In this document: positions 1-64,000 of the stretch, piece by piece | How the letters are laid out: every line of letters begins with the position of its first letter | Numbering within the stretch: position 1 is the stretch's first letter | Assembly: GCA_963717745.1 (NCBI GenBank) | Contig: CAVQXJ010000002.1 | Location: 222,063 to 286,062, forward strand | DNA from: an uncultured Acidobacteriota bacterium | GTDB lineage: Bacteria; Acidobacteriota; Vicinamibacteria; Vicinamibacterales; 2-12-FULL-66-21 | Direction of reading: 5' to 3' | Length of the DNA: 64,000 bases | Program-made: the position numbers and the translations under genes | The notes under the pieces: generated by a model | The model's input: the letters and a program-made list of their open reading frames with translations, nothing else | Database searches by the model: none | What the model was told of the DNA's origin: nothing

Positions 1-996
1 GACACCGACTACAAAGGCGTGTTCTCGCCATCAAGTCATCTGCGTCATCACATTCAGTTTCCGGGTGCATGGGGCGGCGCGAACTGGGGAAGCGTCGCGG
101 CCGATCCCGGAACGGGCATGCTCTTCGTGCGTAGCCTGGAGATGCCGAGCTATCGGCGGATGGCGCTCAGCGCGGAGCGTCCGGGCCCGCCGGCGATCAA
201 GGGCGGTCCGCGGGAACAGGATGGCTACGCGGTCTACGCGCAGATCTGCGCCGGCTGTCACGGCCCCGGTCAGGCGCCGATGCGAACGCCGGCGAAGCTC
301 GGCCCGGATGGCTTCCGCCAGCTGATTCGTCAGGGGAAGGAACAGATGCCGGCGTTTCCCGACGCGGTGTTGAGCGCGGACCGTGTAGACGCCGTCGAAG
401 CGTATCTGCTCAGCCTGCCGCTCGCCGATGCCCCGGCCGAGGAGTCCAGTGGTGAGCGGATGCTGCGCCTGCCGCCGAATCCGAATCGCTACTCGGGCCC
501 GGCGGCCCGCTATGCGGGTTCGTTCTCGGCGGGTTGGTATACGAGCAACGGACTTCCTGCCGTCGGGCCGCCGTGGACCCAGCTCGTGGCGTACGACCTG
601 AACGACGGCACGATCAAGTGGCGCGTTCCCGACGGCCAGGCGCCGGGACTCGCGGACAAGGACATCCCGCTGACCGGCACGGTGCGGCCGCGTAACGGTC
701 CGGTCGTGACGGCCGGTGGACTCGTCTTCGCCGCCAACTCACAGGATCGGATGCTCCGCGCCTACGACCGGGAGACCGGCAAGGTGCTCTGGGCCCACGA
801 GCTCGAGGCGAACCCGGAGGGCATTCCCGCGGTCTACCAGCTCGATGGCCGCCAGTACATCGCCTTTGCGGCCGGCGCCTCGTGGGGGACGGGAACCGAT
901 CCGGTGTGGAAGAACCCGTTCCACCGCAAGCCGGCGCGGCTCGAGGCGCAGGGGTACTACGTGTTCGGGCTACCGGGAAGGGGTGTCAGGCAGTGA
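1..996 (+). CDS. PQQ-type beta-propeller dehydrogenase fragment with inserted c-type cytochrome domain (5' end outside window)
   Basis: ORF 19..996 is open to the window edge. CAGCHG haem-binding motif with downstream QMPAFP Met ligand region. Flanked by propeller-blade-like segments (GGLVFAANSQDRMLRAYDRETGKVLW). Confidence 0.75.
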   Translation, partial: DTDYKGVFSPSSHLRHHIQFPGAWGGANWGSVAADPGTGMLFVRSLEMPSYRRMALSAERPGPPAIKGGPREQDGYAVYAQICAGCHGPGQAPMRTPAKLGPDGFRQLIRQGKEQMPAFPDAVLSADRVDAVEAYLLSLPLADAPAEESSGERMLRLPPNPNRYSGPAARYAGSFSAGWYTSNGLPAVGPPWTQLVAYDLNDGTIKWRVPDGQAPGLADKDIPLTGTVRPRNGPVVTAGGLVFAANSQDRMLRAYDRETGKVLWAHELEANPEGIPAVYQLDGRQYIAFAAGASWGTGTDPVWKNPFHRKPARLEAQGYYVFGLPGRGVRQ

Positions 997-1057
997 ATCG
1001 TGAACGGTCGCCCTCTCATACACGCGGCGACCGTTCACGATTCACTGCCTGACACCC
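981..1057. terminator. perfect 32-bp-stem hairpin (13-nt loop) overlapping the stop codon of the upstream gene; repeat family G copy 1
   Basis: 981-1012 GGGTGTCAGGCAGTGAATCGTGAACGGTCGCC is the exact reverse complement of 1026-1057. The TGA stop at 994-996 lies inside the left arm. Confidence 0.7.
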
Positions 1058-1075
1058 AGGAGGACAGGTAACTTG

Positions 1076-2866
1076 ATGCGCACCCTCAGCTCCGTCGTTT
1101 TGATTGCCGCCCTCGCCGGCTCGCTCGGTTTGCTCGCGGAGGCGCAGCCGAAGCCGGCATTCGACCGGGCGCCCGATGCCCTCGAGCGGGTGACGTGGCG
1201 AACGCGCACGCTCGTGAGTGACGACCGGCTCACCAACTGGAACTTCGCCATCCCCGGCGCTGGACTGTCGTTCCTCGAGACCGTCGTGCGAGCCGACGCA
1301 GCCATCGTGACGTTCGTCGAGGCCTCCAGCACGCAGCGAATCGACGCTGGAGGTTCGCGGACGTTCGACTCTGCGCTCACCGCAGAAGAGATCGCCTCGA
1401 TCAAGAGCCGCATGGGAGAGGTCCGCCTGCTCACTTATCGAATCGAACAAGCCGGCAGCCGGGAGTCGATCGAAAAGGCGCTGCGGTTTGCCAAGGACAT
1501 GGGAGCCGAGACCGTCGTCGTGCCGGCCGGCACATCGCTGGATGGCCTGGAGGCGGCTGCCGATCAGGCGGGGGTCAACGTGGCCGTCATGGTGGACAGT
1601 GCCCGGCCGGCCGCGCTGTTGAATGCGCTGGCGGGGAAGGGCAAACGGATTGGCGTCGGCATCGACACCGGTCTGTGGGCGCAGGAAGGCGTGTCGGCCG
1701 CCGACGGTCTCGCCCTGGTTAAGGAGCGACTGCTGTACCTCAGGCTGCGGGATCGGTCCGCGCGCGGTCAGGGCGGCCAAAACGTGCTCCTCGGTCAGGG
1801 CATCGGCGATCTGAAAGGGTTGTTCCTGGATATGGAGCGGCTCCGGATCAGGCCCGTCTCGATGACGCTCGACCTCGCCGGCGTAATCACCGCCCCCGGT
1901 GATCTCTTCAAGGCGATCGACGGGTTCGAAACTGTCGTGCAGCCGGCGTACGGGATCAACTTCACCGCCTTTTCGAAGACGCGTCCGATCCGGTGGGACG
2001 TGGTGATGCCGGCGAAAGGAGAGACGCCGAATCCCGAGACGCTGCGGAAGGCGGGGGACGACGTCCGGGCGAAGATCGTCGCGGCCATTCCGAAGCAGGC
2101 CTACGCGGCGCCGAAGAAGCGGCGGAAGCTGCTCGTCATCGAGAGCCTGCACGGCATGTCGCACAACACGATTCCGCACACCAACGTGATGATCGAAGAG
2201 ATGGGGAAGATCACCGGGGCATGGGAGGCGGTCTTCAACAACGATCTCGACAATCTCAAGTATCCGAAGATCAAGGAATACGACGCGGTGTTCCTGAACA
2301 GCATCGTCGGGGAGCTCCTGGCCGAACCTGCCGTGCGCGACGGACTCGCGCGGTTCGTGAAGGAGGGGGGCGGACTTGGCGGCATCCACGGCACGCCGTG
2401 GGCGTCGCGCAACTGGGACGAGTTCGCGGAGATGATCGGCGCGCAGAGCGCGCCGCACCGGATCGAACAGGGTGTGATGAAGGTCTACGACCCGGCCAGC
2501 CCGCTGATGAAGCCGTTCGCCGGCAAGGAGCTGCCGTTTCGCGAGGAGTACTACCGCTTCGAGCACGAAGGCCGGGGGCGGCTGCGGTGGGACACCGTGC
2601 GCGTCCTGCTGACGGTGGCGCTCGACGATCCGAAGATCGAACCGCGCCCGTGGAACGGCTACAAGCGTCCCGACAACATCTACCCGGTCGCGTGGATTCG
2701 GACCTACGGCAAGGGACGGGTCTTCTACAACTCGCTCGGCCACATGCCGGAGACGTTCATGACGCCGGAGGTCGTCGGGCATTTCCTCGCCGGTCTGCAG
2801 TTCATGCTCGGCGATCTCGCGGCGGACACCACCCCGAACCCGGCGAGCCGGGGCTCGGGGCAGTGA
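1076..2866 (+). CDS. secreted two-domain protein: TIM-barrel sugar-phosphate isomerase/epimerase-like N-terminal region + ThuA-like (trehalose-utilisation) C-terminal domain
   Basis: ORF 1073..2866 with AGGAGG upstream and a signal-peptide-like N-terminus. C-terminal half has ThuA-like motifs (LLVIESLHG...GGIHGT...YPVAWIRTYGKGRVFYNSLGH). Confidence 0.75.
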   Translation: MRTLSSVVLIAALAGSLGLLAEAQPKPAFDRAPDALERVTWRTRTLVSDDRLTNWNFAIPGAGLSFLETVVRADAAIVTFVEASSTQRIDAGGSRTFDSALTAEEIASIKSRMGEVRLLTYRIEQAGSRESIEKALRFAKDMGAETVVVPAGTSLDGLEAAADQAGVNVAVMVDSARPAALLNALAGKGKRIGVGIDTGLWAQEGVSAADGLALVKERLLYLRLRDRSARGQGGQNVLLGQGIGDLKGLFLDMERLRIRPVSMTLDLAGVITAPGDLFKAIDGFETVVQPAYGINFTAFSKTRPIRWDVVMPAKGETPNPETLRKAGDDVRAKIVAAIPKQAYAAPKKRRKLLVIESLHGMSHNTIPHTNVMIEEMGKITGAWEAVFNNDLDNLKYPKIKEYDAVFLNSIVGELLAEPAVRDGLARFVKEGGGLGGIHGTPWASRNWDEFAEMIGAQSAPHRIEQGVMKVYDPASPLMKPFAGKELPFREEYYRFEHEGRGRLRWDTVRVLLTVALDDPKIEPRPWNGYKRPDNIYPVAWIRTYGKGRVFYNSLGHMPETFMTPEVVGHFLAGLQFMLGDLAADTTPNPASRGSGQ

Positions 2867-2879
2867 CCGGGCTCGGAGG

Positions 2880-4196
2880 CTACGAGAGCAGCCTGGCGAT
2901 GTTGTCATGCCCGCGTTTGGTTGCCCACGCGAGCGGCGTGGCCCAGGATGGATCGTCGGGCAGGCTCTTCGCCGCGCCGTGTCGGAGCAGGAGCTCGACC
3001 ATCTCGAGCTGACCGAACTTGGCCGCCCAGGCGAGCGGCGTCGAACGGAGGTGCTCGTCACGCGCGGTCAGATCGGCGCCAGCCTCGAGCAGTTTCTTCG
3101 CCTCCAGCAGATCGCCCTTGCGCGCCGCCTCGTGGAGCGGCGAGATGCGCAGCCAGTTGAGCGCGCGCGTTGGCCAGTCTTCACCCGTGTGTCCCTGCGT
3201 CGGTTTGGCGCCGTACGAAAGGAGCAACTGCTCCATGCGCCTGTCGGGGCGCAGTTCCTGCGACACCCACAGCGCGTCGCCCGAGCTTTCGACCGGCGGA
3301 TTCGGAAAGGCGCCGCGCTCGAGCAGGAGCTTCGCGATGTCGTAGTGCCGATGGAAGACGGCCGAATAGAGCGCCTTTCCCTTGGGCGCATACTGCTCTT
3401 CCGGCAGATTGGGGTCGGCGCCGTGATCGAGCAGCACCTGCACGATGTCGATGCGCCCGGCGGCGGCGGCATTCGACAGGGGCGACCCGACGGCGAGGTA
3501 GTAGCCCTCGTGCTCGCCAATCCTGTTGGCCAGCGACGGATCCTGACGGAGCAACTCGCGCACGCGGCCGATGTCGCCGGTGTGACACGCCGTCGGCAGA
3601 TCGATGAACGCGCCGCGCGCCTTCAGGTGGGCCATGACGTGTGCGGCAGTCACCGGCCAGTCGCGCGGCACATCGCGCCAGCCGCGGTAGAAGTAGTCGC
3701 CATTGGTTACGTGAATGGGCCGAGCGCCGTCCATCCTCTGGGCGTTGATGTCCGCGCCGCGCCGCAGCAGCTCGTCGATCGCGTCGAGCTGTCGCGTCAT
3801 GGTGGCCCAGTGGATCGGCTGGCTGGACCGCTTGTCGCCCTTGCCGACGAGCGCCGGCTGCGCGTCGAGCAGCGCGCGCATCTCTTTCAGATCGTGCTCC
3901 CGCAGCGCCAACGCGACCGGTTCCCCCTGCGGCGATGCGTTGAACTTCGTGTCGAACGTGTGCGTCAGCAGCTGCTCCATCTCCGTGTAGCCGCGATCGC
4001 GTGCAATCTCGATCGGATCATCGTCCATCCAGAGATCCAGCGGGTTGCAATCGTGCTCGAGCAGGAAGCGAACGACGTCGATGCGATTCTCGCGCACGGC
4101 GAAGTACAGCGGCTTGCGATAGTCGTAGTGCGACCGGGCCAGCGACGGATCTTTTGCGATGAGCGCTCGTACGGCTGTCGAGATCGCCTGACGCAC
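2880..4196 (-). CDS. ankyrin-repeat protein (main body; N-terminus lies in a different frame, see 4018..4491)
   Basis: 438-aa ORF with many ankyrin-type repeats (TPLAWAAKFGQLEMVELLLRHGA, SPLHEAARKGDLLEAKKLLEAGADL). Confidence 0.85.
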   Translation of the reverse strand: MRQAISTAVRALIAKDPSLARSHYDYRKPLYFAVRENRIDVVRFLLEHDCNPLDLWMDDDPIEIARDRGYTEMEQLLTHTFDTKFNASPQGEPVALALREHDLKEMRALLDAQPALVGKGDKRSSQPIHWATMTRQLDAIDELLRRGADINAQRMDGARPIHVTNGDYFYRGWRDVPRDWPVTAAHVMAHLKARGAFIDLPTACHTGDIGRVRELLRQDPSLANRIGEHEGYYLAVGSPLSNAAAAGRIDIVQVLLDHGADPNLPEEQYAPKGKALYSAVFHRHYDIAKLLLERGAFPNPPVESSGDALWVSQELRPDRRMEQLLLSYGAKPTQGHTGEDWPTRALNWLRISPLHEAARKGDLLEAKKLLEAGADLTARDEHLRSTPLAWAAKFGQLEMVELLLRHGAAKSLPDDPSWATPLAWATKRGHDNIARLLS

Positions 4197-4491
4197 AGGC
4201 CTGAATGAGCGCCCACACGTCGGTGCCGCGTCCTTGCGACCACAGAAGTTTGTGATCGGATTTCAGCTCCGCTGGTTGCAGCATGCGGTTGGCCGGCTGC
4301 ATGGATTCGACGTGGTGTACCAGCTTCGGCCAACTTTCGAACCCGTACTCGCGCGCGAGCGCGTGCTGCGCCGCGGCAAGACTCACCGATGGATCGGCGG
4401 CGCGCAGCGTCTCGAGATGTTCCTTGGCTTGTTTTCGGAGTTGCTCGAGGGACGGACGTTCGGGCAGACGACGGCGACTGGGATCGGACAT
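4018..4491 (-). CDS. N-terminal fragment of the same ankyrin-repeat gene (only about 4177-4491 looks genuinely coding)
   Basis: PSLEQLRKQAKEHLETLRAADPS...YGFESWPKLVHHVE is coding-like. It reads ...DVWALIQACASGDLD, then continuity resumes in the 2880..4196 frame as AVRALIAKDPSL. Confidence 0.6.
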   Translation of the reverse strand: MSDPSRRRLPERPSLEQLRKQAKEHLETLRAADPSVSLAAAQHALAREYGFESWPKLVHHVESMQPANRMLQPAELKSDHKLLWSQGRGTDVWALIQACASGDLDSRTSAHRKRSVAGPVALRLSQAAVLRRARESHRRRSLPARARLQPAGSLDGR

Positions 4492-4824
4492 GACGATCTC
4501 CTTTCGGATAGTGCCCGCGTCCGCTCGACGGGCTGAAAGAAGATCGCAGATGGTGACGAAGCCTGGCTCAGGTGGGCTCAGCCCTTCCCGCGGACGGGGT
4601 GCGTCCTGTCACGCGGGATCATTGTACGCACGATTCCACAGGCCGGCCAAAGGGCACGGGTCCGTTGGCCCGGCACCGCGATCCTCGACGGCGTGGATCT
4701 ACAATGCGCTCTCGGAAGCCCGGTCCCTGGACGAGTTCTGGCGCTGGGCATACTCGGCGCGTCGGCGACTACGACAGCCCGCGACCGCAACGTGTCGCAA
4801 TCAGCAAACGACAGGGAGCGCCGT

Positions 4825-7248
4825 ATGGCGAGGACCGAATATCTGACGGAGCTCGGGCAGGATGTCGGCTACGCGCTGCGCATGCTGCGCCGCGCACCCG
4901 GCTTCACGCTCGCCGCCTTGACTACTCTGGCGCTCGGCATCGGCGCCAATAGCGCCATCTTCAGCGTTGTCCACGGCGTCCTGCTCGCGCCGCTGCCGTA
5001 TCGTGATGCCGGCCGGTTGTATCGCATCACGACCCTCTATCCGGACGGGACGGCCTACTCCCTCTCGCCACCCGATTTCATGAGCGTGCGAGAGCAAACG
5101 CGAACCCTCGAGCAGGTGGAGGGATTCTCGGGCGGCGTCTACACGATGCTCGACGCCGGCGAGCCGCGCGAAGTGCGAGGGACGAGCGTCAGCGATCGTC
5201 TCTTTGGCCTCCTCGGTGTGGACGTCGCACTCGGCCGAGGTCTGTTGCCGGGCGACACTCAACCGGGGCACGAACGGGTGGCCGTGCTCGACCATGGGTT
5301 CTGGCAGCGGCAGTTCGGTGGCGATCGCAGCGTGCTCGGCCGCAGGATCAGGATCGCCGGCTCGCCGGTCGAGATCGTCGGCGTGCTGGCGCGCGGCACC
5401 CGGTTGCTCGACGCCGCGGATGTGTATACGCCGCTGGTCTACAACGACACGTTCAGCGCGGCGACCGCGAAGGGCAGACGCGGTGAGTTCCTGACGGTCA
5501 TCGGCCGTGCGAAGGCAGGCATCTCGCTCGCGCAGACTGATGACGACCTGCGGCGAATTGGCGGTCAGCTGCAGGTGGCGTTCCGCGAGACCAATCAGGC
5601 GTTGACGTTCAACGCCTTGCCGCTCACCGAGGTGATCGTGGGCGACGTGCGAACGCCGCTGCTCATTCTGCTCGGCGCCGTTGGCTTCGTGTTGCTGGTC
5701 GCCTGCGCGAATGTCGCCAACCTGCTCCTGGCGCGCGCCTCCGCACGTCAGGCGGAGCTGGCGGTCCGATCGGCGCTCGGTGCCGGCCGCGTACGGCTGC
5801 TCCGTCAGCTGCTGACCGAGGCTCTGGTCCTCGGGACCGCTGGTGCCGTGCTGGGCCTGGCGATGGCGTTGGTGGCGACGCGCGCGCTGGTGGCCGCGCA
5901 ACCGGCCGACATTCCGCGGTTGGAAGACGTCGGTGTGAACGGCATGGTCGTCATCGTGACGTTTGCGATCGCGATCGCGACCAGCGTCGGGTTCGGGATG
6001 TTGCCGGCGCTTCAGCTCACCGGCGCGCGCCTGCCGACCGCCTTGCGCGAGAGCACGCGCGGTGGCGCGAGTGTCGGCGGGCAGTGGATGCGATCGGCGC
6101 TGGTGGTCGCCGAGATGGCGCTTGCGGTCGTCCTGTTGATTGGTGCCGGGCTGTTGATCAGGAGCTTCGTCCAGTTGACTCGCGTCGACCCCGGGTTCCG
6201 CGCCGACCAGGCACTCTCGTTCCGAGTCGTGCTCCAGGGCGAACGATATGCCCAGGATGAGCCCACCCGCATTCGCGTCGCGGAGTTCGAGCAGCACTTG
6301 AGACGGTTACCCGGAGTCTCGACGGTCGGCGCCACCAGCCTGCTCCCGCTCAGCGGCCGCGGCGCGATGGTCGGCTTCGCCGTCGAGGGCGCGCCGCCCC
6401 CGCCGCCGAATGTCAATGCCGAAATCGCCTTGGCCAGTGCCACGCCCGACTACCTTCGGGCGATCGGAGCGACGGTCAGGCAGGGCCGCCACTTCAGCGC
6501 TCAGGACGACACCGCTGCGCCGCGCGTCGCGATCGTGAACGAGGCCGCGGTGCGACGATGGTTCGCTGGTCAGAATCCGATCGGCCGCCGGGTCATTACC
6601 AATGGTGCGCCGCGCGAGGTCGTGGGCGTCGTCGCCGACCTGCTGCAGCGAAGCGCCTCGGACCCGGTGGCGCCGATGGTCTTCGTGCCGTTCGCGCAGC
6701 GGACCATCAGGTCGATCAAGATGGCGGTGCGGACGACCGGCGATCCGGCGGCGCTGGCGCCGGCGATTCGCGCCGAGATCCGGGCGCTCGACGCCGATCT
6801 CGCGATTGCCGACATCACACCGATGACACAGCTGGTCCTCCGATCGCTCACCGCGCCGCGCTTCTACACCAGCCTGCTGGCGCTCTTTGCCGGCGTCGGC
6901 CTCGTGCTGGCGGCGATCGGCGTGTTTGGCGTGATGAGTTATGCCGTGGCGCAGCGGGTCCGCGAGATCAGCATTCGTCTCGCGCTCGGCGCACTGCCGC
7001 GCGAGGTGCTGCGGATGATCCTCGGCCACGCCCTCGGCCTGTCCGCGATCGGCGTCGTCGTGGGCCTCGCGGGAGCGATTGGACTCGGACGCGTCATTCA
7101 GGGCCAGCTGTTCGGCGTCGCACTCCTCGATCCCGTGACGTTGGTCGGCGTCCCGCTCGTGCTCGGCGCGAGCGCAGGGCTGGCGAGTTATCTCCCGGCA
7201 CGGCGCGCGATGAAGCTCGATCCAGCGAGCGCGCTGCGCGAAGGGTGA
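4825..7248 (+). CDS. ADOP-family duplicated FtsX/MacB-like ABC permease, paralog 1
   Basis: ORF 4693..7248 trimmed to ATG 4825 (MARTEYL). Has the N-terminal TM motif LALGIGANSAIFSVV, two FtsX-like 4-TM blocks, and a C-terminal DPASALREG. Confidence 0.9.
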   Translation: MARTEYLTELGQDVGYALRMLRRAPGFTLAALTTLALGIGANSAIFSVVHGVLLAPLPYRDAGRLYRITTLYPDGTAYSLSPPDFMSVREQTRTLEQVEGFSGGVYTMLDAGEPREVRGTSVSDRLFGLLGVDVALGRGLLPGDTQPGHERVAVLDHGFWQRQFGGDRSVLGRRIRIAGSPVEIVGVLARGTRLLDAADVYTPLVYNDTFSAATAKGRRGEFLTVIGRAKAGISLAQTDDDLRRIGGQLQVAFRETNQALTFNALPLTEVIVGDVRTPLLILLGAVGFVLLVACANVANLLLARASARQAELAVRSALGAGRVRLLRQLLTEALVLGTAGAVLGLAMALVATRALVAAQPADIPRLEDVGVNGMVVIVTFAIAIATSVGFGMLPALQLTGARLPTALRESTRGGASVGGQWMRSALVVAEMALAVVLLIGAGLLIRSFVQLTRVDPGFRADQALSFRVVLQGERYAQDEPTRIRVAEFEQHLRRLPGVSTVGATSLLPLSGRGAMVGFAVEGAPPPPPNVNAEIALASATPDYLRAIGATVRQGRHFSAQDDTAAPRVAIVNEAAVRRWFAGQNPIGRRVITNGAPREVVGVVADLLQRSASDPVAPMVFVPFAQRTIRSIKMAVRTTGDPAALAPAIRAEIRALDADLAIADITPMTQLVLRSLTAPRFYTSLLALFAGVGLVLAAIGVFGVMSYAVAQRVREISIRLALGALPREVLRMILGHALGLSAIGVVVGLAGAIGLGRVIQGQLFGVALLDPVTLVGVPLVLGASAGLASYLPARRAMKLDPASALREG

Positions 7249-7268
7249 GAAGGAATCTTCGCTCTGTG

Positions 7269-9758
7269 ATGCGCTGGCTCGCCGATCTCCTCGACGACGT
7301 TCGCTATACGTGTCGCACGTTGCGCCACCATCGCACGTTTGCGGTCGGGACCATACTCACCCTCGGACTCGGCATCGGGGTCAACACGGCGGTCTTCAGC
7401 GTCGTCAATGCGCTGCTGCTTCGGCCGCTGCCGGTGAGCGGGGGTGAGCGGCTGGTGGTCCTCGGCAGCCGTGGCTCTGGGACGGCGGCCTTGGGCCCGA
7501 TGTCGTTTGCCGACCTCCAGGATTTTCGAGCCGCGACGCGAGACGTCCTCGACGACATCGCAGGGTATAGCGTCGGTTTCATCGGGCTCGCCCCGGAACA
7601 CGGACCCACCTTCGCGCTGCGCGCTACGGCGGACACGCGTCCTGCCCGCGTGCTGGCGACGTGGGTCACCGGAAACTATTTCGAGCTGCTCGGCATCCAG
7701 CCGGCACTCGGCCGGTTCATTCAGAGCGCCGAAGGAGCGCCGGGACGGATCGACCCGGTCGTCGTGCTGGGTCACGCGACGTGGCGCCAGCGGTTCAACG
7801 GCGACTCGGCCATCGTCGGCAAAACCGTGCGCCTCAACGGTCGAGTGTGCACGATTGTCGGCGTCGTCCCACCAGGGTTCGCCGGTACGTTCGCGTTCTC
7901 CGCATCGGAGGTGTACCTGCCGATCACCTGGGCCCCAGGTTTCCTGCACGATGACCGCGGCGGCCGGATCCTGCACACGCTCGCGCGACTGCGAAACGGC
8001 GCTACTCTCCAGCATGCACAGGCGGTTGCCGATCTCGTCGCAGGCCGGCTGGCGCGGGAGCATCACGAGACCAACGCCCACGTCGGCGTGACGGTAGTGC
8101 CCGAACGCCTTGCGCGTCCGGAAGAGAGCAATGCGCAATCGAACCAGTACGTGGCGGCAGCTCTCCTTGGGCTCGTGGCGCTGGTGTTTGTCGTGGCTGC
8201 GGTCAATGTGACGAGCCTGCTGTTGGTGCGTTTCCTGAGCCGGCGAAAGGAGCTGGCGGTGCGCCTCGCGCTCGGGGCCGGCCGTGCGCGGCTCGTTCAA
8301 CATCTCCTGGCAGAGAGTGCCGTCCTGTGCTGCCTCGGCGGCGTTGCTGGCGTCGCGTTCGGTGCGGCGGCGGCGCGCGCGCTGACGCTGGTGCGGCTTC
8401 CCGGAGATCTCCCGGTTCGTTTCGACTTTTCACTCGATCATCGCGTCGTGGTGTACGGGCTTGCGGTCACCGCGGTGACGGCCATCATCGTCGGCATCAC
8501 GGTGGCGGGCCGTTTCTCGAAGACGACCATAGACGAGGCGCTCCGCGACCGGGGGTCTGGTGCGACTCCGAGTCGGGACGGCGAGCGCATGCGCAAGACA
8601 CTCGTCGTCGCGCAGGTGGCCGTGACCGTCGTGCTGACGCTCGCCGGCGGGTTGTTCGTACGCGGCCTGTCAGCGGCACAACGTGTCGATCTCGGATTCC
8701 TCCCCGAGCGTGTGCTCAACGTCCAGATGGACGTCGGACAGGTGGGGTATTCGGAATCGAAGGGCCGCGCCTTCTTCGATGCCGTAGAGGCTCGCATACG
8801 CGCGCTTCCGGGCGTCGACGCGATGGCCTACGCATTCTCGGTGCCGTTTGGATATGTGAATCTCGGGTGGTCCGTGCACGCCCCGGATCAGCTCGCGGCG
8901 CGGAGAGAACACATCCGCGCCGGCACGAATATCGTCGACCCGCAGTACTTCTCCACTCTGTCGATCCGCATCGAGTCCGGCCGTGGCTTCACACCGGCGG
9001 ATGGGCGAGACGCACCCCGGGTGGCGATCGTGAACCGCCGTCTCGCGGACCTGTTGTGGCCAGATCAGGACGCGATCGGTCGCCGGTTCAAGGAGGTGAC
9101 GGAAGACAGCCCCTGGATGGAGGTGGTTGGCGTCACGCCGACGGGAAAATATCAGTTGCTGTTCGAAGATCCGCTGCCCTACTACTATGTGCCGATCGCG
9201 CAGCACTACACGGCTCTGAGAGTGCTCCACGTCCGCAGCAGGCTGTCTCCCGAGGGAATCACCCAGGCTGTGGAGCGCGCGATTCACGGTCTCGAGCCTG
9301 ACCTTCCGCTCTACGACGTGCAGACCATGACCAGGGCCTTGGACAGTGCGCGCGGCCGGTTCCTCGTGCGCGCGGCCGCTCTTTTCGCTGCGCTGCTCGC
9401 GCTGCTCGCCCTCGTGCTCACCGTGCTCGGACTATACGGAATGGTCGCGTACGTGACGAGCCAACGTACGCAGGAAATCGGCGTGCGAATCGCGCTCGGT
9501 GCCACGGCGCGGAACGTCGTGCAGCTCGTCGGCACCGAGGCAGTCAGGCTCACGTTGCTCGGCGCCGCGATTGGGTTCGCGGGTGCGTACCTGAGCGCCC
9601 CGCTGCTCCGACGCCTGCTGTTCGGTGTGGCGCCGACGGATTGGGTCGCGTTCGCCGGTGCCCTCGTGGGTCTGATCGCGGTGACGGCCGCTGCGACCTG
9701 GATGCCCGCGCGGCGTGCCGCGCGCATGGATCCGCTGCGCGCCCTTCGCTCTGAATAG
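7269..9758 (+). CDS. ADOP-family duplicated FtsX/MacB-like ABC permease, paralog 2
   Basis: ORF 6558..9758 trimmed to ATG 7269 (MRWLADLLDDVRY...LGLGIGVNTAVFSVV). Same architecture as paralog 1; ends DPLRALRSE. Confidence 0.9.
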   Translation: MRWLADLLDDVRYTCRTLRHHRTFAVGTILTLGLGIGVNTAVFSVVNALLLRPLPVSGGERLVVLGSRGSGTAALGPMSFADLQDFRAATRDVLDDIAGYSVGFIGLAPEHGPTFALRATADTRPARVLATWVTGNYFELLGIQPALGRFIQSAEGAPGRIDPVVVLGHATWRQRFNGDSAIVGKTVRLNGRVCTIVGVVPPGFAGTFAFSASEVYLPITWAPGFLHDDRGGRILHTLARLRNGATLQHAQAVADLVAGRLAREHHETNAHVGVTVVPERLARPEESNAQSNQYVAAALLGLVALVFVVAAVNVTSLLLVRFLSRRKELAVRLALGAGRARLVQHLLAESAVLCCLGGVAGVAFGAAAARALTLVRLPGDLPVRFDFSLDHRVVVYGLAVTAVTAIIVGITVAGRFSKTTIDEALRDRGSGATPSRDGERMRKTLVVAQVAVTVVLTLAGGLFVRGLSAAQRVDLGFLPERVLNVQMDVGQVGYSESKGRAFFDAVEARIRALPGVDAMAYAFSVPFGYVNLGWSVHAPDQLAARREHIRAGTNIVDPQYFSTLSIRIESGRGFTPADGRDAPRVAIVNRRLADLLWPDQDAIGRRFKEVTEDSPWMEVVGVTPTGKYQLLFEDPLPYYYVPIAQHYTALRVLHVRSRLSPEGITQAVERAIHGLEPDLPLYDVQTMTRALDSARGRFLVRAAALFAALLALLALVLTVLGLYGMVAYVTSQRTQEIGVRIALGATARNVVQLVGTEAVRLTLLGAAIGFAGAYLSAPLLRRLLFGVAPTDWVAFAGALVGLIAVTAAATWMPARRAARMDPLRALRSE

Positions 9759-9766
9759 CGTGAGTG
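9735..9766 (+). repeat. 32-bp direct repeat, left copy (covers the 3' end and stop codon of ADOP paralog 2)
   Basis: CTGCGCGCCCTTCGCTCTGAATAGCGTGAGTG; 31/32 identical to 10498-10529. Confidence 0.9.
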
Positions 9767-9832
9767 TTCATGCGCGGCGATGGTGCGGCGGATACGAGGT
9801 CAGGACACCCAACAACCGTCCTGGCACGCCGC

Positions 9833-9846
9833 GCCATAAATATGGC
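9833..9846. promoter_or_regulatory. 14-bp palindrome GCCATAAATATGGC upstream of vapB, candidate TA autoregulatory operator
   Basis: Perfect palindrome 12 nt upstream of the vapB ATG. AT-rich centre in an otherwise GC-rich spacer. Confidence 0.4.
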
Positions 9847-9857
9847 ACAATGACCTC

Positions 9858-10085
9858 ATGCGCACGACGGTCGATATCCCCGATGGAATGTACCGCCGGC
9901 TGAAGTCCCGGGCGGCGCGCGAGGGCAGCTCGACCAGGGCGCTCATCCTGCGTGGCGTCAAGGAAGTGTTGAAGACCGAGCGTCGGAAAGCCGGCGCCCC
10001 CGTGTCATTGCCGATTGTCCGGTCCAAGCGTCCTGGCACGGTGGCCCTGAGCAATGCCGCCATCTACGACATCGCTTTTCCCTGA
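9858..10085 (+). CDS. vapB: type II antitoxin, ribbon-helix-helix VapB-like
   Basis: 75 aa. MRTTVDIPDGMYRRLKSRAAREGSSTRALILRGV is typical of RHH antitoxins. Overlaps the downstream PIN gene. Confidence 0.8.
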   Translation: MRTTVDIPDGMYRRLKSRAAREGSSTRALILRGVKEVLKTERRKAGAPVSLPIVRSKRPGTVALSNAAIYDIAFP

Positions 10086-10494
10086 CATCAACGTCTGGGT
10101 CGCGCTCACTTACGAGGGGCACGCGCACCACTCGAACGCCGCAGCGTGGTTTGCAACGGTGTCACGTGATGCGACCCTGGCTTTCTGCCGATTCACGCAA
10201 CTCGGCTTGCTGCGGCTGTTGACGGCGGAAGCCGTGATGAACGACGAGGTCATGTCCCAGCCGGAAGCGTGGGTGGCGTATGACCGATGGCTCGAGGATC
10301 CACGCGTCGAACTCGTTGGCGAGCCGGCGGAGATCGAGACCCGCTTTCGGGCGCTCACGCGCCTTCGCCAGCCAGCCACCAAAGACTGGGCCGATTCCTA
10401 CCTTGCCGCGTTCGCGACCGTCGGACAGCTGACGCTGGTGACCTTCGATCGGCGTCTGCGGGCAAAGGCGAAGTCGGCGATCCTGCTGGAGTAA
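10054..10494 (+). CDS. vapC: type II toxin, PIN-domain VapC-like ribonuclease
   Basis: FPDINVWVAL start, then ...DSYLAAFATVGQLTLVTFDRRL. The acidic-residue pattern fits a PIN domain. Start codon uncertain (10054 ATG used). Confidence 0.8.
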   Translation: MPPSTTSLFPDINVWVALTYEGHAHHSNAAAWFATVSRDATLAFCRFTQLGLLRLLTAEAVMNDEVMSQPEAWVAYDRWLEDPRVELVGEPAEIETRFRALTRLRQPATKDWADSYLAAFATVGQLTLVTFDRRLRAKAKSAILLE

Positions 10495-10497
10495 CCC

Positions 10498-10529
10498 CTG
10501 CGCGCCCTTCGCTCTGAATCGCGTGAGTG
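10498..10529 (+). repeat. 32-bp direct repeat, right copy (4 nt after the vapC stop)
   Basis: CTGCGCGCCCTTCGCTCTGAATCGCGTGAGTG. The only difference from the left copy is the middle base of the former stop codon (TAG vs TCG). Confidence 0.9.
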
Positions 10530-10564
10530 CGGGCTGGCGGCAATCAACGGAAGGGAGGGCTCTC

Positions 10565-12934
10565 ATGTGGTGGCGCATGCTCTGGTGGGACCAACTTCGT
10601 CAGGACGCCCGATCGGCGATCCGTAGCATCGCGAAGTCACCGGTGGCCTGCCTCGTCGCGGTCGCGTCGCTCGCCGGCGGAATCGGCGCGACGACGGCCA
10701 CGCTGACGCTTCGCAACGCGATCTTCTACAACCCGCCGCCGCTGTATGCGCAGCCGTCCGAGCTGTCGCGCCTCGAGATCAGCACCCCCGAGCGGCGCCG
10801 CGCCGGGATTCCTGGCGCGCTCTTCGACACCTGGCTGGCTGATGGCGTGTGGCAGGGCAGAATGGCCGCCGCGACCGCGGCTCGTGGTGCCGAGATTCGG
10901 GTGGGCGATCGAGTGGAAACTCGTCCAGTCCGTGCCGGGACCGCCGACCTGTTTGCGATTCTCGGCGTGCCGCTGGCGCTGGGTCGTGCGTTCCCGGCCA
11001 TGCCTGAACCGGACGGACCGCCGCCGCTGATCATCAGCTTCGCCGTGTGGCAGACGCTGTTCGACGGCCGCTCCGACGTGATCGGAACGACCGCCTGGGT
11101 GGGTCAGCGAGCGCACGTGGTCATTGGCGTGACGCCGGAGCGATTCTGGTTCGGCTCGTTGCAGGCGCCGCTGTGGACGTACTTGCCGCGCGAGGGCGCC
11201 GCCGCCCAGCCCGCGCTCGACGTTGTCGTGCGCCGTCCCCGACAGCTGTCGATCGCGGCTGTGGCCGAACAGCTCCAACACAGCGCTGAACCGTACCGCC
11301 AGCGCCAGCCGGCGGCAACGCGCGACGTGCGCGTGGTGGCATCCGGCATCGGTGGCACTGGACTCGGCGATCAGATGGCCGTGGTGATCCCCTACCTGGC
11401 CGGCGCCGCCGTGTTCCTGACACTCCTGATCTCGTGCGCGAACGTCGCGATTCTGATGTTCGCCCGCTGGACAGGCCGGGAGCGCGAGATGGCCATTCGC
11501 TCGTCGCTCGGAGCGCGGCGCGGACGTGTCGTGCAGCTGCTGTTGACCGAAGCCGTGTTGCTGGCCATCTGCGGTGGTGTGCTGGGCGTCTGCACGACAT
11601 TCGCGCTCCGTGGACTGTTCGTGCGCAATATGCGGGGCGCTCCCAATTTCGACCTGTCGATCGACTTCGTGATCCTGTTGCAATCAGCCGCGGTCACGAT
11701 CGCGGCCGGCATACTGGCCGGCATTGCGCCGGCGCTCTACGAGACGCGCCGCCTTCAGACGAACCCGCTACGGCTGCTCGCGACCTCCGACCGCGCCCGG
11801 CAACGCTGGCGGCACACGCTCGTCGTGCTCGAGATTTCGGTGACGGTCGCGTTGATGGTGGTCGCGGCGGGACAGATCGACGCCTCGCGACGGATGCTGT
11901 CATCTGGCGTCGGATTCCCGACGGCGCCTCTGATGACGGCGCGCGTGGAGAATCCCGGAGGCGTGGATGTGGCCCGTGTGCTCGACCTGCTCCGGGCGAT
12001 GCCCGGCATCGAGGGCGCAGGAGCCGGTACCGCTTTCCCGATGGCAGTCGGAGCGCCCACGGAGCGTGTGTCGGCCCCCCCTGGTTCCATCGTGGTGGCA
12101 GCGGAGCGCGTATCGATCACTCCGGACTATTTCACGACCCTCGACGTGCCGCTGCGCGCGGGCCGGACATTCACCACCGCGGATGGGAACGGGCAGCCAC
12201 GCGTGGCCATCGTCAACGAAACGCTTGCCCGCCAGCTGTGGGGCGACCGCAATGTCGTGGGCGATCGGCTCACCGCCGGTGGGCAGGCGTATGAAATCGT
12301 CGGCATGGTCGCCGGCTACGCGCGCGGCCCGATGCGTGGACCGGTGCCGCGATACTACCTGCCGTTCGCGGTCGAACCGTCACCGGTCCGCCTGCAGGTC
12401 ATCGTTCGTGCGACGCAGGATCCGCGGCCGCTCGTCACGCGGATCCGGCAGGAAGTCCGACATCTCGGCCCGAACTACTCCGTGCCTTCGGCATTCGCGC
12501 TCGACGACGTCATCGAAGTGGGGGCCAGGGAGATGCTCGCATTCGGCGTGGCGATGAGCCCCTTACTCGCGATTGGCGTCTTCCTGACCGCGACCGGCAT
12601 CTTCGGCGTGCTCGCATTCGCCATCACGCGGCGCGCGAAGGAACTGGCGCTGCGAATTGCCCTCGGCGCCGGCCGGAGTGAGATCGTCCGCGTGGTCATC
12701 GTTCAGACGCTGGGATTGGTGACGATCGGCTCCGCGCTCGGCGTCGCGGTCACGCTCGGCCTTTCCAGGATGGTGGGGGCGGCCGGCGGTGGCGGAAGCT
12801 CATTCGGCACTCCCGGCTGGGAGGCCTTCGCCATTCCGGTGCTGCTCGTCCTCGGCGTCGGCGCGCTGGCGAGCTGGATTCCGATCGCACGCGCCCTGCG
12901 AATCGATCCGGCGATGGTGCTCAAGACGGAGTGA
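10565..12934 (+). CDS. ADOP-family duplicated FtsX/MacB-like ABC permease, paralog 3
   Basis: ORF 10523..12934 trimmed to ATG 10565 with GGAAGGGAGGG upstream. Has MWWRMLWWDQLRQDARSAIRSI, two FtsX-like blocks, and a C-terminal DPAMVLKTE. Confidence 0.9.
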   Translation: MWWRMLWWDQLRQDARSAIRSIAKSPVACLVAVASLAGGIGATTATLTLRNAIFYNPPPLYAQPSELSRLEISTPERRRAGIPGALFDTWLADGVWQGRMAAATAARGAEIRVGDRVETRPVRAGTADLFAILGVPLALGRAFPAMPEPDGPPPLIISFAVWQTLFDGRSDVIGTTAWVGQRAHVVIGVTPERFWFGSLQAPLWTYLPREGAAAQPALDVVVRRPRQLSIAAVAEQLQHSAEPYRQRQPAATRDVRVVASGIGGTGLGDQMAVVIPYLAGAAVFLTLLISCANVAILMFARWTGREREMAIRSSLGARRGRVVQLLLTEAVLLAICGGVLGVCTTFALRGLFVRNMRGAPNFDLSIDFVILLQSAAVTIAAGILAGIAPALYETRRLQTNPLRLLATSDRARQRWRHTLVVLEISVTVALMVVAAGQIDASRRMLSSGVGFPTAPLMTARVENPGGVDVARVLDLLRAMPGIEGAGAGTAFPMAVGAPTERVSAPPGSIVVAAERVSITPDYFTTLDVPLRAGRTFTTADGNGQPRVAIVNETLARQLWGDRNVVGDRLTAGGQAYEIVGMVAGYARGPMRGPVPRYYLPFAVEPSPVRLQVIVRATQDPRPLVTRIRQEVRHLGPNYSVPSAFALDDVIEVGAREMLAFGVAMSPLLAIGVFLTATGIFGVLAFAITRRAKELALRIALGAGRSEIVRVVIVQTLGLVTIGSALGVAVTLGLSRMVGAAGGGGSSFGTPGWEAFAIPVLLVLGVGALASWIPIARALRIDPAMVLKTE

Positions 12935-12955
12935 GAGACGCCGTCGGACGACTGC

Positions 12956-14539
12956 TCAGTACCCGATCCGGCGGAGGGCTTCTGCGCCACGGCGCTCGCT
13001 CAGCTGCGCCAGATACAAGCTCGGCGGTGACACAGGGACCCCGGGAGACTCGATGGTCTCCGAGGGAATCTCCGGGATCGCGATCGCGTTCCCGTGCCAC
13101 GACACCGGCGTCGGACGACCGGTGCATCCGATGCACCAGTTCTTCGCGCCCGGAGGCTGCTGGATCAGCAGGTAATCGGTCTTGACGTTCCACGCGACCG
13201 CCCAACCGACGCTCCAGCCGTGGCCGGACCCGGCGTACTCGCGGTTTGCGAACGCGAGGTTCGGCCGGCGGTCCGTGCCGTTGAGGAATTCGCTGCTGTC
13301 CACGAGCAACCCGGTGGCCCAGCGCTGGTGCGGCGCCACACCCGCTTCGTCAGCCTTGAAGTTGAGCACGACATTCGGTCCCGTCACGCCGGCTTGCGTG
13401 ACGATCGGCCACACCCGCTTGCCCCGCACGGTCGAACGGTGCACGAGAATCTGCGTCCCGGAGATGGCGATGTCGGCTGGCGACGCCGCTCCGCTGAAGG
13501 GCACCGTATGGCGGATGTGGATACCTTCCAGGGTGATCCGGCGGGTGGTCGGGCCGAGCGTGATCGTGTTCTGAGTGTCGACCACGGCGATGTCGCGAGC
13601 CCAGGCATCGCTGACCGCGTTCATGCGCAGCAGCGTGTACTGGCCCTCGGTGATGGGGGCGTCGCGCGGCGGAACGACGACGCGAAGTGATTCGACGCCC
13701 ACCTGTTCGATGCGGCCCGGAAACACGTACTTGACGATCGCTGCGCCAGGCGGGTTGAGGTGCGCGGCGTCGTAAGAATCCGACAGCGGCACATCCAGCG
13801 TGACGCGGTCGCCCGCGACAGACGCAACCGTGCGATCGGCGTCGATCGTCGTGCCCGGCGCGATCCACACCTGCGGCTTGCCGTCGCGGCTCAACTTGTC
13901 CATGTTCATGAAGCGAATCCAGGCGTCGGTGACCGGCCGCCGGATCAGCACGTGGTCGCCAGGCTTGAACCGTGCGGCTCCATCGACGCGGACGTGACCG
14001 GTTCCTGACGGGACGTACGCATCCACGATCGCCGCAGGCGCGCCATCCGGCTGCCACGTGCCGGTCCCGGTCATGTCCAGGAATCGATGCGGCGGCCCCG
14101 TCACGCTCATGACGGTGCCGGTGTCGCCGGAGCCGCTGCCGCGGAGCACGACGCCAGTGGCGGCGATGCGCAGCGTCCCACTCACTTCATACGTGCCAGG
14201 CTGCAACAGCACGGCGCCGCGAAAGCCATCGGGCCCGATCGGCGCGCGCGACACCTCGTCGAGCGCGGCCTGAATCAGGGCCGTGTTGTCACCCGCCGAT
14301 GCGCCGAGCCTGCGCACGACCGGCACCACGGGCAGGGCCACGCCGCCGCCTCTGTAGCCCGCGTGCGAGAAGTCCATGACCCGGTTGCCGCGTGGATCCG
14401 CCGCGTAGCGCAACGTCTGCTGGGCGTCCAGGTACACCCATTTGGATCGACCCTGCCCGGCGAGTGTCAACGTGGTGAAAAGGACGAGCAGGAAGGTCGT
14501 AACGGGCTTCACGGCGTCCAATTGTAACCGTGGAGTCAT
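12956..14539 (-). CDS. secreted right-handed beta-helix (pectate-lyase-fold) protein
   Basis: ORF 12956..14761 trimmed to ATG 14539 (MTPRLQLDAVKPVTTFLLVLF signal). MDFSHAGYRGGG...NTALIQAALDEV...GTYEVSGTLRI resembles pectate_lyase_3-type N-termini. Confidence 0.75.
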   Translation of the reverse strand: MTPRLQLDAVKPVTTFLLVLFTTLTLAGQGRSKWVYLDAQQTLRYAADPRGNRVMDFSHAGYRGGGVALPVVPVVRRLGASAGDNTALIQAALDEVSRAPIGPDGFRGAVLLQPGTYEVSGTLRIAATGVVLRGSGSGDTGTVMSVTGPPHRFLDMTGTGTWQPDGAPAAIVDAYVPSGTGHVRVDGAARFKPGDHVLIRRPVTDAWIRFMNMDKLSRDGKPQVWIAPGTTIDADRTVASVAGDRVTLDVPLSDSYDAAHLNPPGAAIVKYVFPGRIEQVGVESLRVVVPPRDAPITEGQYTLLRMNAVSDAWARDIAVVDTQNTITLGPTTRRITLEGIHIRHTVPFSGAASPADIAISGTQILVHRSTVRGKRVWPIVTQAGVTGPNVVLNFKADEAGVAPHQRWATGLLVDSSEFLNGTDRRPNLAFANREYAGSGHGWSVGWAVAWNVKTDYLLIQQPPGAKNWCIGCTGRPTPVSWHGNAIAIPEIPSETIESPGVPVSPPSLYLAQLSERRGAEALRRIGY

Positions 14540-14559
14540 AGACCCGCCGATGAGGCGAC

Positions 14560-14684
14560 GAAGGTACCGGATCTCAAAAACGGAGCAACGGAGATAACGA
14601 AGAGAACGGAAAAGAAAAAATATTTTGTCTTCTTCGTTTCCTCCGTTCTCTCCGTTGCTCCGTTTTTGAGATCCGTTCCCTCGA
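14560..14684. repeat. repeat family A copy 1: AT-richer ~125-bp imperfect palindrome
   Basis: 14569-14594 GGATCTCAAAAACGGAGCAACGGAGA is the exact reverse complement of 14649-14674. Shares its termini and inner AACGGAG/AACGAAG units with 26517-26656. Confidence 0.9.
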
Positions 14685-14739
14685 TATGTGGCTGGCGAAT
14701 CGACGCCGGATCTGACCTCGGCGGCCGCGGGCGTGCCGT

Positions 14740-15270
14740 ATGATGCGGCAACGAGGAGCATCGATGATTTCTCACCTCACATACCGCCCGCGCGACGGGA
14801 TCCTCTTCGGCGCGGTGGCCGGCAGGACGATTCGGCTGGCGACTCTTCACAGTCAGCCTGCCATGGCGATGGACGCATGGCGTCAGGCCGCTCAATCCGC
14901 CGGGAGCCGTGTCGTCGGTTGGCCCAAGCAACAGGAGATTCGTACGGGCGTGCCGGCGGGGTCGGTCCAACACAGCCTGACGGTCGCCGAGAACGCCGCC
15001 CTCGAGATCTACGATTATCCGGGAGCCTACGCGCAGCGTTTCGATGGCGTTGATCCGGGTGGCGCGGCCGGAGGCTCGAATCACCCGCATCACGTTCGCA
15101 TGGTGTGGGTCAGGTTGGCACCCGGAACCCGATTCCCCGGGGGCGGATTCCACCTCCATGGCCCACCCCCATGTGGCAATCCAGGGTGCATCGTGATCGG
15201 CCAGGATTGGGAGTCGCTGTTCCAGGCGCTCAAAGCGACGGGGCGAGTCTCCTTCGCCGTCGAGCTCTGA
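14740..15270 (+). CDS. hypothetical protein with DUF2778/Tlde1-like (L,D-transpeptidase-fold) C-terminal region
   Basis: 176-aa ORF. GGFHLHGPPPCGNPGCIVIGQDWESLFQALKATGRVSFAV resembles the xFxIHG...GCIxL...LxV end of DUF2778 proteins (recollection). The N-terminal half is unassigned. Confidence 0.45.
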   Translation: MMRQRGASMISHLTYRPRDGILFGAVAGRTIRLATLHSQPAMAMDAWRQAAQSAGSRVVGWPKQQEIRTGVPAGSVQHSLTVAENAALEIYDYPGAYAQRFDGVDPGGAAGGSNHPHHVRMVWVRLAPGTRFPGGGFHLHGPPPCGNPGCIVIGQDWESLFQALKATGRVSFAVEL

Positions 15271-15323
15271 CTCACGGCGTTGAGCGGACCGAGCCGGCGA
15301 GTGTCGGCCTCGACGCCATCTAG

Positions 15324-16472
15324 ATGACCATCGTCTTTCTCGCTACGGCCGCCTTGTTCGTCGCCTGGAGCCTGTCCGCGCTCTGGCACCAGCGGTGGGC
15401 GCGGCGGCTGCCGCCGCTCGAGGCGCTCGCCGCACCGGCCGGATCGGACACCGACGTGCGCTGCTCGGTGATCGTCGCCGCGCGCGATGAGGAAGCGCGC
15501 CTCGAAGCGACGGTTCGCCATCTGCTCGCGCAGCGCCACGTCGCACTCGAGGTGATCGTTGTCGACGATCGATCCACCGACGCGACCGGCGAGATCCTGC
15601 GGCGGCTCGCGGCCGAGGATGCCCGCGTTCGTGCGATGCGCGTCGAGCACCTGCCGGACGGCTGGCTGGGCAAGTCACACGCGTGCCACGTCGGCGCCAG
15701 TGCGGCGACGGGCGACTGGCTGCTCTTCACCGATGCCGACTGCTGGCTGAGGCCGGACGTGATCGCGCGTGCGCTCGGTGTCGCCGCTCGAGATGCTGCC
15801 GATCACATCACCCTGACGCCCGGCATCGCCGCCGAAACGCTCGGCGCCCAGGCCTGGCACCTCGCGTTCCTGGGAAGCCTGGGGAACTGGATGTCGGGCG
15901 TGAATCGCGATCGGCCGGGCGCACACCTCGGCATTGGCGCGTTCAACTTGGTACGGGGCCCCGCCTACCGCGCCTGCGGCGGCTACGAAGCGCTGCGTCT
16001 GACGATTGTGGACGACATCAAGCTGGGCCTGCTGCTGCACCGCGCCGGAGCACGCACGCGCGCGTTCCTCGGCGGATCCGACGTGGAGTGTCATTGGGGC
16101 ACCACCGTGCCGGGCATGATGAAGATCATGGAGAAGAACTACTTCGCCGCGGTCGATTTCAGGGTAGGCCCGGTGGTGGCGGGAGCCAGCGTCGTCACGC
16201 TGATCGCGGGCATCTGCCTCCTCGGCTTGTGGACGGGAACCCCCGCCGGCATCTCCGCGGCGCTCGCGCCGTGGGCGCTGACGCTTCCAGCCGCCGTCTT
16301 CGCGCGGCGGTTGGGATGGCCTCCAGCCAGTGCGGCTCTCACACCGCTGTTCTACCCGGTCTTGTTCGTCGCGGTGGTGAACTCGGCGGTCGTGACGCTC
16401 CGGCAGGGCGGGGTCCGGTGGCGCGAGACGTTCTATTCCCTCGACACCTTGCGCCGGGGCAACGTCCGGTAA
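15324..16472 (+). CDS. family 2 glycosyltransferase, membrane-anchored
   Basis: SVIVAARDEEARL...VIVVDDRSTDATGEIL...LLFTDADCWLRPDV (GT2 DxD region), followed by C-terminal TM helices. Confidence 0.85.
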   Translation: MTIVFLATAALFVAWSLSALWHQRWARRLPPLEALAAPAGSDTDVRCSVIVAARDEEARLEATVRHLLAQRHVALEVIVVDDRSTDATGEILRRLAAEDARVRAMRVEHLPDGWLGKSHACHVGASAATGDWLLFTDADCWLRPDVIARALGVAARDAADHITLTPGIAAETLGAQAWHLAFLGSLGNWMSGVNRDRPGAHLGIGAFNLVRGPAYRACGGYEALRLTIVDDIKLGLLLHRAGARTRAFLGGSDVECHWGTTVPGMMKIMEKNYFAAVDFRVGPVVAGASVVTLIAGICLLGLWTGTPAGISAALAPWALTLPAAVFARRLGWPPASAALTPLFYPVLFVAVVNSAVVTLRQGGVRWRETFYSLDTLRRGNVR

Positions 16473-16555
16473 ATCTCACCCGCCGCCCGCGTCGCGAACT
16501 CCTATGAGCTGCTTGATCCGTGCGCCGTGATGGCAGTCGGCTAATATCCGACTCG

Positions 16556-17260
16556 ATGCTCGACGGATGGACAGACCGAGTGCCACCCCTGCAGGGCGAC
16601 CTGACGACGCTTCGCGAAGTCGCCGCATCCGACGTTCATACGCTGTTCACCTTGTTCTCGGATCCTGCCGTGACCGCGTACATGGCTCCTCCGCCGCCGA
16701 CGCTCGCCAAGTTTGCGGGATTTGTCGAATGGTCACACCAGCAACGCGCGCAAGGCCATGGCGTCTGCTTCGGAATCGTTCCTGGTGGCATGAGGGCAGC
16801 AGTCGGGATCCTCCAGGTCCGCCTGGAGCCAACGTTGTCAGACGCCGAATGGGGATTCGTGCTGAGTTCTCATTTCTGGTCCACGGGCGTGTTTTCCGAC
16901 GCGGCCAACGTGCTCGTGGAGTTTGCGTTCACGACCATGCACGTTGAGCGTCTCGAAGCGCGCATCGCTCTGCGCAATCGGCGCGCACACGCCGCCGTGC
17001 AAAAGCTCGGTGCGCGGTTCGAGACGGCGCTCCCGCGGTCGTCACCACAGGGCATGCCGCGCGATCCCGAGTCGGTGTGGACCCTGCGGGAACACGACTG
17101 GCGGAACCGGACGCGCGATCCTCGTGTCTCAGCCCACGACGCGGCGCAACGGATCCGGACGGCGGTCGAAGCGGCGGAGAGCGAGGTGCGGCGAAGCGAC
17201 GCGCCTGAGACGGTCGAACCGTATCCGTTGTTCCTGTTTGACCGCCGCCGACGAGAATGA
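16556..17260 (+). CDS. GNAT-family N-acetyltransferase (RimJ/RimL-like)
   Basis: ORF 16520..17260; ATG at 16556. LREVAASDVHTLFTLFSDP...CFGIVPGG...VGILQV...ERLEARIALRNRRAHAAVQKLGARFE. Confidence 0.75.
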   Translation: MLDGWTDRVPPLQGDLTTLREVAASDVHTLFTLFSDPAVTAYMAPPPPTLAKFAGFVEWSHQQRAQGHGVCFGIVPGGMRAAVGILQVRLEPTLSDAEWGFVLSSHFWSTGVFSDAANVLVEFAFTTMHVERLEARIALRNRRAHAAVQKLGARFETALPRSSPQGMPRDPESVWTLREHDWRNRTRDPRVSAHDAAQRIRTAVEAAESEVRRSDAPETVEPYPLFLFDRRRRE

Positions 17261-17349
17261 TGCGGCGCGGCCGAGTTGCGACGGGCTGACGCAGAGGATG
17301 TGTGGGAATGTGCAGCGACAGATAGCTCACTAGCCGGTGACGCGAATGG

Positions 17350-18237
17350 CTACCCTGGCCGGGGCCAGAGCTCCGCGAGCGCACGCGCGACCGCCTCGTC
17401 GGCGACGCCCACGTCGTTGTGCCCGCCGCGCAGTTCGAGCATCACCTTGCGCCCGGGAAATCTGCCGAACAGGGCCCGTGCCGCGTCGAGGGGGACCAGC
17501 CAGTCGCCGGGCGCGTGCACCTGCATCACGGGGACCGTCACGCGTGACGCCTTGGCCATCGAGTCGAATCGCTGCGACGCGAGCAGGGACACCGGCGCCC
17601 AGAAGTAGAGGCGAGCGGCGGTCGCCGGCACCGAATCGATCGCGCTGAGCAGGAGCAACCCGCCCGACGGCACACGGGTGGCCAGTTCCACGGCGACCGC
17701 CGAACCAAGCGATCGCCCTGCGAGGATGATCCGATGAGGCGGCACACCGAGCCGGAGCGTGAGGTGCCGGTAGGCGGTCTCCGCATCCTCGTAAAGGCCG
17801 GATTCGGAGGGGGTGCCGGGATTTCGGCCGAAGCCGCGGTAGTCGAACGCGAGCACGTTATAACCCGCGGCGCGCAATGACTCCAGCTGGCGGCGCATGT
17901 GGCCGTGAATGGTGCGTCCGCTGGGTGGGCAGAACAGGATCCAGTAGGCCGACGGCCGGTCCGGTGCGAGCGACAGCGCGTCGAGCGGGACGCCATCGGC
18001 GGTTCGCAGCTGGATGAGGCCCGACCCAGGCACCGGCGCCGGGCGTCGCGAGCGGCGTGCCATGAACACGAGGCTTGACTCGTTCGTCCAGAGACACGCC
18101 ACCGACCCGGACCACAGGCTGGCGGCCATCACGGCCAGCACCGTGGGCCAGAACGCCCGCGGCCGCACGCGCGGCGGCTGCGCATCGAAGATAAAGGGCC
18201 GGGTCGTGAACGTCCGTTGCAACGTCAGGTCTGACAC
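17350..18237 (-). CDS. alpha/beta-fold hydrolase with N-terminal TM anchor
   Basis: ORF 17350..18441 trimmed to GTG 18237 to avoid overlap with the upstream gene. Has a GRSLGSAVAV nucleophile elbow, DYRGFG, and a C-terminal GGHND. Confidence 0.75.
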   Translation of the reverse strand: MSDLTLQRTFTTRPFIFDAQPPRVRPRAFWPTVLAVMAASLWSGSVACLWTNESSLVFMARRSRRPAPVPGSGLIQLRTADGVPLDALSLAPDRPSAYWILFCPPSGRTIHGHMRRQLESLRAAGYNVLAFDYRGFGRNPGTPSESGLYEDAETAYRHLTLRLGVPPHRIILAGRSLGSAVAVELATRVPSGGLLLLSAIDSVPATAARLYFWAPVSLLASQRFDSMAKASRVTVPVMQVHAPGDWLVPLDAARALFGRFPGRKVMLELRGGHNDVGVADEAVARALAELWPRPG

Positions 18238-18329
18238 CGGGCAGCCGCGTTTGTTCCGCCTGAAGCTGTCGGAACGCACGAGCCCGCGGACGGCCTTTCC
18301 GGCTTCTTCGCAGGCACGTCCGCGAAGCC

Positions 18330-19340
18330 TCAATCGTCGTGAACGGGGACGGGCGTCTTTTCCTTCACCACCGTCGCGACGATCGCCAGCGACGTCGCAT
18401 CGCGTATCAGCTGCGGCGCCGGAACCCCGGCGCTGCGGCACAGCGCCGCAAGATCGGACTCCGATCGCTCGATCAACTTCCAGTCGGCCATGTACTCAAT
18501 CCATACCCGATACGGATTGTCCACCGCGATGTTCGTGAAGACGATGCGGCCGCCCGGAGCGAGCATCTGCCAGGCGTCGGTGAGGGTTCGAGTGATGAAG
18601 CGGTCGCTCAGATAGTCGAAGAGGCCGCCGGCGAGCATCAGATCGAACGGTCCATACCTCGCGACGCGGCGCAGCACCCGTGGGACGAAGCCTTCGACGA
18701 AGTGGCAGCGGTCCGCGATCGATGCGAGCTTCTCGCGCGAGAAGGCGAGGGCATCGGGATCGCTGTCGCAGAGCACGACCGAGGCCGACGCGGGTATCTG
18801 GTCGGCGACCGCGCGCACGTCCGGGCTGCTGCCGCAGCCCACCGAGAGGATGCGGCAGTGCGGAGAGGCGGCCAGCGCCTGCCGCATACACGCCGCCTGG
18901 ACGCTGACCTTGTTGCGGTGCTGCTGGGCGATCGCCGCGGTCAGCGCGTAGGTCTCGATCGCATGGGCCAGTGTTCCGGCCGGCGCCTGGTTGCGGCCGC
19001 TCCACAGCCATTCGATCGTTTCGAAGTCTCCGGGATAGCCGCGCGGCCAGCGCTGGAGCCGGGTGACGAAGGGCGATTCTCCGTGAATGGCCCGCGCATG
19101 TTCGACGACGCGGCGGATGTCCGCGTCGGTGGCGCCCGCCTCTTCGCAGCGGGTCAAGGCGTGGCACAGCTCATGGACGACCGAGACAGCGCGGTGATAG
19201 TGACGTGCCCGGCCGGAGCCGCTGGCACGGGCCAGGGACTCGAGCTGCCGGCAGGCGATCGCCAGGAGGCCAAGGGCTACCTCGGGATCCTTGATGACGT
19301 CGAGATGATCGAAACTCGCAGCTTCGAGTGTGCTGTGCAC
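18330..19340 (-). CDS. class I SAM-dependent methyltransferase with helical N-terminal domain
   Basis: ILSVGCGSSPDV (motif I), VVLCDSDPDAL, FDLMLAGGLFDYL, LAPGGRIVFTNI. Confidence 0.8.
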   Translation of the reverse strand: MHSTLEAASFDHLDVIKDPEVALGLLAIACRQLESLARASGSGRARHYHRAVSVVHELCHALTRCEEAGATDADIRRVVEHARAIHGESPFVTRLQRWPRGYPGDFETIEWLWSGRNQAPAGTLAHAIETYALTAAIAQQHRNKVSVQAACMRQALAASPHCRILSVGCGSSPDVRAVADQIPASASVVLCDSDPDALAFSREKLASIADRCHFVEGFVPRVLRRVARYGPFDLMLAGGLFDYLSDRFITRTLTDAWQMLAPGGRIVFTNIAVDNPYRVWIEYMADWKLIERSESDLAALCRSAGVPAPQLIRDATSLAIVATVVKEKTPVPVHDD

Positions 19341-19467
19341 GGCCGTCCTCCTCCGGAACGGGCGAGGCTTCTGTGCCCCGCGCCATCAGAGACGGACGCA
19401 TTCGCGGTTTTCCGCCGGCTCTCACCGGCGCGGCCCCGCTGGATTTATCATTCCTCAGCGCACGTCG

Positions 19468-20064
19468 ATGCCCCCACTCACGCCGGACCCCACGAAGATC
19501 AAGACCTTCCGCACCGCGGCGGCGCTCGCGCGCTGGCTGCACCGGAACCACGGGCGCGAGACCGAGCTCTGGCTGAGGGTCTACAAGAAGGACTCCGGCA
19601 TAGCATCGATCACCATCGCCGAGGCGCTGGACGAGGCGCTGTGCTGGGGATGGATCGACGGCATCCGAAAGGCGCTGGACGAGCAATCGTTCCTGCAGCG
19701 CTACTCGCCGCGGCGGGCGAAGAGCGTCTGGAGTCAGATCAACCGCGACCACGTCGCCAGGCTGACGGCCGCGGGACGCATGACGCCGTTCGGTCAGCGG
19801 CAGATCGACGCCGCCAAAGCCGACGGCCGGTGGGACGCCGCCTACGCGCCGCTCCGCAGCGCGACGGTCGAGACCATCCCCGACGATCTGCGCGCCGCCA
19901 TCGAGGCCAGCCCTCTGGCCCGCAAGACATTCCGGACGCTGGGACGTCCGAACCTGTTCGCCCTGGCCTTTCGTACGAACCAGATGAAAACCGCCGCTGG
20001 CCGCGCGAGGAAGATCGCCGCCCTGGTGGCGATGCTGGCGCGTGGCGAGACGATCGTGCCCTAG
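19468..20064 (+). CDS. YdeI/OmpD-associated family protein
   Basis: ORF 19330..20064 trimmed to ATG 19468. ELWLRVYKKDSG...EALCWGWIDGIRKALDEQSFLQRYSPRRAKSVWSQIN is typical of YdeI-like proteins. Confidence 0.75.
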   Translation: MPPLTPDPTKIKTFRTAAALARWLHRNHGRETELWLRVYKKDSGIASITIAEALDEALCWGWIDGIRKALDEQSFLQRYSPRRAKSVWSQINRDHVARLTAAGRMTPFGQRQIDAAKADGRWDAAYAPLRSATVETIPDDLRAAIEASPLARKTFRTLGRPNLFALAFRTNQMKTAAGRARKIAALVAMLARGETIVP

Positions 20065-20460
20065 CCTAGCCTGGCGCCGTCGCTGACATCCACACCCACC
20101 CGAGGTCCATCGTAGGAGAAAGGCTGACGGCGATCCCGAAGGGGTCGGCTGGACGACGGCCGCCGGTGCGACCGGGCACGCGACATGCACTCGGCTTTGA
20201 ACAGAGATCCCCGCGTCAGACACTGCGGCAATGCCCACGATGATTTCGAGGTCAGCCGCAATAGGTGAGTGCGCCATAAGCGCACGAACCTGTGCGCACA
20301 CAGCCGTGCACGTGGGCGGTTTCGGCCGCATGGCCGCAGAGCTCCGGGGCCATCTGTCGAGAGGAATGACGACCGTTCGATGCGCTGGCGTGAATATCGA
20401 GAAAGCACCCCGCCGGCGCGGACGCGGTCGCGCACGAAACGCGCGGTGTGGCGAAGGGGC

Positions 20461-20991
20461 GTGTCCCGGCCTGGTGGCCTGAGGCGATCGATCATCGGTG
20501 TCGTCGTGCTGATGTGCGGCATCACCTCGACCGCTCAGGACGTCACCGGGCCTGCATTGAAGGCCGCTTTCGTGTATCAGTTGCCGAAGTTCACCGAATG
20601 GCCGCCCCCGGCCATCGCCCCCGACAGTCCGTTCTCACTGTGTGTCCTTGGCGAAGCCGTCGTGGGCGAGGCCTTCGAACGGATGGTCAAAGGGCGCGAC
20701 TACGGCGGACGTCGAATCGCCGTTTCCCGGCTCGCGCCCGGAGCGACGGCCCTGGGCTGCCACGCGTTGTATGTCGCGCAGGGCGCGACCGGCGTGCAGG
20801 CGGTCCTCGCGGAGGTCCGCGAGCGGCCGGTGCTGACGATCAGCGACATCGACGGCTTCACCAAGCTCGGCGGCATCACGCAGTTGTATTTCGATGGCGG
20901 TCAATTACGGCTGTTCATCGACACTGCGGCCGCGAACCGCGCCGGGCTCAAGATCAGCTCGCGCCTGCTGAAACTCTCGAAAGAGCCATGA
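20461..20991 (+). CDS. YfiR-family (DUF4154) periplasmic protein
   Basis: LKAAFVYQLPKFTEWP...FSLCVLGE...PVLTISDIDGFTKLGGITQLYFDGGQLRLFIDTAAANRAGLKISSRLLKLS. Start uncertain (20380 or 20461). Its stop overlaps the next start (ATGA). Confidence 0.8.
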   Translation: MSRPGGLRRSIIGVVVLMCGITSTAQDVTGPALKAAFVYQLPKFTEWPPPAIAPDSPFSLCVLGEAVVGEAFERMVKGRDYGGRRIAVSRLAPGATALGCHALYVAQGATGVQAVLAEVRERPVLTISDIDGFTKLGGITQLYFDGGQLRLFIDTAAANRAGLKISSRLLKLSKEP

Positions 20992-23028
20992 GTCATCGCT
21001 ACGCGTTCAAGTCACTCGCTCGACGTTGCGGCGCGGTAATGCTGCTGGCGCTGCTCGGCGCCGCGGCGCCCGCGTCCGCCCAATCCTCGCTGCCCGACCT
21101 CAACATCGAAGAGCTGATGAAGCTGGACGGCGGGCAGGTCTTCGGCGCGTCAGAGCGCCTCCAGCCCGTCACCGAGGCGCCGTCGTCTGTCTCATTCGTG
21201 ACCGCCGAAGACATCCGGCGGCACGGCTACCGCACGCTCGCCGAGATCCTGCGTGGGGTGCGAGGTCTCTATGTGACCGACGATCGCAACTTCAGCTTTA
21301 TCGGAGCCCGCGGCTTCGGCAAGCCTGGCGACTACAACAGCCGGATCCTGCTATTGATCAACGGCCACCGGGTCAACGACAACGTGTTCGGGCAGGCGGA
21401 GATCGGCGCCGAGTTCGGGCTGGATCCGTCCACGTTCGAGCGGGTCGAGATCATTCGTGGCCCCGCCTCCTCCCAGTATGGCGACAGCGCTTTCTTCGCT
21501 GTCGTCAACGTGATCACCAAGACCGGCGCGTCGATCGATGGGGGAGTGGTGACGGCCGAGGTCGGGATGCTCGGCACTCGCACGACCCGGGCGAGCGCCG
21601 GACGGCGATTCGCCAACGGCGTCGACCTGGCCGTCTCGGCCGCCTTGGGCCACAGCGACGGCAACGGGCGGCTGTATTTTCCGGAGTTCGATGCGCCGGA
21701 GACCAACCACGGCATCGCCCGGAACCTCGATGCCGAGAGCGTCCGTCAGTTCTATTCGCGGCTGTCGTTCAACAAGGTGACGGTGACCGCGGCCTATGGG
21801 ACCCGGACTCGCGAAGTGCCGACCGCATCGTTCGGCACGGTCTTCAACGAGCAGGCGTTCCCCGAGCAGACGACCGATCGTCATACGCTGGTCGATGCCG
21901 AATATTTGCGGACGATCCGCGGCACGAAGGCGGCGTTCCGGGTGTCCTTCGACCAGTTCTCGTACGACGGCGACTATCCGTTCGCCGGCGACGAGAGCCG
22001 GCCGCTCCTGCTGGGCCGCAACACCGTGGTCGGCTCGCGCTGGAGCGCCAGCGCACGCGGGACGCGGACGCTGCCGGGACGGCAGATCCTGACGGCCGGC
22101 GCCGAGTTCATCGACAACTTGCGCCAGGATCAGAGCAGCGTCTTCCTCGACTCCCCAGGCGGCGGCGTGCAGGACGTGCTGGTGGATGCTCCACGCTCGT
22201 CGCGTCAACACGCGCTCTATTTTCAAGACGAGATCCGCATCAAGGATTCGATCATCCTGAACGGCGGACTGCGCTACGACGGCTACGAGCAGTTCACCCG
22301 GGTCACGCCGCGCGCCGCGTTGATCTTTCTGCCCTCGGCCAACCAGTCCTTCAAGTACCTGTTCGGGCGCGCCTTTCGCGCGCCGAGCGCCTACGAGAGC
22401 ACCACGTTCTACTTCGGCGACTCGGTGGAGCAGCTCCAGCCCGAATCCATCGATACCCACGAGCTGGTGTGGGAACGCTACTTCAACGACGCACTGCGCA
22501 CGTCGGTGTCGACCTATTGGTACAAGGCGGAGCGTCTGCTCACACTGGTACCCGACGACACCACGTTTCTGGGGTCCCGGTACGTCAACGCGGGGGAAGT
22601 CCACGCCTCGGGGGTCGAGCTCGAAGGGCAGCTCCGCATCACCAGCAACGCGCAGGCGCACTTCAGCTACGCGCTGCAGCGCACCGAAGATCAGGACTCG
22701 CAGACCGAGCTTCCCAACTCCCCGCGTCACATGGCGAAAGGTCGGCTCAGCATTGCCGGTCCGTCGCGTGGATCTTCGATCGGTGTCGAAGGTCTGTTCA
22801 TGAGCAGCCGACAGACGCTCCTCGGTTCGCGCCTCCCACCCGCCGGCACGGTGCACCTGACGGTGATCCAGCCGCTCGGCCGGGCATGGGATCTGCTCGT
22901 TCACCGCCCGGAACCTGTTCGACGTGACCTATGCCGATCCGGCGTCGAGCGCCCACCGGCAGGATGCAATCACACGGAACGGCCGGACCGCACGCGTCGG
23001 TCTCACCTGGAAGTTCTGGAAACCCTAG
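20988..23028 (+). CDS. TonB-dependent outer-membrane receptor; reading frame broken about 45 codons before the end
   Basis: Signal peptide plus plug (EAPSSVSFVTAEDIRRHGYRTLAEILRGVRGLYV). The canonical C-terminus FTARNLFDVTYADP...GRTARVGLTWKFWKP* is encoded in the +1 frame from about 22900 to 23028. Confidence 0.85.
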
Positions 23029-23195
23029 TCCCCTGGAAGGGTGATGACTCGCCCAATTCCCGGGCGGGGCATCCCGGTTGGCGGCGTTGCTCATCGCTCA
23101 CATATGTCCAATATGCTCGCTCTTCGCGCCTTGCCAGCCGGGCGCCGCGCTCCGGGATTTAGGCAAGTCATCACCCTTCCATTGGACGGGACGCC
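23025..23195. repeat. repeat family F copy 1: TIR-bounded ~171-bp element with conserved ~100-nt core
   Basis: Core 23058-23157 matches 61461-61559 at about 84/100 by eye. Inner perfect 15-bp IR at 23035-23049 / 23166-23180. Outer arm 23179-23195 resembles the 61573-61592 TIR. Confidence 0.85.
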
Positions 23196-23990
23196 ATGAC
23201 AATCGCATCGCATCCCCCTCCGAATGCGTTGTCGCCGCTCGGACGGGCTGAGGATTCTCCACCGGCCGCACCGGCCTCGACTCATTTCATCGGCCTGGTC
23301 CTCGACGACGATCCGGACCTGCTGCAGGCCAGCTACGCGCTGCGCTATCAGGTGTATTGCCGCGAGCGGCACTTCCTGTCACCGGACGACTATCCCGATC
23401 AGCTCGAGACTGACGCGTTCGACCAGCATGCGATTCACGTGGGTGTGATCAACGCACAGAGAGAACTGGCGGCCACCGCGCGGCTCATACAGCTCACGCC
23501 GGCGGGGCTGCCGTCGTTCGATCACTGTACTTTCTATGCCGGGGTCAACGTCTTGCGCGACCTCGACCGCCGTGTGGTCGAAGTGTCGCGGCTGTCGGTC
23601 AGCCGGACCTATAACCGGCGTGCCGGCGACGATCATTTCAGTCTCGGGAGCGCCCCGCCGCGCACTGACGGCGGGGAGCGTCGCAGCGGCGGCGTGCTGG
23701 TGATGACGCTTTACAAGGCGCTGTATCAGGCGTCAAAACGCCGCGGGATTGCCAACTGGATGGCGGCGACCGAGCGTTCGCTGCAGCGGCTGGTCACCAG
23801 GAGCGGGTTCCCCTTCCGGCAGATCGGGCCCGAAACCGACTATTACGGTCCGGTGTCTCCCTACCTGTTGGATCTGTCGGAATTCGACGCCAACATCATG
23901 AGCGGCCGGTTTCCTCCATTGAACGATTTCATGGACGGCCTCGAACCGGAGTTCAGGCCGGATGGCGCCCCGGCCCCCGCCGCGGTATGA
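23196..23990 (+). CDS. GNAT-fold N-acyl amino acid synthase / LuxI-FeeM-like acyltransferase (family often annotated PEP-CTERM/exosortase-associated acyltransferase)
   Basis: LRYQVYCRERHFL...DAFDQHAIHVGV...ATARLI...VEVSRLSVSR...LYKALYQASKRRGIANWMAATERSLQRLV. Identified by family recollection, not a search. Confidence 0.7.
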   Translation: MTIASHPPPNALSPLGRAEDSPPAAPASTHFIGLVLDDDPDLLQASYALRYQVYCRERHFLSPDDYPDQLETDAFDQHAIHVGVINAQRELAATARLIQLTPAGLPSFDHCTFYAGVNVLRDLDRRVVEVSRLSVSRTYNRRAGDDHFSLGSAPPRTDGGERRSGGVLVMTLYKALYQASKRRGIANWMAATERSLQRLVTRSGFPFRQIGPETDYYGPVSPYLLDLSEFDANIMSGRFPPLNDFMDGLEPEFRPDGAPAPAAV

Positions 23991-25345
23991 GCCGGATCGA
24001 TCACGACGCCAACGATCGGGTGCTGCGCGCGTTTCAGCATGCCGCCGGCCTGCCGTGGTACCGCACGCTGCTCGACGAGCACGGTGTGCGCCCGCCGGAC
24101 ATCACCGACGCCGCCAGCTTCATCGATCGTTGCCCGGTGTTGAACAAGAGCAACACCTTCGATCGCTTTCCCCTGCACGAGCTCGCGCCGCGGGTCTCGA
24201 TGTCCGAGCTCGCCAGTGTGCTCACGAGCTCCGGTCACGGTGGGCGGTTCTCGTTCGGCCTGACGACGCGGAAGGATGCCGGCGAGAGCGCGTCGGTCAT
24301 CGACTACGCGCTCGATCGCGCATTCGCGGTCGAATCGCGCCCCACCCTGGCCATCAACTGCCTGCCGATGGGGGTGACGTTCTCGTCACGGGCGATGACG
24401 GTGGCCACGGTCAGCGTGCGGGAGGACATGGCAGTGGCGCTGGTGCGCGCGTTCGGCGGCTACTACGAACAGATCCTGCTGGTGATGGATCCGCTGTTCG
24501 CCAAGCGGCTGACCGATTACGCGGCGGCGGAGGGGCTCGACTGGAGCCGGTATCGGATGCAGGTGGTGATCGGTGAAGAGGTATTCGGCGAGCACTTCCG
24601 CGAGTACCTCGGGAGGTGCCTCGGCCTGCATCCCGATCGGCCGGAGGACGGCTACGTGATGTCGTCGTTCGGGGTTGGCGAGCTCGGCCTGCACCTGTGC
24701 TACGAAACCCCGGCGACGATCGCGCTGCGGCGCGCGATCCGCAGCGACGCGGCGCTGGCCCGCGATCTCCTCGGCGGCTCGCACGACGAGGGCGCGGTGC
24801 CGGCGATCCTGAGCTACGAGCCACGCCGGACCTTCATCGAAAGCGTCGACCCCGATCCGCACGGCTACGGGTGGCTGACGGTCTCGATGCTCGATCCCGA
24901 GCTGCCGGTGTCGCTGCTCCGCTATCAAACCGGCGACACCGTCAAGATCCTCGAGCGCGATGCCGCGGTCGAGGCGCTGCGGAGTCACGCCGCCGATGCG
25001 AGCGCGCTGCCGCAGGATCTGCTGGCGCTGCAGGGGCGGGAGAAGGATCGCCTTCCGAACGGCTCGCACGTCGCGGTCTACAAGGATGCGCTGTACGCCG
25101 ATCCGGCGATTGCCAGGCAGGTGACCGGCGCCGTCCGCTTGACGTTCACGGGTTCCGACTGCACCGTGCACGTGCAGTTGATACCGGGTGCGACCGCGGA
25201 CACCGGTCTCACCGGGCGCTTGATCGAGGTGCTGCCTGCGGCGGCGCGCCCGGCCGACGTGGTGTGGTGGTCCTACGAGCGCTTTCCGTTCGGGATGACG
25301 CTGGACTACGAGCGCAAGTTTCGACAGTACGTGGGCGGGGTCTGA
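23987..25345 (+). CDS. adenylate-forming enzyme, phenylacetate-CoA ligase / coenzyme F390 synthetase-like
   Basis: ATGA start-stop overlap with the acyltransferase gene. SVLTSSGHGGRFSFG (P-loop-like), VVIGEEVFGEHFREYL, LLRYQTGDTVKIL. Confidence 0.75.
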   Translation: MSRIDHDANDRVLRAFQHAAGLPWYRTLLDEHGVRPPDITDAASFIDRCPVLNKSNTFDRFPLHELAPRVSMSELASVLTSSGHGGRFSFGLTTRKDAGESASVIDYALDRAFAVESRPTLAINCLPMGVTFSSRAMTVATVSVREDMAVALVRAFGGYYEQILLVMDPLFAKRLTDYAAAEGLDWSRYRMQVVIGEEVFGEHFREYLGRCLGLHPDRPEDGYVMSSFGVGELGLHLCYETPATIALRRAIRSDAALARDLLGGSHDEGAVPAILSYEPRRTFIESVDPDPHGYGWLTVSMLDPELPVSLLRYQTGDTVKILERDAAVEALRSHAADASALPQDLLALQGREKDRLPNGSHVAVYKDALYADPAIARQVTGAVRLTFTGSDCTVHVQLIPGATADTGLTGRLIEVLPAAARPADVVWWSYERFPFGMTLDYERKFRQYVGGV

Positions 25346-25358
25346 CGGACCGCTGAGA

Positions 25359-25463
25359 CCCCGCCTGTCAAGGGACAAGGGACAAGGGAGAAAGACAAGG
25401 GAGAACTCCCGGATGTGGGTCGAGTAGTAGGAGCTTGTCCCTTGTCCCTTATCCCTTGTCGTT
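25359..25463. repeat. repeat family B copy 1 (hairpin form, GGGACAA/GGGAGAA heptamer arms)
   Basis: CCCCGCCTGTCAAGGGACAAGGGACAAGGGAGAAAGACAAGGGAGAAC, then a loop, then CTTGTCCCTTGTCCCTTATCCCTTGTCG. The right arm overlaps the last codons and stop of the O-methyltransferase gene. Confidence 0.85.
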
Positions 25464-26492
25464 GCCGCGCGGCTTGCGCGCGGCAACGATTCCCCGCGCG
25501 GCCGCGCCCTCGGTGTAGCGGCAGCCGGAAAACCCCGCCTCGACCAGATACCGCTCCATCTCCGCGGTCGAATAGCAGCGCCCCTCCGACGCGTGCATCA
25601 GCAGCACCGAGTATTCAGCCACGTGCAACGGGCCGGTCTTGGTGGCGTTCAGGAACGCATCATGGACGATGACCAGCCCTCCGGGGGCGAGTGCGGCGAA
25701 CGACTTGTTCAGGAGGTCGGTGACGGTCGCGACATCCCAGTCGTGGAGCACGTTCGAGAACAGATGCACGTCCGCACCGGCGGGCAGCGGATCGACTAGC
25801 ATGTCGTTCGCGATCACCGAGACGCGATCGGCGAGGCCCCGCTTCGCGATCGCGGCGGCGGCGACCCGGTCGACCGGAGGCTTCTCGAGCACGGTGCCCC
25901 GCAGGTGCGGGTGGTGGGCGGCCAGCGCGCAGGCGTAGATCCCCGATCCTCCTGCGATATCGAGCAGGTGCTGGTGCGGCCGCAGGTCGACGGCGCGGGC
26001 CACGAACTGCGAGAGATAAATTCCGCGGCAGTCCATTGCCGCGGTGAATGCCGCGGCGAACTCCTCGCGCTCCATCGACTTGTGCCAGTCGTCCTTGGCC
26101 TGGTGCGTTCCCCAGTTCGCCGGTTTGCCGGTGCGCAGCACGGTCAACAACTCCGCGGCGACCGGGCGATCCGCGACCGTCGGGTAGTAGGGGCCGAGAT
26201 ACCAGGGTGACCCCTTCACGAGATGGTCGCGCGCGGTATCCGTCACGGCATAAACGCCGTCGGCTTCGCGCACCAGGCCCATCGCGGCGAACAGCGTCAG
26301 CATCACGTCGGCCGGACGCGGCGTGATGCCGAACGTCGCGCACAGCTCCGCGAGTGTCGATGGCTGCCTGGCCAGCGCCGAGAACAGGTCGAGATGCAGC
26401 CCGGCGATCAGGAGATCGGGCGCGTGCAGCGCGTCGCGATAGCGGTAGAGCAGCGTCGGGTCGGTGGCCGGCGACGAGAGGAAGTCGCTCAT
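25449..26492 (-). CDS. family-2 (COMT-like) SAM-dependent O-methyltransferase with N-terminal dimerisation domain
   Basis: LLDIAGGSGIYACALAAHHPHLRGTVLEKPPV...DRVSVIANDML...DVHLFSNVLHDWD...LAPGGLVIVHDAFLN. Confidence 0.8.
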   Translation of the reverse strand: MSDFLSSPATDPTLLYRYRDALHAPDLLIAGLHLDLFSALARQPSTLAELCATFGITPRPADVMLTLFAAMGLVREADGVYAVTDTARDHLVKGSPWYLGPYYPTVADRPVAAELLTVLRTGKPANWGTHQAKDDWHKSMEREEFAAAFTAAMDCRGIYLSQFVARAVDLRPHQHLLDIAGGSGIYACALAAHHPHLRGTVLEKPPVDRVAAAAIAKRGLADRVSVIANDMLVDPLPAGADVHLFSNVLHDWDVATVTDLLNKSFAALAPGGLVIVHDAFLNATKTGPLHVAEYSVLLMHASEGRCYSTAEMERYLVEAGFSGCRYTEGAAARGIVAARKPRGNDKG

Positions 26493-26516
26493 TGTCGAGA
26501 CGTTCGGAGATGGTCG

Positions 26517-26656
26517 GAGGTACCGGATCTTAAAAACGGAGCACCGGAGCCAACGAAGAAAACGGAGACGTCACTAGTGTTTTGGTTTCCAAAAGAAATG
26601 TCTTTTCCGTTGCCTTCGTTGGCTCCGTTGCTCCGTTTTTGAGATCCGGTATCTCC
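26517..26656. repeat. repeat family A copy 2: ~140-bp imperfect palindrome
   Basis: The left arm GGAGGTACCGGATCTTAAAAACGGAGCACCGGAGCCAACGAAGAAAACGGAGACG pairs with 26601-26656 with few mismatches. Confidence 0.9.
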
Positions 26657-26690
26657 GCACTCGACCTCCGGTCCGACGTCTCGCCAGAGC

Positions 26691-28506
26691 TCAGAACGCG
26701 TCGGGGACGGTCACCGGAATCCGGCCGGTGAGGACCTGCATCCATCGCCAGGCCGCGTTGGTGAGGATCACGATCACCGACACCATCATCATGATCGTCA
26801 GCCCGGTGTTGAGGTAGCCCTGGAAGTGCAGGGCGGGATTCGGTCCGATCGCCATCGGCCAGAAGTTGTCTGCACGCTCAGCACGCCCGCGGTCAGGGTG
26901 GTCACCGCCACGAACGAGAGCGGCAGCAGCGTGACCCACGCATAGCGCGCCTTGCCGCTGTTGATGATGATCGTCGTGCCGACCGCGAGCGCGACCGAGG
27001 CGAGGAGCTGGTTGGCGATCCCGAACATCGGCCAGATGGTGCTGATGCTGCCGGTCCAGATGAAATAGCCCCAGGCGCACACCACCAGCAGCGTGGACAC
27101 CACCGATCCGGGAATCCAATCCTGTCGGGCCATCGGCGCGTAGAACTGACCGAAGAACTCCTGCACCAGAAAGCGGGCGACCCGGGTGCCGGTGTCGATG
27201 GTGGTGAGGATGAACAGCGCCTCGAACATGATGGCGAAGTGATACCAGTAGTCCATCAGGCCGCGCATGCCGGGCAGGCCGGTGAAGATCTGCGCGATGC
27301 CGACCGCGAGCGAGACCGCGCCGCCGGGGCGGCCGGCGACGGTCTCGCCGACCGCGCTCTCGAGCTGCGGCAGGTTGACCACCGGAATGCCGAGGGTGGC
27401 GAAGGTGGCGGGCGAGGTGTTGATGGCGAAGTAGTCGCCCGGGTGCATCGCGGTCGCGGCGACGAGCGCCATGATCCCGACCAGGCCCTCGATCAGCATC
27501 GCGCCGTAGCCAATCGGCCGGATGTCGCTCTCGCGGTCGATCATCTTCGGCGTGGTGCCGGAGGCGATCAGGGCGTGGAAGCCGGAGATCGCCCCGCAGG
27601 CGATGGTGATGAAGGCGAAGGGAAAGACCGGTCCCGGAATGATCGGCCCGCCGCCGGCGGACGAACGGGCCGATCGCCGGCATCTGCAGCACCGGGTTCA
27701 CCACCATCACCGCGATCACGAGAAAGATGATGGTGCCGATCTTCATGAACGAGCTGAGATAGTCGCGCGGGCAGAGCAGCAGCCAGACCGGCAGCACCGA
27801 CGCGATGAAGCCGTAGATGCCCATCGCCACGATCAACTCGTTCGCGCGACAACTGGAAGAGCGGCCCCCACTCCGACGCGGCGATCGGCTTGCCGAGGAT
27901 CACGGCGAGCAGCAGGCCGGCCACGCCGATCGCGGTCGCCTCGGCGATCCGCCCCTTGCGGAAGCGGTACATGTAGAGGCCCATGAACAGGGCCAGCGGA
28001 ATCGACGTGCCGATGGTGAACGCGCCCCAGGCGCTCTCGTGCAGGGCGTTCACGACCGCGAGCCCGAGGCCGGCCAGGGCAATGACGATGATGAAGAGGA
28101 TCGCGACCGCCGCGGTGGCGCCGGCGACCGGCCCGATCTCTTCCCGGGTGATCTGCGCGAGCGATCGTCCTCCCCGCCGGGTCGAGGCCCAGAGGATGAT
28201 GAAGTCGTGGACCGCACCGGCCAGGCAGACGCCGGCGACCAGCCAGATCAGGCCCGGCGCCCAGCCGAACTGGGCGGCCAGGACCGGCCCGATCAGCGGT
28301 CCGGCGCCGGTAATTGCGGCAAAATGATGACCGAACAGCACGAAGCGGTGGGTCGGATGATAATTCTGCCCATCATTGCGCAGGTGCGCCGGGGTGATGC
28401 GCCGATCGTCGAGGGCCATGATCCGGGCCGCGATGAAGGCGCTGTAGTAGCGATACGCGATCGCGAGGATACAAAGGATGGGCAGGATGAGGTACAGAGC
28501 GCGCAT
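26691..28506 (-). pseudogene. cstA: carbon starvation protein A (CstA) gene with three frame disruptions
   Basis: CstA-like sequence is spread over ORFs 27568..28506, 26691..27836 and 26798..27544 ([57 protein letters not shown]). Frame switches near 27845, 27660 and 26872. Confidence 0.85.
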
Positions 28507-28558
28507 CGGGGGCGCAGTGTATCAAAATGACCGGTACACCCATTGCACGGGGGGCGGC

Positions 28559-31500
28559 ATGGCAAAAATTCGGGCGTCCGTGACGTGGCGCCTTTCTACG
28601 CTCGTTCTCGCTCTCGCGATCCTCGCGATCCCGGTGGCGGCCCAGGCCCAGGGCGGGTATTTCGGCCGTAACAAAGTGCAGTACCGGAAGTTCCAGTTCC
28701 AGGTGCTGAAGACCGAACACTTCGATATTCACTTCTATCCCGAAGAGGAAGCCGCGGCGCGGGCGACCGCGCGGATGGCCGAGCGCTGGTACGCCCGCCT
28801 CTCGAAACTGCTGAACCACGAGCTGCGGGGCCGCCAGCCGGTCATTCTCTACGCCAGCGCCCCGCACTTCTGGCAGACGACGGCGCTGGAAGGGGAGATG
28901 GGCGAGGGGACGGGCGGTGTCACTGAAGCCTACAAGCGACGTATCGTCCTGCCACTCGCCGGCCCGCTCCAGCTGACCGACCACGTGTTCGGCCACGAGC
29001 TGGTCCACGCGTTCCAGTACGACATCACCAACACCAACGTCAGCTCCGGAAACGGCGGAGCCCTGAACCTGCCGCTCTGGTTCATCGAAGGGATGGCGGA
29101 ATATCTGTCGATCGGCCCGGTCGACCCCCACACCTCGATGTGGATGCGCGAGGCGGCCAGGCGCGAGAAGCTGCCCACCATCGACCAGCTCGATGACCCC
29201 CGCTATTTCCCGTATCGCTACGGCCATGCCTTGTGGGCGTATATCGGCGGCCGATTCGGCGACGAGGTCGTCGGGGACATGCTCCGGGCAGGCGGTCTCT
29301 CCCGCGGCGGCTACGAGGTGGCGTTCGAGGGGGTGCTGCAGGTCAAGACGGCGGACCTCTCGAAGGAATGGCACGACACCTTGTTCCAGGCCTATCGGCC
29401 AATCGCCGAGGCGACCAAGATGCCGGCCGACATCGGCCGTCCGGTGATCAAGAAGCGCCGCGAAGGGGAGCTCAACGTCAGCCCGGAGCTGAGCCCGGAC
29501 GGCTCGAAGGTGATCTTCTTCTCCGAGCGTGACCTCTTCTCGATCGATCTGTTCGTCGCCGACGCCAAGACCGGCGAAGTGCTGCGCAAGATCACCGACA
29601 CGGCGACCAGCGCCCACACCGAGAGTCTGCAGTTCATTGCCTCGGCCGGCGCGTGGGATCAGACCAGCAAAAAGTTCGTGTTTCCTGGTATCGCCAGAGG
29701 ACAGGCGGTGCTCACAATTGTGGACGTGGACCGCGCCAAGAAAGAGCGCGAAATCGCCATCGCCGGCGTAGACGAGGTGCAGAATCCGACCTGGTCGCCC
29801 GACGGCAACTCGATCGCATTCTCCGGCATGGCCGGTGGCTTCACCGACCTGTTCGTCTACGATCTGAGCGCGAATCAGTTGAAGCGCCTGACGACCGATC
29901 AGTTCGCCGAGCTGGATCCCGCGTGGTCGCCCGACGGCAAGACGCTGGCGTTCAGCACCGATCGCTTCACGACCAATCTGCAGACCCTCGTCGCCGGCGA
30001 TTTCCGGCTGGCGCTGCTCGACCTCGCCGCGGGCACGATCCGGACCGCGGGCGGGTTCGAAGGCGCGAAGAACATCAGTCCGCAGTGGACGACCGACGGC
30101 AAGGCGCTGTACTTCGTCTCCGATCGCGGCGGCATCTCGAACATCTATCGCACGGAGTTCGGTGGCGCGACGACCCAGCTCACGAACCTGCTGACCGGCA
30201 TCAGCGGCATCACCGAGCTGAGCCCGTCGCTCTCCGCCGCGGACGGACGTCTCGTCTTCAGCGCCTACGAAGACAACGGCTACACCATCTACGCACTGGA
30301 GACGGCCGCACAGTTGGCCGGCGTGCCGGTGCAGGAGCTGCCGATCAACGCGGCGGTGCTGCCGCCGCGCAAAGAAGGGGCGGGGCCGGTGTTCGCGGCG
30401 CTGGAGAATGAAACGCTCGGACTGCCGCCCGAGAGTGCGGCCGCGGTCCCCGCAGAGGAATACAAGCCGAAGCTGGGTCTCGACTTCGCGGGTCAGCCGA
30501 CGATCGGCGTCGGGAGGGATCCGTTCGGCACGTATGCGGCCGGCGGCGTGTCGTTCGTGTTCAGCGACATGCTCGGCAACCACACGCTCTACACCGGCGC
30601 GCAGGTGACCAGCCGCTTCGACGAGTTCGGCGGCACGGCGACCTACATCAACCGCACGCACCGGTGGAACTGGGGCGTCTCGCTCGACCAGACGCCGTAC
30701 GTCTATCGCACGTTCGGCGCGGGGATTTCGGTGGTGCAGGGTGTGCCAGTCTACGTCGAGGAGGAGTTCCGCATTCTCCAGATCGACCGCTCGCTGTCCG
30801 GGCTGATCTCCTATCCGTTCTCCCGATCGCTGCGCGTCGACTTCAGCGGCGGGGGGCGCCAGATTGGATTCAAGCAGGACCAGACGACGCGGTTGTTCGA
30901 CTACAACTCCGGGCAGCAGCTGTCGCAGGATCGGACCACCATTTCGGACGAGCCGATGTTGAATCTCGGCGAGGCGTCGGGGGCGCTGGTGTTCGACACC
31001 GCCATCAACGGCATCACCAGCCCGATTCGCGGCAGCCGGTATCGCCTCGAAGCGGCGCAGACGACGGGGTCGCTCACGTTCACCGGTCTGACCGCCGACT
31101 TCCGCACCTACCTGATGCCGGTGCGTCCGTTCACGTTCGCGTTCCGCGGGCTGTATTACGGCCGCCACGGCGGCGATGCGGAAGACCAGCGGCTGCCGAC
31201 GCTGTATCTCGGCTATCCCGGGCTGGTCCGCGGCTACGACTCCGGATCGTTCGAGTCGACGGAATGCGGCATCACGGCCGACGGATCCTGCCCCGCGTTC
31301 GATCGCCTGCTCGGCAGCCGGGTGGCGATCTTCAACGCCGAGATCCGCTTCCCGTTGTGGGGCGCGTTGGGGGGCAGCAACTTCTACGGTCCGCTGCCGA
31401 TCGAGATGGCGGTCTTCGCCGACAGCGGCGTGGCGTGGGGGCAGAACAACAGCCCGTTCTTCGGCGGCAGCAACAAGGAGCCGGTGACCAGCGTCGGCGC

Positions 31501-31615
31501 GGCGATGCGCGTCAATCTGTTCGGCTTCGCGGTCGGCGAAATCGATTTCGTCCGCCCGCTCGACCGGCCGGGGCGTGGATGGCTCTGGCAGTTCAACCTG
31601 ATGCCGGGCTTCTAG
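28559..31615 (+). CDS. outer-membrane multidomain protein: MA-clan HExxH peptidase-like N-terminus + TolB/PD40 beta-propeller repeats + Omp85/D15-type beta-barrel
   Basis: ORF 28478..31615 trimmed to ATG 28559 (signal peptide). HELVHAFQ...FIEGMAEYLS. PD40-like WSPDGxxxxF repeats. The C-terminal FNAEIRFPLWG...GEIDFVRPL...WLWQFNLMPGF is Omp85-like. Confidence 0.8.
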   Translation: MAKIRASVTWRLSTLVLALAILAIPVAAQAQGGYFGRNKVQYRKFQFQVLKTEHFDIHFYPEEEAAARATARMAERWYARLSKLLNHELRGRQPVILYASAPHFWQTTALEGEMGEGTGGVTEAYKRRIVLPLAGPLQLTDHVFGHELVHAFQYDITNTNVSSGNGGALNLPLWFIEGMAEYLSIGPVDPHTSMWMREAARREKLPTIDQLDDPRYFPYRYGHALWAYIGGRFGDEVVGDMLRAGGLSRGGYEVAFEGVLQVKTADLSKEWHDTLFQAYRPIAEATKMPADIGRPVIKKRREGELNVSPELSPDGSKVIFFSERDLFSIDLFVADAKTGEVLRKITDTATSAHTESLQFIASAGAWDQTSKKFVFPGIARGQAVLTIVDVDRAKKEREIAIAGVDEVQNPTWSPDGNSIAFSGMAGGFTDLFVYDLSANQLKRLTTDQFAELDPAWSPDGKTLAFSTDRFTTNLQTLVAGDFRLALLDLAAGTIRTAGGFEGAKNISPQWTTDGKALYFVSDRGGISNIYRTEFGGATTQLTNLLTGISGITELSPSLSAADGRLVFSAYEDNGYTIYALETAAQLAGVPVQELPINAAVLPPRKEGAGPVFAALENETLGLPPESAAAVPAEEYKPKLGLDFAGQPTIGVGRDPFGTYAAGGVSFVFSDMLGNHTLYTGAQVTSRFDEFGGTATYINRTHRWNWGVSLDQTPYVYRTFGAGISVVQGVPVYVEEEFRILQIDRSLSGLISYPFSRSLRVDFSGGGRQIGFKQDQTTRLFDYNSGQQLSQDRTTISDEPMLNLGEASGALVFDTAINGITSPIRGSRYRLEAAQTTGSLTFTGLTADFRTYLMPVRPFTFAFRGLYYGRHGGDAEDQRLPTLYLGYPGLVRGYDSGSFESTECGITADGSCPAFDRLLGSRVAIFNAEIRFPLWGALGGSNFYGPLPIEMAVFADSGVAWGQNNSPFFGGSNKEPVTSVGAAMRVNLFGFAVGEIDFVRPLDRPGRGWLWQFNLMPGF

Positions 31616-31623
31616 GGAGCTTC

Positions 31624-31660
31624 GCTGTCAAGGGAGAAGGCAGAAGGGAAAAGGGAGAAC
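31624..31660. repeat. repeat family B copy 2 (single arm)
   Basis: GCTGTCAAGGGAGAAGGCAGAAGGGAAAAGGGAGAAC lies between two convergent stop codons. Its last 34 nt are identical to the reverse complement of 52014-52047. Confidence 0.85.
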
Positions 31661-32139
31661 TAGATCGACTCCAGCTGCTGGTAGTGGTGGATGTCGTGGC
31701 CAGCCATCTGCGCCGCGATCCACCACACGTTCAACGTCCCGAACTCCGGGTGCGTGAACGTGCGTTCCCGCTGCTTCGTCGTCAGTGCCCGCCACATCCC
31801 CAGGTTCATGTCCCGCAGCGATGTATAGGCGTTCAGTGCGGTCCGGGCGGCCATGCCGCTGTCGAGCGGTATCCAGTCGTCTTGTGAGAACGACTGCGCG
31901 TTGTACTCATCCTGGCTGAGCGCATACCGGGCGCGCGTCGTCAGCGCCAGCTCGGTCTGCGCCAGGTGGATCAGGATCTGCCGGGCGCTCCATTTGCCAG
32001 TCGCATAACTGCGTTCGAACTCCGCGTCCGTCCAGCCGTCGACCAGGGCTCGAATCTTCCCGGGGGTGTCGCCGAGCGCCTCGAGCGGCTCGCGATCGCC
32101 GAGCGGAGCGCCGTAGGGGTTGGGGGCAATCTGAGTCAT
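31660..32139 (-). CDS. DinB-family metal-dependent four-helix-bundle protein
   Basis: WSARQILIHLAQTELALTTR...MAGHDIHHYQQL, a typical DinB His triad context. Confidence 0.8.
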   Translation of the reverse strand: MTQIAPNPYGAPLGDREPLEALGDTPGKIRALVDGWTDAEFERSYATGKWSARQILIHLAQTELALTTRARYALSQDEYNAQSFSQDDWIPLDSGMAARTALNAYTSLRDMNLGMWRALTTKQRERTFTHPEFGTLNVWWIAAQMAGHDIHHYQQLESI

Positions 32140-32175
32140 CGGGAGATAATGGCCGGTGTCGATGGGCAGAGGGCA

Positions 32176-32312
32176 ACCCCCAAATCCCTAATCACTAATC
32201 CCAAGCTCCCTAATCCGCAATCCCTCAACTCCCAAATCCACTGAATCCCAGATCCCTAATCCGAACCTCGCGAACCCGCGGAACCCGGACTGGACAGCGG
32301 ACAGCGGAGCAG
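32176..32312. repeat. repeat family D copy 1: degenerate 7-8-nt tandem units (TCCCTAATC ... CGCGAACCC ... GGACAGC GGACAGC)
   Basis: 32261-32307 CCGAACCTCGCGAACCCGCGGAACCCGGACTGGACAGCGGACAGCGG matches the reverse complement of 42221-42270 (about 38/47 by eye). Confidence 0.8.
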
Positions 32313-32371
32313 GGAGGGGACGACCCTCGTAGACAAATCGGGGCGCGTGCCGCGTCTATAGTTTGTGCAGC

Positions 32372-32884
32372 ATGACGGCGGATGAGCCGGAAGATGATCT
32401 TGGCCGGCTCTATGACCGGTTTGGCGCCGCGCTCTACCGTTATGCGCTCATGATTCTCGGCCGTCATGACGCGGCTGAGGATGCCGTGCAGCAGGTCTTT
32501 CTCGCGCTCGTGCGGACCCGTGACGCGCGGTTCCGGGAGCCCGAGCACTACCTCCGGCGGGCGGTCCGCAACGCCTGCTACTCGCGATTGCGATCGCCGG
32601 CACTCGTCACCGCCGATCGTCATCCTGATTCGAGCCGTCCGCTGCTGGAGCTGGTGCCGGATCAGCCGGCCGGACGAGCGAGTCCCGAAGATCGGCTCGC
32701 GCTGGAGTCGGCGATCGCCCGGCTGCCGCCGGAGCAGCGCGAAGTCCTGCACCTCCACGCGTTCGAGGGGATGACTTTCAAAGAAGTGGCCGAGGCGACT
32801 GGCGATCCGCCGAACACCGTGGCCAGCCGGTATCGATACGCGATCGAGAAGCTCAAGCTGTCCCTGTCGGAGACGACGAAATGA
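32372..32884 (+). CDS. ECF-type RNA polymerase sigma-70 factor
   Basis: ORF 32363..32884; ATG at 32372. Region 2 (AEDAVQQVFLAL) and region 4 (LPPEQREVLHLHAFEGMTFKEVAEATGDPPNTVASRYRYAIEKL). Confidence 0.85.
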   Translation: MTADEPEDDLGRLYDRFGAALYRYALMILGRHDAAEDAVQQVFLALVRTRDARFREPEHYLRRAVRNACYSRLRSPALVTADRHPDSSRPLLELVPDQPAGRASPEDRLALESAIARLPPEQREVLHLHAFEGMTFKEVAEATGDPPNTVASRYRYAIEKLKLSLSETTK

Positions 32885-33234
32885 ACGACGACCAGATGGA
32901 AGACCTGCTCAGACGTGTGCGCCCGGTCGGGCCCCGTCCGGAGCTTCGCGCGCGGATCGTCGCGGCGCGGCGGCCAGCCGCGCGAGCCTGGCCGTGGGTG
33001 AGTGCGGCAGCGGCGCTGCTCGCGATCACAGTCGCCCTGCCGAGGACCAATGGGCAGTCACCAGGACGCACGCTGGAGTCCACTTCTTGGGAGATAGAGC
33101 AGGTCCTCCTCGCTGAAATGCTCGGCGGCGATGCCGAAGCGCGGCGGCTGGCGGAGCAGATCGTCGCGATCAACGAGTTGCGCGCCGCCGTTATTCCAAT
33201 TCCGCCGTCAGCCACGAATGTTGAGAGTCAGTGA
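32881..33234 (+). CDS. putative anti-sigma factor (single TM)
   Basis: ATGA overlap with the sigma gene. 117 aa with a central TM (WPWVSAAAALLAITVAL). Assignment by position only. Confidence 0.55.
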   Translation: MNDDQMEDLLRRVRPVGPRPELRARIVAARRPAARAWPWVSAAAALLAITVALPRTNGQSPGRTLESTSWEIEQVLLAEMLGGDAEARRLAEQIVAINELRAAVIPIPPSATNVESQ

Positions 33235-34616
33235 TGAACGATCACCTGCCACGTCCGGCGCGCATTCGACCCGGTGTCCGCCGCGCCGCCATCGCCGCTT
33301 GCATTGTCCTGCTGCCGTTTGCCGTGCGCGCGTTGTGGGAGCACGTCGAGATGCGGCGCCTGCTGCGCGAGATGGACGGGATCCTGGCCAAGGGGGAGCC
33401 GGTCGTCGAGTCGGGATTCACCGGCACCACTGATGAGCACAAACGCAGCGCCACTCAGTACCTGGCCGCGGCGGTCCTCGCATCGCAGACCCGTGCGCCG
33501 GGCAGGGCCGCCGCGACGGAGCTGGCGGAGTGGATCGGTGCGGGCGTGGCTCGCAAACACTCGGACGCGGAACTGGCGGAGCAACTCAAAGGTGTCACCG
33601 ACGCGCAGCAGGACGCGTTGCGGCTCACGGATTCCGCCAACCGGCTCGAGTTCCGAGGGTTCAATCCCGGCCACGAGTTCAGCTATCGCACCTCGAGCCT
33701 GATGTTGCTCGCGCAGGTAGTGGCGTCGCGGACGCTGCAGCTGGCGCTGGACGGCAGGGGCGACGAGGCTGCTCAATCCGCTGTCGCCTCGCTCAGGCTG
33801 CGGCCGGTCGCCAACGACCTGTGGATGAGCGTGGTCTGGCCGGACCATCAGGTCCCGCCGGTGCTCAGCCTCTCATCGATCTCCGAGGCCGCGCTCCGCG
33901 ACCTTCAAGGCGCGCTCGAAGCGAGCGAGCAGACGTTCGACGCGGCGAAGATCCTGGTCGATTTCCGGGCGCGGATGCTCGAGGCGATCTGGGGACAGGT
34001 GTACGGAGATCCACGCAGTCCGCACTCGTATCGTTTTCGTCCCGCCGGCGTCGGCCAATGGGTGATGCGGCCGTGGCTGGCGCACCAGTTGACCAACGAC
34101 CTGCAGATCTGGGACGAGATGATCGACGCCGCGCGCCGGCCGTGGCCCGAGAAGGTGTCGGCCGTCAAGGCGGTGCGGGACAAATACGCGTACAGGTATG
34201 AGCGTCCGGTCGGGCGCCAGGGACGCTTCCTGCCTCGATTGGACGGCTTCGTGCCGGATGGACTCCGAGACCTCGACATCGAGCGGTTCGTAGGGGATCG
34301 CGCTTCGCGCATCGCCGTGGCCATCACCCGCTACCGCCTCGCGCACGGAGGGAGGCTTCCCGCCAGGCTCGAAGAGCTGGTTCCCGGCTACCTCGCGGCC
34401 GTGCCACAGGATCCGCTGTCGGGCGGGCCGATGCGCTTTCGCATCGAGCCAGGCGCGTACACGGTCTACAGCGTCGGCCTGGACGGTGATGACGACGGTG
34501 GGGACCTCGCCTCGGAGCTGAAGGAGATCATCAAGCGTGGCTGGGGCCGCAGGCTAATCCGTGGTCAGGACGTTGGCGTTCGGGTGCTCGTGAGGGAAGC
34601 GACCCATGACCGATAA
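33234..34616 (+). CDS. membrane-anchored hypothetical protein, third gene of the ECF operon
   Basis: TGATG overlap with the upstream gene. N-terminal TM (AAIAACIVLLPFAV). The C-terminus DPLSGGPMRFRIEPGAYTVYSVGLDGDDDGGD is weakly pseudopilin-like. Confidence 0.6.
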   Translation: MNDHLPRPARIRPGVRRAAIAACIVLLPFAVRALWEHVEMRRLLREMDGILAKGEPVVESGFTGTTDEHKRSATQYLAAAVLASQTRAPGRAAATELAEWIGAGVARKHSDAELAEQLKGVTDAQQDALRLTDSANRLEFRGFNPGHEFSYRTSSLMLLAQVVASRTLQLALDGRGDEAAQSAVASLRLRPVANDLWMSVVWPDHQVPPVLSLSSISEAALRDLQGALEASEQTFDAAKILVDFRARMLEAIWGQVYGDPRSPHSYRFRPAGVGQWVMRPWLAHQLTNDLQIWDEMIDAARRPWPEKVSAVKAVRDKYAYRYERPVGRQGRFLPRLDGFVPDGLRDLDIERFVGDRASRIAVAITRYRLAHGGRLPARLEELVPGYLAAVPQDPLSGGPMRFRIEPGAYTVYSVGLDGDDDGGDLASELKEIIKRGWGRRLIRGQDVGVRVLVREATHDR

Positions 34617-34625
34617 TGAAAGGCA

Positions 34626-35390
34626 TTGGACGTCCACATTCTGGAGAGCGAACATCTCGGCACCAGCCGCCGCATCACCGTCCTTCGTCCGGCAACTGGG
34701 GGCACGAGCACAGCGCCGGCGCCGGTCCTGTATCTGAACGACGGGCAGAATCTCTTCGATCCCACACGAGCCTTCGCCGGCAACACCTGGCGGGTCTCGG
34801 AGACCGTCACCCACCTGGTCGCTCAGCAACGCATCCCCCCTCTCCTCATCGTCGGGATCGACCACGGCGAGGTGCGGCGCGCCCGGGAGTATCTGCCGGT
34901 CGAAGACGAGCGCAACCCGCATGCGCGCCGGCCTCTGGGTCGGCAGTACGTGGAGTTCGTGACACGCGAGGTCGTCCCGTTCGTCGAGCATCATTATCCG
35001 GTGTCGCGACGCACCTCCGGACGGGCGTTCGGGGGCTCGTCCTACGGCGCGGTCGCCGCGTTGCTGACGGTGCTGGAACGGCCGGGCATGTTCGGGCGGC
35101 TGCTTCTCGAGAGCCCATCCTTATATGTCGGTGGACGGTTCCTGCTGCGAAAGGCGCGGCGCGCGCCACGCTGGCCGGCGCGGGTGTATCTCGGTGTCGG
35201 GACCGCCGAAACCTCCCGTCCGGACCTCAACCGGGAGACGGTCGAAAACGTGCGGACGCTGGAATCCCTCCTGCGCGGTGCCGGTCTCGGGCAGAAACGG
35301 CTGAAGGTGGTGGTCAAGGAAGGCGCGAGCCATTCGGAAGGGGCCTGGGCCGACCGGTTGCCGGAAGCGCTGGCCTTCTTGTTCGGGTGA
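34626..35390 (+). CDS. esterase-family alpha/beta hydrolase (esterase D / enterochelin-esterase-like)
   Basis: PVLYLNDGQNLFD...PPLLIVGIDHG...GGSSYGAVAAL nucleophile motif. TTG start inferred. Confidence 0.75.
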   Translation: MDVHILESEHLGTSRRITVLRPATGGTSTAPAPVLYLNDGQNLFDPTRAFAGNTWRVSETVTHLVAQQRIPPLLIVGIDHGEVRRAREYLPVEDERNPHARRPLGRQYVEFVTREVVPFVEHHYPVSRRTSGRAFGGSSYGAVAALLTVLERPGMFGRLLLESPSLYVGGRFLLRKARRAPRWPARVYLGVGTAETSRPDLNRETVENVRTLESLLRGAGLGQKRLKVVVKEGASHSEGAWADRLPEALAFLFG

Positions 35391-35430
35391 CCCTTTCAAC
35401 CTTCGGAGGGGTGTGGCCGTCCAAGCTGCC

Positions 35431-36678
35431 ATGAAAATGCTCCTCGCCTCCAGCCTCTTGACCGCGTCCGTGCTGATATCCGGACCGGTCGATCAACAGC
35501 CCGCCGGCTCGGCGGCAGCCATGTCGGGCACCTGGCGGGCGCGGCTGTCGGAGACCTGGACTCGCCGGGACGGCGAGCGCTGGGTGTCGTTGAATCTGCA
35601 GCGCGACGGCAATCACAACTACGGCACGTCGGTGCGCCAGTCCGAGCTCGAGGCCGCCGGCATCCGCGGCGAGTCGTTCTCGGGCAGCAACGTGCATTTC
35701 TCGCTGCCGCGGGCCGCCGGCCGGTTCGAGTTCGAGGGCTCGTTCGACTCGGGCCGCGGCGGCGGGACGTTCCGCTTCACGCCGGACGCCGCGTTCATCT
35801 CGTCGCTTCAGAAGACCGGGCGTCAGGTGTCGACCGACGACGCCCTGCGGCTGGCGCTTCATGATGTGGATCAGGCCTTCATCGCGTCGATCGAGGCCGC
35901 CGGCTACAAGGGCGTGAGCGTCGAGGATCTGATCAAGATGCGCATCCACGGGGTGGACGCCGACTACATCAGCGGCCTGCGAAAGGCCGGCTACACCAGC
36001 CTGTCCGTCGAGGATCTCATCAAGACCCGGATTCACGGCGCCACCCCCGCCTACGTCGCCGAGATGCGCAACGCCGGCTATACCGGCCTGTCCATCGACG
36101 ACCTGGTGAAGACCCGGATTCACGGCGCGACCCCGGCGTTCATGCAGGAGGTGAAAGCCGCGGGCTTCGAGCGGCTCTCGGTGGACGATCTCGTGAAGAT
36201 GCGGATCCACGGCGTGTCCGCCGACTTCATCCGCCAGATGCGCGCCCTCGGCCACAAGGAGCTGACCATCGACGACATGGTCGGCATGCGGATCCACGGC
36301 GTCAGCCCCGAGTTCATGAAAGAGATCAGCGCGCTCGGCTACCCGAACCCGCGCATCAAGGATCTCGTCGCGATGCGGATTCACGGCGTCACCGCGGCGT
36401 TCGTCAAGGAGCTGGCGGCGCTCGGCTATACCAAACTGTCGATCGACGACCTCGTGAAGATGAAGATTCACGGTGTGACCCCGCAGTTCATCCGCGAGCT
36501 CAAGGATCTCGGTTACGGGTCGGTGGCCTCCGAGCGGCTGGTGCAGTTCCGCATCCACGGCGTGGATGGCGAGTTCATCCGCGAGGTGCAGAAGGCCGGC
36601 ATGAAGGACATGACAGAACAGGAGCTGGTGGAGTTCAGCATCCACGGCGGCCGCCGCTGGCTGCGCCGGACACGTTAG
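35431..36678 (+). CDS. secreted tandem-repeat protein (about nine 29-aa LSxDDLVKMRIHGVTPEFIxELxxxGY repeats)
   Basis: ORF 35413..36678; ATG 35431 gives a signal peptide (MKMLLASSLLTASVL). Nine IHG-centred repeats with 87-nt DNA periodicity from about 35830 to 36660. Confidence 0.8.
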   Translation: MKMLLASSLLTASVLISGPVDQQPAGSAAAMSGTWRARLSETWTRRDGERWVSLNLQRDGNHNYGTSVRQSELEAAGIRGESFSGSNVHFSLPRAAGRFEFEGSFDSGRGGGTFRFTPDAAFISSLQKTGRQVSTDDALRLALHDVDQAFIASIEAAGYKGVSVEDLIKMRIHGVDADYISGLRKAGYTSLSVEDLIKTRIHGATPAYVAEMRNAGYTGLSIDDLVKTRIHGATPAFMQEVKAAGFERLSVDDLVKMRIHGVSADFIRQMRALGHKELTIDDMVGMRIHGVSPEFMKEISALGYPNPRIKDLVAMRIHGVTAAFVKELAALGYTKLSIDDLVKMKIHGVTPQFIRELKDLGYGSVASERLVQFRIHGVDGEFIREVQKAGMKDMTEQELVEFSIHGGRRWLRRTR

Positions 36679-36696
36679 CGGGGCAGAGGAAGAGAA

Positions 36697-36740
36697 CCCC
36701 GCGTGTCAAGGGAGAAGGCAGAAGGGAGAAGGGAGAAAGG
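36697..36740. repeat. repeat family B copy 3 (single arm)
   Basis: CCCCGCGTGTCAAGGGAGAAGGCAGAAGGGAGAAGGGAGAAAGG ends 1 nt before the rdgB stop codon. Preceded by the small hairpin GCGGGG-N13-CCCCGC. Confidence 0.85.
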
Positions 36741-37340
36741 CTAGCGGGCGAGAAGGTAGTCCCGGAACGCCCGGAAGGCGGCGCCGCGATGGCTCAACAG
36801 GGCCTTCGTGTCATCGTCTACCTCGCCGAGGGTGCGGCCGAGCGGCGGGTAGAGGAAGATGGGATCGTAGCCGAAGCCGTTCCAACCTCTCGGCTCGGGG
36901 GCGATCGTTCCCTCCACCACGCCGTGCGATTCGAATACGACGCGCCCATCCTCGGCAAACGCGACGGCGGAGACGAACCGCGCCGCGCTCGTTGCCATGC
37001 CTTGTGCGGCGAGCAGCTCGTAGATTTTCATGAATTTCACCGGGTAGTCGTAGCCGTGCCAGCGCGCGGAGTGAATCCCGGGTGCCTGGTCGAGCGCGTC
37101 GATCTCGAGACCCGAATCATCCGCCACGCTGGGCATACCTGTCACCGCGGAGTAGTAGAGCGCCTTCAGCCGCGCGTTCTCGGCGAAGGTGGTGCCGTCC
37201 TCCTCGGGTTCCGCAACCGGAGGCAGGTCGGCAAGCGCCAGGAGATCGGCGGGAACGCCGCGGAGGATACCGCGGATTTCGCGAGTCTTCCCGGGATTGG
37301 TTGTCGCAATCAGAATGCTCCGGGGGCCTGACGACTCCAT
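36741..37340 (-). CDS. rdgB: dITP/XTP pyrophosphatase (RdgB/HAM1 family)
   Basis: ORF 36741..37952 trimmed to ATG 37340. ILIATTNPGKTREI...SVADDSGLEIDALDQAPGIHSARW...GFGYDPIF...SHRGAAF. Confidence 0.9.
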   Translation of the reverse strand: MESSGPRSILIATTNPGKTREIRGILRGVPADLLALADLPPVAEPEEDGTTFAENARLKALYYSAVTGMPSVADDSGLEIDALDQAPGIHSARWHGYDYPVKFMKIYELLAAQGMATSAARFVSAVAFAEDGRVVFESHGVVEGTIAPEPRGWNGFGYDPIFLYPPLGRTLGEVDDDTKALLSHRGAAFRAFRDYLLAR

Positions 37341-37342
37341 CG

Positions 37343-38071
37343 CTATTTCAGCGGCCCGGTGACGGCACGCTGCATCTCGACCAGAGTGCGGATGCCGCCG
37401 TCGGCGAGCTCCATCAGGCTGTCGAGCGCTCCACGCTCGAACGGCGGCCCCTCGGCCGTGCCCTGCAATTCCACGAACCGTCCGTCGCCGGTCTTGACGA
37501 CGTTCATGTCGACGTCGGCGCGCGAATCTTCTTCGTAGGCGAGATCGAGCATGGGAACGCCGCCGACCACGCCGACGCTGGTCGCCGCGACGAAGTCCTG
37601 GACCGGAATGCTGCGCAGCACGCCGGCGTCGCGCAGCTTGCGGAGCGCGAGCACCAGCGCGACGAACCCGCCGGTGATCGACGCCGTCCGGGTTCCGCCG
37701 TCGGCCTGGATCACGTCGCAGTCCACCCAGATCGTCCGTTCGCCGAGCTCGTTCAACCGCGTCACCGATCGGAGCGATCGGCCGATCAGCCGCTGGATCT
37801 CCTGGGTGCGGCCGCCGACCTTGCCGGCGCTGGCCTCTCGCTGGGTGCGGGTCGAGGTGGCGCGCGGCAGCATGCCGTACTCCGCGGTGACCCAGCCCTT
37901 GCCGGTGTTGCGGAGGAACGGCGGCACGCGCTCTTCGACGCTCGCGCTGCAAATCACCCGGGTCTTTCCCACTTCGATCAGGACCGAGCCTTCCGCGTGC
38001 ACCAGGAAGCCCGGCGTGATGATCGTCTCGCGCAGCTGCCCGGCCGCCCGGCCGTCGATTCGGGTTGTCAT
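37343..38071 (-). CDS. rph: ribonuclease PH
   Basis: ATG at 38071. [12 protein letters not shown]...[20 protein letters not shown]...[13 protein letters not shown]...[16 protein letters not shown]. Confidence 0.92.
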
Positions 38072-38682
38072 CAGTTTTCTTTCTCCGTTTTCACCCACTT
38101 CAGGTTTTTCTCGAGCGGATGTCGCAGATCGACATGACCCGCCAGCGTATCGACCTCTTTGCCGTCGATCAGGATCTGCACGCGCGAGATCGCCGGCAGG
38201 TTCACCGTCAGCGCATCGACGATCGCATAGACCGTGAACAGCTCGTCCAGCGCGCCGCCGGTATGTCTGGTCCGGGCATCAGGGCTCAGGTCCACGAAGG
38301 CATCCCGCTGACAGCTCGCGGCCGCGGCATCGCAGTCGCGTTCCGTCACGTACACCCCGCGCAGCGTCGTCCCGGCCGGCACCGCGGCGGCGAGCGGCTC
38401 GGGCGCCGCCCCGAGCTGGGTATGCACGATCCAGCGCGCCTGTTCGGACACCGATTCACCGAACGGCACTTCGCGCTGCGCGCCGACGAGCGACATCCCG
38501 TCTTCCGAGACGTAGTACAGCGTGGCGGTGATCTTGCGCTCGGGGATCGGCACCGCCGGCGCAGCGGCCGGCGTGGCCGGAGCGGGCCGGCCGTACCATC
38601 GCGGCAGACCGTAGAACAGCAGCCATGCACCGGCGATCGCCACCGCCGTGATGACGATGACGGGCGCCGCGCGGCGCGGCAT
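38071..38682 (-). CDS. GerMN-domain membrane-anchored protein
   Basis: ORF 38071..39003 trimmed to ATG 38682 (TGATG overlap with the amidase gene). TM, then TLYYVSEDG...[39 protein letters not shown]. Confidence 0.75.
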
Positions 38683-40226
38683 CAGCGGCGTGCTCCAGGG
38701 GCCGGCGCGGCGGGCGATCGAGACGACACGCCCTGGCTGTCGCGGAACCGGACGAGGCTGTCGACGAGCGCCTGAACGATGGACGACTGGAACGCCTCGG
38801 AGGCGAGCTGCTTTTCCTGCTCGGGATTCGAGATGAAGCCCATCTCCACCAGCACCGCCGGCATGTTGGCGCCGACCAGGACGCGAAACGGCGCCTGCTG
38901 AATCGCGCGCGGGCTCATCGGCACCCGCTCGCGCAGCGATGCTTCGATCAGGCGCGCGAAGCTGGCCGACTGCTCGATATGACGGGCCTGGGCCATCTCC
39001 CACAGGATGACTTCGATGTCGCGCGTGCCGCCGCCGAACACCGGCAGCGCCTCGCCCTCACCCTGGGCCACGCGTTGCGCCTGTGCGCCATAGTCGGCGA
39101 GGCTCAGGTAGAAGACCTCCGCGCCAGCGGCCGACAGGCGCACCGACGCGTTCGCGTGCAGGCTCAGGAACACGTCCGCCTTGTTGTTGTTGGCCACCGC
39201 GGCGCGCTCGTCCAGGCCGACCGTGGCATCCGCATCCCGCGTCAGGATCACCCGCGCGCCGAGACGACCTTCGATTGCCGCCTTGAGCCGCCGGGCGACG
39301 CCGAGCGTGACATCCTTTTCGAGCGTGCCCTGCGCACCGCGCGCGCCATGCTCGTCGCCGCCATGCCCGGCGTCGATGACGATGGTCCTGAGACCGCCGA
39401 CCGGCGACGACTCGAGCAGCGAGGGCTCGGGCGGAGGGGGAGGGGTTGCGGTGGCAGGCGGCGGCGTGGCCGGAGTGGGCTCCGTGGTCTGCGCCACCAC
39501 ATCGATGACGATCCGGCCGGCGCCCCGCTCGCCCGCGGCGTCGGCGGCGCGAAACGACGCGAACCGCGGACCGAGGTCGACGGCGACCACGATCGGCGGC
39601 TCGGCCACGCGCAGCGCCTGCACCAGGTCGGGCAGCGGAGACGCGGGCAGCGCCGCATCGAGCGCATCGGCGTCGAACCTCACCAGCAGCCGTCCGGGTT
39701 CCTGGGTGATGGCGTGCGGGGTCGCGGGGAGCACGTCGAGCGTAATCCGTGCGAGCGCGCCCCCCTGTGGCTCGATGCGCGCGGTGATCCGGGGCACGCG
39801 CAGATCGCCGGTCACGATCAGCCGCGACGGCCGCCGCAGCTCCAGCCGGGTACCGAGCGCCGGCCCGAGCGCCCGCGGCACGAAATCAATCGGGACGAAC
39901 CAGCTCCGGCCCTCCTTGACCGGCGGCGCCGGCAGCGACACCATCCGGCCGGCCGCGGAGGCCAGCGCCTGCCCCGCGGTCAACGCGATGGTCTGCGTCT
40001 TCGTGGAGACCGTCAGTCCGCCCGCCAGCGCATCCTCGCGCAGCGTCAGGTCGAAGATCTTCGCGAGATCGTCGAGCGCGAACATCTCCTGTCCGCTCAT
40101 CTGACGCACAGCGAGCGGGCGCCGCCCGTCGCGCATGAGAACGGTGTAGGGGGCCGGCGCCGGCGCGGCGGGCTGGACGGCCAGCGCCGCGAGCGCGGCC
40201 GTCATGAGGGCCAGGACGGCCACCAC
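38682..40226 (-). CDS. N-acetylmuramoyl-L-alanine amidase (Amidase_3, AmiC-like with N-terminal AMIN-like region)
   Basis: IVIDAGHGGDEHGA...EKDVTLGVARRLK...NNNKADVFLSLHANAS...FRVLVGANMPAVLVEMGFISNPEQE. Confidence 0.88.
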   Translation of the reverse strand: MVAVLALMTAALAALAVQPAAPAPAPYTVLMRDGRRPLAVRQMSGQEMFALDDLAKIFDLTLREDALAGGLTVSTKTQTIALTAGQALASAAGRMVSLPAPPVKEGRSWFVPIDFVPRALGPALGTRLELRRPSRLIVTGDLRVPRITARIEPQGGALARITLDVLPATPHAITQEPGRLLVRFDADALDAALPASPLPDLVQALRVAEPPIVVAVDLGPRFASFRAADAAGERGAGRIVIDVVAQTTEPTPATPPPATATPPPPPEPSLLESSPVGGLRTIVIDAGHGGDEHGARGAQGTLEKDVTLGVARRLKAAIEGRLGARVILTRDADATVGLDERAAVANNNKADVFLSLHANASVRLSAAGAEVFYLSLADYGAQAQRVAQGEGEALPVFGGGTRDIEVILWEMAQARHIEQSASFARLIEASLRERVPMSPRAIQQAPFRVLVGANMPAVLVEMGFISNPEQEKQLASEAFQSSIVQALVDSLVRFRDSQGVSSRSPAAPAPGARR

Positions 40227-40308
40227 GGCAGTGACCGACGAGCAGGCGACCCGACGCGCGGAAGCGTCTCACAGGCAAAACGCTTCAATCATAAACTGAC
40301 GTCCCGGG

Positions 40309-40614
40309 TCAGGGGGCAGGCTCGTACCAGTCAGCGTGGGGCGACCACTGGTGGCAGGACAGACAAGCCGTTTGTTCCCACTCCTTCGTGCACTGGGGAC
40401 AGACCCCGGCGGTATCGAAGGTGTTCCATCGGCAGTAGCAGCCCGGGTCGCAGTACCAGCGATCGCCCCTGCCCGGCTGCCATCCGCAGCGCGGGCAGCG
40501 GATCCGCCGTTGGCCGGGACCCAGCTCCCCCTGCTTCGATTCCGGCGTGCGCCGATGCACCAGGAAGGAGAGACAGGTGAGTGAGAGCAGGATTTCGATC
40601 ACGATGGTTTCCAA
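40309..40614 (-). CDS. small Cys-rich (zinc-ribbon-like) membrane-anchored hypothetical protein
   Basis: 101 aa. N-terminal TM, then CPRCGW...CDPGCYCRW...CPQC...CLSC (at least 10 Cys, several Trp). Confidence 0.55.
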   Translation of the reverse strand: METIVIEILLSLTCLSFLVHRRTPESKQGELGPGQRRIRCPRCGWQPGRGDRWYCDPGCYCRWNTFDTAGVCPQCTKEWEQTACLSCHQWSPHADWYEPAP

Positions 40615-40638
40615 TCTCGCGTCATTCGACGAGAAGAA

Positions 40639-41424
40639 TCACGTCCCGGGTTTCGGCCAGGGCGGCTGGGTGAACAACCCGCCGTCGACCCAGAGGGTCT
40701 GGCCGGTGACGAAGCCGCTGTCGTCGCTCGCCAGAAAGCGGACCGCGCGTGCGACGTCCTCGGGGAGGCCGACTCGCCCGAGCGGAGTGACGGCGCCCCA
40801 GGTGCTGGCGTAGTCATCCATCTCCCGCCGGGTCCGCTCGATTTCGATGGCGCCCGGCGCGACGCAGTTGACGCGGATGCGATGCGCGGCCAGCTCGACC
40901 GCCGTGACTTTCGTGAGCATTTCGATGCCGCCCTTGCTCGCGGTGTAGGCGGCCAGCCCGGGAAACGGCACCTTGTTGCAGCCGGAGCCGATGTTCACGA
41001 TCGCACCGCCGTGGCTCCGCATGTGTCGGGCCGCCGCCTGGGTGCAGAGGAAGCAGCCCTTCAGGTTCGTTCGGATCACCAGATCCCACTCGTCTTCGGT
41101 GACGTCGAGGAACGGGGTCCACGTCTGCACGCCGGCGTTGTTGACGAGAATGTCGAGCCGCCCGAAACGCGCGACGACCTCGTCCATCATGCGGCTGACG
41201 TCCACGGCGTTGCCGACATCGCCTGGCAGGGCGGCCGAGCGCACTCCGGCGGCGGCGAGATCGGCCGCGGTGGCCTCGGCCAGATCGGGCTCGACGAGGT
41301 AGTTGATGGCGACGTCGGCGCCGCCGCGGGCGAGCTCCAGCGCGATCTCGCGGCCGATGCCGCGTCCACCGCCGGTGACGAGCGCGGTGCGGCCGCCGAG
41401 CGAGGATCCGGCCGGGGCTGGCAT
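40639..41424 (-). CDS. short-chain dehydrogenase/reductase (SDR, FabG-like)
   Basis: ALVTGGGRGIGREIA...NNAGV...YTASKGG...WVDGG. Confidence 0.88.
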   Translation of the reverse strand: MPAPAGSSLGGRTALVTGGGRGIGREIALELARGGADVAINYLVEPDLAEATAADLAAAGVRSAALPGDVGNAVDVSRMMDEVVARFGRLDILVNNAGVQTWTPFLDVTEDEWDLVIRTNLKGCFLCTQAAARHMRSHGGAIVNIGSGCNKVPFPGLAAYTASKGGIEMLTKVTAVELAAHRIRVNCVAPGAIEIERTRREMDDYASTWGAVTPLGRVGLPEDVARAVRFLASDDSGFVTGQTLWVDGGLFTQPPWPKPGT

Positions 41425-41431
41425 GACGCCG

Positions 41432-42199
41432 CTACTTGCCCATGCTCCAGCCGCCGTCGATCAGCATCGGCGTGCCGGTCACGAATGCCGCCTCGTCGCT
41501 GGCGAGGTAGAGCACCGCCGCGGCGATCTCGTCGGGCCGGCCCATTCGCCCAATCGCCTGACTGCCGGCCATTTCACGATACGCCGCCTCCGGATCGGGA
41601 TACTCGCGCAGGCGCGCCTTCACGAACGGCGTCTCGACCCGGCCGGGGCAGACGCAGTTGACGCGGATGCCGTCGGTCGCGTGATCCATGGCCATCGCCT
41701 TGGTCAGCCCGACCACCGCGGACTTGGTCGTGACATAGGCCAGCCGATCGCGAATGCCCAACACACCGCCGATGGAAGCCATGTTGATGATGACGCCAGA
41801 TTTGCGGGCCAGCATCGGGCCGATGAACGCCTTGCTGACGTTGAAGACACCGCGCACGTTGACGGCGTAGAGTCGATCCATGTCGGCGCCGCCGGTGGTC
41901 ACCACGGTACCGACATGGCCGACCCCGGCGTTGTTGACGAGGATGTCGAGCCCGCCGTGCGCGGCGTGCACCTGCCCGGCGAGCGCCGCGAGCGCCGCTT
42001 CGTCGGTCACGTCGAGCTCGACGAACTCGGCCTGCCCCTTGTCACCGCCAATCGCCTCGGCCACCCGCTGGCCATTCGCCGCGTCGCGGTCCGCGATATA
42101 CACGTGCGCCCCCTGGCGCGCCAGCGTGTGCGCGATCGCCTCACCAATCCCCGAGCCCGCGCCGGTGACCAGCGCGGTCTTGTTGTCTAGTCGGAACAT
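41432..42199 (-). CDS. short-chain dehydrogenase/reductase (SDR)
   Basis: ORF 41432..42508 trimmed to ATG 42199 (MFRLDNKTALVTGAGSGIGEAIA). NNAGV, YVTTKSAVVGLTK. Confidence 0.88.
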   Translation of the reverse strand: MFRLDNKTALVTGAGSGIGEAIAHTLARQGAHVYIADRDAANGQRVAEAIGGDKGQAEFVELDVTDEAALAALAGQVHAAHGGLDILVNNAGVGHVGTVVTTGGADMDRLYAVNVRGVFNVSKAFIGPMLARKSGVIINMASIGGVLGIRDRLAYVTTKSAVVGLTKAMAMDHATDGIRVNCVCPGRVETPFVKARLREYPDPEAAYREMAGSQAIGRMGRPDEIAAAVLYLASDEAAFVTGTPMLIDGGWSMGK

Positions 42200-42207
42200 G
42201 GGGAGTG

Positions 42208-42285
42208 ATTGTATCGAGTCGCGGACCGTTGTCCGTTGTCCGCGGTCCGCGGGTTCGCGGTTCGGGAGTCGGGGGTTCGCGCTGG
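42208..42285. repeat. repeat family D copy 2 (reverse orientation relative to copy 1)
   Basis: The reverse complement reads GCGCGAACCCCCGACTCCCGAACCGCGAACCCGCGGACCGCGGACAACGGACAACGGTCCGC. Sits about 10-85 nt upstream of the SDR start codon. Confidence 0.75.
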
Positions 42286-42475
42286 TGGTTACGCACATCG
42301 AGCCGCTTGGATCAGCAACTGCGGCCGGCGTAACCCGAGGGCCGCCTGTAAGAGTCGCTACCTCCAACCAGCCCAGCGCGCTGAAAAATGAATGCTGACG
42401 GAGCTGTGGAATCAGCGAGAACGTGATTCGTCTCGCATGGCTTGCCAGCCGTAGCTCTCGCAACGGCACCGACTG

Positions 42476-42503
42476 GCCCGCCTTCGCCAAGGCTACGGCG
42501 GGC
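42476..42503. repeat. REP-like hairpin R copy 1 (GCCCGCC-N14-GGCGGGC)
   Basis: GCCCGCCTTCGCCAAGGCTACGGCGGGC. Its reverse complement matches 57800-57825 at about 23/26. Confidence 0.7.
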
Positions 42504-42539
42504 ACCAACCTTCGCGTGACAGGAGAGCGAAGGTTGGTG
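42503..42539 (-). terminator. 13-bp-stem hairpin at the 3' end of ssrA
   Basis: CACCAACCTTCGC-N11-GCGAAGGTTGGTG. One arm includes the tmRNA ACCA end. No clear U-tract. Confidence 0.45.
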
Positions 42540-42888
42540 GAGGCGGCGGGATTCGCACCCGCGTCCGAAAATACTTCCCCGCAGGAATCTACGATGCGTA
42601 TCCGCTTCTATTTTGTCGCTCCCGACGTGTGGAAGCGGCGAAGAACCGTCGGGAGCCAACCCCAGAAAATCTTATCGCTGACGTCTGAGGCACCCGTCAG
42701 CAACCAGCCTACTAAAATGACATCCACTCCCGGCCCGCAGGCTGACCGGGGTAGACGCTCACAGGTTCTTAGGCTGCGAGTGCGAGCTGCGTGTCCGCAG
42801 TTAGTGTTGTTTCCATCTTTTGTCGAGGGTGATGGTCCTCGGCACGCATCCTGCGAAACCGTACCTCCGTCGAATCTAGGTCGCCCCC
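42535..42888 (-). ncRNA. ssrA: transfer-messenger RNA (tmRNA, SsrA)
   Basis: Minus strand starts GGGGGCGACCTAGATTCGACGG and ends GGACGCGGGTGCGAATCCCGCCGCCTCCACCA (tRNA-Ala-like acceptor/T-arm). Internal tag frame GCG GAC ACG CAG CTC GCA CTC GCA GCC TAA gives ADTQLALAA. Confidence 0.93.
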
Positions 42889-42986
42889 AAAGGCGTCGTT
42901 CCTCATTATGAGGAACCTCGATTGTACGGCCCCCGGGGAATCGCGTCAAATTGCTGGTCTGGTTGAAGTTGCGGCTCGAACACCGC

Positions 42987-43016
42987 TTGACTTGCCGGAT
43001 CGGGGACTCCGATAAT
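42987..43016 (+). promoter_or_regulatory. sigma-70-like promoter candidate TTGACT-N18-GATAAT, possibly producing a leaderless mRNA
   Basis: The -10 hexamer overlaps ATG 43015. A second in-frame ATG at 43024 lies 7 nt downstream of the -10. No SD sequence is visible. Confidence 0.35.
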
Positions 43017-44880
43017 GCCGAAAATGCCAGATGATCCTCTTCGTTCGGCGATCGACGCTATTCGTAGCCGTCTGCACGACGAATTGGAGGCCCAGCTTAC
43101 TCAGTTGAGCACCCGGCAGCACGAAGAGCTCGAGGTCGCGCGCCGGGCTGCCGAGGCTGCCGCCGAGCAGCAATGGTCGGCGAAGGTCGAGTCGGTGCGC
43201 ACGGAGTGGACCGCGCGGCTCGAATCCGAGGTTTCGGCAGTGCGGGCCGAGGCGGAACGCCGCATGGTCGCCGAATCCATGCGGCTCCGGGTCGAGGCCG
43301 AGCAGGCCGCTGCCGAGTCAGCGGCGGCGGTGCGCGAAGAGCTGGAACGGGCGCTGGCGCACGAGCGGGAGCGGGCGCAGACCGAGATTGGGGCCGAGCG
43401 CGACCGAGTCGCCGCAGAGCGGAACCAGCACCAGACCACGCTTGACGGGGCGCGCGCAGAGCTCGAAAACGTGCGTCAGGAACGTGACACCACGCGTCAG
43501 GAACTCGACAGCATCCGCCATCAGGCGGACGGGGTGCGTCAGGAGCTCGACCAGGTTCGACAGGTCCTCCACCAGAAAGACGATGAGCTTCGGCGCACCA
43601 TGGAAGCCCTGGATGGGAGACGGCACGATTTTCAGCAGAAGGAAGAAGAGCTCGAGCGCGCCAGGCAAGAGCTCGAGCGCAGCCAGGGGGAGCTGGAGGC
43701 GGCTCGTCAGGAGGGCAGCAGCGCGCGGCAGGCGGGAGACGCCGCCCGGGGCGAGCTGGAAACGGTCCGCAGCGAGATCGCCGCGCTGGGGCAGGAGCTC
43801 GGCGCCGCGCGGGAGCAATCCCAGACCGGCACCCACGAGCGCGAGGTGGCGCGGCAGCAGCTGGAGGCCGCGCGCGAGCAGCTCGCCGCCGAGAGCCGCG
43901 AGCTCGATACCACCCGCAACGATCTCGAAGCCGTCAGACGCGCGAGGGATGAAGCGATCCACGCGCATCAGACCCTGACCTACAAAGTCGATCAGGAACG
44001 GCGGGCGCGCGAAGACGAAGGCCGCCGTCAGGCCGCGGCCACCCTCGCGCTGGACGAGGCGCGCGTCGCCGAGCGTCAGGCGCAACTGGCGGTCGTCGAG
44101 CGGCTGCTCGTGGCGATCCGCTCGATGGATGCCGGAAAATCGTTGACCGACGTCCTGTCCGCCCTGACCGTCGCCGCCGCCGCCGAGGCGCCGCGAGTGG
44201 CGCTGTTCGTCGTCAACGGCAGCGAGCTCCGCGGCTGGAAGAGCGTGGGATTCGGGACCGAGACGTCGCTGCAGGCGAACGTCGCGGATGAAGGGCTGCT
44301 CGGCGAAGTGCTGCGACGCCGTGAGCCGATCGCGACGGCCAACGGCGACGGCCCCGCCCCGCCGGCGTTCGCCGCGCTGCCCGCCGATCGCGCCGCGATC
44401 GCGGTCCCGCTTCTGGTCGCCTCGCAGGCGGTCGCGGTGTTGTATGCCGACGATGCGGCCGACGGTTCGCCGGCGACCCCGTCGTCGTGGCCCGAGGCGG
44501 TGCAGATTCTCGGCCGGCACGCCTCGGTGAACCTGGCGCATCTCACCGCGGCGCGCGCCGCCGAGGTGATGCGGCGTTCGATGCCGCAGGCCGCGCCAGC
44601 CGCCGGGTCGAAGCCGGAGAGGGCGGAAGACGGCACCAGCGCCCGCCGCTATGCCCGTCTGCTGGTATCGGAAATCAAGCTCTATAACGAAGCCGCAGTG
44701 CAGGTCGGCCGGCAGAAGCGCGACCTGCTCGAACGGCTCAAGCCGGAGATCGAGCGCGCGCGGAAGTTGTATTCGCAGCGGATTTCGCCCAAGGTCGATG
44801 CCCGTGGCGCGCTCTTTCAACAGGAGCTGGTGCAGACGCTGGCCGACGGGGACCCGTCGCTCCTGGGCAATCCCGCGTGA
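43015..44880 (+). CDS. long coiled-coil protein with C-terminal GAF-like domain
   Basis: About 330 aa of E/R/Q/A-rich heptad-like sequence, then ...VALFVVNGSELRGWKSVGFG...AIAVPLLVASQAVAVLYADD (GAF-like) and a conserved-looking tail ARRYARLLVSEIKLYNE. Confidence 0.75.
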   Translation: MPKMPDDPLRSAIDAIRSRLHDELEAQLTQLSTRQHEELEVARRAAEAAAEQQWSAKVESVRTEWTARLESEVSAVRAEAERRMVAESMRLRVEAEQAAAESAAAVREELERALAHERERAQTEIGAERDRVAAERNQHQTTLDGARAELENVRQERDTTRQELDSIRHQADGVRQELDQVRQVLHQKDDELRRTMEALDGRRHDFQQKEEELERARQELERSQGELEAARQEGSSARQAGDAARGELETVRSEIAALGQELGAAREQSQTGTHEREVARQQLEAAREQLAAESRELDTTRNDLEAVRRARDEAIHAHQTLTYKVDQERRAREDEGRRQAAATLALDEARVAERQAQLAVVERLLVAIRSMDAGKSLTDVLSALTVAAAAEAPRVALFVVNGSELRGWKSVGFGTETSLQANVADEGLLGEVLRRREPIATANGDGPAPPAFAALPADRAAIAVPLLVASQAVAVLYADDAADGSPATPSSWPEAVQILGRHASVNLAHLTAARAAEVMRRSMPQAAPAAGSKPERAEDGTSARRYARLLVSEIKLYNEAAVQVGRQKRDLLERLKPEIERARKLYSQRISPKVDARGALFQQELVQTLADGDPSLLGNPA

Positions 44881-47033
44881 ACAGACGCGCGTTCCGTGCC
44901 CTGGTTCTGGCTGGCGCCACTGTGTTGTGCGGTGCCGCCGAGCCGCGGCTGCACGCGCAGAAGCCGCTCGCGGCCACCGATCACCCGACCCTGCCAAAGA
45001 ACGAGAGCGATCTGTGGCTGGTCCCCTCCGCCAATGACCGCTCCGCGCGTCTCAGCGCGACGTCGCAGGCCTTCGCGGCCGCGGTCCGTCGCTACCGCGA
45101 TGGCGACCATGCCGCCGCACTGAATGCTTTGACCCGCCTCTCGCCATCGCCCGCGCTGGACGACTACGTCGACTACTACACCGGCCTCGCGCGGCTGCGT
45201 CTGAACCAGCTGCCCGAAGCGAAGAAAACCTTCAGCGCCATCGTCGACCGCAAGCCGCAGGGAGCGGTGGCCTCGACCGCGGCATTAGCGCTGGGAGAAA
45301 CCGCGGAAGCTGCCGGTGACTACCGGGCCGCGATGGAGATCTATCAACGGCTCGCCGACACCAAGGAGCTCGTGACAGACGAGGTGTTGTCGCGGCTCGG
45401 ACGATCGGCGCTGAAGCTGAACGATCGCAAGACGGCGGCGCAGGCTTATCTGCGTGTCTACTATGAGTTCCCGCTCACCGATGCGGCGACCGCCGCCGCC
45501 TCCCAGCTGCAGGCGCTGCAGGATCAGATCGTCAAGTCGGGCTATCAGTCGGATCTCGGACGGGCGGCGATGCTGTTCGGCGCCCGGCGCTACGCCGAGG
45601 CCCGCGGCGCTTTTCAGGACCTGCAGCGGGTGGCCAGCGGTGACGATCGTGAGCTGGTCGATCTCCGGGTCGCGGAGTGCGACTTCTATTTGCGGCGCTA
45701 CGATGCCGCGCGCGACGCCGTCCGCCCGTACATGGAGCGTGCGTCGCGAAAGGCGGAAGCCCGATTCTTTCATCTGTCCGCGTTGCGGGAGCTCGGCGCG
45801 CACGAGGAGTACGTTGCGCAGACACGCGCGCTGATCGCCGATTTCCCCGGCGACTCATGGTCCGAAGAGGCGCTCAACAACCTCGGCACCCACTATCTCG
45901 TGACCAACCAGGACGAGGCCGCGGCGCAGGCCTTCGCCGAGCTGTTCGAGAAGTTCCCGACCGGGACGCGGGCCGAGCGCGCCGCCTGGAAGGCGGGATG
46001 GTGGAGCTACCGGAAAGGCGACTTTGCGGCGACCGTGCGCACTTTCGAAGGGGCCGCCGCGACCTTTCCGCGCTCCGACTATCGGCCGTCATACGTCTAC
46101 TGGGCGGCGCGGGCCCACGCCGCACTCGGACATGGCGAAACGGCCGATGTCCGCTTCCGTCTGGTCTTTCACGACTACGGCAGCTCCTACTATGGCCGGC
46201 TGGCCCGCAAGTATGTGGCCCGCGCCGGAGGGGCCGATCCGGCCGCCGACCGGGCGGTGGCCGCGGCATTTCAGAGTGCCGCGACCGCCGCGCCACCGCC
46301 GACCGCCGACCGCATCCGGCTGCTGCTCGCGAGCGGACTCTATGACGAGGCGCTCGACGAGCTGCGATTCGCGCAGCGTCAATGGGGCACCAGTCCGGCG
46401 ATCGAAGCGACCATCGCCTGGGCGTATCACCAGAAAGGCGAGCTGCGACGAGCGATCACGCTGATGCGGCGGGCGTACCCCCAGTCGCTGACGTCGACCG
46501 GACATCTGCTGCCCCCGGCGATGCGGCAGGTGCTGTTCCCGCTGGTGTACTGGGAACTGATCAAGAAGCACGCGAACACTTACGATCTCGATCCCTACGT
46601 GATGGCCGCGCTGATCAACCAGGAGTCGACGTTCGACCCCGGCATCAAGTCGCCGGCCAACGCCTGGGGCCTGATGCAGGTCGTGCCGTCGACCGGCCGC
46701 CAGCTCGCCCGGGCGCTCGGGATCCGGCGATTCTCGACCGCCAGCCTGACCCACCCTGAAACCAACGTCCGGCTGGGGATGCTGTATTTTTCGCGGCTGG
46801 TTCGCCAGTTCGGCGGCACCTACTACGCGCTCGCGAGCTACAACGCCGGCACGAGCCGCGTGGTGCGGTGGAAGTCGGAACGGCCCGGCATCGACGAAGA
46901 CGAGTTCATCGACGACATTCCGTTTCCCGAAACGCAGAACTACGTGAAACGCATCCTCGGGACCGCCGAGGACTACCGGATGTTGTATGGCCGCGACGGC
47001 GGCCGGCCGCAGTCGCCGGTGTTGGGGCGGTAG
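44877..47033 (+). CDS. slt: soluble lytic murein transglycosylase (Slt70-like: superhelical repeats + SLT domain)
   Basis: GTGA overlap with the upstream gene; signal peptide. C-terminal SLT motif DPYVMAALINQESTFDPGIKSPANAWGLMQVVPSTG. Confidence 0.85.
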   Translation: MNRRAFRALVLAGATVLCGAAEPRLHAQKPLAATDHPTLPKNESDLWLVPSANDRSARLSATSQAFAAAVRRYRDGDHAAALNALTRLSPSPALDDYVDYYTGLARLRLNQLPEAKKTFSAIVDRKPQGAVASTAALALGETAEAAGDYRAAMEIYQRLADTKELVTDEVLSRLGRSALKLNDRKTAAQAYLRVYYEFPLTDAATAAASQLQALQDQIVKSGYQSDLGRAAMLFGARRYAEARGAFQDLQRVASGDDRELVDLRVAECDFYLRRYDAARDAVRPYMERASRKAEARFFHLSALRELGAHEEYVAQTRALIADFPGDSWSEEALNNLGTHYLVTNQDEAAAQAFAELFEKFPTGTRAERAAWKAGWWSYRKGDFAATVRTFEGAAATFPRSDYRPSYVYWAARAHAALGHGETADVRFRLVFHDYGSSYYGRLARKYVARAGGADPAADRAVAAAFQSAATAAPPPTADRIRLLLASGLYDEALDELRFAQRQWGTSPAIEATIAWAYHQKGELRRAITLMRRAYPQSLTSTGHLLPPAMRQVLFPLVYWELIKKHANTYDLDPYVMAALINQESTFDPGIKSPANAWGLMQVVPSTGRQLARALGIRRFSTASLTHPETNVRLGMLYFSRLVRQFGGTYYALASYNAGTSRVVRWKSERPGIDEDEFIDDIPFPETQNYVKRILGTAEDYRMLYGRDGGRPQSPVLGR

Positions 47034-47089
47034 TCAGTTCCAGTTTCCAGGTCGCTACACCTGTCTTGGCCAGCTGGCTACTGCCCCCC

Positions 47090-48817
47090 TCACGGAAATC
47101 CGACAATCTCGTACAGCGACATCATCCGATCCGACGCGAGCTCTCGCAGGTAGGGTCTGAACGGTTCGAGCCTGCCCCGGATCTCCTGTTCCCGCGGTCC
47201 GAACATGTCCCAATGGACGCCGACGTAGCGGACCCCGTACTGCTTCAGCAGCGCGAACGTATCGGTTGTCGGAAACGAGTCGAGCACCAGGGCGTTCTTC
47301 CGGAAGTCGGCCGGGATGTGATCGCTGTAGCCGTTGACCAGCGGATGCCAGTGCGAGGTGGACAGGAACATGTACTGGGCGTGGAGGTGATACGCGACAC
47401 GGCCACCGTAGAACGGAAACTCGGCGACCGGACCTCGCGGCATCCGCGCCAGCAGCTGGTAGGGCCTCGGAAAGGGCGCGGTCTCGTGCCAGGGAAACGG
47501 CGCGGTATTGAGCTCGAGCAAGGCGACAGCGCCGATGATCGCCCCGGCCAGCACCTGACGCCGCCTGGGCAGCCTGGCGACCGCGAGCGCGGCGAACAGC
47601 CCGAGAATCAGCGGGATGATCACGCCGAAGCGGGAGGGGGCGCGAAGGAAGTCGAACAGCGGGACCGCGTGATACAGCGCGAGGTAGAACCCCGCATCGG
47701 GTCCGAACGACGCCCACAGCGTCAGCGCACCAAGCGAGCCATACAGCAGCACGGTCTCGCGATCGCGGGTCGACGGGCCCGCCTCGAGCGGAGTCGAGGG
47801 GTCCAGCGGATCCGGCGGCCGCGGCTTCCACGCCGCCACCACCAGTCCGGCGAGCCCGAGCGTCGTCGCCACCAGGCCGGGAAACAGCACTTCGTTCCAG
47901 CGGCCGGCGTGAGCGCTCAGTCGCAGCAGCCAGCGGTGCGCGTGCGCGGACGAGGCCATGTAGCTGGCAAGGTTCGCCGAATAGCGTTGGCTGTCCTCAA
48001 TCGTTCTCTTGAATCCACCCTCCTGGATTTCGAGGAACGGAATGAAGAACGGCAGCACGCACAGCACCGAGACGGCGGCGCCGATAGCGAGACCAGCCCA
48101 GTAACCGCGCACTCGCCACAGTCCGCGGCTGATCGCGAAAAAGAGCGCGGCGTATCCCACCATCAGGCCCGCGAAGATCCCGTAATAGGCACAGGCGAGC
48201 GCCTGGGCGGCGAGCATCAGGCCGAGCGCCGCGCCCTTGCGGACGCCGGGATCGTCGGCGAGGCGGTGCAGCATCAGCAGCGAGAGCGGAATCCCGCCGG
48301 CCATCAACAGTTGGATGTGGGCGGTGTGGGAAAAGAAGTACGGACAGAAGCCGAACACGACGGCGGTAACGATCGCCGCGCCGTCACTGCCGGTCAGGCG
48401 CCGCGCGAGCAGCCAGGCCCCGATCGTCGACGTGCAGAACGCGAACAGCAGCGCCGAGTTGTGGGCGACCAGCGGATTCCGCGTCAGGAGCCACCCGGGA
48501 ATGCCGACGATGCCGGCGACGATATTGAGCTCCGAGAAGGCGAGGGCCCAGCGGTGCGGATGAAAGATGTTGGCGTCGAAAAGCTGTCGAGGGTCAGACG
48601 TCAGCGCGTGCGCCACCCAGCTGACGTTCCAGATGGCATACATCCCGTCGGCGTCGACCCCGCGGGTCCGCCCGTAGGTGCCGAACCCGGCGGCGAGCGG
48701 CCAGGTCATCGCGATCGCCAGGGCCAGCACCACGACCAGGCCGAGCGCCGCGCGCGCCACGCGGCGGGCGTGAGGTTGTGGTCGAGGCCCGATGGAGAGC
48801 ATGTAGAATGCGGTCAT
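47090..48817 (-). CDS. polytopic membrane protein, glycosyltransferase-C-fold-like (ArnT/PMT-like) hypothetical
   Basis: 575 aa with many TM helices and a soluble C-terminal domain. The opposite-strand ORF 46868..48880 is Arg-rich junk. Confidence 0.7.
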   Translation of the reverse strand: MTAFYMLSIGPRPQPHARRVARAALGLVVVLALAIAMTWPLAAGFGTYGRTRGVDADGMYAIWNVSWVAHALTSDPRQLFDANIFHPHRWALAFSELNIVAGIVGIPGWLLTRNPLVAHNSALLFAFCTSTIGAWLLARRLTGSDGAAIVTAVVFGFCPYFFSHTAHIQLLMAGGIPLSLLMLHRLADDPGVRKGAALGLMLAAQALACAYYGIFAGLMVGYAALFFAISRGLWRVRGYWAGLAIGAAVSVLCVLPFFIPFLEIQEGGFKRTIEDSQRYSANLASYMASSAHAHRWLLRLSAHAGRWNEVLFPGLVATTLGLAGLVVAAWKPRPPDPLDPSTPLEAGPSTRDRETVLLYGSLGALTLWASFGPDAGFYLALYHAVPLFDFLRAPSRFGVIIPLILGLFAALAVARLPRRRQVLAGAIIGAVALLELNTAPFPWHETAPFPRPYQLLARMPRGPVAEFPFYGGRVAYHLHAQYMFLSTSHWHPLVNGYSDHIPADFRKNALVLDSFPTTDTFALLKQYGVRYVGVHWDMFGPREQEIRGRLEPFRPYLRELASDRMMSLYEIVGFP

Positions 48818-48937
48818 TCTACCAGCCGGTCCCGCGCGCGCGGCCGCATCGGCTGCGGCGTTCGGCGGGGCGGCACCTAATGACGGTCCTTCACTGTCAC
48901 GCTGCCTTCGTGTTCACGGGCGCTCCGCGCGGGGGCA

Positions 48938-49272
48938 CGACGATACGACGATACGACGATACGACGACAACGACGTAATGCTGTGGCCACGAGGGAACGT
49001 CGGGGCATCTCCTAAGTGCCCTTTGCTATGACCAGCCAGCCACGTATCAACGGTTCTCCCCGTTGGCGGCGACGCCGGCCTTCGGCCGACGTTGACAGGA
49101 GTGAGGATCGGGAAGATCACAAGCAGTCGGGGTCTTTGAATGGACTGCTTGTGATTTTCCCGATCCTCACTCCTGTCACCGCGCGTAGCGCGGCGCCGCC
49201 AACGGGCAGCGTCCGTCGAAGTGACTCACAAGGGTTTTGTCTTACGTCGTGTCGTCGTGTCGTCGTCTCGTC
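48938..49272. repeat. ~335-bp nested imperfect palindrome (family E; inner hairpin = family G copy 2 at 49091-49180)
   Basis: Three tiers. (ACGACGAT)x3-4 at 48938-48980 pairs with CGTCGTGT-type units at 49242-49272. 49059-49077 pairs with 49189-49206. 49094-49128 pairs with 49143-49177 (34/35). Confidence 0.85.
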
Positions 49273-49302
49273 CTGGCGCGAAGCGCCAGCGCGCCGCAGG
49301 CG

Positions 49303-49352
49303 CCGTGGACATGAACGCAGCGTGACGGCCGTGGACATGAAGGCAGCGTGAC
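49303..49352 (+). repeat. tandem direct repeat, 2 x 24 nt at 26-nt spacing, overlapping the start codon of the downstream gene
   Basis: CCGTGGACATGAACGCAGCGTGAC (49303-49326) and CCGTGGACATGAAGGCAGCGTGAC (49329-49352), with one mismatch. Confidence 0.85.
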
Positions 49353-52006
49353 TGTGCTCGCCCCGCTCGGGGCATTCCTGATCACCGCGGTCACGGCATG
49401 GCTGTCACTCGGGACCCTCGGCTTCGCGGGGGCCAGCGGAGCGCGGATCGCGGTCCTGCCGATCTCGATGACGGTCGCACTGGTGGTCGCCGCCGCGGTC
49501 CTGGTGGTGGCCGGGCTGCACCGTCTGGGCGCATCGCTGCGTCCGCTGGCCCTGCTCGCGTTGCTGCTGCTGCCATGGCTGCCGTTTCCGGTGCCGGCCG
49601 CGTTTCTGCTGTGGGTGCGGCCGTTCTCGCTGCTGATCTGGGTCGCGGTGCTGGTGTCGATGGTCGCATCGCTGCCGAATCGCAGCCGCTGGCCGGCAGC
49701 CGTCGCGGCGCGTCCCCGGCTCACCGCGGGGCTTCTGGCGGCGCTGATCTTCGCGATCTCGGCGTGGCGGGTCGCGCCGATGATCCCGGGCGGCGACGAG
49801 CCGCACTACTTGATCATCACGCAGAGCCTGCTGATCGACCACGCGCTCACCATCGACGATGTGCATCGCCGCGGGGACTACCGTGCGTACTACGGCAGCG
49901 AGCTGCAGCCGCACGTGCAGATGCGCGGGAAGAACGGCCGGATCTATTCGGTCCACGCCCCTGGTCTGCCGGCGCTGGTCGCGCCGGCGTTTGCGATCGG
50001 CGGGTACCGTGCGGTGGTCGGGTTCCTCGTTCTCATCGCTGCGGCCGGCGCCGCCCTGGCGTGGCACGTCGCCTGGCTCGCCACCCGTCGCAGCGATGCC
50101 GCCTGGTTCGGATGGGCCGCGGTCACGCTCCCGGTCACCGCGATCTTCCAGAGCATCACGGTTTACCCGGACGGGCCAGGCGGCGTGCTGGCGCTGACCG
50201 GGAATGTGGGCGCTGCTGCGGGCGGAGGACGAGTCGAAAAATGGCGAGACGCGATTGCGCCCGTGGCTGCTCCATGGTGCGGCGCTGGCGCTGCTGCCGT
50301 GGCTCCATTCCCGGTTCGCGGTGCTGGCCGGCGGACTTGGGGCGCTCGTGCTCCTGCGGTTGTCATCGACCAAGAGCCCGGCCGCGAAGGCGGTGGCGTT
50401 TCTGGGCATTCCGGCGATCAGCGCGGTGCTGTGGGTGGGCTACTTCGTCGCCGTCTATGGGCGCCCCGATCCCAGTGCGGCGTACGGGCCGGGGGAGATT
50501 GGATCCTTCAGTTTCGTGCCCGGTGGGCTGGGCGGCTTACTGTTCGATCAGCGGTTCGGGCTGGTGACGTATGCGCCGGTGGTGGCGGTCGCCTTCATCG
50601 GTGTCGCGGTCATGCTCGCGCGGCGTGAGACGCGGCGCCTCGCGCTCGAGCTGCTGTTCGTGGTCATTCCCTATCTGCTCACCGTCACGCACTTCGCGAT
50701 GTGGTGGGCGGGATGGAGTCCACCGGCGCGGTTCTTTGCGCCGGTCCTGCCGCTGTTCGTGGTCAGCGCGGCCACCGCATGGACCTTCGCCCGCCACCGC
50801 GCCGCCCGCGTGCTGGCGCTGGTCTCGGTGGTCTTGACGATCTGCGCGTCGACCGCGGTCGTGATCGTCGATCGCGGCCGGCTGGCGTTCAATACCCGCG
50901 AGGCGCCGTCGCTCTGGTTCGAGTGGATGGGGCGGCTGGCGGACCTCACGGCGGCCACGCCGATGTGGGCGCGCGATACCGACACGCCGCTGTTCCGGGC
51001 GATCGCGATCTGGATCGCTGCCGCGGCGGTGGTCTGGGTCGGGCTCGCCGCTCTCGACCGTGCGGGCCGGGTACGCCAGAACATCAGCTTTCACGTGGTT
51101 GCGGTCATCGCGCTCGCGGCGGCGGTGATGTTCGGCTCGACCATCATGTGGGCGTTCCAGGGCACCAACGGAAGGACGGCGTCGCCGTCGCAGTTGCAAC
51201 TCCTCGAAACGGTGGCGTCCGAGCATCGCGCAGTGGCATTTCAGCTCGACCCGTTCGCGCGGCTGCCGCTCGCCGACGTGCCGGCGCGGCTGCGGATCGA
51301 GCTCTTTCGCGCGCCGGGCAGGCGTCCTGCGGCGCGCGAGGTGGCGCCGCTGTTCGCGCTGCCGCCGCTGCCGGCCGGCCGCTACCGCCTGTCGCCGGTG
51401 TCGGACGACCCCCGCGGCTGGCTGATGGTTGGCGTCACCCGCGATCCGCGGGACCCCTTCGCGCTGCGGACGGTCCAGCTGCCGGTGCCGCCGTTCGAGC
51501 TGCAGTTCCCGGTATCGCTCCGCTCGCTGGTCGTGCGCGGCGACGAAGATGCCTGGCGAACCGTGCGAGGCCTCGTCGTCGAGCCGATCGTCGTACAGCC
51601 GCGGGCCCAGCGGCTCACCGCGGAGCTGGCCCGCCGTGCGGTGAGATACGGAGGGGTGACGACGTATTTCATGGACGATCGGAGCTTCCCCGAGCCGCAG
51701 GCGTTCTGGGTGGGAGGGGCGCGGGACGCGGCGGTCGTCCTGCAGCCCGACACCGCGGCCGCGACGGTGACGCTCCTGCTGCGCAACGCGCCGGTCGACA
51801 ACCGGATCGTGCTGCGGGCCGGCGACTGGACGCGGATCCTGGAGATGGCGCCGGGCGAGGAGCAGCGAGTGCAGGTGCCGGTCGAGGCCGGCCAGGGGGC
51901 CAGCCTGCTACGGATCGAGGCCGGCTCGGGATTCCGTCCGTCGGAACGCGAGCCGGCGAGCCGCGATCAGCGGTTCCTCGGCGTCTGGGTCAGAGTCGAG
52001 GGGTGA
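49348..52006 (+). CDS. large polytopic membrane protein (ArnT/PMT-like N-terminal half + soluble C-terminal domain); frame broken near 50200
   Basis: ORF 49348..50628 is coding-like only up to ...GVLALTG. Continuity resumes in ORF 50204..52006 (MWALLRAEDES...). GDEPHYLIITQSLLID motif. Confidence 0.75.
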
Positions 52007-52013
52007 GCGAGAA

Positions 52014-52055
52014 GTTCTCCCTTTTCCCTTCTGCCTTCTCCCTTGACACGCGGGG
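52014..52055. repeat. repeat family B copy 4 (single arm, reverse orientation)
   Basis: GTTCTCCCTTTTCCCTTCTGCCTTCTCCCTTGACACGCGGGG is the reverse complement of the B consensus. Lies 8 nt after the stop of the upstream gene. Confidence 0.85.
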
Positions 52056-52079
52056 CGCCCATCAGCCCGCCAACCCGGC

Positions 52080-52898
52080 TCAGAAGCGGGCGACCGCCCC
52101 GAAATAGAGCCCCTTCATCTTCAAGTCGCCGGTATCGGTCTCGACCTTGTAAAACACGCTGAGCGAGCGGTAGCCGACCTGCGCGCCGATGTATTTGTTG
52201 AAGTTCACGGTCCCGTAGAGATCGAAGTCGTAGTAGCGGGCGCGATAGTCCTCGTCGATGCTCTCCGGCAGCTTGAAGAACGTGAACTCGCCGGTGATCG
52301 ACACGTTCGGCACCACATAGACGCGGCCCGCCCCGCCGATCGCCGGCACCGGCGCCTGTGCCTGCGCGAACTCGCGGCCGATCAGGGCATTGCTCAGCGC
52401 CGCTTCCACGTCGGTGTGCTTCAGGTCGAGGACCAGGCCGAAATATCCGCGGTCCTTGTAGATGAAGTCGTACTCGTAGCTGAAGCGCATCGCGTTCCAC
52501 TTCAGTTCCGCGAGGACCGGCAGGGACACGTTGAATCGCTGCCCGTTGAAGACCACCGACCTGGTGATCGTCGCTTCCTGCTCGTAGGAGATCGGAATGA
52601 ACTCGTAGCGAAGCTTGTGCTTGCGCCCTGGACGCAGCACCACGCGCAGCTGTTTGAAGACCTTTTTCTCGAGACCGAACTCCTTGACGAAATCAATCTG
52701 ATCGCCGGGGATGCCAAGCCCCTCGCTGGTAATGAGCAGGGTGGGCGTCGGGTTGAAGAGCGCGCCCGAGACCTCCACGTGATAGCTCTCGCCGGTCGCC
52801 GGATCCGACAGGCTGACGCCCCCGTACTGCGCGGACGCAGGAACGGCAGCCAGCATCAGCGCGACGCCGATGACCGTGACACGAAAACGATGGTGCAT
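52080..52898 (-). CDS. outer-membrane beta-barrel protein (hypothetical)
   Basis: ORF 52080..52934 trimmed to ATG 52898. Signal peptide ...AVPASAQ, alternating beta-strand pattern, and C-terminal ...YFGAVARF. Confidence 0.7.
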   Translation of the reverse strand: MHHRFRVTVIGVALMLAAVPASAQYGGVSLSDPATGESYHVEVSGALFNPTPTLLITSEGLGIPGDQIDFVKEFGLEKKVFKQLRVVLRPGRKHKLRYEFIPISYEQEATITRSVVFNGQRFNVSLPVLAELKWNAMRFSYEYDFIYKDRGYFGLVLDLKHTDVEAALSNALIGREFAQAQAPVPAIGGAGRVYVVPNVSITGEFTFFKLPESIDEDYRARYYDFDLYGTVNFNKYIGAQVGYRSLSVFYKVETDTGDLKMKGLYFGAVARF

Positions 52899-53406
52899 TT
52901 CGAATGCTCTCGCCCCGGAAGAAATGACGCACACGCCCCGTCAGCGCGCCGGCCCGCTGGGAACGGGCCGCACCCAAGCCTATACTCCGGCCGCTGTCAC
53001 AGTCCACCCTTGGGGGCGGTCATGGCTGGCGCGGAGTCGGTGATCGGAAGGCGCTCGATCTTGTGTCGGTCGAATGCCCCGCCGGCATCAGCTCCGGCTC
53101 AGCAGTCATGATGAGGACCTGGGACCGGCGGCCCGGCGTGAGGGGCTCGGCGGTCGGCGCTCGGGGATCGGCGTTGGGACAAAACGCGGGACAAGATCCT
53201 CGGCACCAACCTTGCGAAGTTCGCCGGCACGCCGCTCGACCAGTCGGGCACTACTCGAGAATCGCCGGTTTTCACACGCGTGGCCGCCGGAGATCCATCG
53301 GCGTGGATCAGTGCATTCGATCGAGCGTAGCCTCCGCGTAAGAGCTCTTTCGCCAGTCGTAACCGCGCGGATGCTGGATTTCTTTTTCGACAGACGGAGG
53401 AATGGA

Positions 53407-56320
53407 ATGACCAGGTACGTCGTTCGGTGTGTGTTGGCGTTGCTCCTCGGCGTAGCTCCGGGCTACGCGCAGCAGGGAACCACGGAAGTGCGCGGCCGCG
53501 TACTCGACGCGCAGGGCGCCATGTTGCCGGGGGTCACGGTGAACGTGCGCAACCAGGACACCGGCATGTTCCGCGAAACGATCTCGAACGCCGACGGCAC
53601 GTTCTTCGTCAGCGGGATCGTGCCGGGACGGTATGAGATCGCCGCCGAGCTGCAGGGATTCAAGAAATTCCTGCGCCGGGACGTGGTGCTGGAGATCGGA
53701 AAGACCGCCACGGTCGACGTGCCGCTCGAAGTCGGCCAACTCTCGGAAACGGTGAACGTGTCCGCCGACTCGCCGCTGATCGACACGAGCTCCAAGGAAG
53801 TCGGCGGCAACATCACCGGACGCGAGCTCGTCGATCTGCCGTCGATCAACCGCAACTTCATCGGGTTCATCGGGCTGCTGCCGGGAATCGTACCCAGCAT
53901 CAGCACCGAATCGTTCGGCTCGGACTCGATTTCGGTGAACGGCTCCGACCCGCGGAACAACAACTACATGCTCGACGGCGGCAACAACAACGACGACGTC
54001 ATCGGACAGCGGGCCGGGACCCAGGCCCGGACCGCGCTCGAATCGGTCCAGGAGTTCCAGGTCATCACCAACCAGTTCGACGCCCAGTTCGGGCGCACGA
54101 CCGGCGCGATCATCAACGCGGTGACCAAGAGCGGCACCAACGTCTTTCACGGCAGCGCCTTCGGCTTCGCTCAGGACGCCGATTGGACCGCCAAGGACTA
54201 TTTCGCCAGGACCCGCGAGCTGAGCAAGCCGGACACGCAGCGGCGCGAGTTCGGCGGCACCCTCGGCGGTCCGATCGTCAAGGACCGCGCTCACTTCTTC
54301 GGCAGTCTCGAGCGCGTCATGATCGATCGCGGTGCGGCGCTCGTGTTTCCGAGCCGGCCGGATCTCAACTGGAGCCCGACCACGCAGGACCGGGTGTGGA
54401 ACACGCTCGCGAAGTTCGACCAGCAGCTGAGCGCGGGACAGACGTGGAGTCTGCGCTACCTGCGCGAGGCTCTCTCCGCAACGGAACCAGGCCATCGGCC
54501 AGGTGGCGCCCGGCGCGATTCGAGAAGAGGACGACAAGGATCAGACCGTGGTCGCCGCCGTGTCGTCGGTGTTCGGCAACACCAAGCTGAACTCGCTGCG
54601 GATCGGCTGGACGCAGGAGGACGTGTCGTTCGGCAATCCCTGCTTCAACGGCAATGGGCGCGACCAGGCCGCCTGCGACCCCACCCTGGCGTTCCAGACC
54701 TTCACCGACCAGCAGGCCAACACCGCGCAGGCGCGCGTGAACGACGCCTACCAGATCGAGAACACGTTCACCTGGTTCGTGCCGAACAAGGGCGGCGATC
54801 ACGACATCAAGCTCGGAGCGCAATACGAGTACATCGAGGCCGACAATCTGGCGCAGGACAACTTGAATGGCACCTTCTCGTTCGGCCAGAACGACCTGCC
54901 CTTCGACCGCAACAATCCGCGCACCTATCCCGATCGCCTGACTATCCGCGTGCCCGGCCAGGGGCGCGTCTTCGAGAAGGCGCACTACTTCTCGGTCTTC
55001 GCGCAGGACAAGTGGAAGCTGACCAACCGGGTCACGGCCACGATCGGCCTCCGCTACGATCGCGAAGAGATTCCCGTCCCGGAGCGGAACAATCCGGACT
55101 TTGCCGACGTGAACGACTACCCGGTCGACGGTGACAACTTTCAGCCGCGAGTCGGCGTGTCCTACAGCCTGGATCAGGCCGGCCGGCGGCTGGTCCGCGC
55201 CGGATACGGCCGCTTCTACGACAAGACGCACTTCGAGATCATCGGTGGCCTGTTCAACAACGGGCTCTTCTCCGAATCGTTCACGGTCAACTTCCCGACC
55301 ACCGCGGCGGATCCCGGCCCGCGCCTCGGACAGTTCCCGACCGACCCGTTCCTCGTGAACGGACCGGTCCTCAATCGCGAGCTGCTGAACCAGCGGTTCC
55401 CCCCCGGCAGCGCGCTGAGGAACGCCGGCAACATCACGCTCGACAATCCGAACCGCGAAATTCCGCGATCGGATCAGGTGTCGGTGGGCTATGAGCACCA
55501 GATCGGCGGGACGATGTCTGCCAGCGCGGATTTCGTCCACGTGGCCGGCCGCGGCCTGTTCATGACCTTCGACAAGAACAAGGGGGTGCGTACGACCACG
55601 GTGTCCACCAGCCCGGTCGTCCGCCCCGATACCACGCTCCAGGCGGTCAACACGTTCATCAACGTCGGGGAGACCGAGTACGACGCGCTGCTGCTGCAGC
55701 TCGAAAAGCGGCTCGCGCGCGGGTTCAGCGCGCGCGTCTCGTACACGCTGTCGTCGGCGCGGGGCAACACCAGCTCGAATGGCTCCGGCGCGATCAACTT
55801 CCAGGCTGGGCAGGACCTGAATCTGGGCCTCAACGAAGGAGCCAGCGACTTCGATCGCCGTCACAACCTCGCCGTCAGCGGGCGCCTGCTCGTGCCCTAC
55901 ACTCACGGGATGACGTTCAGCTGGGTGGCACGCGCGCTCAGCGGGCTGCCGTTCACGCTCACCAACAACACCATCGACGTCGATCGCAACGGCACGCTGT
56001 TCGATCCCATCGCTGCCGGAACGTATACCGGCGGCGGTACGCGTGCCGCCGACAACTACTCGGCGGACTTCGACGGCGGACGCAACGGCGCTCGAGGCCC
56101 GGGCTTCTTTCAGCTGGATACGCGCTATGGGTGGCGGCTGCCGCTCGGCCAGGGCCGGACGCTCGACGTCTCGGCCGATGTGTTCAACCTCACGAATCGC
56201 GCGAACTTCGCCAATCCGAGCGGCAATCAGGGCGCGTTGGCGACCTTCCTGGTGCTCTCGGCCCTGCGCGACGGCGCCGCGCCGATGACGCTCCAGGTCG
56301 GTGCGCGCTTGGGGTTCTAG
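53407..56320 (+). CDS. TonB-dependent receptor with CarboxypepD_reg-like N-terminal domain; frame broken near 54470
   Basis: MTRYVVRCVLALLLG signal. GRVLDAQGAMLPGVTVNVRNQDTG...DGTFFVSGIVPGRYEI. Plug region. Sequence continues from ...WSLRYLRE (frame of 53074 ORF) to SPQRNQAIGQVAPGAIREEDD (frame of 54503 ORF). Ends ...LQVGARLGF. Confidence 0.85.
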
Positions 56321-56329
56321 CGGCTGAAC

Positions 56330-56446
56330 CCCCCCGCGTGTCAAGGGAGAAGGGAGAAGGCAAAAGGGAGAACTGACGGATTCGCGCCAAGAAATAGGAG
56401 ACTCCCCCTTCTCCCTTCTCCCTTTTCCCTTGTCGGCGTCAGGGGG
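56330..56446. repeat. repeat family B copy 5 (full hairpin, ~43-nt arms, ~30-nt loop)
   Basis: The left arm CCCCCGCGTGTCAAGGGAGAAGGGAGAAGGCAAAAGGGAGAAC pairs with the right arm CCCCCTTCTCCCTTCTCCCTTTTCCCTTGTCGGCGTCAGGGGG. Confidence 0.9.
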
Positions 56447-56470
56447 ACGCGATCGCTATACTCAGGAGAG

Positions 56471-58279
56471 ATGCGTCCCGCCTTCCGCCGGCTCCTGCCA
56501 TTCCTGCTCGTCTACCGGCGCCAGTTCGTCATCGGGCTGTTCTGCGTGGTCGTCACCACCGTCATCCAGTTGCTGTCGCCCTGGATCCTCAAGTACGCGA
56601 TCGATGACCTGAACACCGGCGTCACCCGCGCCAAGCTGGCGTTCTATGCCGGGACGCTGCTCGGCGTCGCGTGCGTCGGCGCGGTGTTCCGCTACCTGAT
56701 GCGGCAGATTCTGATCGGGGCGTCCCGCGACATCGAATACGACATCCGCAATGCGGTCTTCGCGCGGCTGCAGCAGATGCCGCTCGGCTATTACCAGGCG
56801 CGGCGCACCGGCGATCTGATGTCCCGGGCGACCAACGATCTGAACGCGGTCCGCATGATGATCGGGCCGGCGGTGATGTACTCCGCCAACACCATCCTGG
56901 TGTTCGTGGTGGCGATCGTCCTGATGCTGTCGCTCGACGCCCGCCTGACGATGATGGCGCTGCTGCCGCTGCCGCTCGTGACCGTCATCGTCAAGTATTT
57001 CGGCAGCGCCATCCACAAGCGGTTCGAGGCGATCCAGGAACAACTGGCGCATCTGAGCGCGGTGGTCCAGGAGTCGCTCGCCGGCGTCCGCGTGGTCCGC
57101 GCCTACAACCAGCAGGCCCACGAAATCGAACGGTTCAGCGAGGCCAATCGCGAATACGTGCGGCGCAACCGCGTGCTGATCCGCCTGCAGGGGCTGTTCT
57201 TTCCGAGCATGACGCTGTTCCTCGGCTTCGGCTCGCTGCTGGTGCTGTGGCTCGGCAGCCGCCACGTCATCCGCGGGGAGATCACGCTGGGAGAGTTCGT
57301 CGCGTTCAACGCCTACCTGGTGATGCTCAGCTGGCCGATGATCGCGTTCGGATGGGTCACCAACATCCTGCAGCGGGGCATGGCGTCGTGGAAGCGGATG
57401 ATGGAGGTGCTCGACGCGGTCCCTGAGATCGACGACCGTCACGTCACCGACGCCGGCCGCGTGGCGCCGCTCACCGGCGCAATCGAGATCCGCGACCTGG
57501 TCTTCATCTATCCAGGCTCGGAGCGGCCGATCCTCGACCACATCTCGCTGACGATCCCGGCCGGCCAGACCGTCGCGCTGGTCGGCGCGACCGGGTCGGG
57601 CAAGTCCACGCTGATTCATCTGATCCCGCGCCTGCACGATCCGCCGCCCGGCACCATCTTTCTCGACGGCGTCGACGTTCGCGAGATCCCGCTGCACCGG
57701 CTGCGTGGAGCGATCGGTTTCGTGCCGCAGGAGCCGTTCCTGTTCTCCGACACGATTGCCGACAACGTGGGGCTGGGCGCGGCGGCGGCGGCTGACTTGT
57801 CCGCCGGAGCTTTAGCGAAGGCGGAAGGCGGAAGCCACGAGCACGCGGCAAGCGAGCGGCTGGAGAGCGCCGCGGCGATTGCGCGGCTCGACAAGGACAT
57901 CACGACATTTCCGAAGGGCTACGACACCCTGGTCGGCGAGCGGGGCATCACCTTGTCCGGCGGCCAGAAGCAGCGAACCGCCATCGCCCGCGCCGTGATG
58001 CTCAACCCGGCAATCCTGGTCCTGGACGATGCGCTGTCGGCGGTGGACACCTATACGGAGGAGGAGATCCTGAAGCGGATGCGGGTGTTCATGCGGAACC
58101 GGACGTCGATCCTGGTCTCGCACCGGGTGTCGACGGTGCGGCACGCCGACGTCATCGTGGTGCTGCAGGACGGCCGGATCGCCGAGCAGGGCTCACACGA
58201 CGAGCTGGTCCGGCGGGGAGGGATCTACGCCGATCTCCATCGGAAGCAGTTGTTGCAGGAGGAACTCGCGGCGAGCTAA
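56471..58279 (+). CDS. ABC exporter, fused permease/ATPase (MsbA/MdlA-like), first of a pair
   Basis: 6-TM domain plus NBD: GATGSGKST (Walker A), LSGGQKQRTAIARA (signature), ILVLDDALSAVD (Walker B). Confidence 0.9.
   Translation: MRPAFRRLLPFLLVYRRQFVIGLFCVVVTTVIQLLSPWILKYAIDDLNTGVTRAKLAFYAGTLLGVACVGAVFRYLMRQILIGASRDIEYDIRNAVFARLQQMPLGYYQARRTGDLMSRATNDLNAVRMMIGPAVMYSANTILVFVVAIVLMLSLDARLTMMALLPLPLVTVIVKYFGSAIHKRFEAIQEQLAHLSAVVQESLAGVRVVRAYNQQAHEIERFSEANREYVRRNRVLIRLQGLFFPSMTLFLGFGSLLVLWLGSRHVIRGEITLGEFVAFNAYLVMLSWPMIAFGWVTNILQRGMASWKRMMEVLDAVPEIDDRHVTDAGRVAPLTGAIEIRDLVFIYPGSERPILDHISLTIPAGQTVALVGATGSGKSTLIHLIPRLHDPPPGTIFLDGVDVREIPLHRLRGAIGFVPQEPFLFSDTIADNVGLGAAAAADLSAGALAKAEGGSHEHAASERLESAAAIARLDKDITTFPKGYDTLVGERGITLSGGQKQRTAIARAVMLNPAILVLDDALSAVDTYTEEEILKRMRVFMRNRTSILVSHRVSTVRHADVIVVLQDGRIAEQGSHDELVRRGGIYADLHRKQLLQEELAAS
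57800..57825. repeat. REP-like hairpin R copy 2, located inside the ABC exporter coding sequence
   Basis: TCCGCCGGAGCTTTAGCGAAGGCGGA (stem 6 bp, loop 14 nt) matches the reverse complement of 42476-42503. Encodes part of ...DLSAGALAKAEGGS... Confidence 0.65.
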
Positions 58280-58280
58280 C

Positions 58281-58394
58281 GCAATGCCAAAAATGCCAAA
58301 AATGCCAAGAGTGCCAAAACTGGGGGGCACTGCCGCGCGTTTTCCACCCCCGCACTTTTGGCATTCTTGGCCCTTTTGGCATTTTTGGCATTCC
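58281..58394. repeat. family C hairpin: ~40-nt arms made of ATGCCAAAA nonamer repeats
   Basis: The left arm GCAATGCCAAAAATGCCAAAAATGCCAAGAGTGCCAAAAC pairs with the right arm GCACTTTTGGCATTCTTGGCCCTTTTGGCATTTTTGGCATTCC. Occupies most of the 121-nt spacer between the two ABC genes. Confidence 0.9.
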
Positions 58395-58400
58395 TGAACA

Positions 58401-60221
58401 ATGTCGGTCCACGACGAAGAAATCCTCGGCAAGGCCTACGACTCGGTGCTGATGCGGCGGCTGCTGCGTTACCTGCTGCCGTACCGCGGCCAGGTGGCGC
58501 TGGCGCTGGTGGCCATCATCCTGGCGGCGGGGCTGCAGCTCGCGCAGCCGTACCTCGTGAAGATCGCGATCGATCGCCACATCCAGCCCGGGAACCTCGC
58601 CGGTCTGGACGGGATTGCCGTGGCGTTTCTCGCGATTCTGCTGGCGTCGTTCACGCTGGAGTTCCTCCAGACCTGGACGCTGCAGCTGACCGGGCAGCGC
58701 ATCATGTTCGACATGCGGCTCCAGATCTACCGGCACCTGCAGCGGCTCGACGTCCAGTTCTACGATCGCAATCCGGTCGGCCGCCTGATGACCCGGGTGA
58801 CGACCGACGTCGACGTGCTGAACGACATGTTCACCGCCGGCGTGGTCTCGATCTTCGGCGACCTGTTCATGCTCACCGGCATCATGATCGTGCTGGTGGT
58901 GATGGACTGGCGGCTGGCGCTGGTGGCGTTCTCGGTGCTGCCGCTGATCGCGATCGTGACGCAGTGGTTCCGCCGCAACGCCCGGGAATCGTACCGCGTG
59001 GTGCGGACGCTGATCGCCCGGATCAACGCCTTCCTGCAGGAGCACATCACCGGCATGTCCACGGTGCAGCTGTTCCGCCAGGAAGACCGGACCTTCGGGC
59101 GGTTCGACGAGATCAACCGCCGGCACCGCGACGCCAACGTGCAGTCGATCTTCTACTACGCGGTGTTCTACCCCGCGATCGAGGTGATCGGCGCGCTGGC
59201 GGCGGCGCTGATCATCTGGTTCGGCGGCGGATGGACGATGGCCGGGACGCTCACGCTCGGCTCGCTGGTGGCCTTCCTGCAATACTCGCAGCGGTTCTTC
59301 CGGCCGATCAGCGACATGTCCGAGAAGTTCAACGTGCTCCAGGCCGCCATGGCGTCCTCCGAGCGCATCTTCAAGCTGCTGGACACGCCGGTGAAGATCG
59401 CACCGGACCAGCGATTCGACCAGCCGCCGGCCCGCGCGCGGAGCGCGGCCCTGCGGTCAACAGGGGATCGGGCCACCAGCGGCTCGATCGTCTTCGAGGA
59501 CGTGTCGTTCGCCTACAACGAGACGGACTTCGTCCTCCGGCACGTCTCCTTCGAGGTGAAGCCCGGAGAGCGGGTCGGCATCGTCGGCGCGACCGGCGCC
59601 GGCAAATCGACGTTGATCAACCTGATCCTGCGCTTCTACGACACCACCAGCGGGCGCATTCTCGTCGACGGGGTCGATGTCCGCGACCTGGAGCTCCAGC
59701 CGCTGCGCGACAAGTTCAGCCTGGTGCTCCAGGACGTGCACCTGTTCTCCGGCACCATCGCGTCGAACATCAGGCTGGGCAGCACCGCCATCACCGACGC
59801 CCAGGTCCGCGCCGCGGCCAGCGCGGTCCACGCGGACCAGTTCATCGCGGCGCTGCCGCAAGGCTACGACCATCCGGTTGCCGAGCGGGGCGCCACGCTC
59901 TCGGTCGGCCAGAAACAGTTGCTGTCGTTCGCCCGGGCGCTTGCGTTCGACCCGGAGATCCTGGTCCTGGACGAGGCGACGTCCAGCGTCGACACCGAGA
60001 CCGAGCTGATCATCCGCGATGCCCTCAAGGTGCTGATGGCGGGCCGGACCACGCTGGCGATCGCCCACCGCCTGTCGACCATCCAGGACATGGACAAGAT
60101 CCTGGTGATGCACCATGGCGAGCTGCGTGAGGCCGGCACGCACCAGGAACTCCTGGCGCGGCGCGGCATCTATTACAAGCTGTATCAGTTGCAGTTCAAG
60201 GATCAGGAGTTGGGGGCCTGA
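58401..60221 (+). CDS. ABC exporter, fused permease/ATPase (MdlB-like), second of the pair
   Basis: GATGAGKST, LSVGQKQLLSFARA, ILVLDEATSSVD, TTLAIAHRLSTI. Confidence 0.9.
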   Translation: MSVHDEEILGKAYDSVLMRRLLRYLLPYRGQVALALVAIILAAGLQLAQPYLVKIAIDRHIQPGNLAGLDGIAVAFLAILLASFTLEFLQTWTLQLTGQRIMFDMRLQIYRHLQRLDVQFYDRNPVGRLMTRVTTDVDVLNDMFTAGVVSIFGDLFMLTGIMIVLVVMDWRLALVAFSVLPLIAIVTQWFRRNARESYRVVRTLIARINAFLQEHITGMSTVQLFRQEDRTFGRFDEINRRHRDANVQSIFYYAVFYPAIEVIGALAAALIIWFGGGWTMAGTLTLGSLVAFLQYSQRFFRPISDMSEKFNVLQAAMASSERIFKLLDTPVKIAPDQRFDQPPARARSAALRSTGDRATSGSIVFEDVSFAYNETDFVLRHVSFEVKPGERVGIVGATGAGKSTLINLILRFYDTTSGRILVDGVDVRDLELQPLRDKFSLVLQDVHLFSGTIASNIRLGSTAITDAQVRAAASAVHADQFIAALPQGYDHPVAERGATLSVGQKQLLSFARALAFDPEILVLDEATSSVDTETELIIRDALKVLMAGRTTLAIAHRLSTIQDMDKILVMHHGELREAGTHQELLARRGIYYKLYQLQFKDQELGA

Positions 60222-60279
60222 CGCTCGACAAGGGACAAGGGGTGCCTTCTCCCTTCTCCTTTGTCAGCGTCAGGCCCCC
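60212..60279. repeat. repeat family B copy 6 (hairpin variant), probable bidirectional terminator
   Basis: GGGGGCCTGACGCTCGACAAGGGACAAGGGG ... CCTTTGTCAGCGTCAGGCCCCC. The left stem contains the ABC gene's TGA. The right stem ends 3 nt before the convergent gene's stop. Confidence 0.85.
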
Positions 60280-60282
60280 AGC

Positions 60283-60828
60283 CTACTGTTTGGCGACCTC
60301 GACCGGGGGGACGGGCCATTCGGGTCGCGGGGGCAGGACGGCTTCCCGCTGGCGGAACAATCGATCGACCAGCCGGGGGGCGCTGTTCCGCGGATTCCAG
60401 CCCATCCGGAGGACGGTGGCCATCATCTGCCGCCGGCCGAGGACGAGCGCTTCGTCGCAGTTCCACACATAGATGTCCAGATGCCGGCCGTGGACCTTCG
60501 GACCGGTATCCATGACGGTGTAGATGCCGTTGTAGCGCTCGGGCAGCTTGTCGATCTGGACGACCGAGCCGACCGGGAGCAGATCGGGATCCGCGGCGGC
60601 AATCCCGGAGCGCACGTTGACCCCAGACGCGGTGGTGGTCCCGCGGCAGTATCCGGTTGCCGTGAACGGGAGGCGAACGCCTGGCGCGGGAGCGGCCTTC
60701 AGCTCCTGGTCCGATTGCCTGGCGGCAAATCGGGAGTCCATCATCGTGACCTCGTAGAGCGTCGCGAACGAAACGACCGCCACGAGAGTCACGAGGAACT
60801 TGCGCCCGATGGAGCGATTCAAAAACAT
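60283..60828 (-). CDS. 3D-domain (MltA-like double-psi beta-barrel) protein with N-terminal TM
   Basis: FTATGYCRGTTTASGVNVRSGIAAADPDLLPVGSVVQI...YTVMDTGPKVHGRHLDIYV. Confidence 0.8.
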   Translation of the reverse strand: MFLNRSIGRKFLVTLVAVVSFATLYEVTMMDSRFAARQSDQELKAAPAPGVRLPFTATGYCRGTTTASGVNVRSGIAAADPDLLPVGSVVQIDKLPERYNGIYTVMDTGPKVHGRHLDIYVWNCDEALVLGRRQMMATVLRMGWNPRNSAPRLVDRLFRQREAVLPPRPEWPVPPVEVAKQ

Positions 60829-60927
60829 AAGTTTCGGTTCCCCTGGGGCGCTGGGGGACTCCTAACTCTAAACGCCCAGGCCCCCCGGGTCAACCTGCAG
60901 CTCAGCAATACGAATTCGGGCAAGTAC

Positions 60928-61422
60928 TTACATTTCCGGATGTTGCGAGCGATGCAGTCGCTTCCGATGCGTCGTGATCATCACGAACGCGACGCGGTAG
61001 GCGAGGAGGGCGAGCAGTGTCGCCGCCACGGTCGATCCCAGCGTGAAGGCCCAGAGGACGGGTCTCAACGCTCCGGCGGCGGTCCGGAACTCCGTCCACG
61101 ACAGGTTCTTCATCGCGACCAGCAGCGCCTCGACCGCACCGGGAGGAACCGACGTGCGCAACAGGGAGGCGCCGAGCCAGGTCGCCAGCGAGTAGTACGG
61201 CACCAGGATCCAGGGCAGGTTGGAGTAGACCCCGAGCAGCACGGCGACCCGATTCAGGTTCAGTGCGAACGCGAGAATCAGGCCCAGAATCGTGTGAAAC
61301 CCGAGCAGGGGAGAGAAGCCCAGAAAGACGCCGAGCGCATAGGCGGCGGCGGTTCGCTGGGGCGTGTCGTGGGTGTGCAGCAGCTGCTCGAGCCACACCC
61401 GAACCCGAGGGAATCTCACCAC
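60928..61422 (-). CDS. DUF2062-family membrane protein
   Basis: HDTPQRTAAAYALGVFLGFSPLLGFHTILGLILAFALNLNRVAVLLGVYSNLPW. GTG start. Confidence 0.75.
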   Translation of the reverse strand: MVRFPRVRVWLEQLLHTHDTPQRTAAAYALGVFLGFSPLLGFHTILGLILAFALNLNRVAVLLGVYSNLPWILVPYYSLATWLGASLLRTSVPPGAVEALLVAMKNLSWTEFRTAAGALRPVLWAFTLGSTVAATLLALLAYRVAFVMITTHRKRLHRSQHPEM

Positions 61423-61427
61423 GCGGG

Positions 61428-61592
61428 CTAGTGTCCCGTCCCAGTGGTTCGCGACACAAGTCCCGGGCGGGGCATCCCGCCTCGCAGCGTTGCTCCTCGC
61501 TCAGATACTCCCGGTATCCTCGCTCGTCGCGCCTTGCGATCCGGGCGCCGCGCCCGGGACTCATGCCACGATCCACTGGGACGGGACACTAG
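61428..61592. repeat. repeat family F copy 2: perfect 20-bp TIRs + conserved ~99-nt core
   Basis: CTAGTGTCCCGTCCCAGTGG (61428-61447) is the exact reverse complement of 61573-61592. Core 61461-61559 is homologous to 23058-23157. Confidence 0.9.
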
Positions 61593-62621
61593 TCAGAAAT
61601 GAGTGAACCCTGACGGGAGCGGCTGGGAGACGCCATCGGTCTCGAGCAGAATAGCAGGCGCCGCCGTGAGCTCGCCGATTCGAGTGACGGGCACGCCGCG
61701 GGCCTGTTGGATCACGGTCCGGAGCCGTCCGCCGCGCCGTGGCGACACCGTGAACAACAGCTCGTAGTCGTCGCCGCCGGCCAGGGCGGAGGCGACCGGG
61801 TCTTCCCCCGCCGCCGCGAACCACCGCCGCGCGGCGTCCGGGATGGGAATCGCCTTCGCGTTGACGATCGCGCCGGTTCCACTGGCGCGGGCAATCGCGG
61901 TCACTGCGTCGGCGAGGCCGTCGCTGAGATCCATGCACGCCTTTGCACACCGGGTGCGTCCCAGAATCGCGCCGATCCGGGTTCTCGGCGTGGGTCGCCG
62001 GTGCCGGGCGGTCAACGCCGCGATGTCCTCCGGCTCGGCCTGTCCAGCTCCCCGGTGGCGCCGGAGCCACCCCAGGCCCGCCGCGGCGGCGCCGATGGAT
62101 CCGGTGACGTAAAGGGCGTCACCAGGCCGGCCGCCCGACCGGGTCAGCACCCGCCGCTCACGGACGTCGCCGACGGCGGTTACGTCGAGGATCAGCGGGC
62201 CTGGCGAACGGGCGATGTTGCCGCCGGCGAGCGTCACCCCCGCCTCCGCGGCCATTTCCGCGAATCCGTCCAGGAGGGCATCGACCTCGGCGACGGTCAA
62301 CCGCTCCGGCAGAATCAGGGACAGCAGTGCGAGGCGCGGCGTCCCGCCCATGGCCGCGACGTCGCTGACGTTCACCGCGAGCGCCTTGTAGCCGACGTCC
62401 GCGAACGAGGAGAATCCGAGGTCGAAGTGGATGCCCTCGACCAGCGCATCCGTGGTCAGGACCTGCAGCTCGCCTCGCGTCCCCGCCGCGACCGCGGCGT
62501 CGTCGCCGATCCCGGTGTGGAGGCCTTTGGAGACGGGGAAGCGCTCGCGGATGCGCTCGATGAGCGCCCGTTCGCCGATCGTGCCGATGGAAGGGGACTG
62601 GCTGCTACCGGGCGTATTCAA
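61593..62621 (-). CDS. thiL: thiamine-monophosphate kinase
   Basis: IGERALIERI...GIGDDAAV...LLTTDALVEGIHF...GGNIAR...ACMDLSDGLADA...GGDDYELLFTV. Confidence 0.9.
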   Translation of the reverse strand: MNTPGSSQSPSIGTIGERALIERIRERFPVSKGLHTGIGDDAAVAAGTRGELQVLTTDALVEGIHFDLGFSSFADVGYKALAVNVSDVAAMGGTPRLALLSLILPERLTVAEVDALLDGFAEMAAEAGVTLAGGNIARSPGPLILDVTAVGDVRERRVLTRSGGRPGDALYVTGSIGAAAAGLGWLRRHRGAGQAEPEDIAALTARHRRPTPRTRIGAILGRTRCAKACMDLSDGLADAVTAIARASGTGAIVNAKAIPIPDAARRWFAAAGEDPVASALAGGDDYELLFTVSPRRGGRLRTVIQQARGVPVTRIGELTAAPAILLETDGVSQPLPSGFTHF

Positions 62622-64000
62622 CAGCGCGCGTCTCGCGGATGACCGTGACTTTGATCTGACCGGGATATTCGAGCTCGTTCTCGATGCGGCGGGCGATGTC
62701 CTTCGAGAGCCAGACCGTCTCCTCGTCTGAGATGCGCTCGCTCTCGACCAGGATCCGGATCTCCCGGCCGGCCTGCAGAGCGAAGGCCTTCGACACCCCC
62801 TCGAACGAATCGGCGATGCCTTCGAGCTTCTCGAGCCGCTTCACGTACGACTCGAGAATGTCGCGGCGGGCACCGGGCCTGGCCGCCGAAATCGCGTCCG
62901 CCGCCTGCACCAGCATCGCTTCGAGCGACGGCCAGTCGATGTCCATGTGGTGAGCCGCGACCGCGAGCAGCACCGGCTCCGACTCACCGTGCTTCCGCAG
63001 GAAGTCGAGTCCGAGCTCGAGATGCGTGCCCTGGAGATCGCGGTCGATGGCTTTGCCGATGTCGTGCAGGAACGCGGCGCGGGTCGCGACCGGCGAATTG
63101 AGGCCGAGCTCCTTGGCCATGATCCCGGCCAGGAACGCGACTTCCTTCGAGTGATTCAAGACGTTCTGGCCGTAGCTGGTGCGGAATTTCAGCCGCCCCA
63201 TCAGGCGCAGCACCTCGGGGTGCAGGTCGTAGAGGCCGAGCTCGAAGGCGGCGGCTTCTCCCTCGCGCCGCACCGTCTCCTCCATGTCGACCTTGACCTT
63301 GGCGACGATCTCTTCGATGCGGGCCGGGTGGATCCGTCCGTCGGCAATCAGCCGCTCGATCGCCTGCCGGGCGATCTCGCGCCGCAGCGGATCGAAGCTC
63401 GAAAGAATGATGGCGCCGGGCGTGTCGTCGACGATCAGCTCGACACCGGTCGCGGTCTCGAGCGCGCGGATGTTCCGCCCCTCGCGGCCGATGATCCGCC
63501 CTTTCAAATCGTCGCTGGGCAGGTCGACCACCGACACGGTGGTTTCGATGGTGTGCTCCGCGGCGCTGCGCTGGATCGCATCGACGACGATCTGCTGGGC
63601 GCGTGCGGCCGCGGTCTCGCGCGCCTCGGTCTCGAGCCGCTTCACCAGGTTGGCGGCATCGCGCCGCACCTCTCCCTCGAGCTGCTTCAGCAGCACCTCG
63701 CGGGCCTCTTCGGCGCTGAGCCCGGCGACGCGCTGCAGCTCTCGCTGCCGCTCGGCCACCAGCTGCTCGGCGCGCGCGCCGTTGGCCGCGGCCGCTTCTT
63801 CGCTGCCGGCGACCTGGCGCTCCCGCGCGCGCAGGTCCTGTTCGAGCCGATCGGTGGTGGTGAGCCGGTCGGCCAGCGCGCGGGTCTTGTCGGCGAGCGC
63901 CTGCTCGAGCGACAGGATCTCCTGGCGCCGGTCGCGCAGCTGGTGCTCCGCCTCGGCGGAGATCTGCTGCGCCTTTTCCCGCGCGTCGACGATAGCTTCC
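62605..64000 (-). CDS. rny: ribonuclease Y (N-terminus beyond window edge)
   Basis: KH domain (LKGRIIGREGRNIRALETATGVELIVDD) plus HD domain (NVLNHSKEVAFLAGIMAKELG...AAFLHDIGKA). The coiled-coil frame stays open upstream of 63759 to position 64000. Confidence 0.9.
   Translation of the reverse strand, partial: EAIVDAREKAQQISAEAEHQLRDRRQEILSLEQALADKTRALADRLTTTDRLEQDLRARERQVAGSEEAAAANGARAEQLVAERQRELQRVAGLSAEEAREVLLKQLEGEVRRDAANLVKRLETEARETAAARAQQIVVDAIQRSAAEHTIETTVSVVDLPSDDLKGRIIGREGRNIRALETATGVELIVDDTPGAIILSSFDPLRREIARQAIERLIADGRIHPARIEEIVAKVKVDMEETVRREGEAAAFELGLYDLHPEVLRLMGRLKFRTSYGQNVLNHSKEVAFLAGIMAKELGLNSPVATRAAFLHDIGKAIDRDLQGTHLELGLDFLRKHGESEPVLLAVAAHHMDIDWPSLEAMLVQAADAISAARPGARRDILESYVKRLEKLEGIADSFEGVSKAFALQAGREIRILVESERISDEETVWLSKDIARRIENELEYPGQIKVTVIRETRAVEYAR

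Follow-up and report, generated by a model that had tools for sequence, protein, structure and literature searches.

The GGGAGAA-heptamer elements that lie behind stop codons in the 64-kb stretch of DNA analyzed here (the window), which we call Family B, are probably copies of a dispersed, nonautonomous palindromic repeat, of the kind represented by REP doublets (REPINs) or MITEs, that occurs in soil Acidobacteriota resembling Vicinamibacterales. We infer that this palindrome is selfish or almost neutral and persists at gene 3' ends. As a long hairpin in the 3' untranslated region (UTR), it may also protect the upstream mRNA and damp read-through between convergent genes. It is a bacterial repeat of a known kind, and none has been described before in Acidobacteriota within the searchable literature.

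All six copies listed in the initial annotation of the window were found again at the positions given there (Table 1). The sequence GGGAGAAGGGAGAA, with at most 2 mismatches allowed, has 20 matches in the window compared to 0.27 ± 0.53 expected from dinucleotide-preserving shuffles. A relaxed 21-nt scan (three heptamers) detected 7 arms in the window, whereas 774 kb of control DNA from unrelated loci contained none, and a profile HMM of the half-element matched the six loci and no others in the window. The HMM matches reach further out than the limits first assigned (56316-56374, 52073-52013, and 31602-31661). TRF reported a period of 7 with 4.3 copies; the G+C content of the window is 67%. 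That the sequence at 31627-31660 is the exact reverse complement of that at 52014-52047 can be read directly from the DNA, so that the arms of copies 2 and 4 are identical over 34 nt. Judged against the wider family described below, the copies in the window represent its diverged end.

Two statements about gene context, namely, that every copy follows closely on a stop codon and that five of the six copies sit between convergent genes, also proved correct. The distances are 0 to 18 nt, and the ORF map places five copies in convergent-gene intervals (P = 0.005). Copy 5 is the exception and lies between two co-directional genes on the same strand, encoding a TonB-dependent-type outer-membrane protein and an ABC transporter. 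The contribution of the repeat to coding sequence in copies 1 and 6 was likewise borne out. When folded as RNA, the three full copies reached -53 to -76 kcal/mol with z scores of -4.4 to -8.0, except for the plus strand of copy 1, for which z was only -1.8. The three single arms folded no better than shuffled sequences (z, -0.5 to +1.7). The repeated unit is longer than the initial annotation described, and copy 6 is short and diverged.

Table 1. Family B copies in the window, with their form, folding, and neighboring genes (values separated by a slash are for the two strands)
Feature	Coordinates	Strand	Stop-to-element gap (nt)	Form and sequence	HMM E value	RNA folding	Gene context
Small hairpin ahead of copy 1	25336-25363			Small hairpin			Includes TGA of upstream gene
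Copy 1	25359-25463	.	13	Full hairpin; (GGGACAA/GGGAGAA)n arms		z, -1.8 / -4.7	Right arm encodes terminal codons and stop (GNDKG, then stop) of minus-strand O-methyltransferase
Copy 2	31602-31661	+	8	Single purine arm, GTCAAGGGAGAAGGCAGAAGGGAAAAGGGAGAAC	3.9e-13	No fold; z, +1.5	Occupies 44-nt gap from TAG of PD40 protein gene to stop of convergent DinB gene
Copy 3	36678-36740	+	18	Single purine arm, preceded by small hairpin GCGGGG...CCCCGC that begins within TAG stop	8e-13	z, -0.5	Stop of convergent RdgB/Ham1 gene directly after arm
Copy 4	52013-52073	-	7	Single purine arm, identical to that of copy 2; outer repeat recognizable (GGCGGGCTGATGGGCGCCCCGCGTGTCAAGGG), CTGATGG kept	5.3e-15	z, +1.7	
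Copy 5	56318-56446	.	9	Full hairpin; 30-nt arms, conserved loop CTGACGGATTCGCGCCAAGAAA; C5/G5 replaces consensus A5/T5	1.6e-15	-69 / -76 kcal/mol; z, -4.4 / -5.3	Begins at TAG of TonB-dependent-type outer-membrane protein gene; ABC gene start 25 nt downstream
Copy 6	60209-60281	.	Overlaps ORF	Short, diverged hairpin, GGGGGCCTGACGCTCGACAAGGGACAAGG...CCTTCTCCCTTCTCCTTTGTCAGCGTCAGGCCCCC	0.099 (weak)	-64 kcal/mol; z, -8.0	TGA of ABC gene 58401-60221 in stem; ends 2 nt before stop of convergent 3D-domain gene

The family extends well beyond the window. A search of metagenome contigs with a 21-nt arm pattern matched at least 120 contigs, mostly from soil and rhizosphere data sets, and removal of duplicates left at least 116 distinct sites, with the window included. 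All counts given below for 116 sites, 102 copies, or 43 hairpins are counts among the matches listed. Many of the metagenome matches end inside the repeat. The ABC protein encoded at 58401-60221 matches a database entry with 100% identity on a 360-kb contig, and its more distant homologues carry the name Vicinamibacterales.

Alignment of the copies reveals a full-length unit of ~110 to 150 nt, bounded by TAG-tagged outer inverted repeats (TAGCAGGCTGATGAAAAACCCCGCGTGTCAAGGG...). On the left, the outer repeat TAG-CAGGCTGATGAAAAA-CCCCGCGT leads into an inner end, GTCAAGGG, which is followed by the purine arm, by GAGAAC and a conserved loop of ~25 nt (CTGACGGATTYACGCCAGAAAA...), and by the pyrimidine arm. 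The right side reads CCCTTGTC-GGCGACAC-TTTTT-CAGCAACCTG-CTA, beginning with the inner end and closing with the outer repeat ACAC-TTTTT-CAGCAACCTG-CTA. In the family consensus, the main stem is thus flanked by AAAAA on its 5' side and by TTTTT on its 3' side, and the two strands fold over their whole length, at -86 and -96 kcal/mol. The two arms are complementary, and each typically holds four heptamers in the order GGGAGAA, GGCAGAA, GGGAAAA, GGGAGAA. Arms of four units account for 67 of the 116 listed copies (range, 2 to 7; mode, 4). Unit 1 is GGGAGAA in all 116, as fixed by the search pattern; unit 2 is GGCAGAA in 74, unit 3 is mostly GGGAAAA or GGCAAAA, and unit 4 is GGGAGAA in 54.

Among 102 listed copies that could be evaluated, 51 were hairpins and 51 were single arms. 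Both long outer repeats (CAGGCTGATGAAAA / TTTTCAGCAACCTG) were present in 17 of the 102, comprising 11 hairpins and 6 single arms; 23 had one outer repeat, and 62 had no long outer repeat, having lost it or never possessed it. Since six single arms keep both outer repeats, these single arms must represent internal deletions of longer copies. In the loci examined, the outer repeat was found solely with Family B arrays, and the loop and outer repeats are common to copies across loci. The triplets at the outer motif vary: of 30 copies with that motif, 8 have GTAG, 4 CTAG, 1 TTAG, 1 ATAG, 6 TAA or TGA, and 10 none of these. Some copies also contain a small local stem, GCGGG...CCCGC. Most long copies end in TA-GCAGG...CCTGC-TA, which would point to a putative TA target duplication. 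Hybrid hairpins were also seen, as B/GCGAACC chimeras in L140 and L151. RNAalifold analysis of the outer flanks of 21 trimmed copies, aligned from the inner ends outward and containing indels, recovered an invariant inner stem only, with no covarying outer pairs. The sharing of ends, loop, and a fixed order of unit variants among more than 100 unrelated loci indicates that the copies descend from master sequences.

No Rfam family matched the Family B element at gathering or permissive thresholds. The scan of a genome collection with a 15-mer, a pattern too short for this use, gave 106 listed matches, all of them single, chance matches in unrelated taxa and none of them an array. A plasmid collection yielded nothing beyond a borderline 30-nt match in Klebsiella plasmids, and a phage collection yielded no match. 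No transposase gene was found among the 40 ORFs of the window that were scanned. The motif CUGAUGA in the outer repeat raised the question of a hammerhead ribozyme, and we rejected it: a permissive Rfam search with one canonical copy and with copy 5 returned only subthreshold matches to long-hairpin miRNA precursors. An integron attC site was ruled out by context, the genes concerned being housekeeping, syntenic, and convergent.

The copies avoid the space between divergent genes. For 29 listed copies, both neighbors could be resolved with a crude GC3-based gene call; 12 lay between convergent genes, 17 between co-directional genes, and none between divergent genes (P = 2.4e-4 if one quarter of sites is expected to be divergent). 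ORFs that end within 50 nt upstream of an element use TAG as the stop codon in 28 of 43 cases, compared with 47 of 164 for the remaining ORFs of these contigs (Fisher P = 2.6e-5). The distances from ORF ends peak at 21 to 23 nt, which corresponds to the TAG of the outer repeat, and the CTA at the right end is often the stop codon of the convergent gene, 28 to 36 nt from the last heptamer. To judge from these positions, the element appears to bring or regenerate the adjoining stop codon, and, because it supplies its own stop, it sometimes contributes coding sequence. The proposal that the repeat family is bound to gene 3' ends, and that it provides the last codons or the stop of some genes, is the part of the initial interpretation that we retain.

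Comparison with relatives points to rapid turnover. Six retrieved contigs share synteny with the region from 54 to 64 kb of the window; their second ABC protein (ABC2) is 87 to 99% identical, and the contigs L107 (ABC protein, 98% identical) and L229 (99%) are without copies 5 and 6; no Family B arrays at all were found in L107 or L108. Around the position of copy 5, the relatives have kept the flanking coding sequence and a motif, GCTATACTCAG, and the hairpins located there are built from other units, namely, (GGTTCGC)n in L107, (CAGCTAT)n in L108, (CAGCTTC)n in L232, and (CAGTTTC)n in L230. In the last three, both arms have undergone the same change of unit. At the copy 6 site, the spacer between the convergent stops is 2 nt in L107 and 1 nt in L232, L229 has an unrelated 49-nt spacer, and L108 and L230 have another heptamer hairpin; the C-terminal residues of the ABC protein vary accordingly (QELGA, QERAG, QEQAG, and QELLSR). 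At the copy 2 site, L231 (DinB, 89% identical) carries a different hairpin, the 5' arm of which codes for six extra residues at the end of DinB; a (GCGGTTC)5 array comes after it. A clean empty site with a single TA was not seen among L107, L108, and L229 to L233, where we found absence, other hairpins, or rearranged remnants instead. The relatives thus differ at the compared sites by replacement and not by simple insertion. From these alignments, the elements seem to be gained, lost, and replaced while the neighboring proteins barely change. Since close relatives lack the element, their genes evidently manage without it, showing that any function it might have would be dispensable.

The closest published descriptions are those of the heptamer arrays of Xanthomonas (GGGAATC) and Nostoc (GGGGAYT), which are G-rich and intergenic (Rehm et al. 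2015, PMC4692102); the Calothrix/STRR heptanucleotide tandem repeats are cited in the same paper. These repeats are ~90% intergenic, overlap the stop codon in some cases, are scarce between divergent genes, and are of unknown function, and the Xanthomonas arrays prefer four units, lie ~28 nt from the upstream ORF, and include 70 to 75 inverted pairs per genome (PMC4692102). Family B resembles them in its head-to-tail, G-rich 7-nt units, with four favored, in its position near the upstream ORF and its few divergent sites, and in the occurrence of both lone arrays and convergent inverted pairs able to form stem-loops, with variation in both length and sequence between close relatives. In these features it is a long simple sequence repeat of the heptameric kind. 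Unlike the Xanthomonas and Nostoc repeats, it has a fixed order of unit variants, conserved nonrepeat ends, a loop, and, often, long outer repeats. Most of its arms, unlike those of Xanthomonas, cannot form a canonical G-quadruplex (14 of the 116 listed arms can). Furthermore, the Xanthomonas repeats are reported at conserved, stable locations, whereas the Family B sites that we examined differ among close relatives.

Family B also has features in common with mobile palindromes. REP, BIME, and REPIN sequences comprise GTAG-tagged REPs, for which RAYT tyrosine transposases provide mobility (Ton-Hoang et al. 2012, PMC3333891; PMC3733652). According to Di Nocera et al. (2013, PMC3733652), REPs of the GTAG/CGTC families frequently provide TAG stops through their termini, a lone REP is what is left of a dimer, and dimers may be hybrids; the paper also reports RAYT-like TIRYT transposases from other Acidobacteria. 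Family B shares with them a placement behind coding regions and in convergent-gene intervals, termini that often provide a TAG stop, inverted dimers that form one long stem-loop, singletons that look like remnants (51 doublets and 51 singletons, of which 6 have both outer repeats), hybrids between families, and strong variation from strain to strain. It differs in that its module is a heptamer array, and not a 20- to 40-nt GC-rich palindrome, and in that GTAG is found in only 8 of the 30 copies with an outer motif. With respect to MITEs, Family B has terminal inverted repeats in a subset of copies, a length that falls within ~50 to 500 nt, and dispersal over at least 116 sites. The Correia elements of Neisseria are MITEs with TA targets. 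Like them, Family B is 100 to 150 nt long and has terminal inverted repeats, many intergenic copies, internal deletion variants, and an RNA hairpin that spans the whole element, and its TA-G...C-TA ends are such as a TA duplication would give. Internal tandem heptamers are not a feature of Correia elements. We know of no autonomous insertion sequence with Family B ends.

The initial annotation saw in these elements a role in termination, and a strong form of that reading is that they are selected bidirectional intrinsic terminators, in which a hairpin with flanking A and T tracts stops both convergent genes and serves as a reusable cassette. The TRITs of Mycobacterium tuberculosis, which are repeated terminator hairpins, would be the precedent, in that they too place a conserved hairpin repeatedly at convergent 3' ends, and the A tract and T tract of the Family B consensus complete the likeness. 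The position of the copies just downstream of stop codons, in sense or convergent orientation and never divergent, accords with such a role, as do the convergent settings in the window and at 12 of the 29 listed metagenome loci, and relatives hold different hairpins at the same sites, as if some hairpin were wanted. We nevertheless consider this explanation unlikely. T4 or longer follows the right stem in only 12 of 43 listed hairpin copies, and both tracts are present in only 6; none of the three hairpins in the window has a T run after the stem, and copy 5 has C5/G5 in its place. Half of the copies are single arms that do not fold, and where there is a stem, it is several times longer than that of a terminator, so that a short GC-rich stem-loop followed by a T run is not what Family B presents. 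Strong hairpins are absent from ~34 of the 41 gene 3' ends of the window, and hairpin-plus-T-run sites occur there at chance frequency (11 versus 8.6 and 11 versus 7.9 in shuffles). The sites are, moreover, empty in relatives whose ABC proteins are 89 to 98% identical. On sequence grounds, the case for a canonical terminator thus appears weak, and the terminator role as originally put forward is doubtful.

In most prokaryotic genomes, no long simple repeat is more abundant than the heptanucleotide kind, an abundance that has been attributed to slippage (PMC4679880; PMC4692102), and this invites the view that nothing mobile is involved and that each array grew locally by slippage while hairpin-templated repair made its arms symmetrical. 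The orthologous copies L202 and L226 do vary in unit number, and the concerted change of both arms at the copy 5 site in L108, L232, and L230 is of the kind that such repair would produce. A purely local origin is nonetheless very unlikely, as it leaves unexplained the outer repeats, inner ends, and loop that are common to more than 100 unrelated loci, the fixed order of the unit variants, and the identical 34-nt arms at two loci in the window. Because it fails on these shared parts, slippage is better regarded as a modifier of the elements than as their origin. Still less probable, and in our view hardly credible, is that the sequence itself is the function, whether as a purine strand that titrates a CsrA-type regulator or ribosomes, as a G-quadruplex or triplex, or as a C-rich strand that serves as a rut site. 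The single arms are indeed purine or pyrimidine tracts without structure, Xanthomonas heptamer arrays of a related G-rich type form G-quadruplexes in vitro (PMC4692102), and in 11 of 15 resolvable single-arm copies the C-rich, G-poor strand is the one that would be transcribed directly downstream of the stop of a convergent gene; loading of Rho on that strand would be a minor alternative for the single arms. In the hairpin copies, however, the stem hides the GGA motifs, which pair there with the pyrimidine arm, and relatives carry unrelated heptamers without GGA at the same sites. The element has no promoter or terminator of its own and does not resemble an independent sRNA gene of the CsrB/RsmZ type, with many GGA motifs exposed in loops or single-stranded spacers, and no CsrB/Rsm-like or other Rfam match was obtained. 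The G-quadruplex was rejected on counts: four or more G3 tracts with 1- to 7-nt spacers are lacking in 102 of the 116 listed arms, because units 2 and 3 usually have GGC, and only one of nine arms in the window qualifies. The earlier suggestions of a sponge, of a role for Shine-Dalgarno or anti-Shine-Dalgarno motifs, and of a triplex thus gained no support.

We return to the dispersed palindrome, for which the following course of events can be proposed. Family B would have spread by copying from master sequences, leaving arms, ends, and loop in common at more than 100 loci; the number of heptamers would afterwards have drifted by replication slippage, and hairpins would have given rise to single-arm remnants through internal deletions. 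Copies would have persisted almost only a few bases past stop codons, where insertion would spare both genes and promoters, and their own TAG or TGA triplets would close any reading frame that was clipped, such that they would sometimes supply terminal codons. A full copy in a 3' UTR transcript would be expected to fold into a hairpin of 30 to 60 bp. Its likeliest effect would be that of a barrier at the 3' end, which could shield the transcript from 3'-5' exonucleases and reduce read-through between convergent genes, and in this it would work like REP/BIME and Correia elements and unlike a canonical hairpin-plus-U-tract terminator.

Family B might also be one visible member of a distinct Vicinamibacterales class of long hairpins whose arms are built of tandem 7- to 9-nt units, although we think this rather unlikely. 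The unit families that we encountered are GGGAGAA, GGTTCGC, CAGCTAT/CAGCTTC/CAGTTTC, GTCCTGG, TTGCCAAnA, and AACGGAGnn. A given gene end can carry one unit family in one genome and an unrelated family in another, and units change in concert in both arms. The concerted changes at one site and the number of unit families hint at a class with its own generating mechanism. If such a class does exist, a dedicated process that generates or propagates the hairpins would be implied, perhaps through a Y1 (TIRYT/RAYT-like) enzyme that works on folded single strands or through conversion templated by the hairpin; alternatively, the hairpins might be used as modular signals at 3' ends. Either would differ from the usual spread of MITEs combined with slippage.

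Few soil bacteria are as abundant and, at the same time, as little studied as the Vicinamibacterales, and in the searchable literature we found nothing on their repeat content and no paper on these repeats in Acidobacteria. An abundant palindrome at gene 3' ends would account for ragged C termini and odd stop codons in annotated genes of this group. Elements of this kind would break short-read contigs during assembly, and they would serve as markers of strain-level variation in typing. After Xanthomonas and the cyanobacteria, Family B would also provide a second independent lineage for studying why arrays of about four heptamers gather behind stop codons.

At the site of Family B copy 5, which lies between the outer-membrane protein gene and the first ABC gene (window 56320-56470), hairpins of other unit sequences were found in relatives, represented by contigs syntenic with the ABC-gene segment of the window. 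In three of these contigs (L108, L232, and L230), both arms of the hairpin had changed unit in concert, and complementarity was preserved. The right arm of the hairpin runs into the conserved flank AGCTATACTCAG in L108 and L232. A different hairpin, with arms built of 9-mers, separates the two ABC genes of the window; three relatives carry related 9-mer hairpins at the orthologous site, with the units TTGCCAAGA and TTGCCAACA. This hairpin is reduced to a remnant in L107 (4040-4070), and the site is lost in L232 (3950-3957), where the spacer is 2 nt.

Repeat elements and other features of the window and its relatives
Feature	Location	Strand	Details
CAGCTAT-unit hairpin	L108 4840-4925		orthologous to window 56320-56470
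CAGCTTC-unit hairpin	L232 2055-2180		orthologous to window 56320-56470
CAGTTTC-unit hairpin	L230 2925-3035		orthologous to window 56320-56470
9-mer hairpin	window 58283-58392		between both ABC genes; 45-nt arms, (AATGCCAAA)n
Inter-ABC-gene site in relatives	L108 6700-6835; L230 4820-4990; L229 60-105
Separate palindrome family	window 14562-14681; 26515-26657		two copies; arms ~60 nt
Further inverted-repeat family	window 23028-23187; 61428-61592		two copies; arms 46-55 nt; inner end CCCGGGCGGGGC
Isolated long hairpins	window 981-1057; 49090-49181		two
87-nt tandem repeats	window 35898-36492		two sets, ~2.7 copies each; within ORF 35413-36678
tmRNA gene	window 42535-42888	minus	Rfam RF00023, 163 bits
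Carbon starvation protein CstA, split	window 26691-28506	minus	two overlapping ORFs, different frames
Heptamer arrays	window 32179-32290		~11 CCCTAAT-like heptamers, then short (GCGAACC)n array; between DinB gene start and ECF sigma factor gene

The arms of the separate palindrome family consist of AACGGAGnn units, and its palindromes end in GGTACCGGATCTCAAAAACGGAGC; the first copy sits in a divergent (promoter) region, in which respect Family B differs. One of the isolated hairpins has a perfect 32-bp stem directly 3' of the stop at 996, and the other has 39-nt arms with 95% complementarity. Because the 87-nt tandem repeats lie inside an ORF, the encoded protein has 29-residue repeats; it is without a Pfam match. 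The stop codon of this ORF is followed by Family B copy 3, a single purine arm. The two CstA ORFs cover Pfam positions 2-223 and 225-282, and the homologue in L231, a contig carrying the DinB-gene region, has 604 residues as annotated, with the gene extending past the locus end. The split in the window is a frameshift, which marks a pseudogene or else stems from faulty assembly.

The CCCTAAT-like and (GCGAACC)n arrays near the DinB gene are both found at the orthologous place in L231 (3820-3950). The latter unit also occurs around the pattern match in two metagenome Family B loci (L140 and L151), which carry chimeric hairpins: the left arm and loop belong to Family B, and a (GCGAACC)n arm from a different family stands where the Family B right arm would be.

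Follow-up and report, generated by a model that had tools for sequence, protein, structure and literature searches.

A CTAG-bounded palindromic repeat family of Vicinamibacteria with a hairpin conserved on one strand only

Most of the space between thiL and a DUF2062 gene in a 64,000-nucleotide stretch of DNA from an uncultured Acidobacteriota bacterium (hereafter the window) is taken up by a 165-nt sequence with inverted ends. Is this sequence a mobile element that has landed between two genes, a spacer fixed long ago, a leader that acts in cis on the downstream gene, or a site whose role does not depend on the strand? The initial annotation, made from the letters of the window alone, favoured DNA-level mobility of a MITE-like kind or a role that does not depend on the strand, for instance as a binding site for protein or as a hairpin that works in both directions. 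Here, we describe the element, its relatives in other genomes and its fold, and we weigh these explanations against each other.

The element in question is copy 2 of its family in the window. It occupies 61428..61592, is 165 nt long and runs from CTAG to CTAG. Its minus strand is called "sense" here, as this is the strand of the conserved hairpin, and it is also the coding strand of both thiL and the DUF2062 gene. Copy 2 matches the family profile over model positions 1-166 with an nhmmer E-value of 4.5e-43. The thiL gene (61593..62621, minus strand) is named after homologues with AIRS/AIRS_C domains that carry the name thiamine-monophosphate kinase, and the Pfam labels AIRS/AIRS_C and DUF2062 are taken from orthologues. 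In the transcript, the thiL TGA stop (61593-61595, TCA on the plus strand) directly precedes the element. The GTG start (61420-61422) of the DUF2062 gene (60928..61422, minus strand) lies 5 nt 3' of the element, and its orthologues start at the same position (VRF..R), 9-12 nt past the thiL stop. The ends of the element form an outer stem. Its left arm (61428..61447) starts with CTAG at 61428-61431, and its right arm (61573..61592) closes with CTAG at 61589-61592 and adjoins the thiL stop. The two arms are perfect 20-nt complements, with CTAGTGTCCCGTCCCAGTGG at 61428-61447 on the plus strand and its exact reverse complement at 61573-61592. No further match to CTAGTGTCCCGTCCCAGTGG was found at three or fewer mismatches, and the chance expectation from 100 shuffles is 0. 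The coordinates thus agree with the initial description of perfect 20-bp terminal inverted repeats, the right one abutting the thiL stop and the left one ending 5 nt from the DUF2062 start.

A search of the window with the family profile revealed two copies only. Copy 1, at about 23025..23194 (minus strand, nhmmer E = 1.9e-38), belongs to another arm subfamily of the same family. Its left CTAG (23025-23028) includes the TAG stop of a TonB-dependent receptor, and its right terminus is degenerate and lacks CTAG. The conserved core of copy 2 (61461..61559, minus strand) is 82% identical to copy 1 and contains many positions that are invariant in 89 aligned copies; the same 82% identity is obtained when 23054-23155 of copy 1 is compared with 61457-61558 of copy 2. 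The two copies have the same plus-strand polarity, as had been noticed at the outset, and their neighbours are on opposite strands, those of copy 1 being plus-strand genes. The minus strand of copy 1 folds at -114.2 kcal/mol and the plus strand at -106 kcal/mol. The receptor ORF next to copy 1 is frameshifted in the window and continues into the element.

Comparison with close relatives identifies both copies as insertions. Among ThiL homologues, the closest share 98, 93 and 85% identity with the protein of the window (L117, L118/L119 and L120, respectively), and their thiL-DUF2062 spacers are 12, 9 and 9 nt long. All of these loci have the gene order of the window, rny-thiL-DUF2062-3D-domain, and the family profile detects no element at their thiL-DUF2062 junctions. 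The junction of the window reads TGA (CTAG...CTAG) CCCGCGTGGTG, that of L117 TGA TCGG CCCGCATCGTG, that of L118 TGA TCCG CCCGCATGGTG, and that of L120 TAG TCCCCTGGC ATGGTG. At the locus of copy 1, relatives whose downstream acyltransferase is 86, 81 and 76% identical have 4-6 nt between this gene and that of the TonB-dependent receptor. In L121, this junction reads ...TGGACCCGG TAG TCGGC ATG. Since the receptor of L121 ends in TAG, the left CTAG of copy 1 in the window carries the natural TAG stop of the receptor. Both window copies are therefore insertions that are absent from close relatives, and copy 2 has been inserted recently. The check for an empty site that had been suggested for the thiL-DUF2062 junction thus finds relatives with a 9-12 nt spacer and no element. 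The same sequence is not carried by all relatives, so the junction does not have the character of an ancient fixed spacer, and mobility is supported. In place of the CTAG...CTAG of the filled site, the empty thiL sites carry TCGG or TCCG, so that a simple duplication of CTAG or TA is not demonstrated there; moreover, because the terminal CTAG is itself palindromic, a target duplication is indistinguishable from the inverted repeat.

Vicinamibacteria are abundant soil bacteria that are known almost entirely from metagenome-assembled genomes (MAGs). The family was collected by scanning one genome per GTDB species with the pattern GGGCGGGGCATCCCG N5-9 GCGTTGC, which consists of two invariant blocks. 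The scan yielded at least 116 loci, nearly all of them in MAGs labelled Vicinamibacterales, Vicinamibacteria, Vicinamibacteraceae or Acidobacteriota (taxonomy labels are used as deposited), in a sample that favours intact, well-preserved copies since an exact 22-base pattern was required. At least ten loci are found in a single MAG, CAWFJQ01. A few loci carry the labels Bifidobacterium, Phycisphaeraceae or Longimicrobiales, which may be binning errors. Mobility at the DNA level, as initially proposed, is thus supported both by the empty sites at the two window loci and by a multi-copy family. A full-text literature search found no description of this family and no characterised repeats of Vicinamibacteria. 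The family, whose palindromic, non-coding members are ~166 bp long and bounded by CTAG, is nearly confined to Vicinamibacteria (Acidobacteriota) and appears to be previously undescribed.

Of the 93 distinct complete copies among the matches listed, 83 are exactly 166 nt long. The element has sharp boundaries; of 52 copies whose termini are intact, 38 begin and end with CTAG, and no conservation extends into the flanks. The terminal consensus covers about 12 nt, CTAGTG[GT]CC[CT]G, and rarer end variants include TTAG...CTAA, GTAG and CTAC. Conservation is strongest in the central ~90 nt. The 22 bases of the pattern are invariant because the collection pattern fixes them, and the core blocks GGGATGCCCCGCCC and GCAACGC are set by the search in this way. 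The core blocks GGCGCCCGG and CAAGGCGCGA, which lie outside the search pattern, are nevertheless more than 90% conserved. The mid-arms differ by subfamily and yet match the partner arm. Truncated copies are present among the loci listed, and short forms that consist of the core alone occur at L029, L035, L062 and L006. In L011, an IS110-family element is nested in the stretch homologous to 61489..61503, with the CT core duplicated.

With a length of 165-166 nt, the element is small and has no coding capacity. No internal gene is found in the copies listed, except for the nested IS110. The only recurrent short ORF, which begins at a conserved ATG on the sense strand (MPRPG...), was rejected as a gene since it lacks conservation and its later part falls in the variable arms. 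When 1307 ORFs from the at least 116 loci were compared with one another by all-against-all BLAST, no recurrent transposase came to light; the neighbours that do recur are FtsX/MacB-type permeases, sensors and PQQ dehydrogenases, all abundant paralogue families. Among these ORFs, there is also no autonomous insertion sequence with the same termini. Interrupted copies were considered as autonomous parents and discarded, as L011 is a nested IS110-family insertion and the others are truncations that run into ordinary genes. In a weak test, no RAYT/TIRYT was found next to any listed copy. Viral contigs searched with the family pattern gave no match. A search of the whole window against Rfam at the gathering threshold detected only a tmRNA elsewhere in the window, and the two copies, searched at E <= 10, matched only miRNA and snoRNA models, as hairpins do by chance. 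At 61300-61750, neither strand has a sigma-70-like promoter or an intrinsic terminator, and there is no U tract.

The setting of the element among genes was examined with a crude gene finder based on GC at the third codon position, which was checked on the window and which gives starts as the longest possible extensions. Among 45 copies that have neighbours within 400 nt on both sides, the neighbours are co-directional in the same sense as the conserved strand of the element in 14, co-directional and antisense to it in 11, convergent in 14 and divergent in 6. The orientation relative to the neighbouring genes is random. The initial observation that the element sits in both orientations, made on two copies, is thereby extended to the family, and together with the empty sites it speaks against a classic cis-acting leader as well as a fixed spacer. 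In about half of the co-directional cases, the element fits tightly to the genes on both sides. At 38 of the 137 ends that carry TAG, this triplet closes, in frame, a coding-like ORF that reads into the element; 13 of these ends belong to the sense side and 25 to the antisense side. In the window, CTAG occurs 15 times against 195 expected from base composition, a depletion of about 13-fold. Three of the 15 belong to the two element copies, and several others are gene ends; TAG makes up about one third of the stop codons.

Folding of copy 2 shows that the terminal repeats, the spacers and the core form a single continuous rod-like hairpin of ~80 base pairs. The minimum free energy as RNA is -128.6 kcal/mol for the minus strand (z = -11.4) and -114.3 kcal/mol for the plus strand (z = -9.4). 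The 20-nt repeats are therefore not a discrete terminal module, as they had first been read, but the outer end of one long stem. The stem continues into a variable segment, in which TTCGCGACACAAG in the left arm (61448..61460) faces CTCATGCCACGAT in the right arm (61560..61572); this segment changes between subfamilies and keeps its complementarity to the partner. The two strands of this segment had been described as only about 8/13 complementary. This count is correct for Watson-Crick pairs. Of the five mismatches, four read A.C on the plus strand and hence become G.U wobbles in the minus-strand RNA, which therefore pairs at 12 of 13 positions.

Within the core of copy 2, a G.A-rich, irregular helix is formed on the minus strand by 61519..61533 (5' strand in the sense direction) and 61489..61503 (3' strand). 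Its G.A/A.G pairs join 61527-61528 with 61494-61495, 61524-61525 with 61497-61498, and 61520-61521 with 61501-61502. The rod is closed by an apical hairpin (61504..61518, minus strand) with a 5-bp stem, GATAC/GTATC, and a pentaloop, CGGGA, in the sense direction. The apical stem of copy 1 is CATAT/ATATG, which differs from that of copy 2 by two compensatory changes. The plus-strand tract CUCCUCCC was considered as an anti-Shine-Dalgarno motif and rejected, as it is the minus strand whose fold is conserved, and there this tract contributes to the G.A helix.

The fold is strongly supported by covariation. In an alignment of 89 copies, the consensus fold predicted by RNAalifold is a single rod with 56 pairs, of which 39 show compensatory double changes. 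Standard pairing is found in 95.5% of cells compared with 34-45% when the 3' partner is slid by 1-3 columns, and none of 500 shuffles attains any of the five observed pairing measures. In the mid-arms (columns 21-35 / 143-157), every pair has compensatory changes. Three tandem G.A/A.G blocks lie on the minus strand, each kept in 74-84 of the 89 copies, and between them lie covarying Watson-Crick pairs at columns 73:105, 76:102, 77:101 and 81:97; at 76:102, for example, C-G occurs in 43 copies and G-C in 36. On the opposite strand, the tandem G.A blocks are C.T/T.C. The apex of the family consists of a covarying 5-bp stem with a YGGGM pentaloop. Snap-back copying of one arm onto the other was rejected in view of the asymmetric conservation of bulges, G.A blocks and mismatches.

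Conservation of this hairpin differs between the strands. When only the arms are counted, mismatches that read A.C on the plus strand and thus G.U on the minus strand exceed the reverse type by 181 to 37 and prevail in 74 copies compared with 5. For the whole structure, the minus strand has 372 G.U against 50 A.C over all cells, although the aligned sequences are related and cell counts exceed the number of independent events. Counts by column and by cluster correct for this in part; G.U prevails over A.C in 32 columns against 8, and collapsing the alignment to 56 sequence clusters leaves 233 against 34. Private changes within clusters are 18 G.U against 7 A.C. The minus-strand fold is the more stable one in 85 of 89 copies with RNA parameters (mean difference -10.2 kcal/mol) and in 75 of 89 with DNA parameters (mean difference -3.0 kcal/mol). 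The hairpin is conserved on one strand only, the minus strand of the window.

The excess of G.U together with the G.A blocks on one strand indicates selection on a single strand with a fixed polarity. No such asymmetry would arise from a binding site in duplex DNA or from a hairpin that works in both directions, and the strand-independent role that had been proposed is not supported by counts of 372 against 50 or by a minus-strand fold that is more stable in 85 of 89 copies. As the gene orientation is random and no promoter is present, selection on host transcripts in place is not the main cause of the asymmetry. The asymmetry is mostly fixed at the level of subfamilies, which points to selection on the copies that propagate. 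The orientation of the copies relative to local GC skew is 35 against 50 (p = 0.13, not significant), and the nine copies located on the 4.35-Mb contig CAWFJQ010000003.1 are not arranged by replichore. A mechanism strictly tied to single-stranded DNA of the lagging strand is so far without support from these signals, a weak counterpoint.

Several known systems share features with the family. PATE elements, derived from IS200/IS605, have separate subterminal hairpins and no terminal inverted repeats, and insert 3' of a tetranucleotide without duplication. The present family is, in contrast, one end-to-end hairpin with inverted termini, and resembles PATE only in its association with a tetranucleotide (CTAG). 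IS630 elements are reported to prefer CTAG targets with duplication of TA. The C-TA-G ends of the family, as well as the variants TTAG...CTAA, GTAG and CTAC, fit an xTAy target with TA duplicated, as for IS630/Tc1 elements and their MITEs. However, cut-and-paste transposition of double-stranded DNA leaves a strand-specific hairpin unexplained, and the at least 116 loci yielded neither an IS630-like transposase among their ORFs nor a full-length element to match. The Correia elements of Neisseria (CREE/NEMIS) are ~100-160 bp long, with terminal inverted repeats, a TA-containing target and insertion polymorphism between strains, and they are transcribed together with neighbouring genes as long hairpins, which RNase III is able to cleave. 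As in typical MITEs, their terminal repeats are the conserved part and the interior varies. The family shares with them its size, terminal inverted repeats, TA in the proposed target and insertion polymorphism. It differs from them in that its whole length pairs, it is strand-asymmetric, its centre is conserved and no cognate insertion sequence is known. The description of the element as MITE-like therefore holds in part. It is small, non-coding and multi-copy, with inverted ends and filled and empty sites, but the MITE pattern of conserved ends and variable interior is reversed.

ERIC/IRU sequences are ~127-bp imperfect palindromes of Enterobacteriaceae and Vibrio, and no transposase is known for them or for the present family. 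Like ERIC/IRU, the present elements are small, non-coding and interspersed, form one long imperfect hairpin with a centre conserved across genera, and are intergenic, next to gene ends and found in both orientations. Unlike ERIC/IRU, with which they have no sequence relationship and whose hosts belong to a different phylum, they have CTAG termini that double as TAG stops, compensated variable arms, three tandem G.A blocks and strand asymmetry. REP sequences and REPINs, which go with RAYT or TIRYT tyrosine (HUH) transposases, offer a second parallel, in that the GTAG termini of REPs often supply the TAG stop of flanking ORFs (Di Nocera et al. 2013, PMC3733652). The family is likewise palindromic with a terminal tag that gives TAG stops and a hairpin that matters on a single strand, and it has persisted long with lineage-specific subfamilies; the mobilising gene would be expected to be single-copy and located elsewhere, as for REP/REPIN. 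It differs in having a CTAG tag rather than GTAG/CGTC, in forming one 166-nt hairpin rather than a REP of 20-40 nt or a doublet, and in being conserved at the centre rather than at REP-like ends. As judged from this comparison of features, the architecture and genomic behaviour of the family are closest to ERIC/IRU and REP/REPIN, and the family is a member of none of these systems by sequence or defining features.

The element is probably a non-autonomous mobile palindrome of the MITE/REPIN/ERIC class, moved in trans, which integrates at CTAG/TA at gene ends and propagates as a single-stranded rod of minus polarity. Integration would take place at CTAG or at the TA inside CTAG. The usable CTAG/TA targets would mostly be TAG stop codons, so that the element would land exactly at gene ends and leave the genes undamaged; an insertion at a stop codon would regenerate the stop and hence be tolerated. 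Mobilisation would be carried out by an enzyme encoded away from the copies. The form that has to be intact would be a single strand of one polarity folded as a rod, either as an ssDNA hairpin handled by a RAYT/TIRYT-like HUH transposase or as RNA, and we divide our expectation about evenly between the two. The larger gain in stability under RNA parameters favours the RNA form, and the distinct TIRYT group encoded by Acidobacteria (PMC3733652) favours the ssDNA form. The truncated copies and the nested IS110 represent decay and nesting of the kind typical of mobile repeats and count in favour of mobility. Against the overall picture we count that no transposase recurs at the loci listed, that the empty thiL sites carry no CTAG, that the replication strand leaves no signal in the orientation of the copies, that the centre, rather than the termini, is most conserved, and that core-only short forms exist. 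Such central conservation is unusual for a passive MITE and may leave room for a host or RNA function.

At the thiL-DUF2062 junction, copy 2 is likely to be co-transcribed with both genes in the well-pairing orientation, as suggested by the gene order and the 9-12 nt spacers of relatives. Once the element has folded on itself, only a few nucleotides at the base of the stem would separate the stop of thiL from the start of DUF2062, which would explain why the element is tolerated in a tight junction. The effect of copy 2 on the operon would probably be one of modulation, by way of pausing, cleavage by RNase III or weaker coupling, with no dedicated host function.

The family may instead be chiefly a structured RNA with a function of its own, encoded as a small RNA gene or acting in cis within mRNAs, that is maintained by the host and spreads only secondarily. 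It could be a place of processing, by RNase III or otherwise, stabilise mRNAs or act as a rod that binds protein. The combination of G.U wobbles with tandem sheared G.A pairs is a classic sign of selection on an RNA fold, the sense strand gains -10.2 kcal/mol with RNA parameters compared with -3.0 with DNA parameters, and the core is strongly conserved in many MAGs with a GGG apical loop. Core-only forms occur, and copy 2 would itself be transcribed in the well-pairing orientation. Yet orientation to genes is random across the family (14 sense, 11 antisense, 14 convergent and 6 divergent), and adjoining stop codons are found on the antisense side in 25 cases but on the sense side in 13, so that many copies would be transcribed in the poorly pairing orientation. 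With no promoter or terminator in or beside the element, a full hairpin RNA needs an outside promoter. No Rfam family matches, and close relatives lack the element at both loci, where it is thus dispensable. On this balance, a chiefly host-maintained RNA is unlikely. Somewhat less probable still is a combined account, in which the rod, with its three tandem G.A blocks, GGG pentaloop and fixed bulges, would be a functional single-stranded module that also spreads. It might do so as a SINE-like mobile structured-RNA gene with an RNA-level master, or as a new HUH/RAYT-like ssDNA substrate of Acidobacteriota with a 166-nt hairpin and a CTAG tag.

The position of the element, almost always just past stop codons or in intergenic spacers, and the extreme stability of its hairpin would suit a bidirectional intergenic transcription terminator or attenuator. 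There is no U tract, however, and a terminator placed in a tight junction of co-directional genes, as between thiL and DUF2062, would shut off the second gene. Bidirectional action leaves the strand asymmetry unexplained, and a terminator has no need of a conserved core sequence; we consider this explanation very improbable. A palindromic site in double-stranded DNA for a dimeric regulator or a nucleoid-associated protein would account for the two-fold symmetry, the conserved central sequence and the occurrence of both orientations. The arm sequences, however, vary freely while remaining complementary, and the bias of G.T over A.C, the conserved asymmetric bulges and the G.A blocks are irrelevant to duplex DNA, which leaves such a site hardly credible.

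The mobile palindrome that we prefer has practical and biological consequences. A multi-copy repeat of 166 bp that folds perfectly matters for assembly and binning. It also affects gene calling, as seen from the receptor ORF that runs into copy 1 and from the terminal TAG that often serves as a stop. The family could serve as a lineage marker. Insertion polymorphism, strong compensatory evolution and strand-specific tandem G.A pairs are rarely documented together in a bacterial repeat, and this combination of three features makes the question of RNA or DNA as the single-stranded form directly testable. Finally, the insertion found within the G.A-rich helix of one copy marks the family as a natural target of an IS110-family element.

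The IS110 family left a direct trace in one member of the repeat family. Among the matches listed, the copy at locus L011 (positions 761-2391) is interrupted by a 1.45-kb IS110-family insertion sequence with the Pfam domains DEDD_Tnp_IS110 and Transposase_20. The insertion point lies within the conserved core, GCGTTGCTC-CT|...|CT-CCCTCAAAT, and a CT dinucleotide flanks the insertion at either side. Therefore, the family repeat is a target of an IS110-type element. REPs in other bacteria are targeted by IS110-type elements in the same way.

The copies vary in their architecture. Short forms at L029 (5033-5143), L035 (1300-1450), L062 (2874-2978), and L006 (2-175), the last consisting of two in tandem, retain the conserved core with arms of only ~6-10 nt, such as GTTTTA...GAAAAC; long arms are therefore not a prerequisite for the presence of the core. 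In at least two copies among the matches listed, L021 (4009-4184) and L045 (2798-2982), the apical hairpin is duplicated internally, with ACCGGGAGT present two to three times. The matches listed also include truncated copies (L014, L017, L040, L047, L068, L079, L089, and L114), in each of which one half of the element runs straight into ordinary genes, a sign that the repeats have decayed or been rearranged. Seven of the matches listed (L041, L072, L083, L099, L107, L008, and L030) are on contigs of MAGs labelled Bifidobacterium or Bifidobacteriaceae, Phycisphaeraceae, and Longimicrobiales. These taxa are probably not the true hosts but the result of misbinned contigs or wrong labels.

Relatives with empty junctions provide a view of the insertion sites. 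The stop codon is immediately followed by TCGG or TCCG at the empty thiL-DUF2062 junctions of L117 (TGA TCGG, 1522-1530) and L118 (TGA TCCG, 3027-3035) and at the empty copy 1 junction of L121 (TAG TCGG, 1528-1536). This may reflect a target preference, as judged from only two loci. In L120, whose ThiL is 85% identical, the empty thiL-DUF2062 junction reads TTCTAGTCCCCTGGCATG (2755-2772). The CTAGTCCCCTGG in this junction exactly matches the terminal sequence of the arm subfamily to which copy 1 belongs, and it could be the leftover of a lost element or a chance likeness to the ancestral spacer (TCCGCCCGC).

Compared with its L121 orthologue, the TonB-dependent receptor gene upstream of copy 1 carries a single additional base at window positions 22895-22915, and its final ~42 codons (…NLFDVTYADP…TWKFWKP*) are consequently shifted to a different frame. 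Because of this frame change, the mechanical ORF (20448-23162) passes the TAG, enters copy 1, and ends at 23162. Either the gene is a pseudogene created by a frameshift, or the additional base is an indel from assembly.

CTAG occurs 15 times in the window (1-64000) against ~195 expected from base composition, whereas GATC and TCGA occur 615 and 594 times. Several CTAGs are at gene ends or adjoin other hairpin repeats (31612/31660, 36741, 56317, and 26574). The window also holds several further families of long intergenic hairpins (14559-14682, 26515-26657, 58283-58392, 49090-49181, and 981-1057; 25359-25469, 31619-31661, 36697-36737, 52013-52055, 56332-56443, and 60245-60274). Short repeats that are rich in purines or in A (AACGGAG..., AATGCCAAAA..., and AAGGGAGAAGG...) make up their arms, and these hairpin families have no sequence relation to the CTAG-bounded family. 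A tmRNA gene is located on the minus strand at 42535-42888 (Rfam RF00023, 163 bits).
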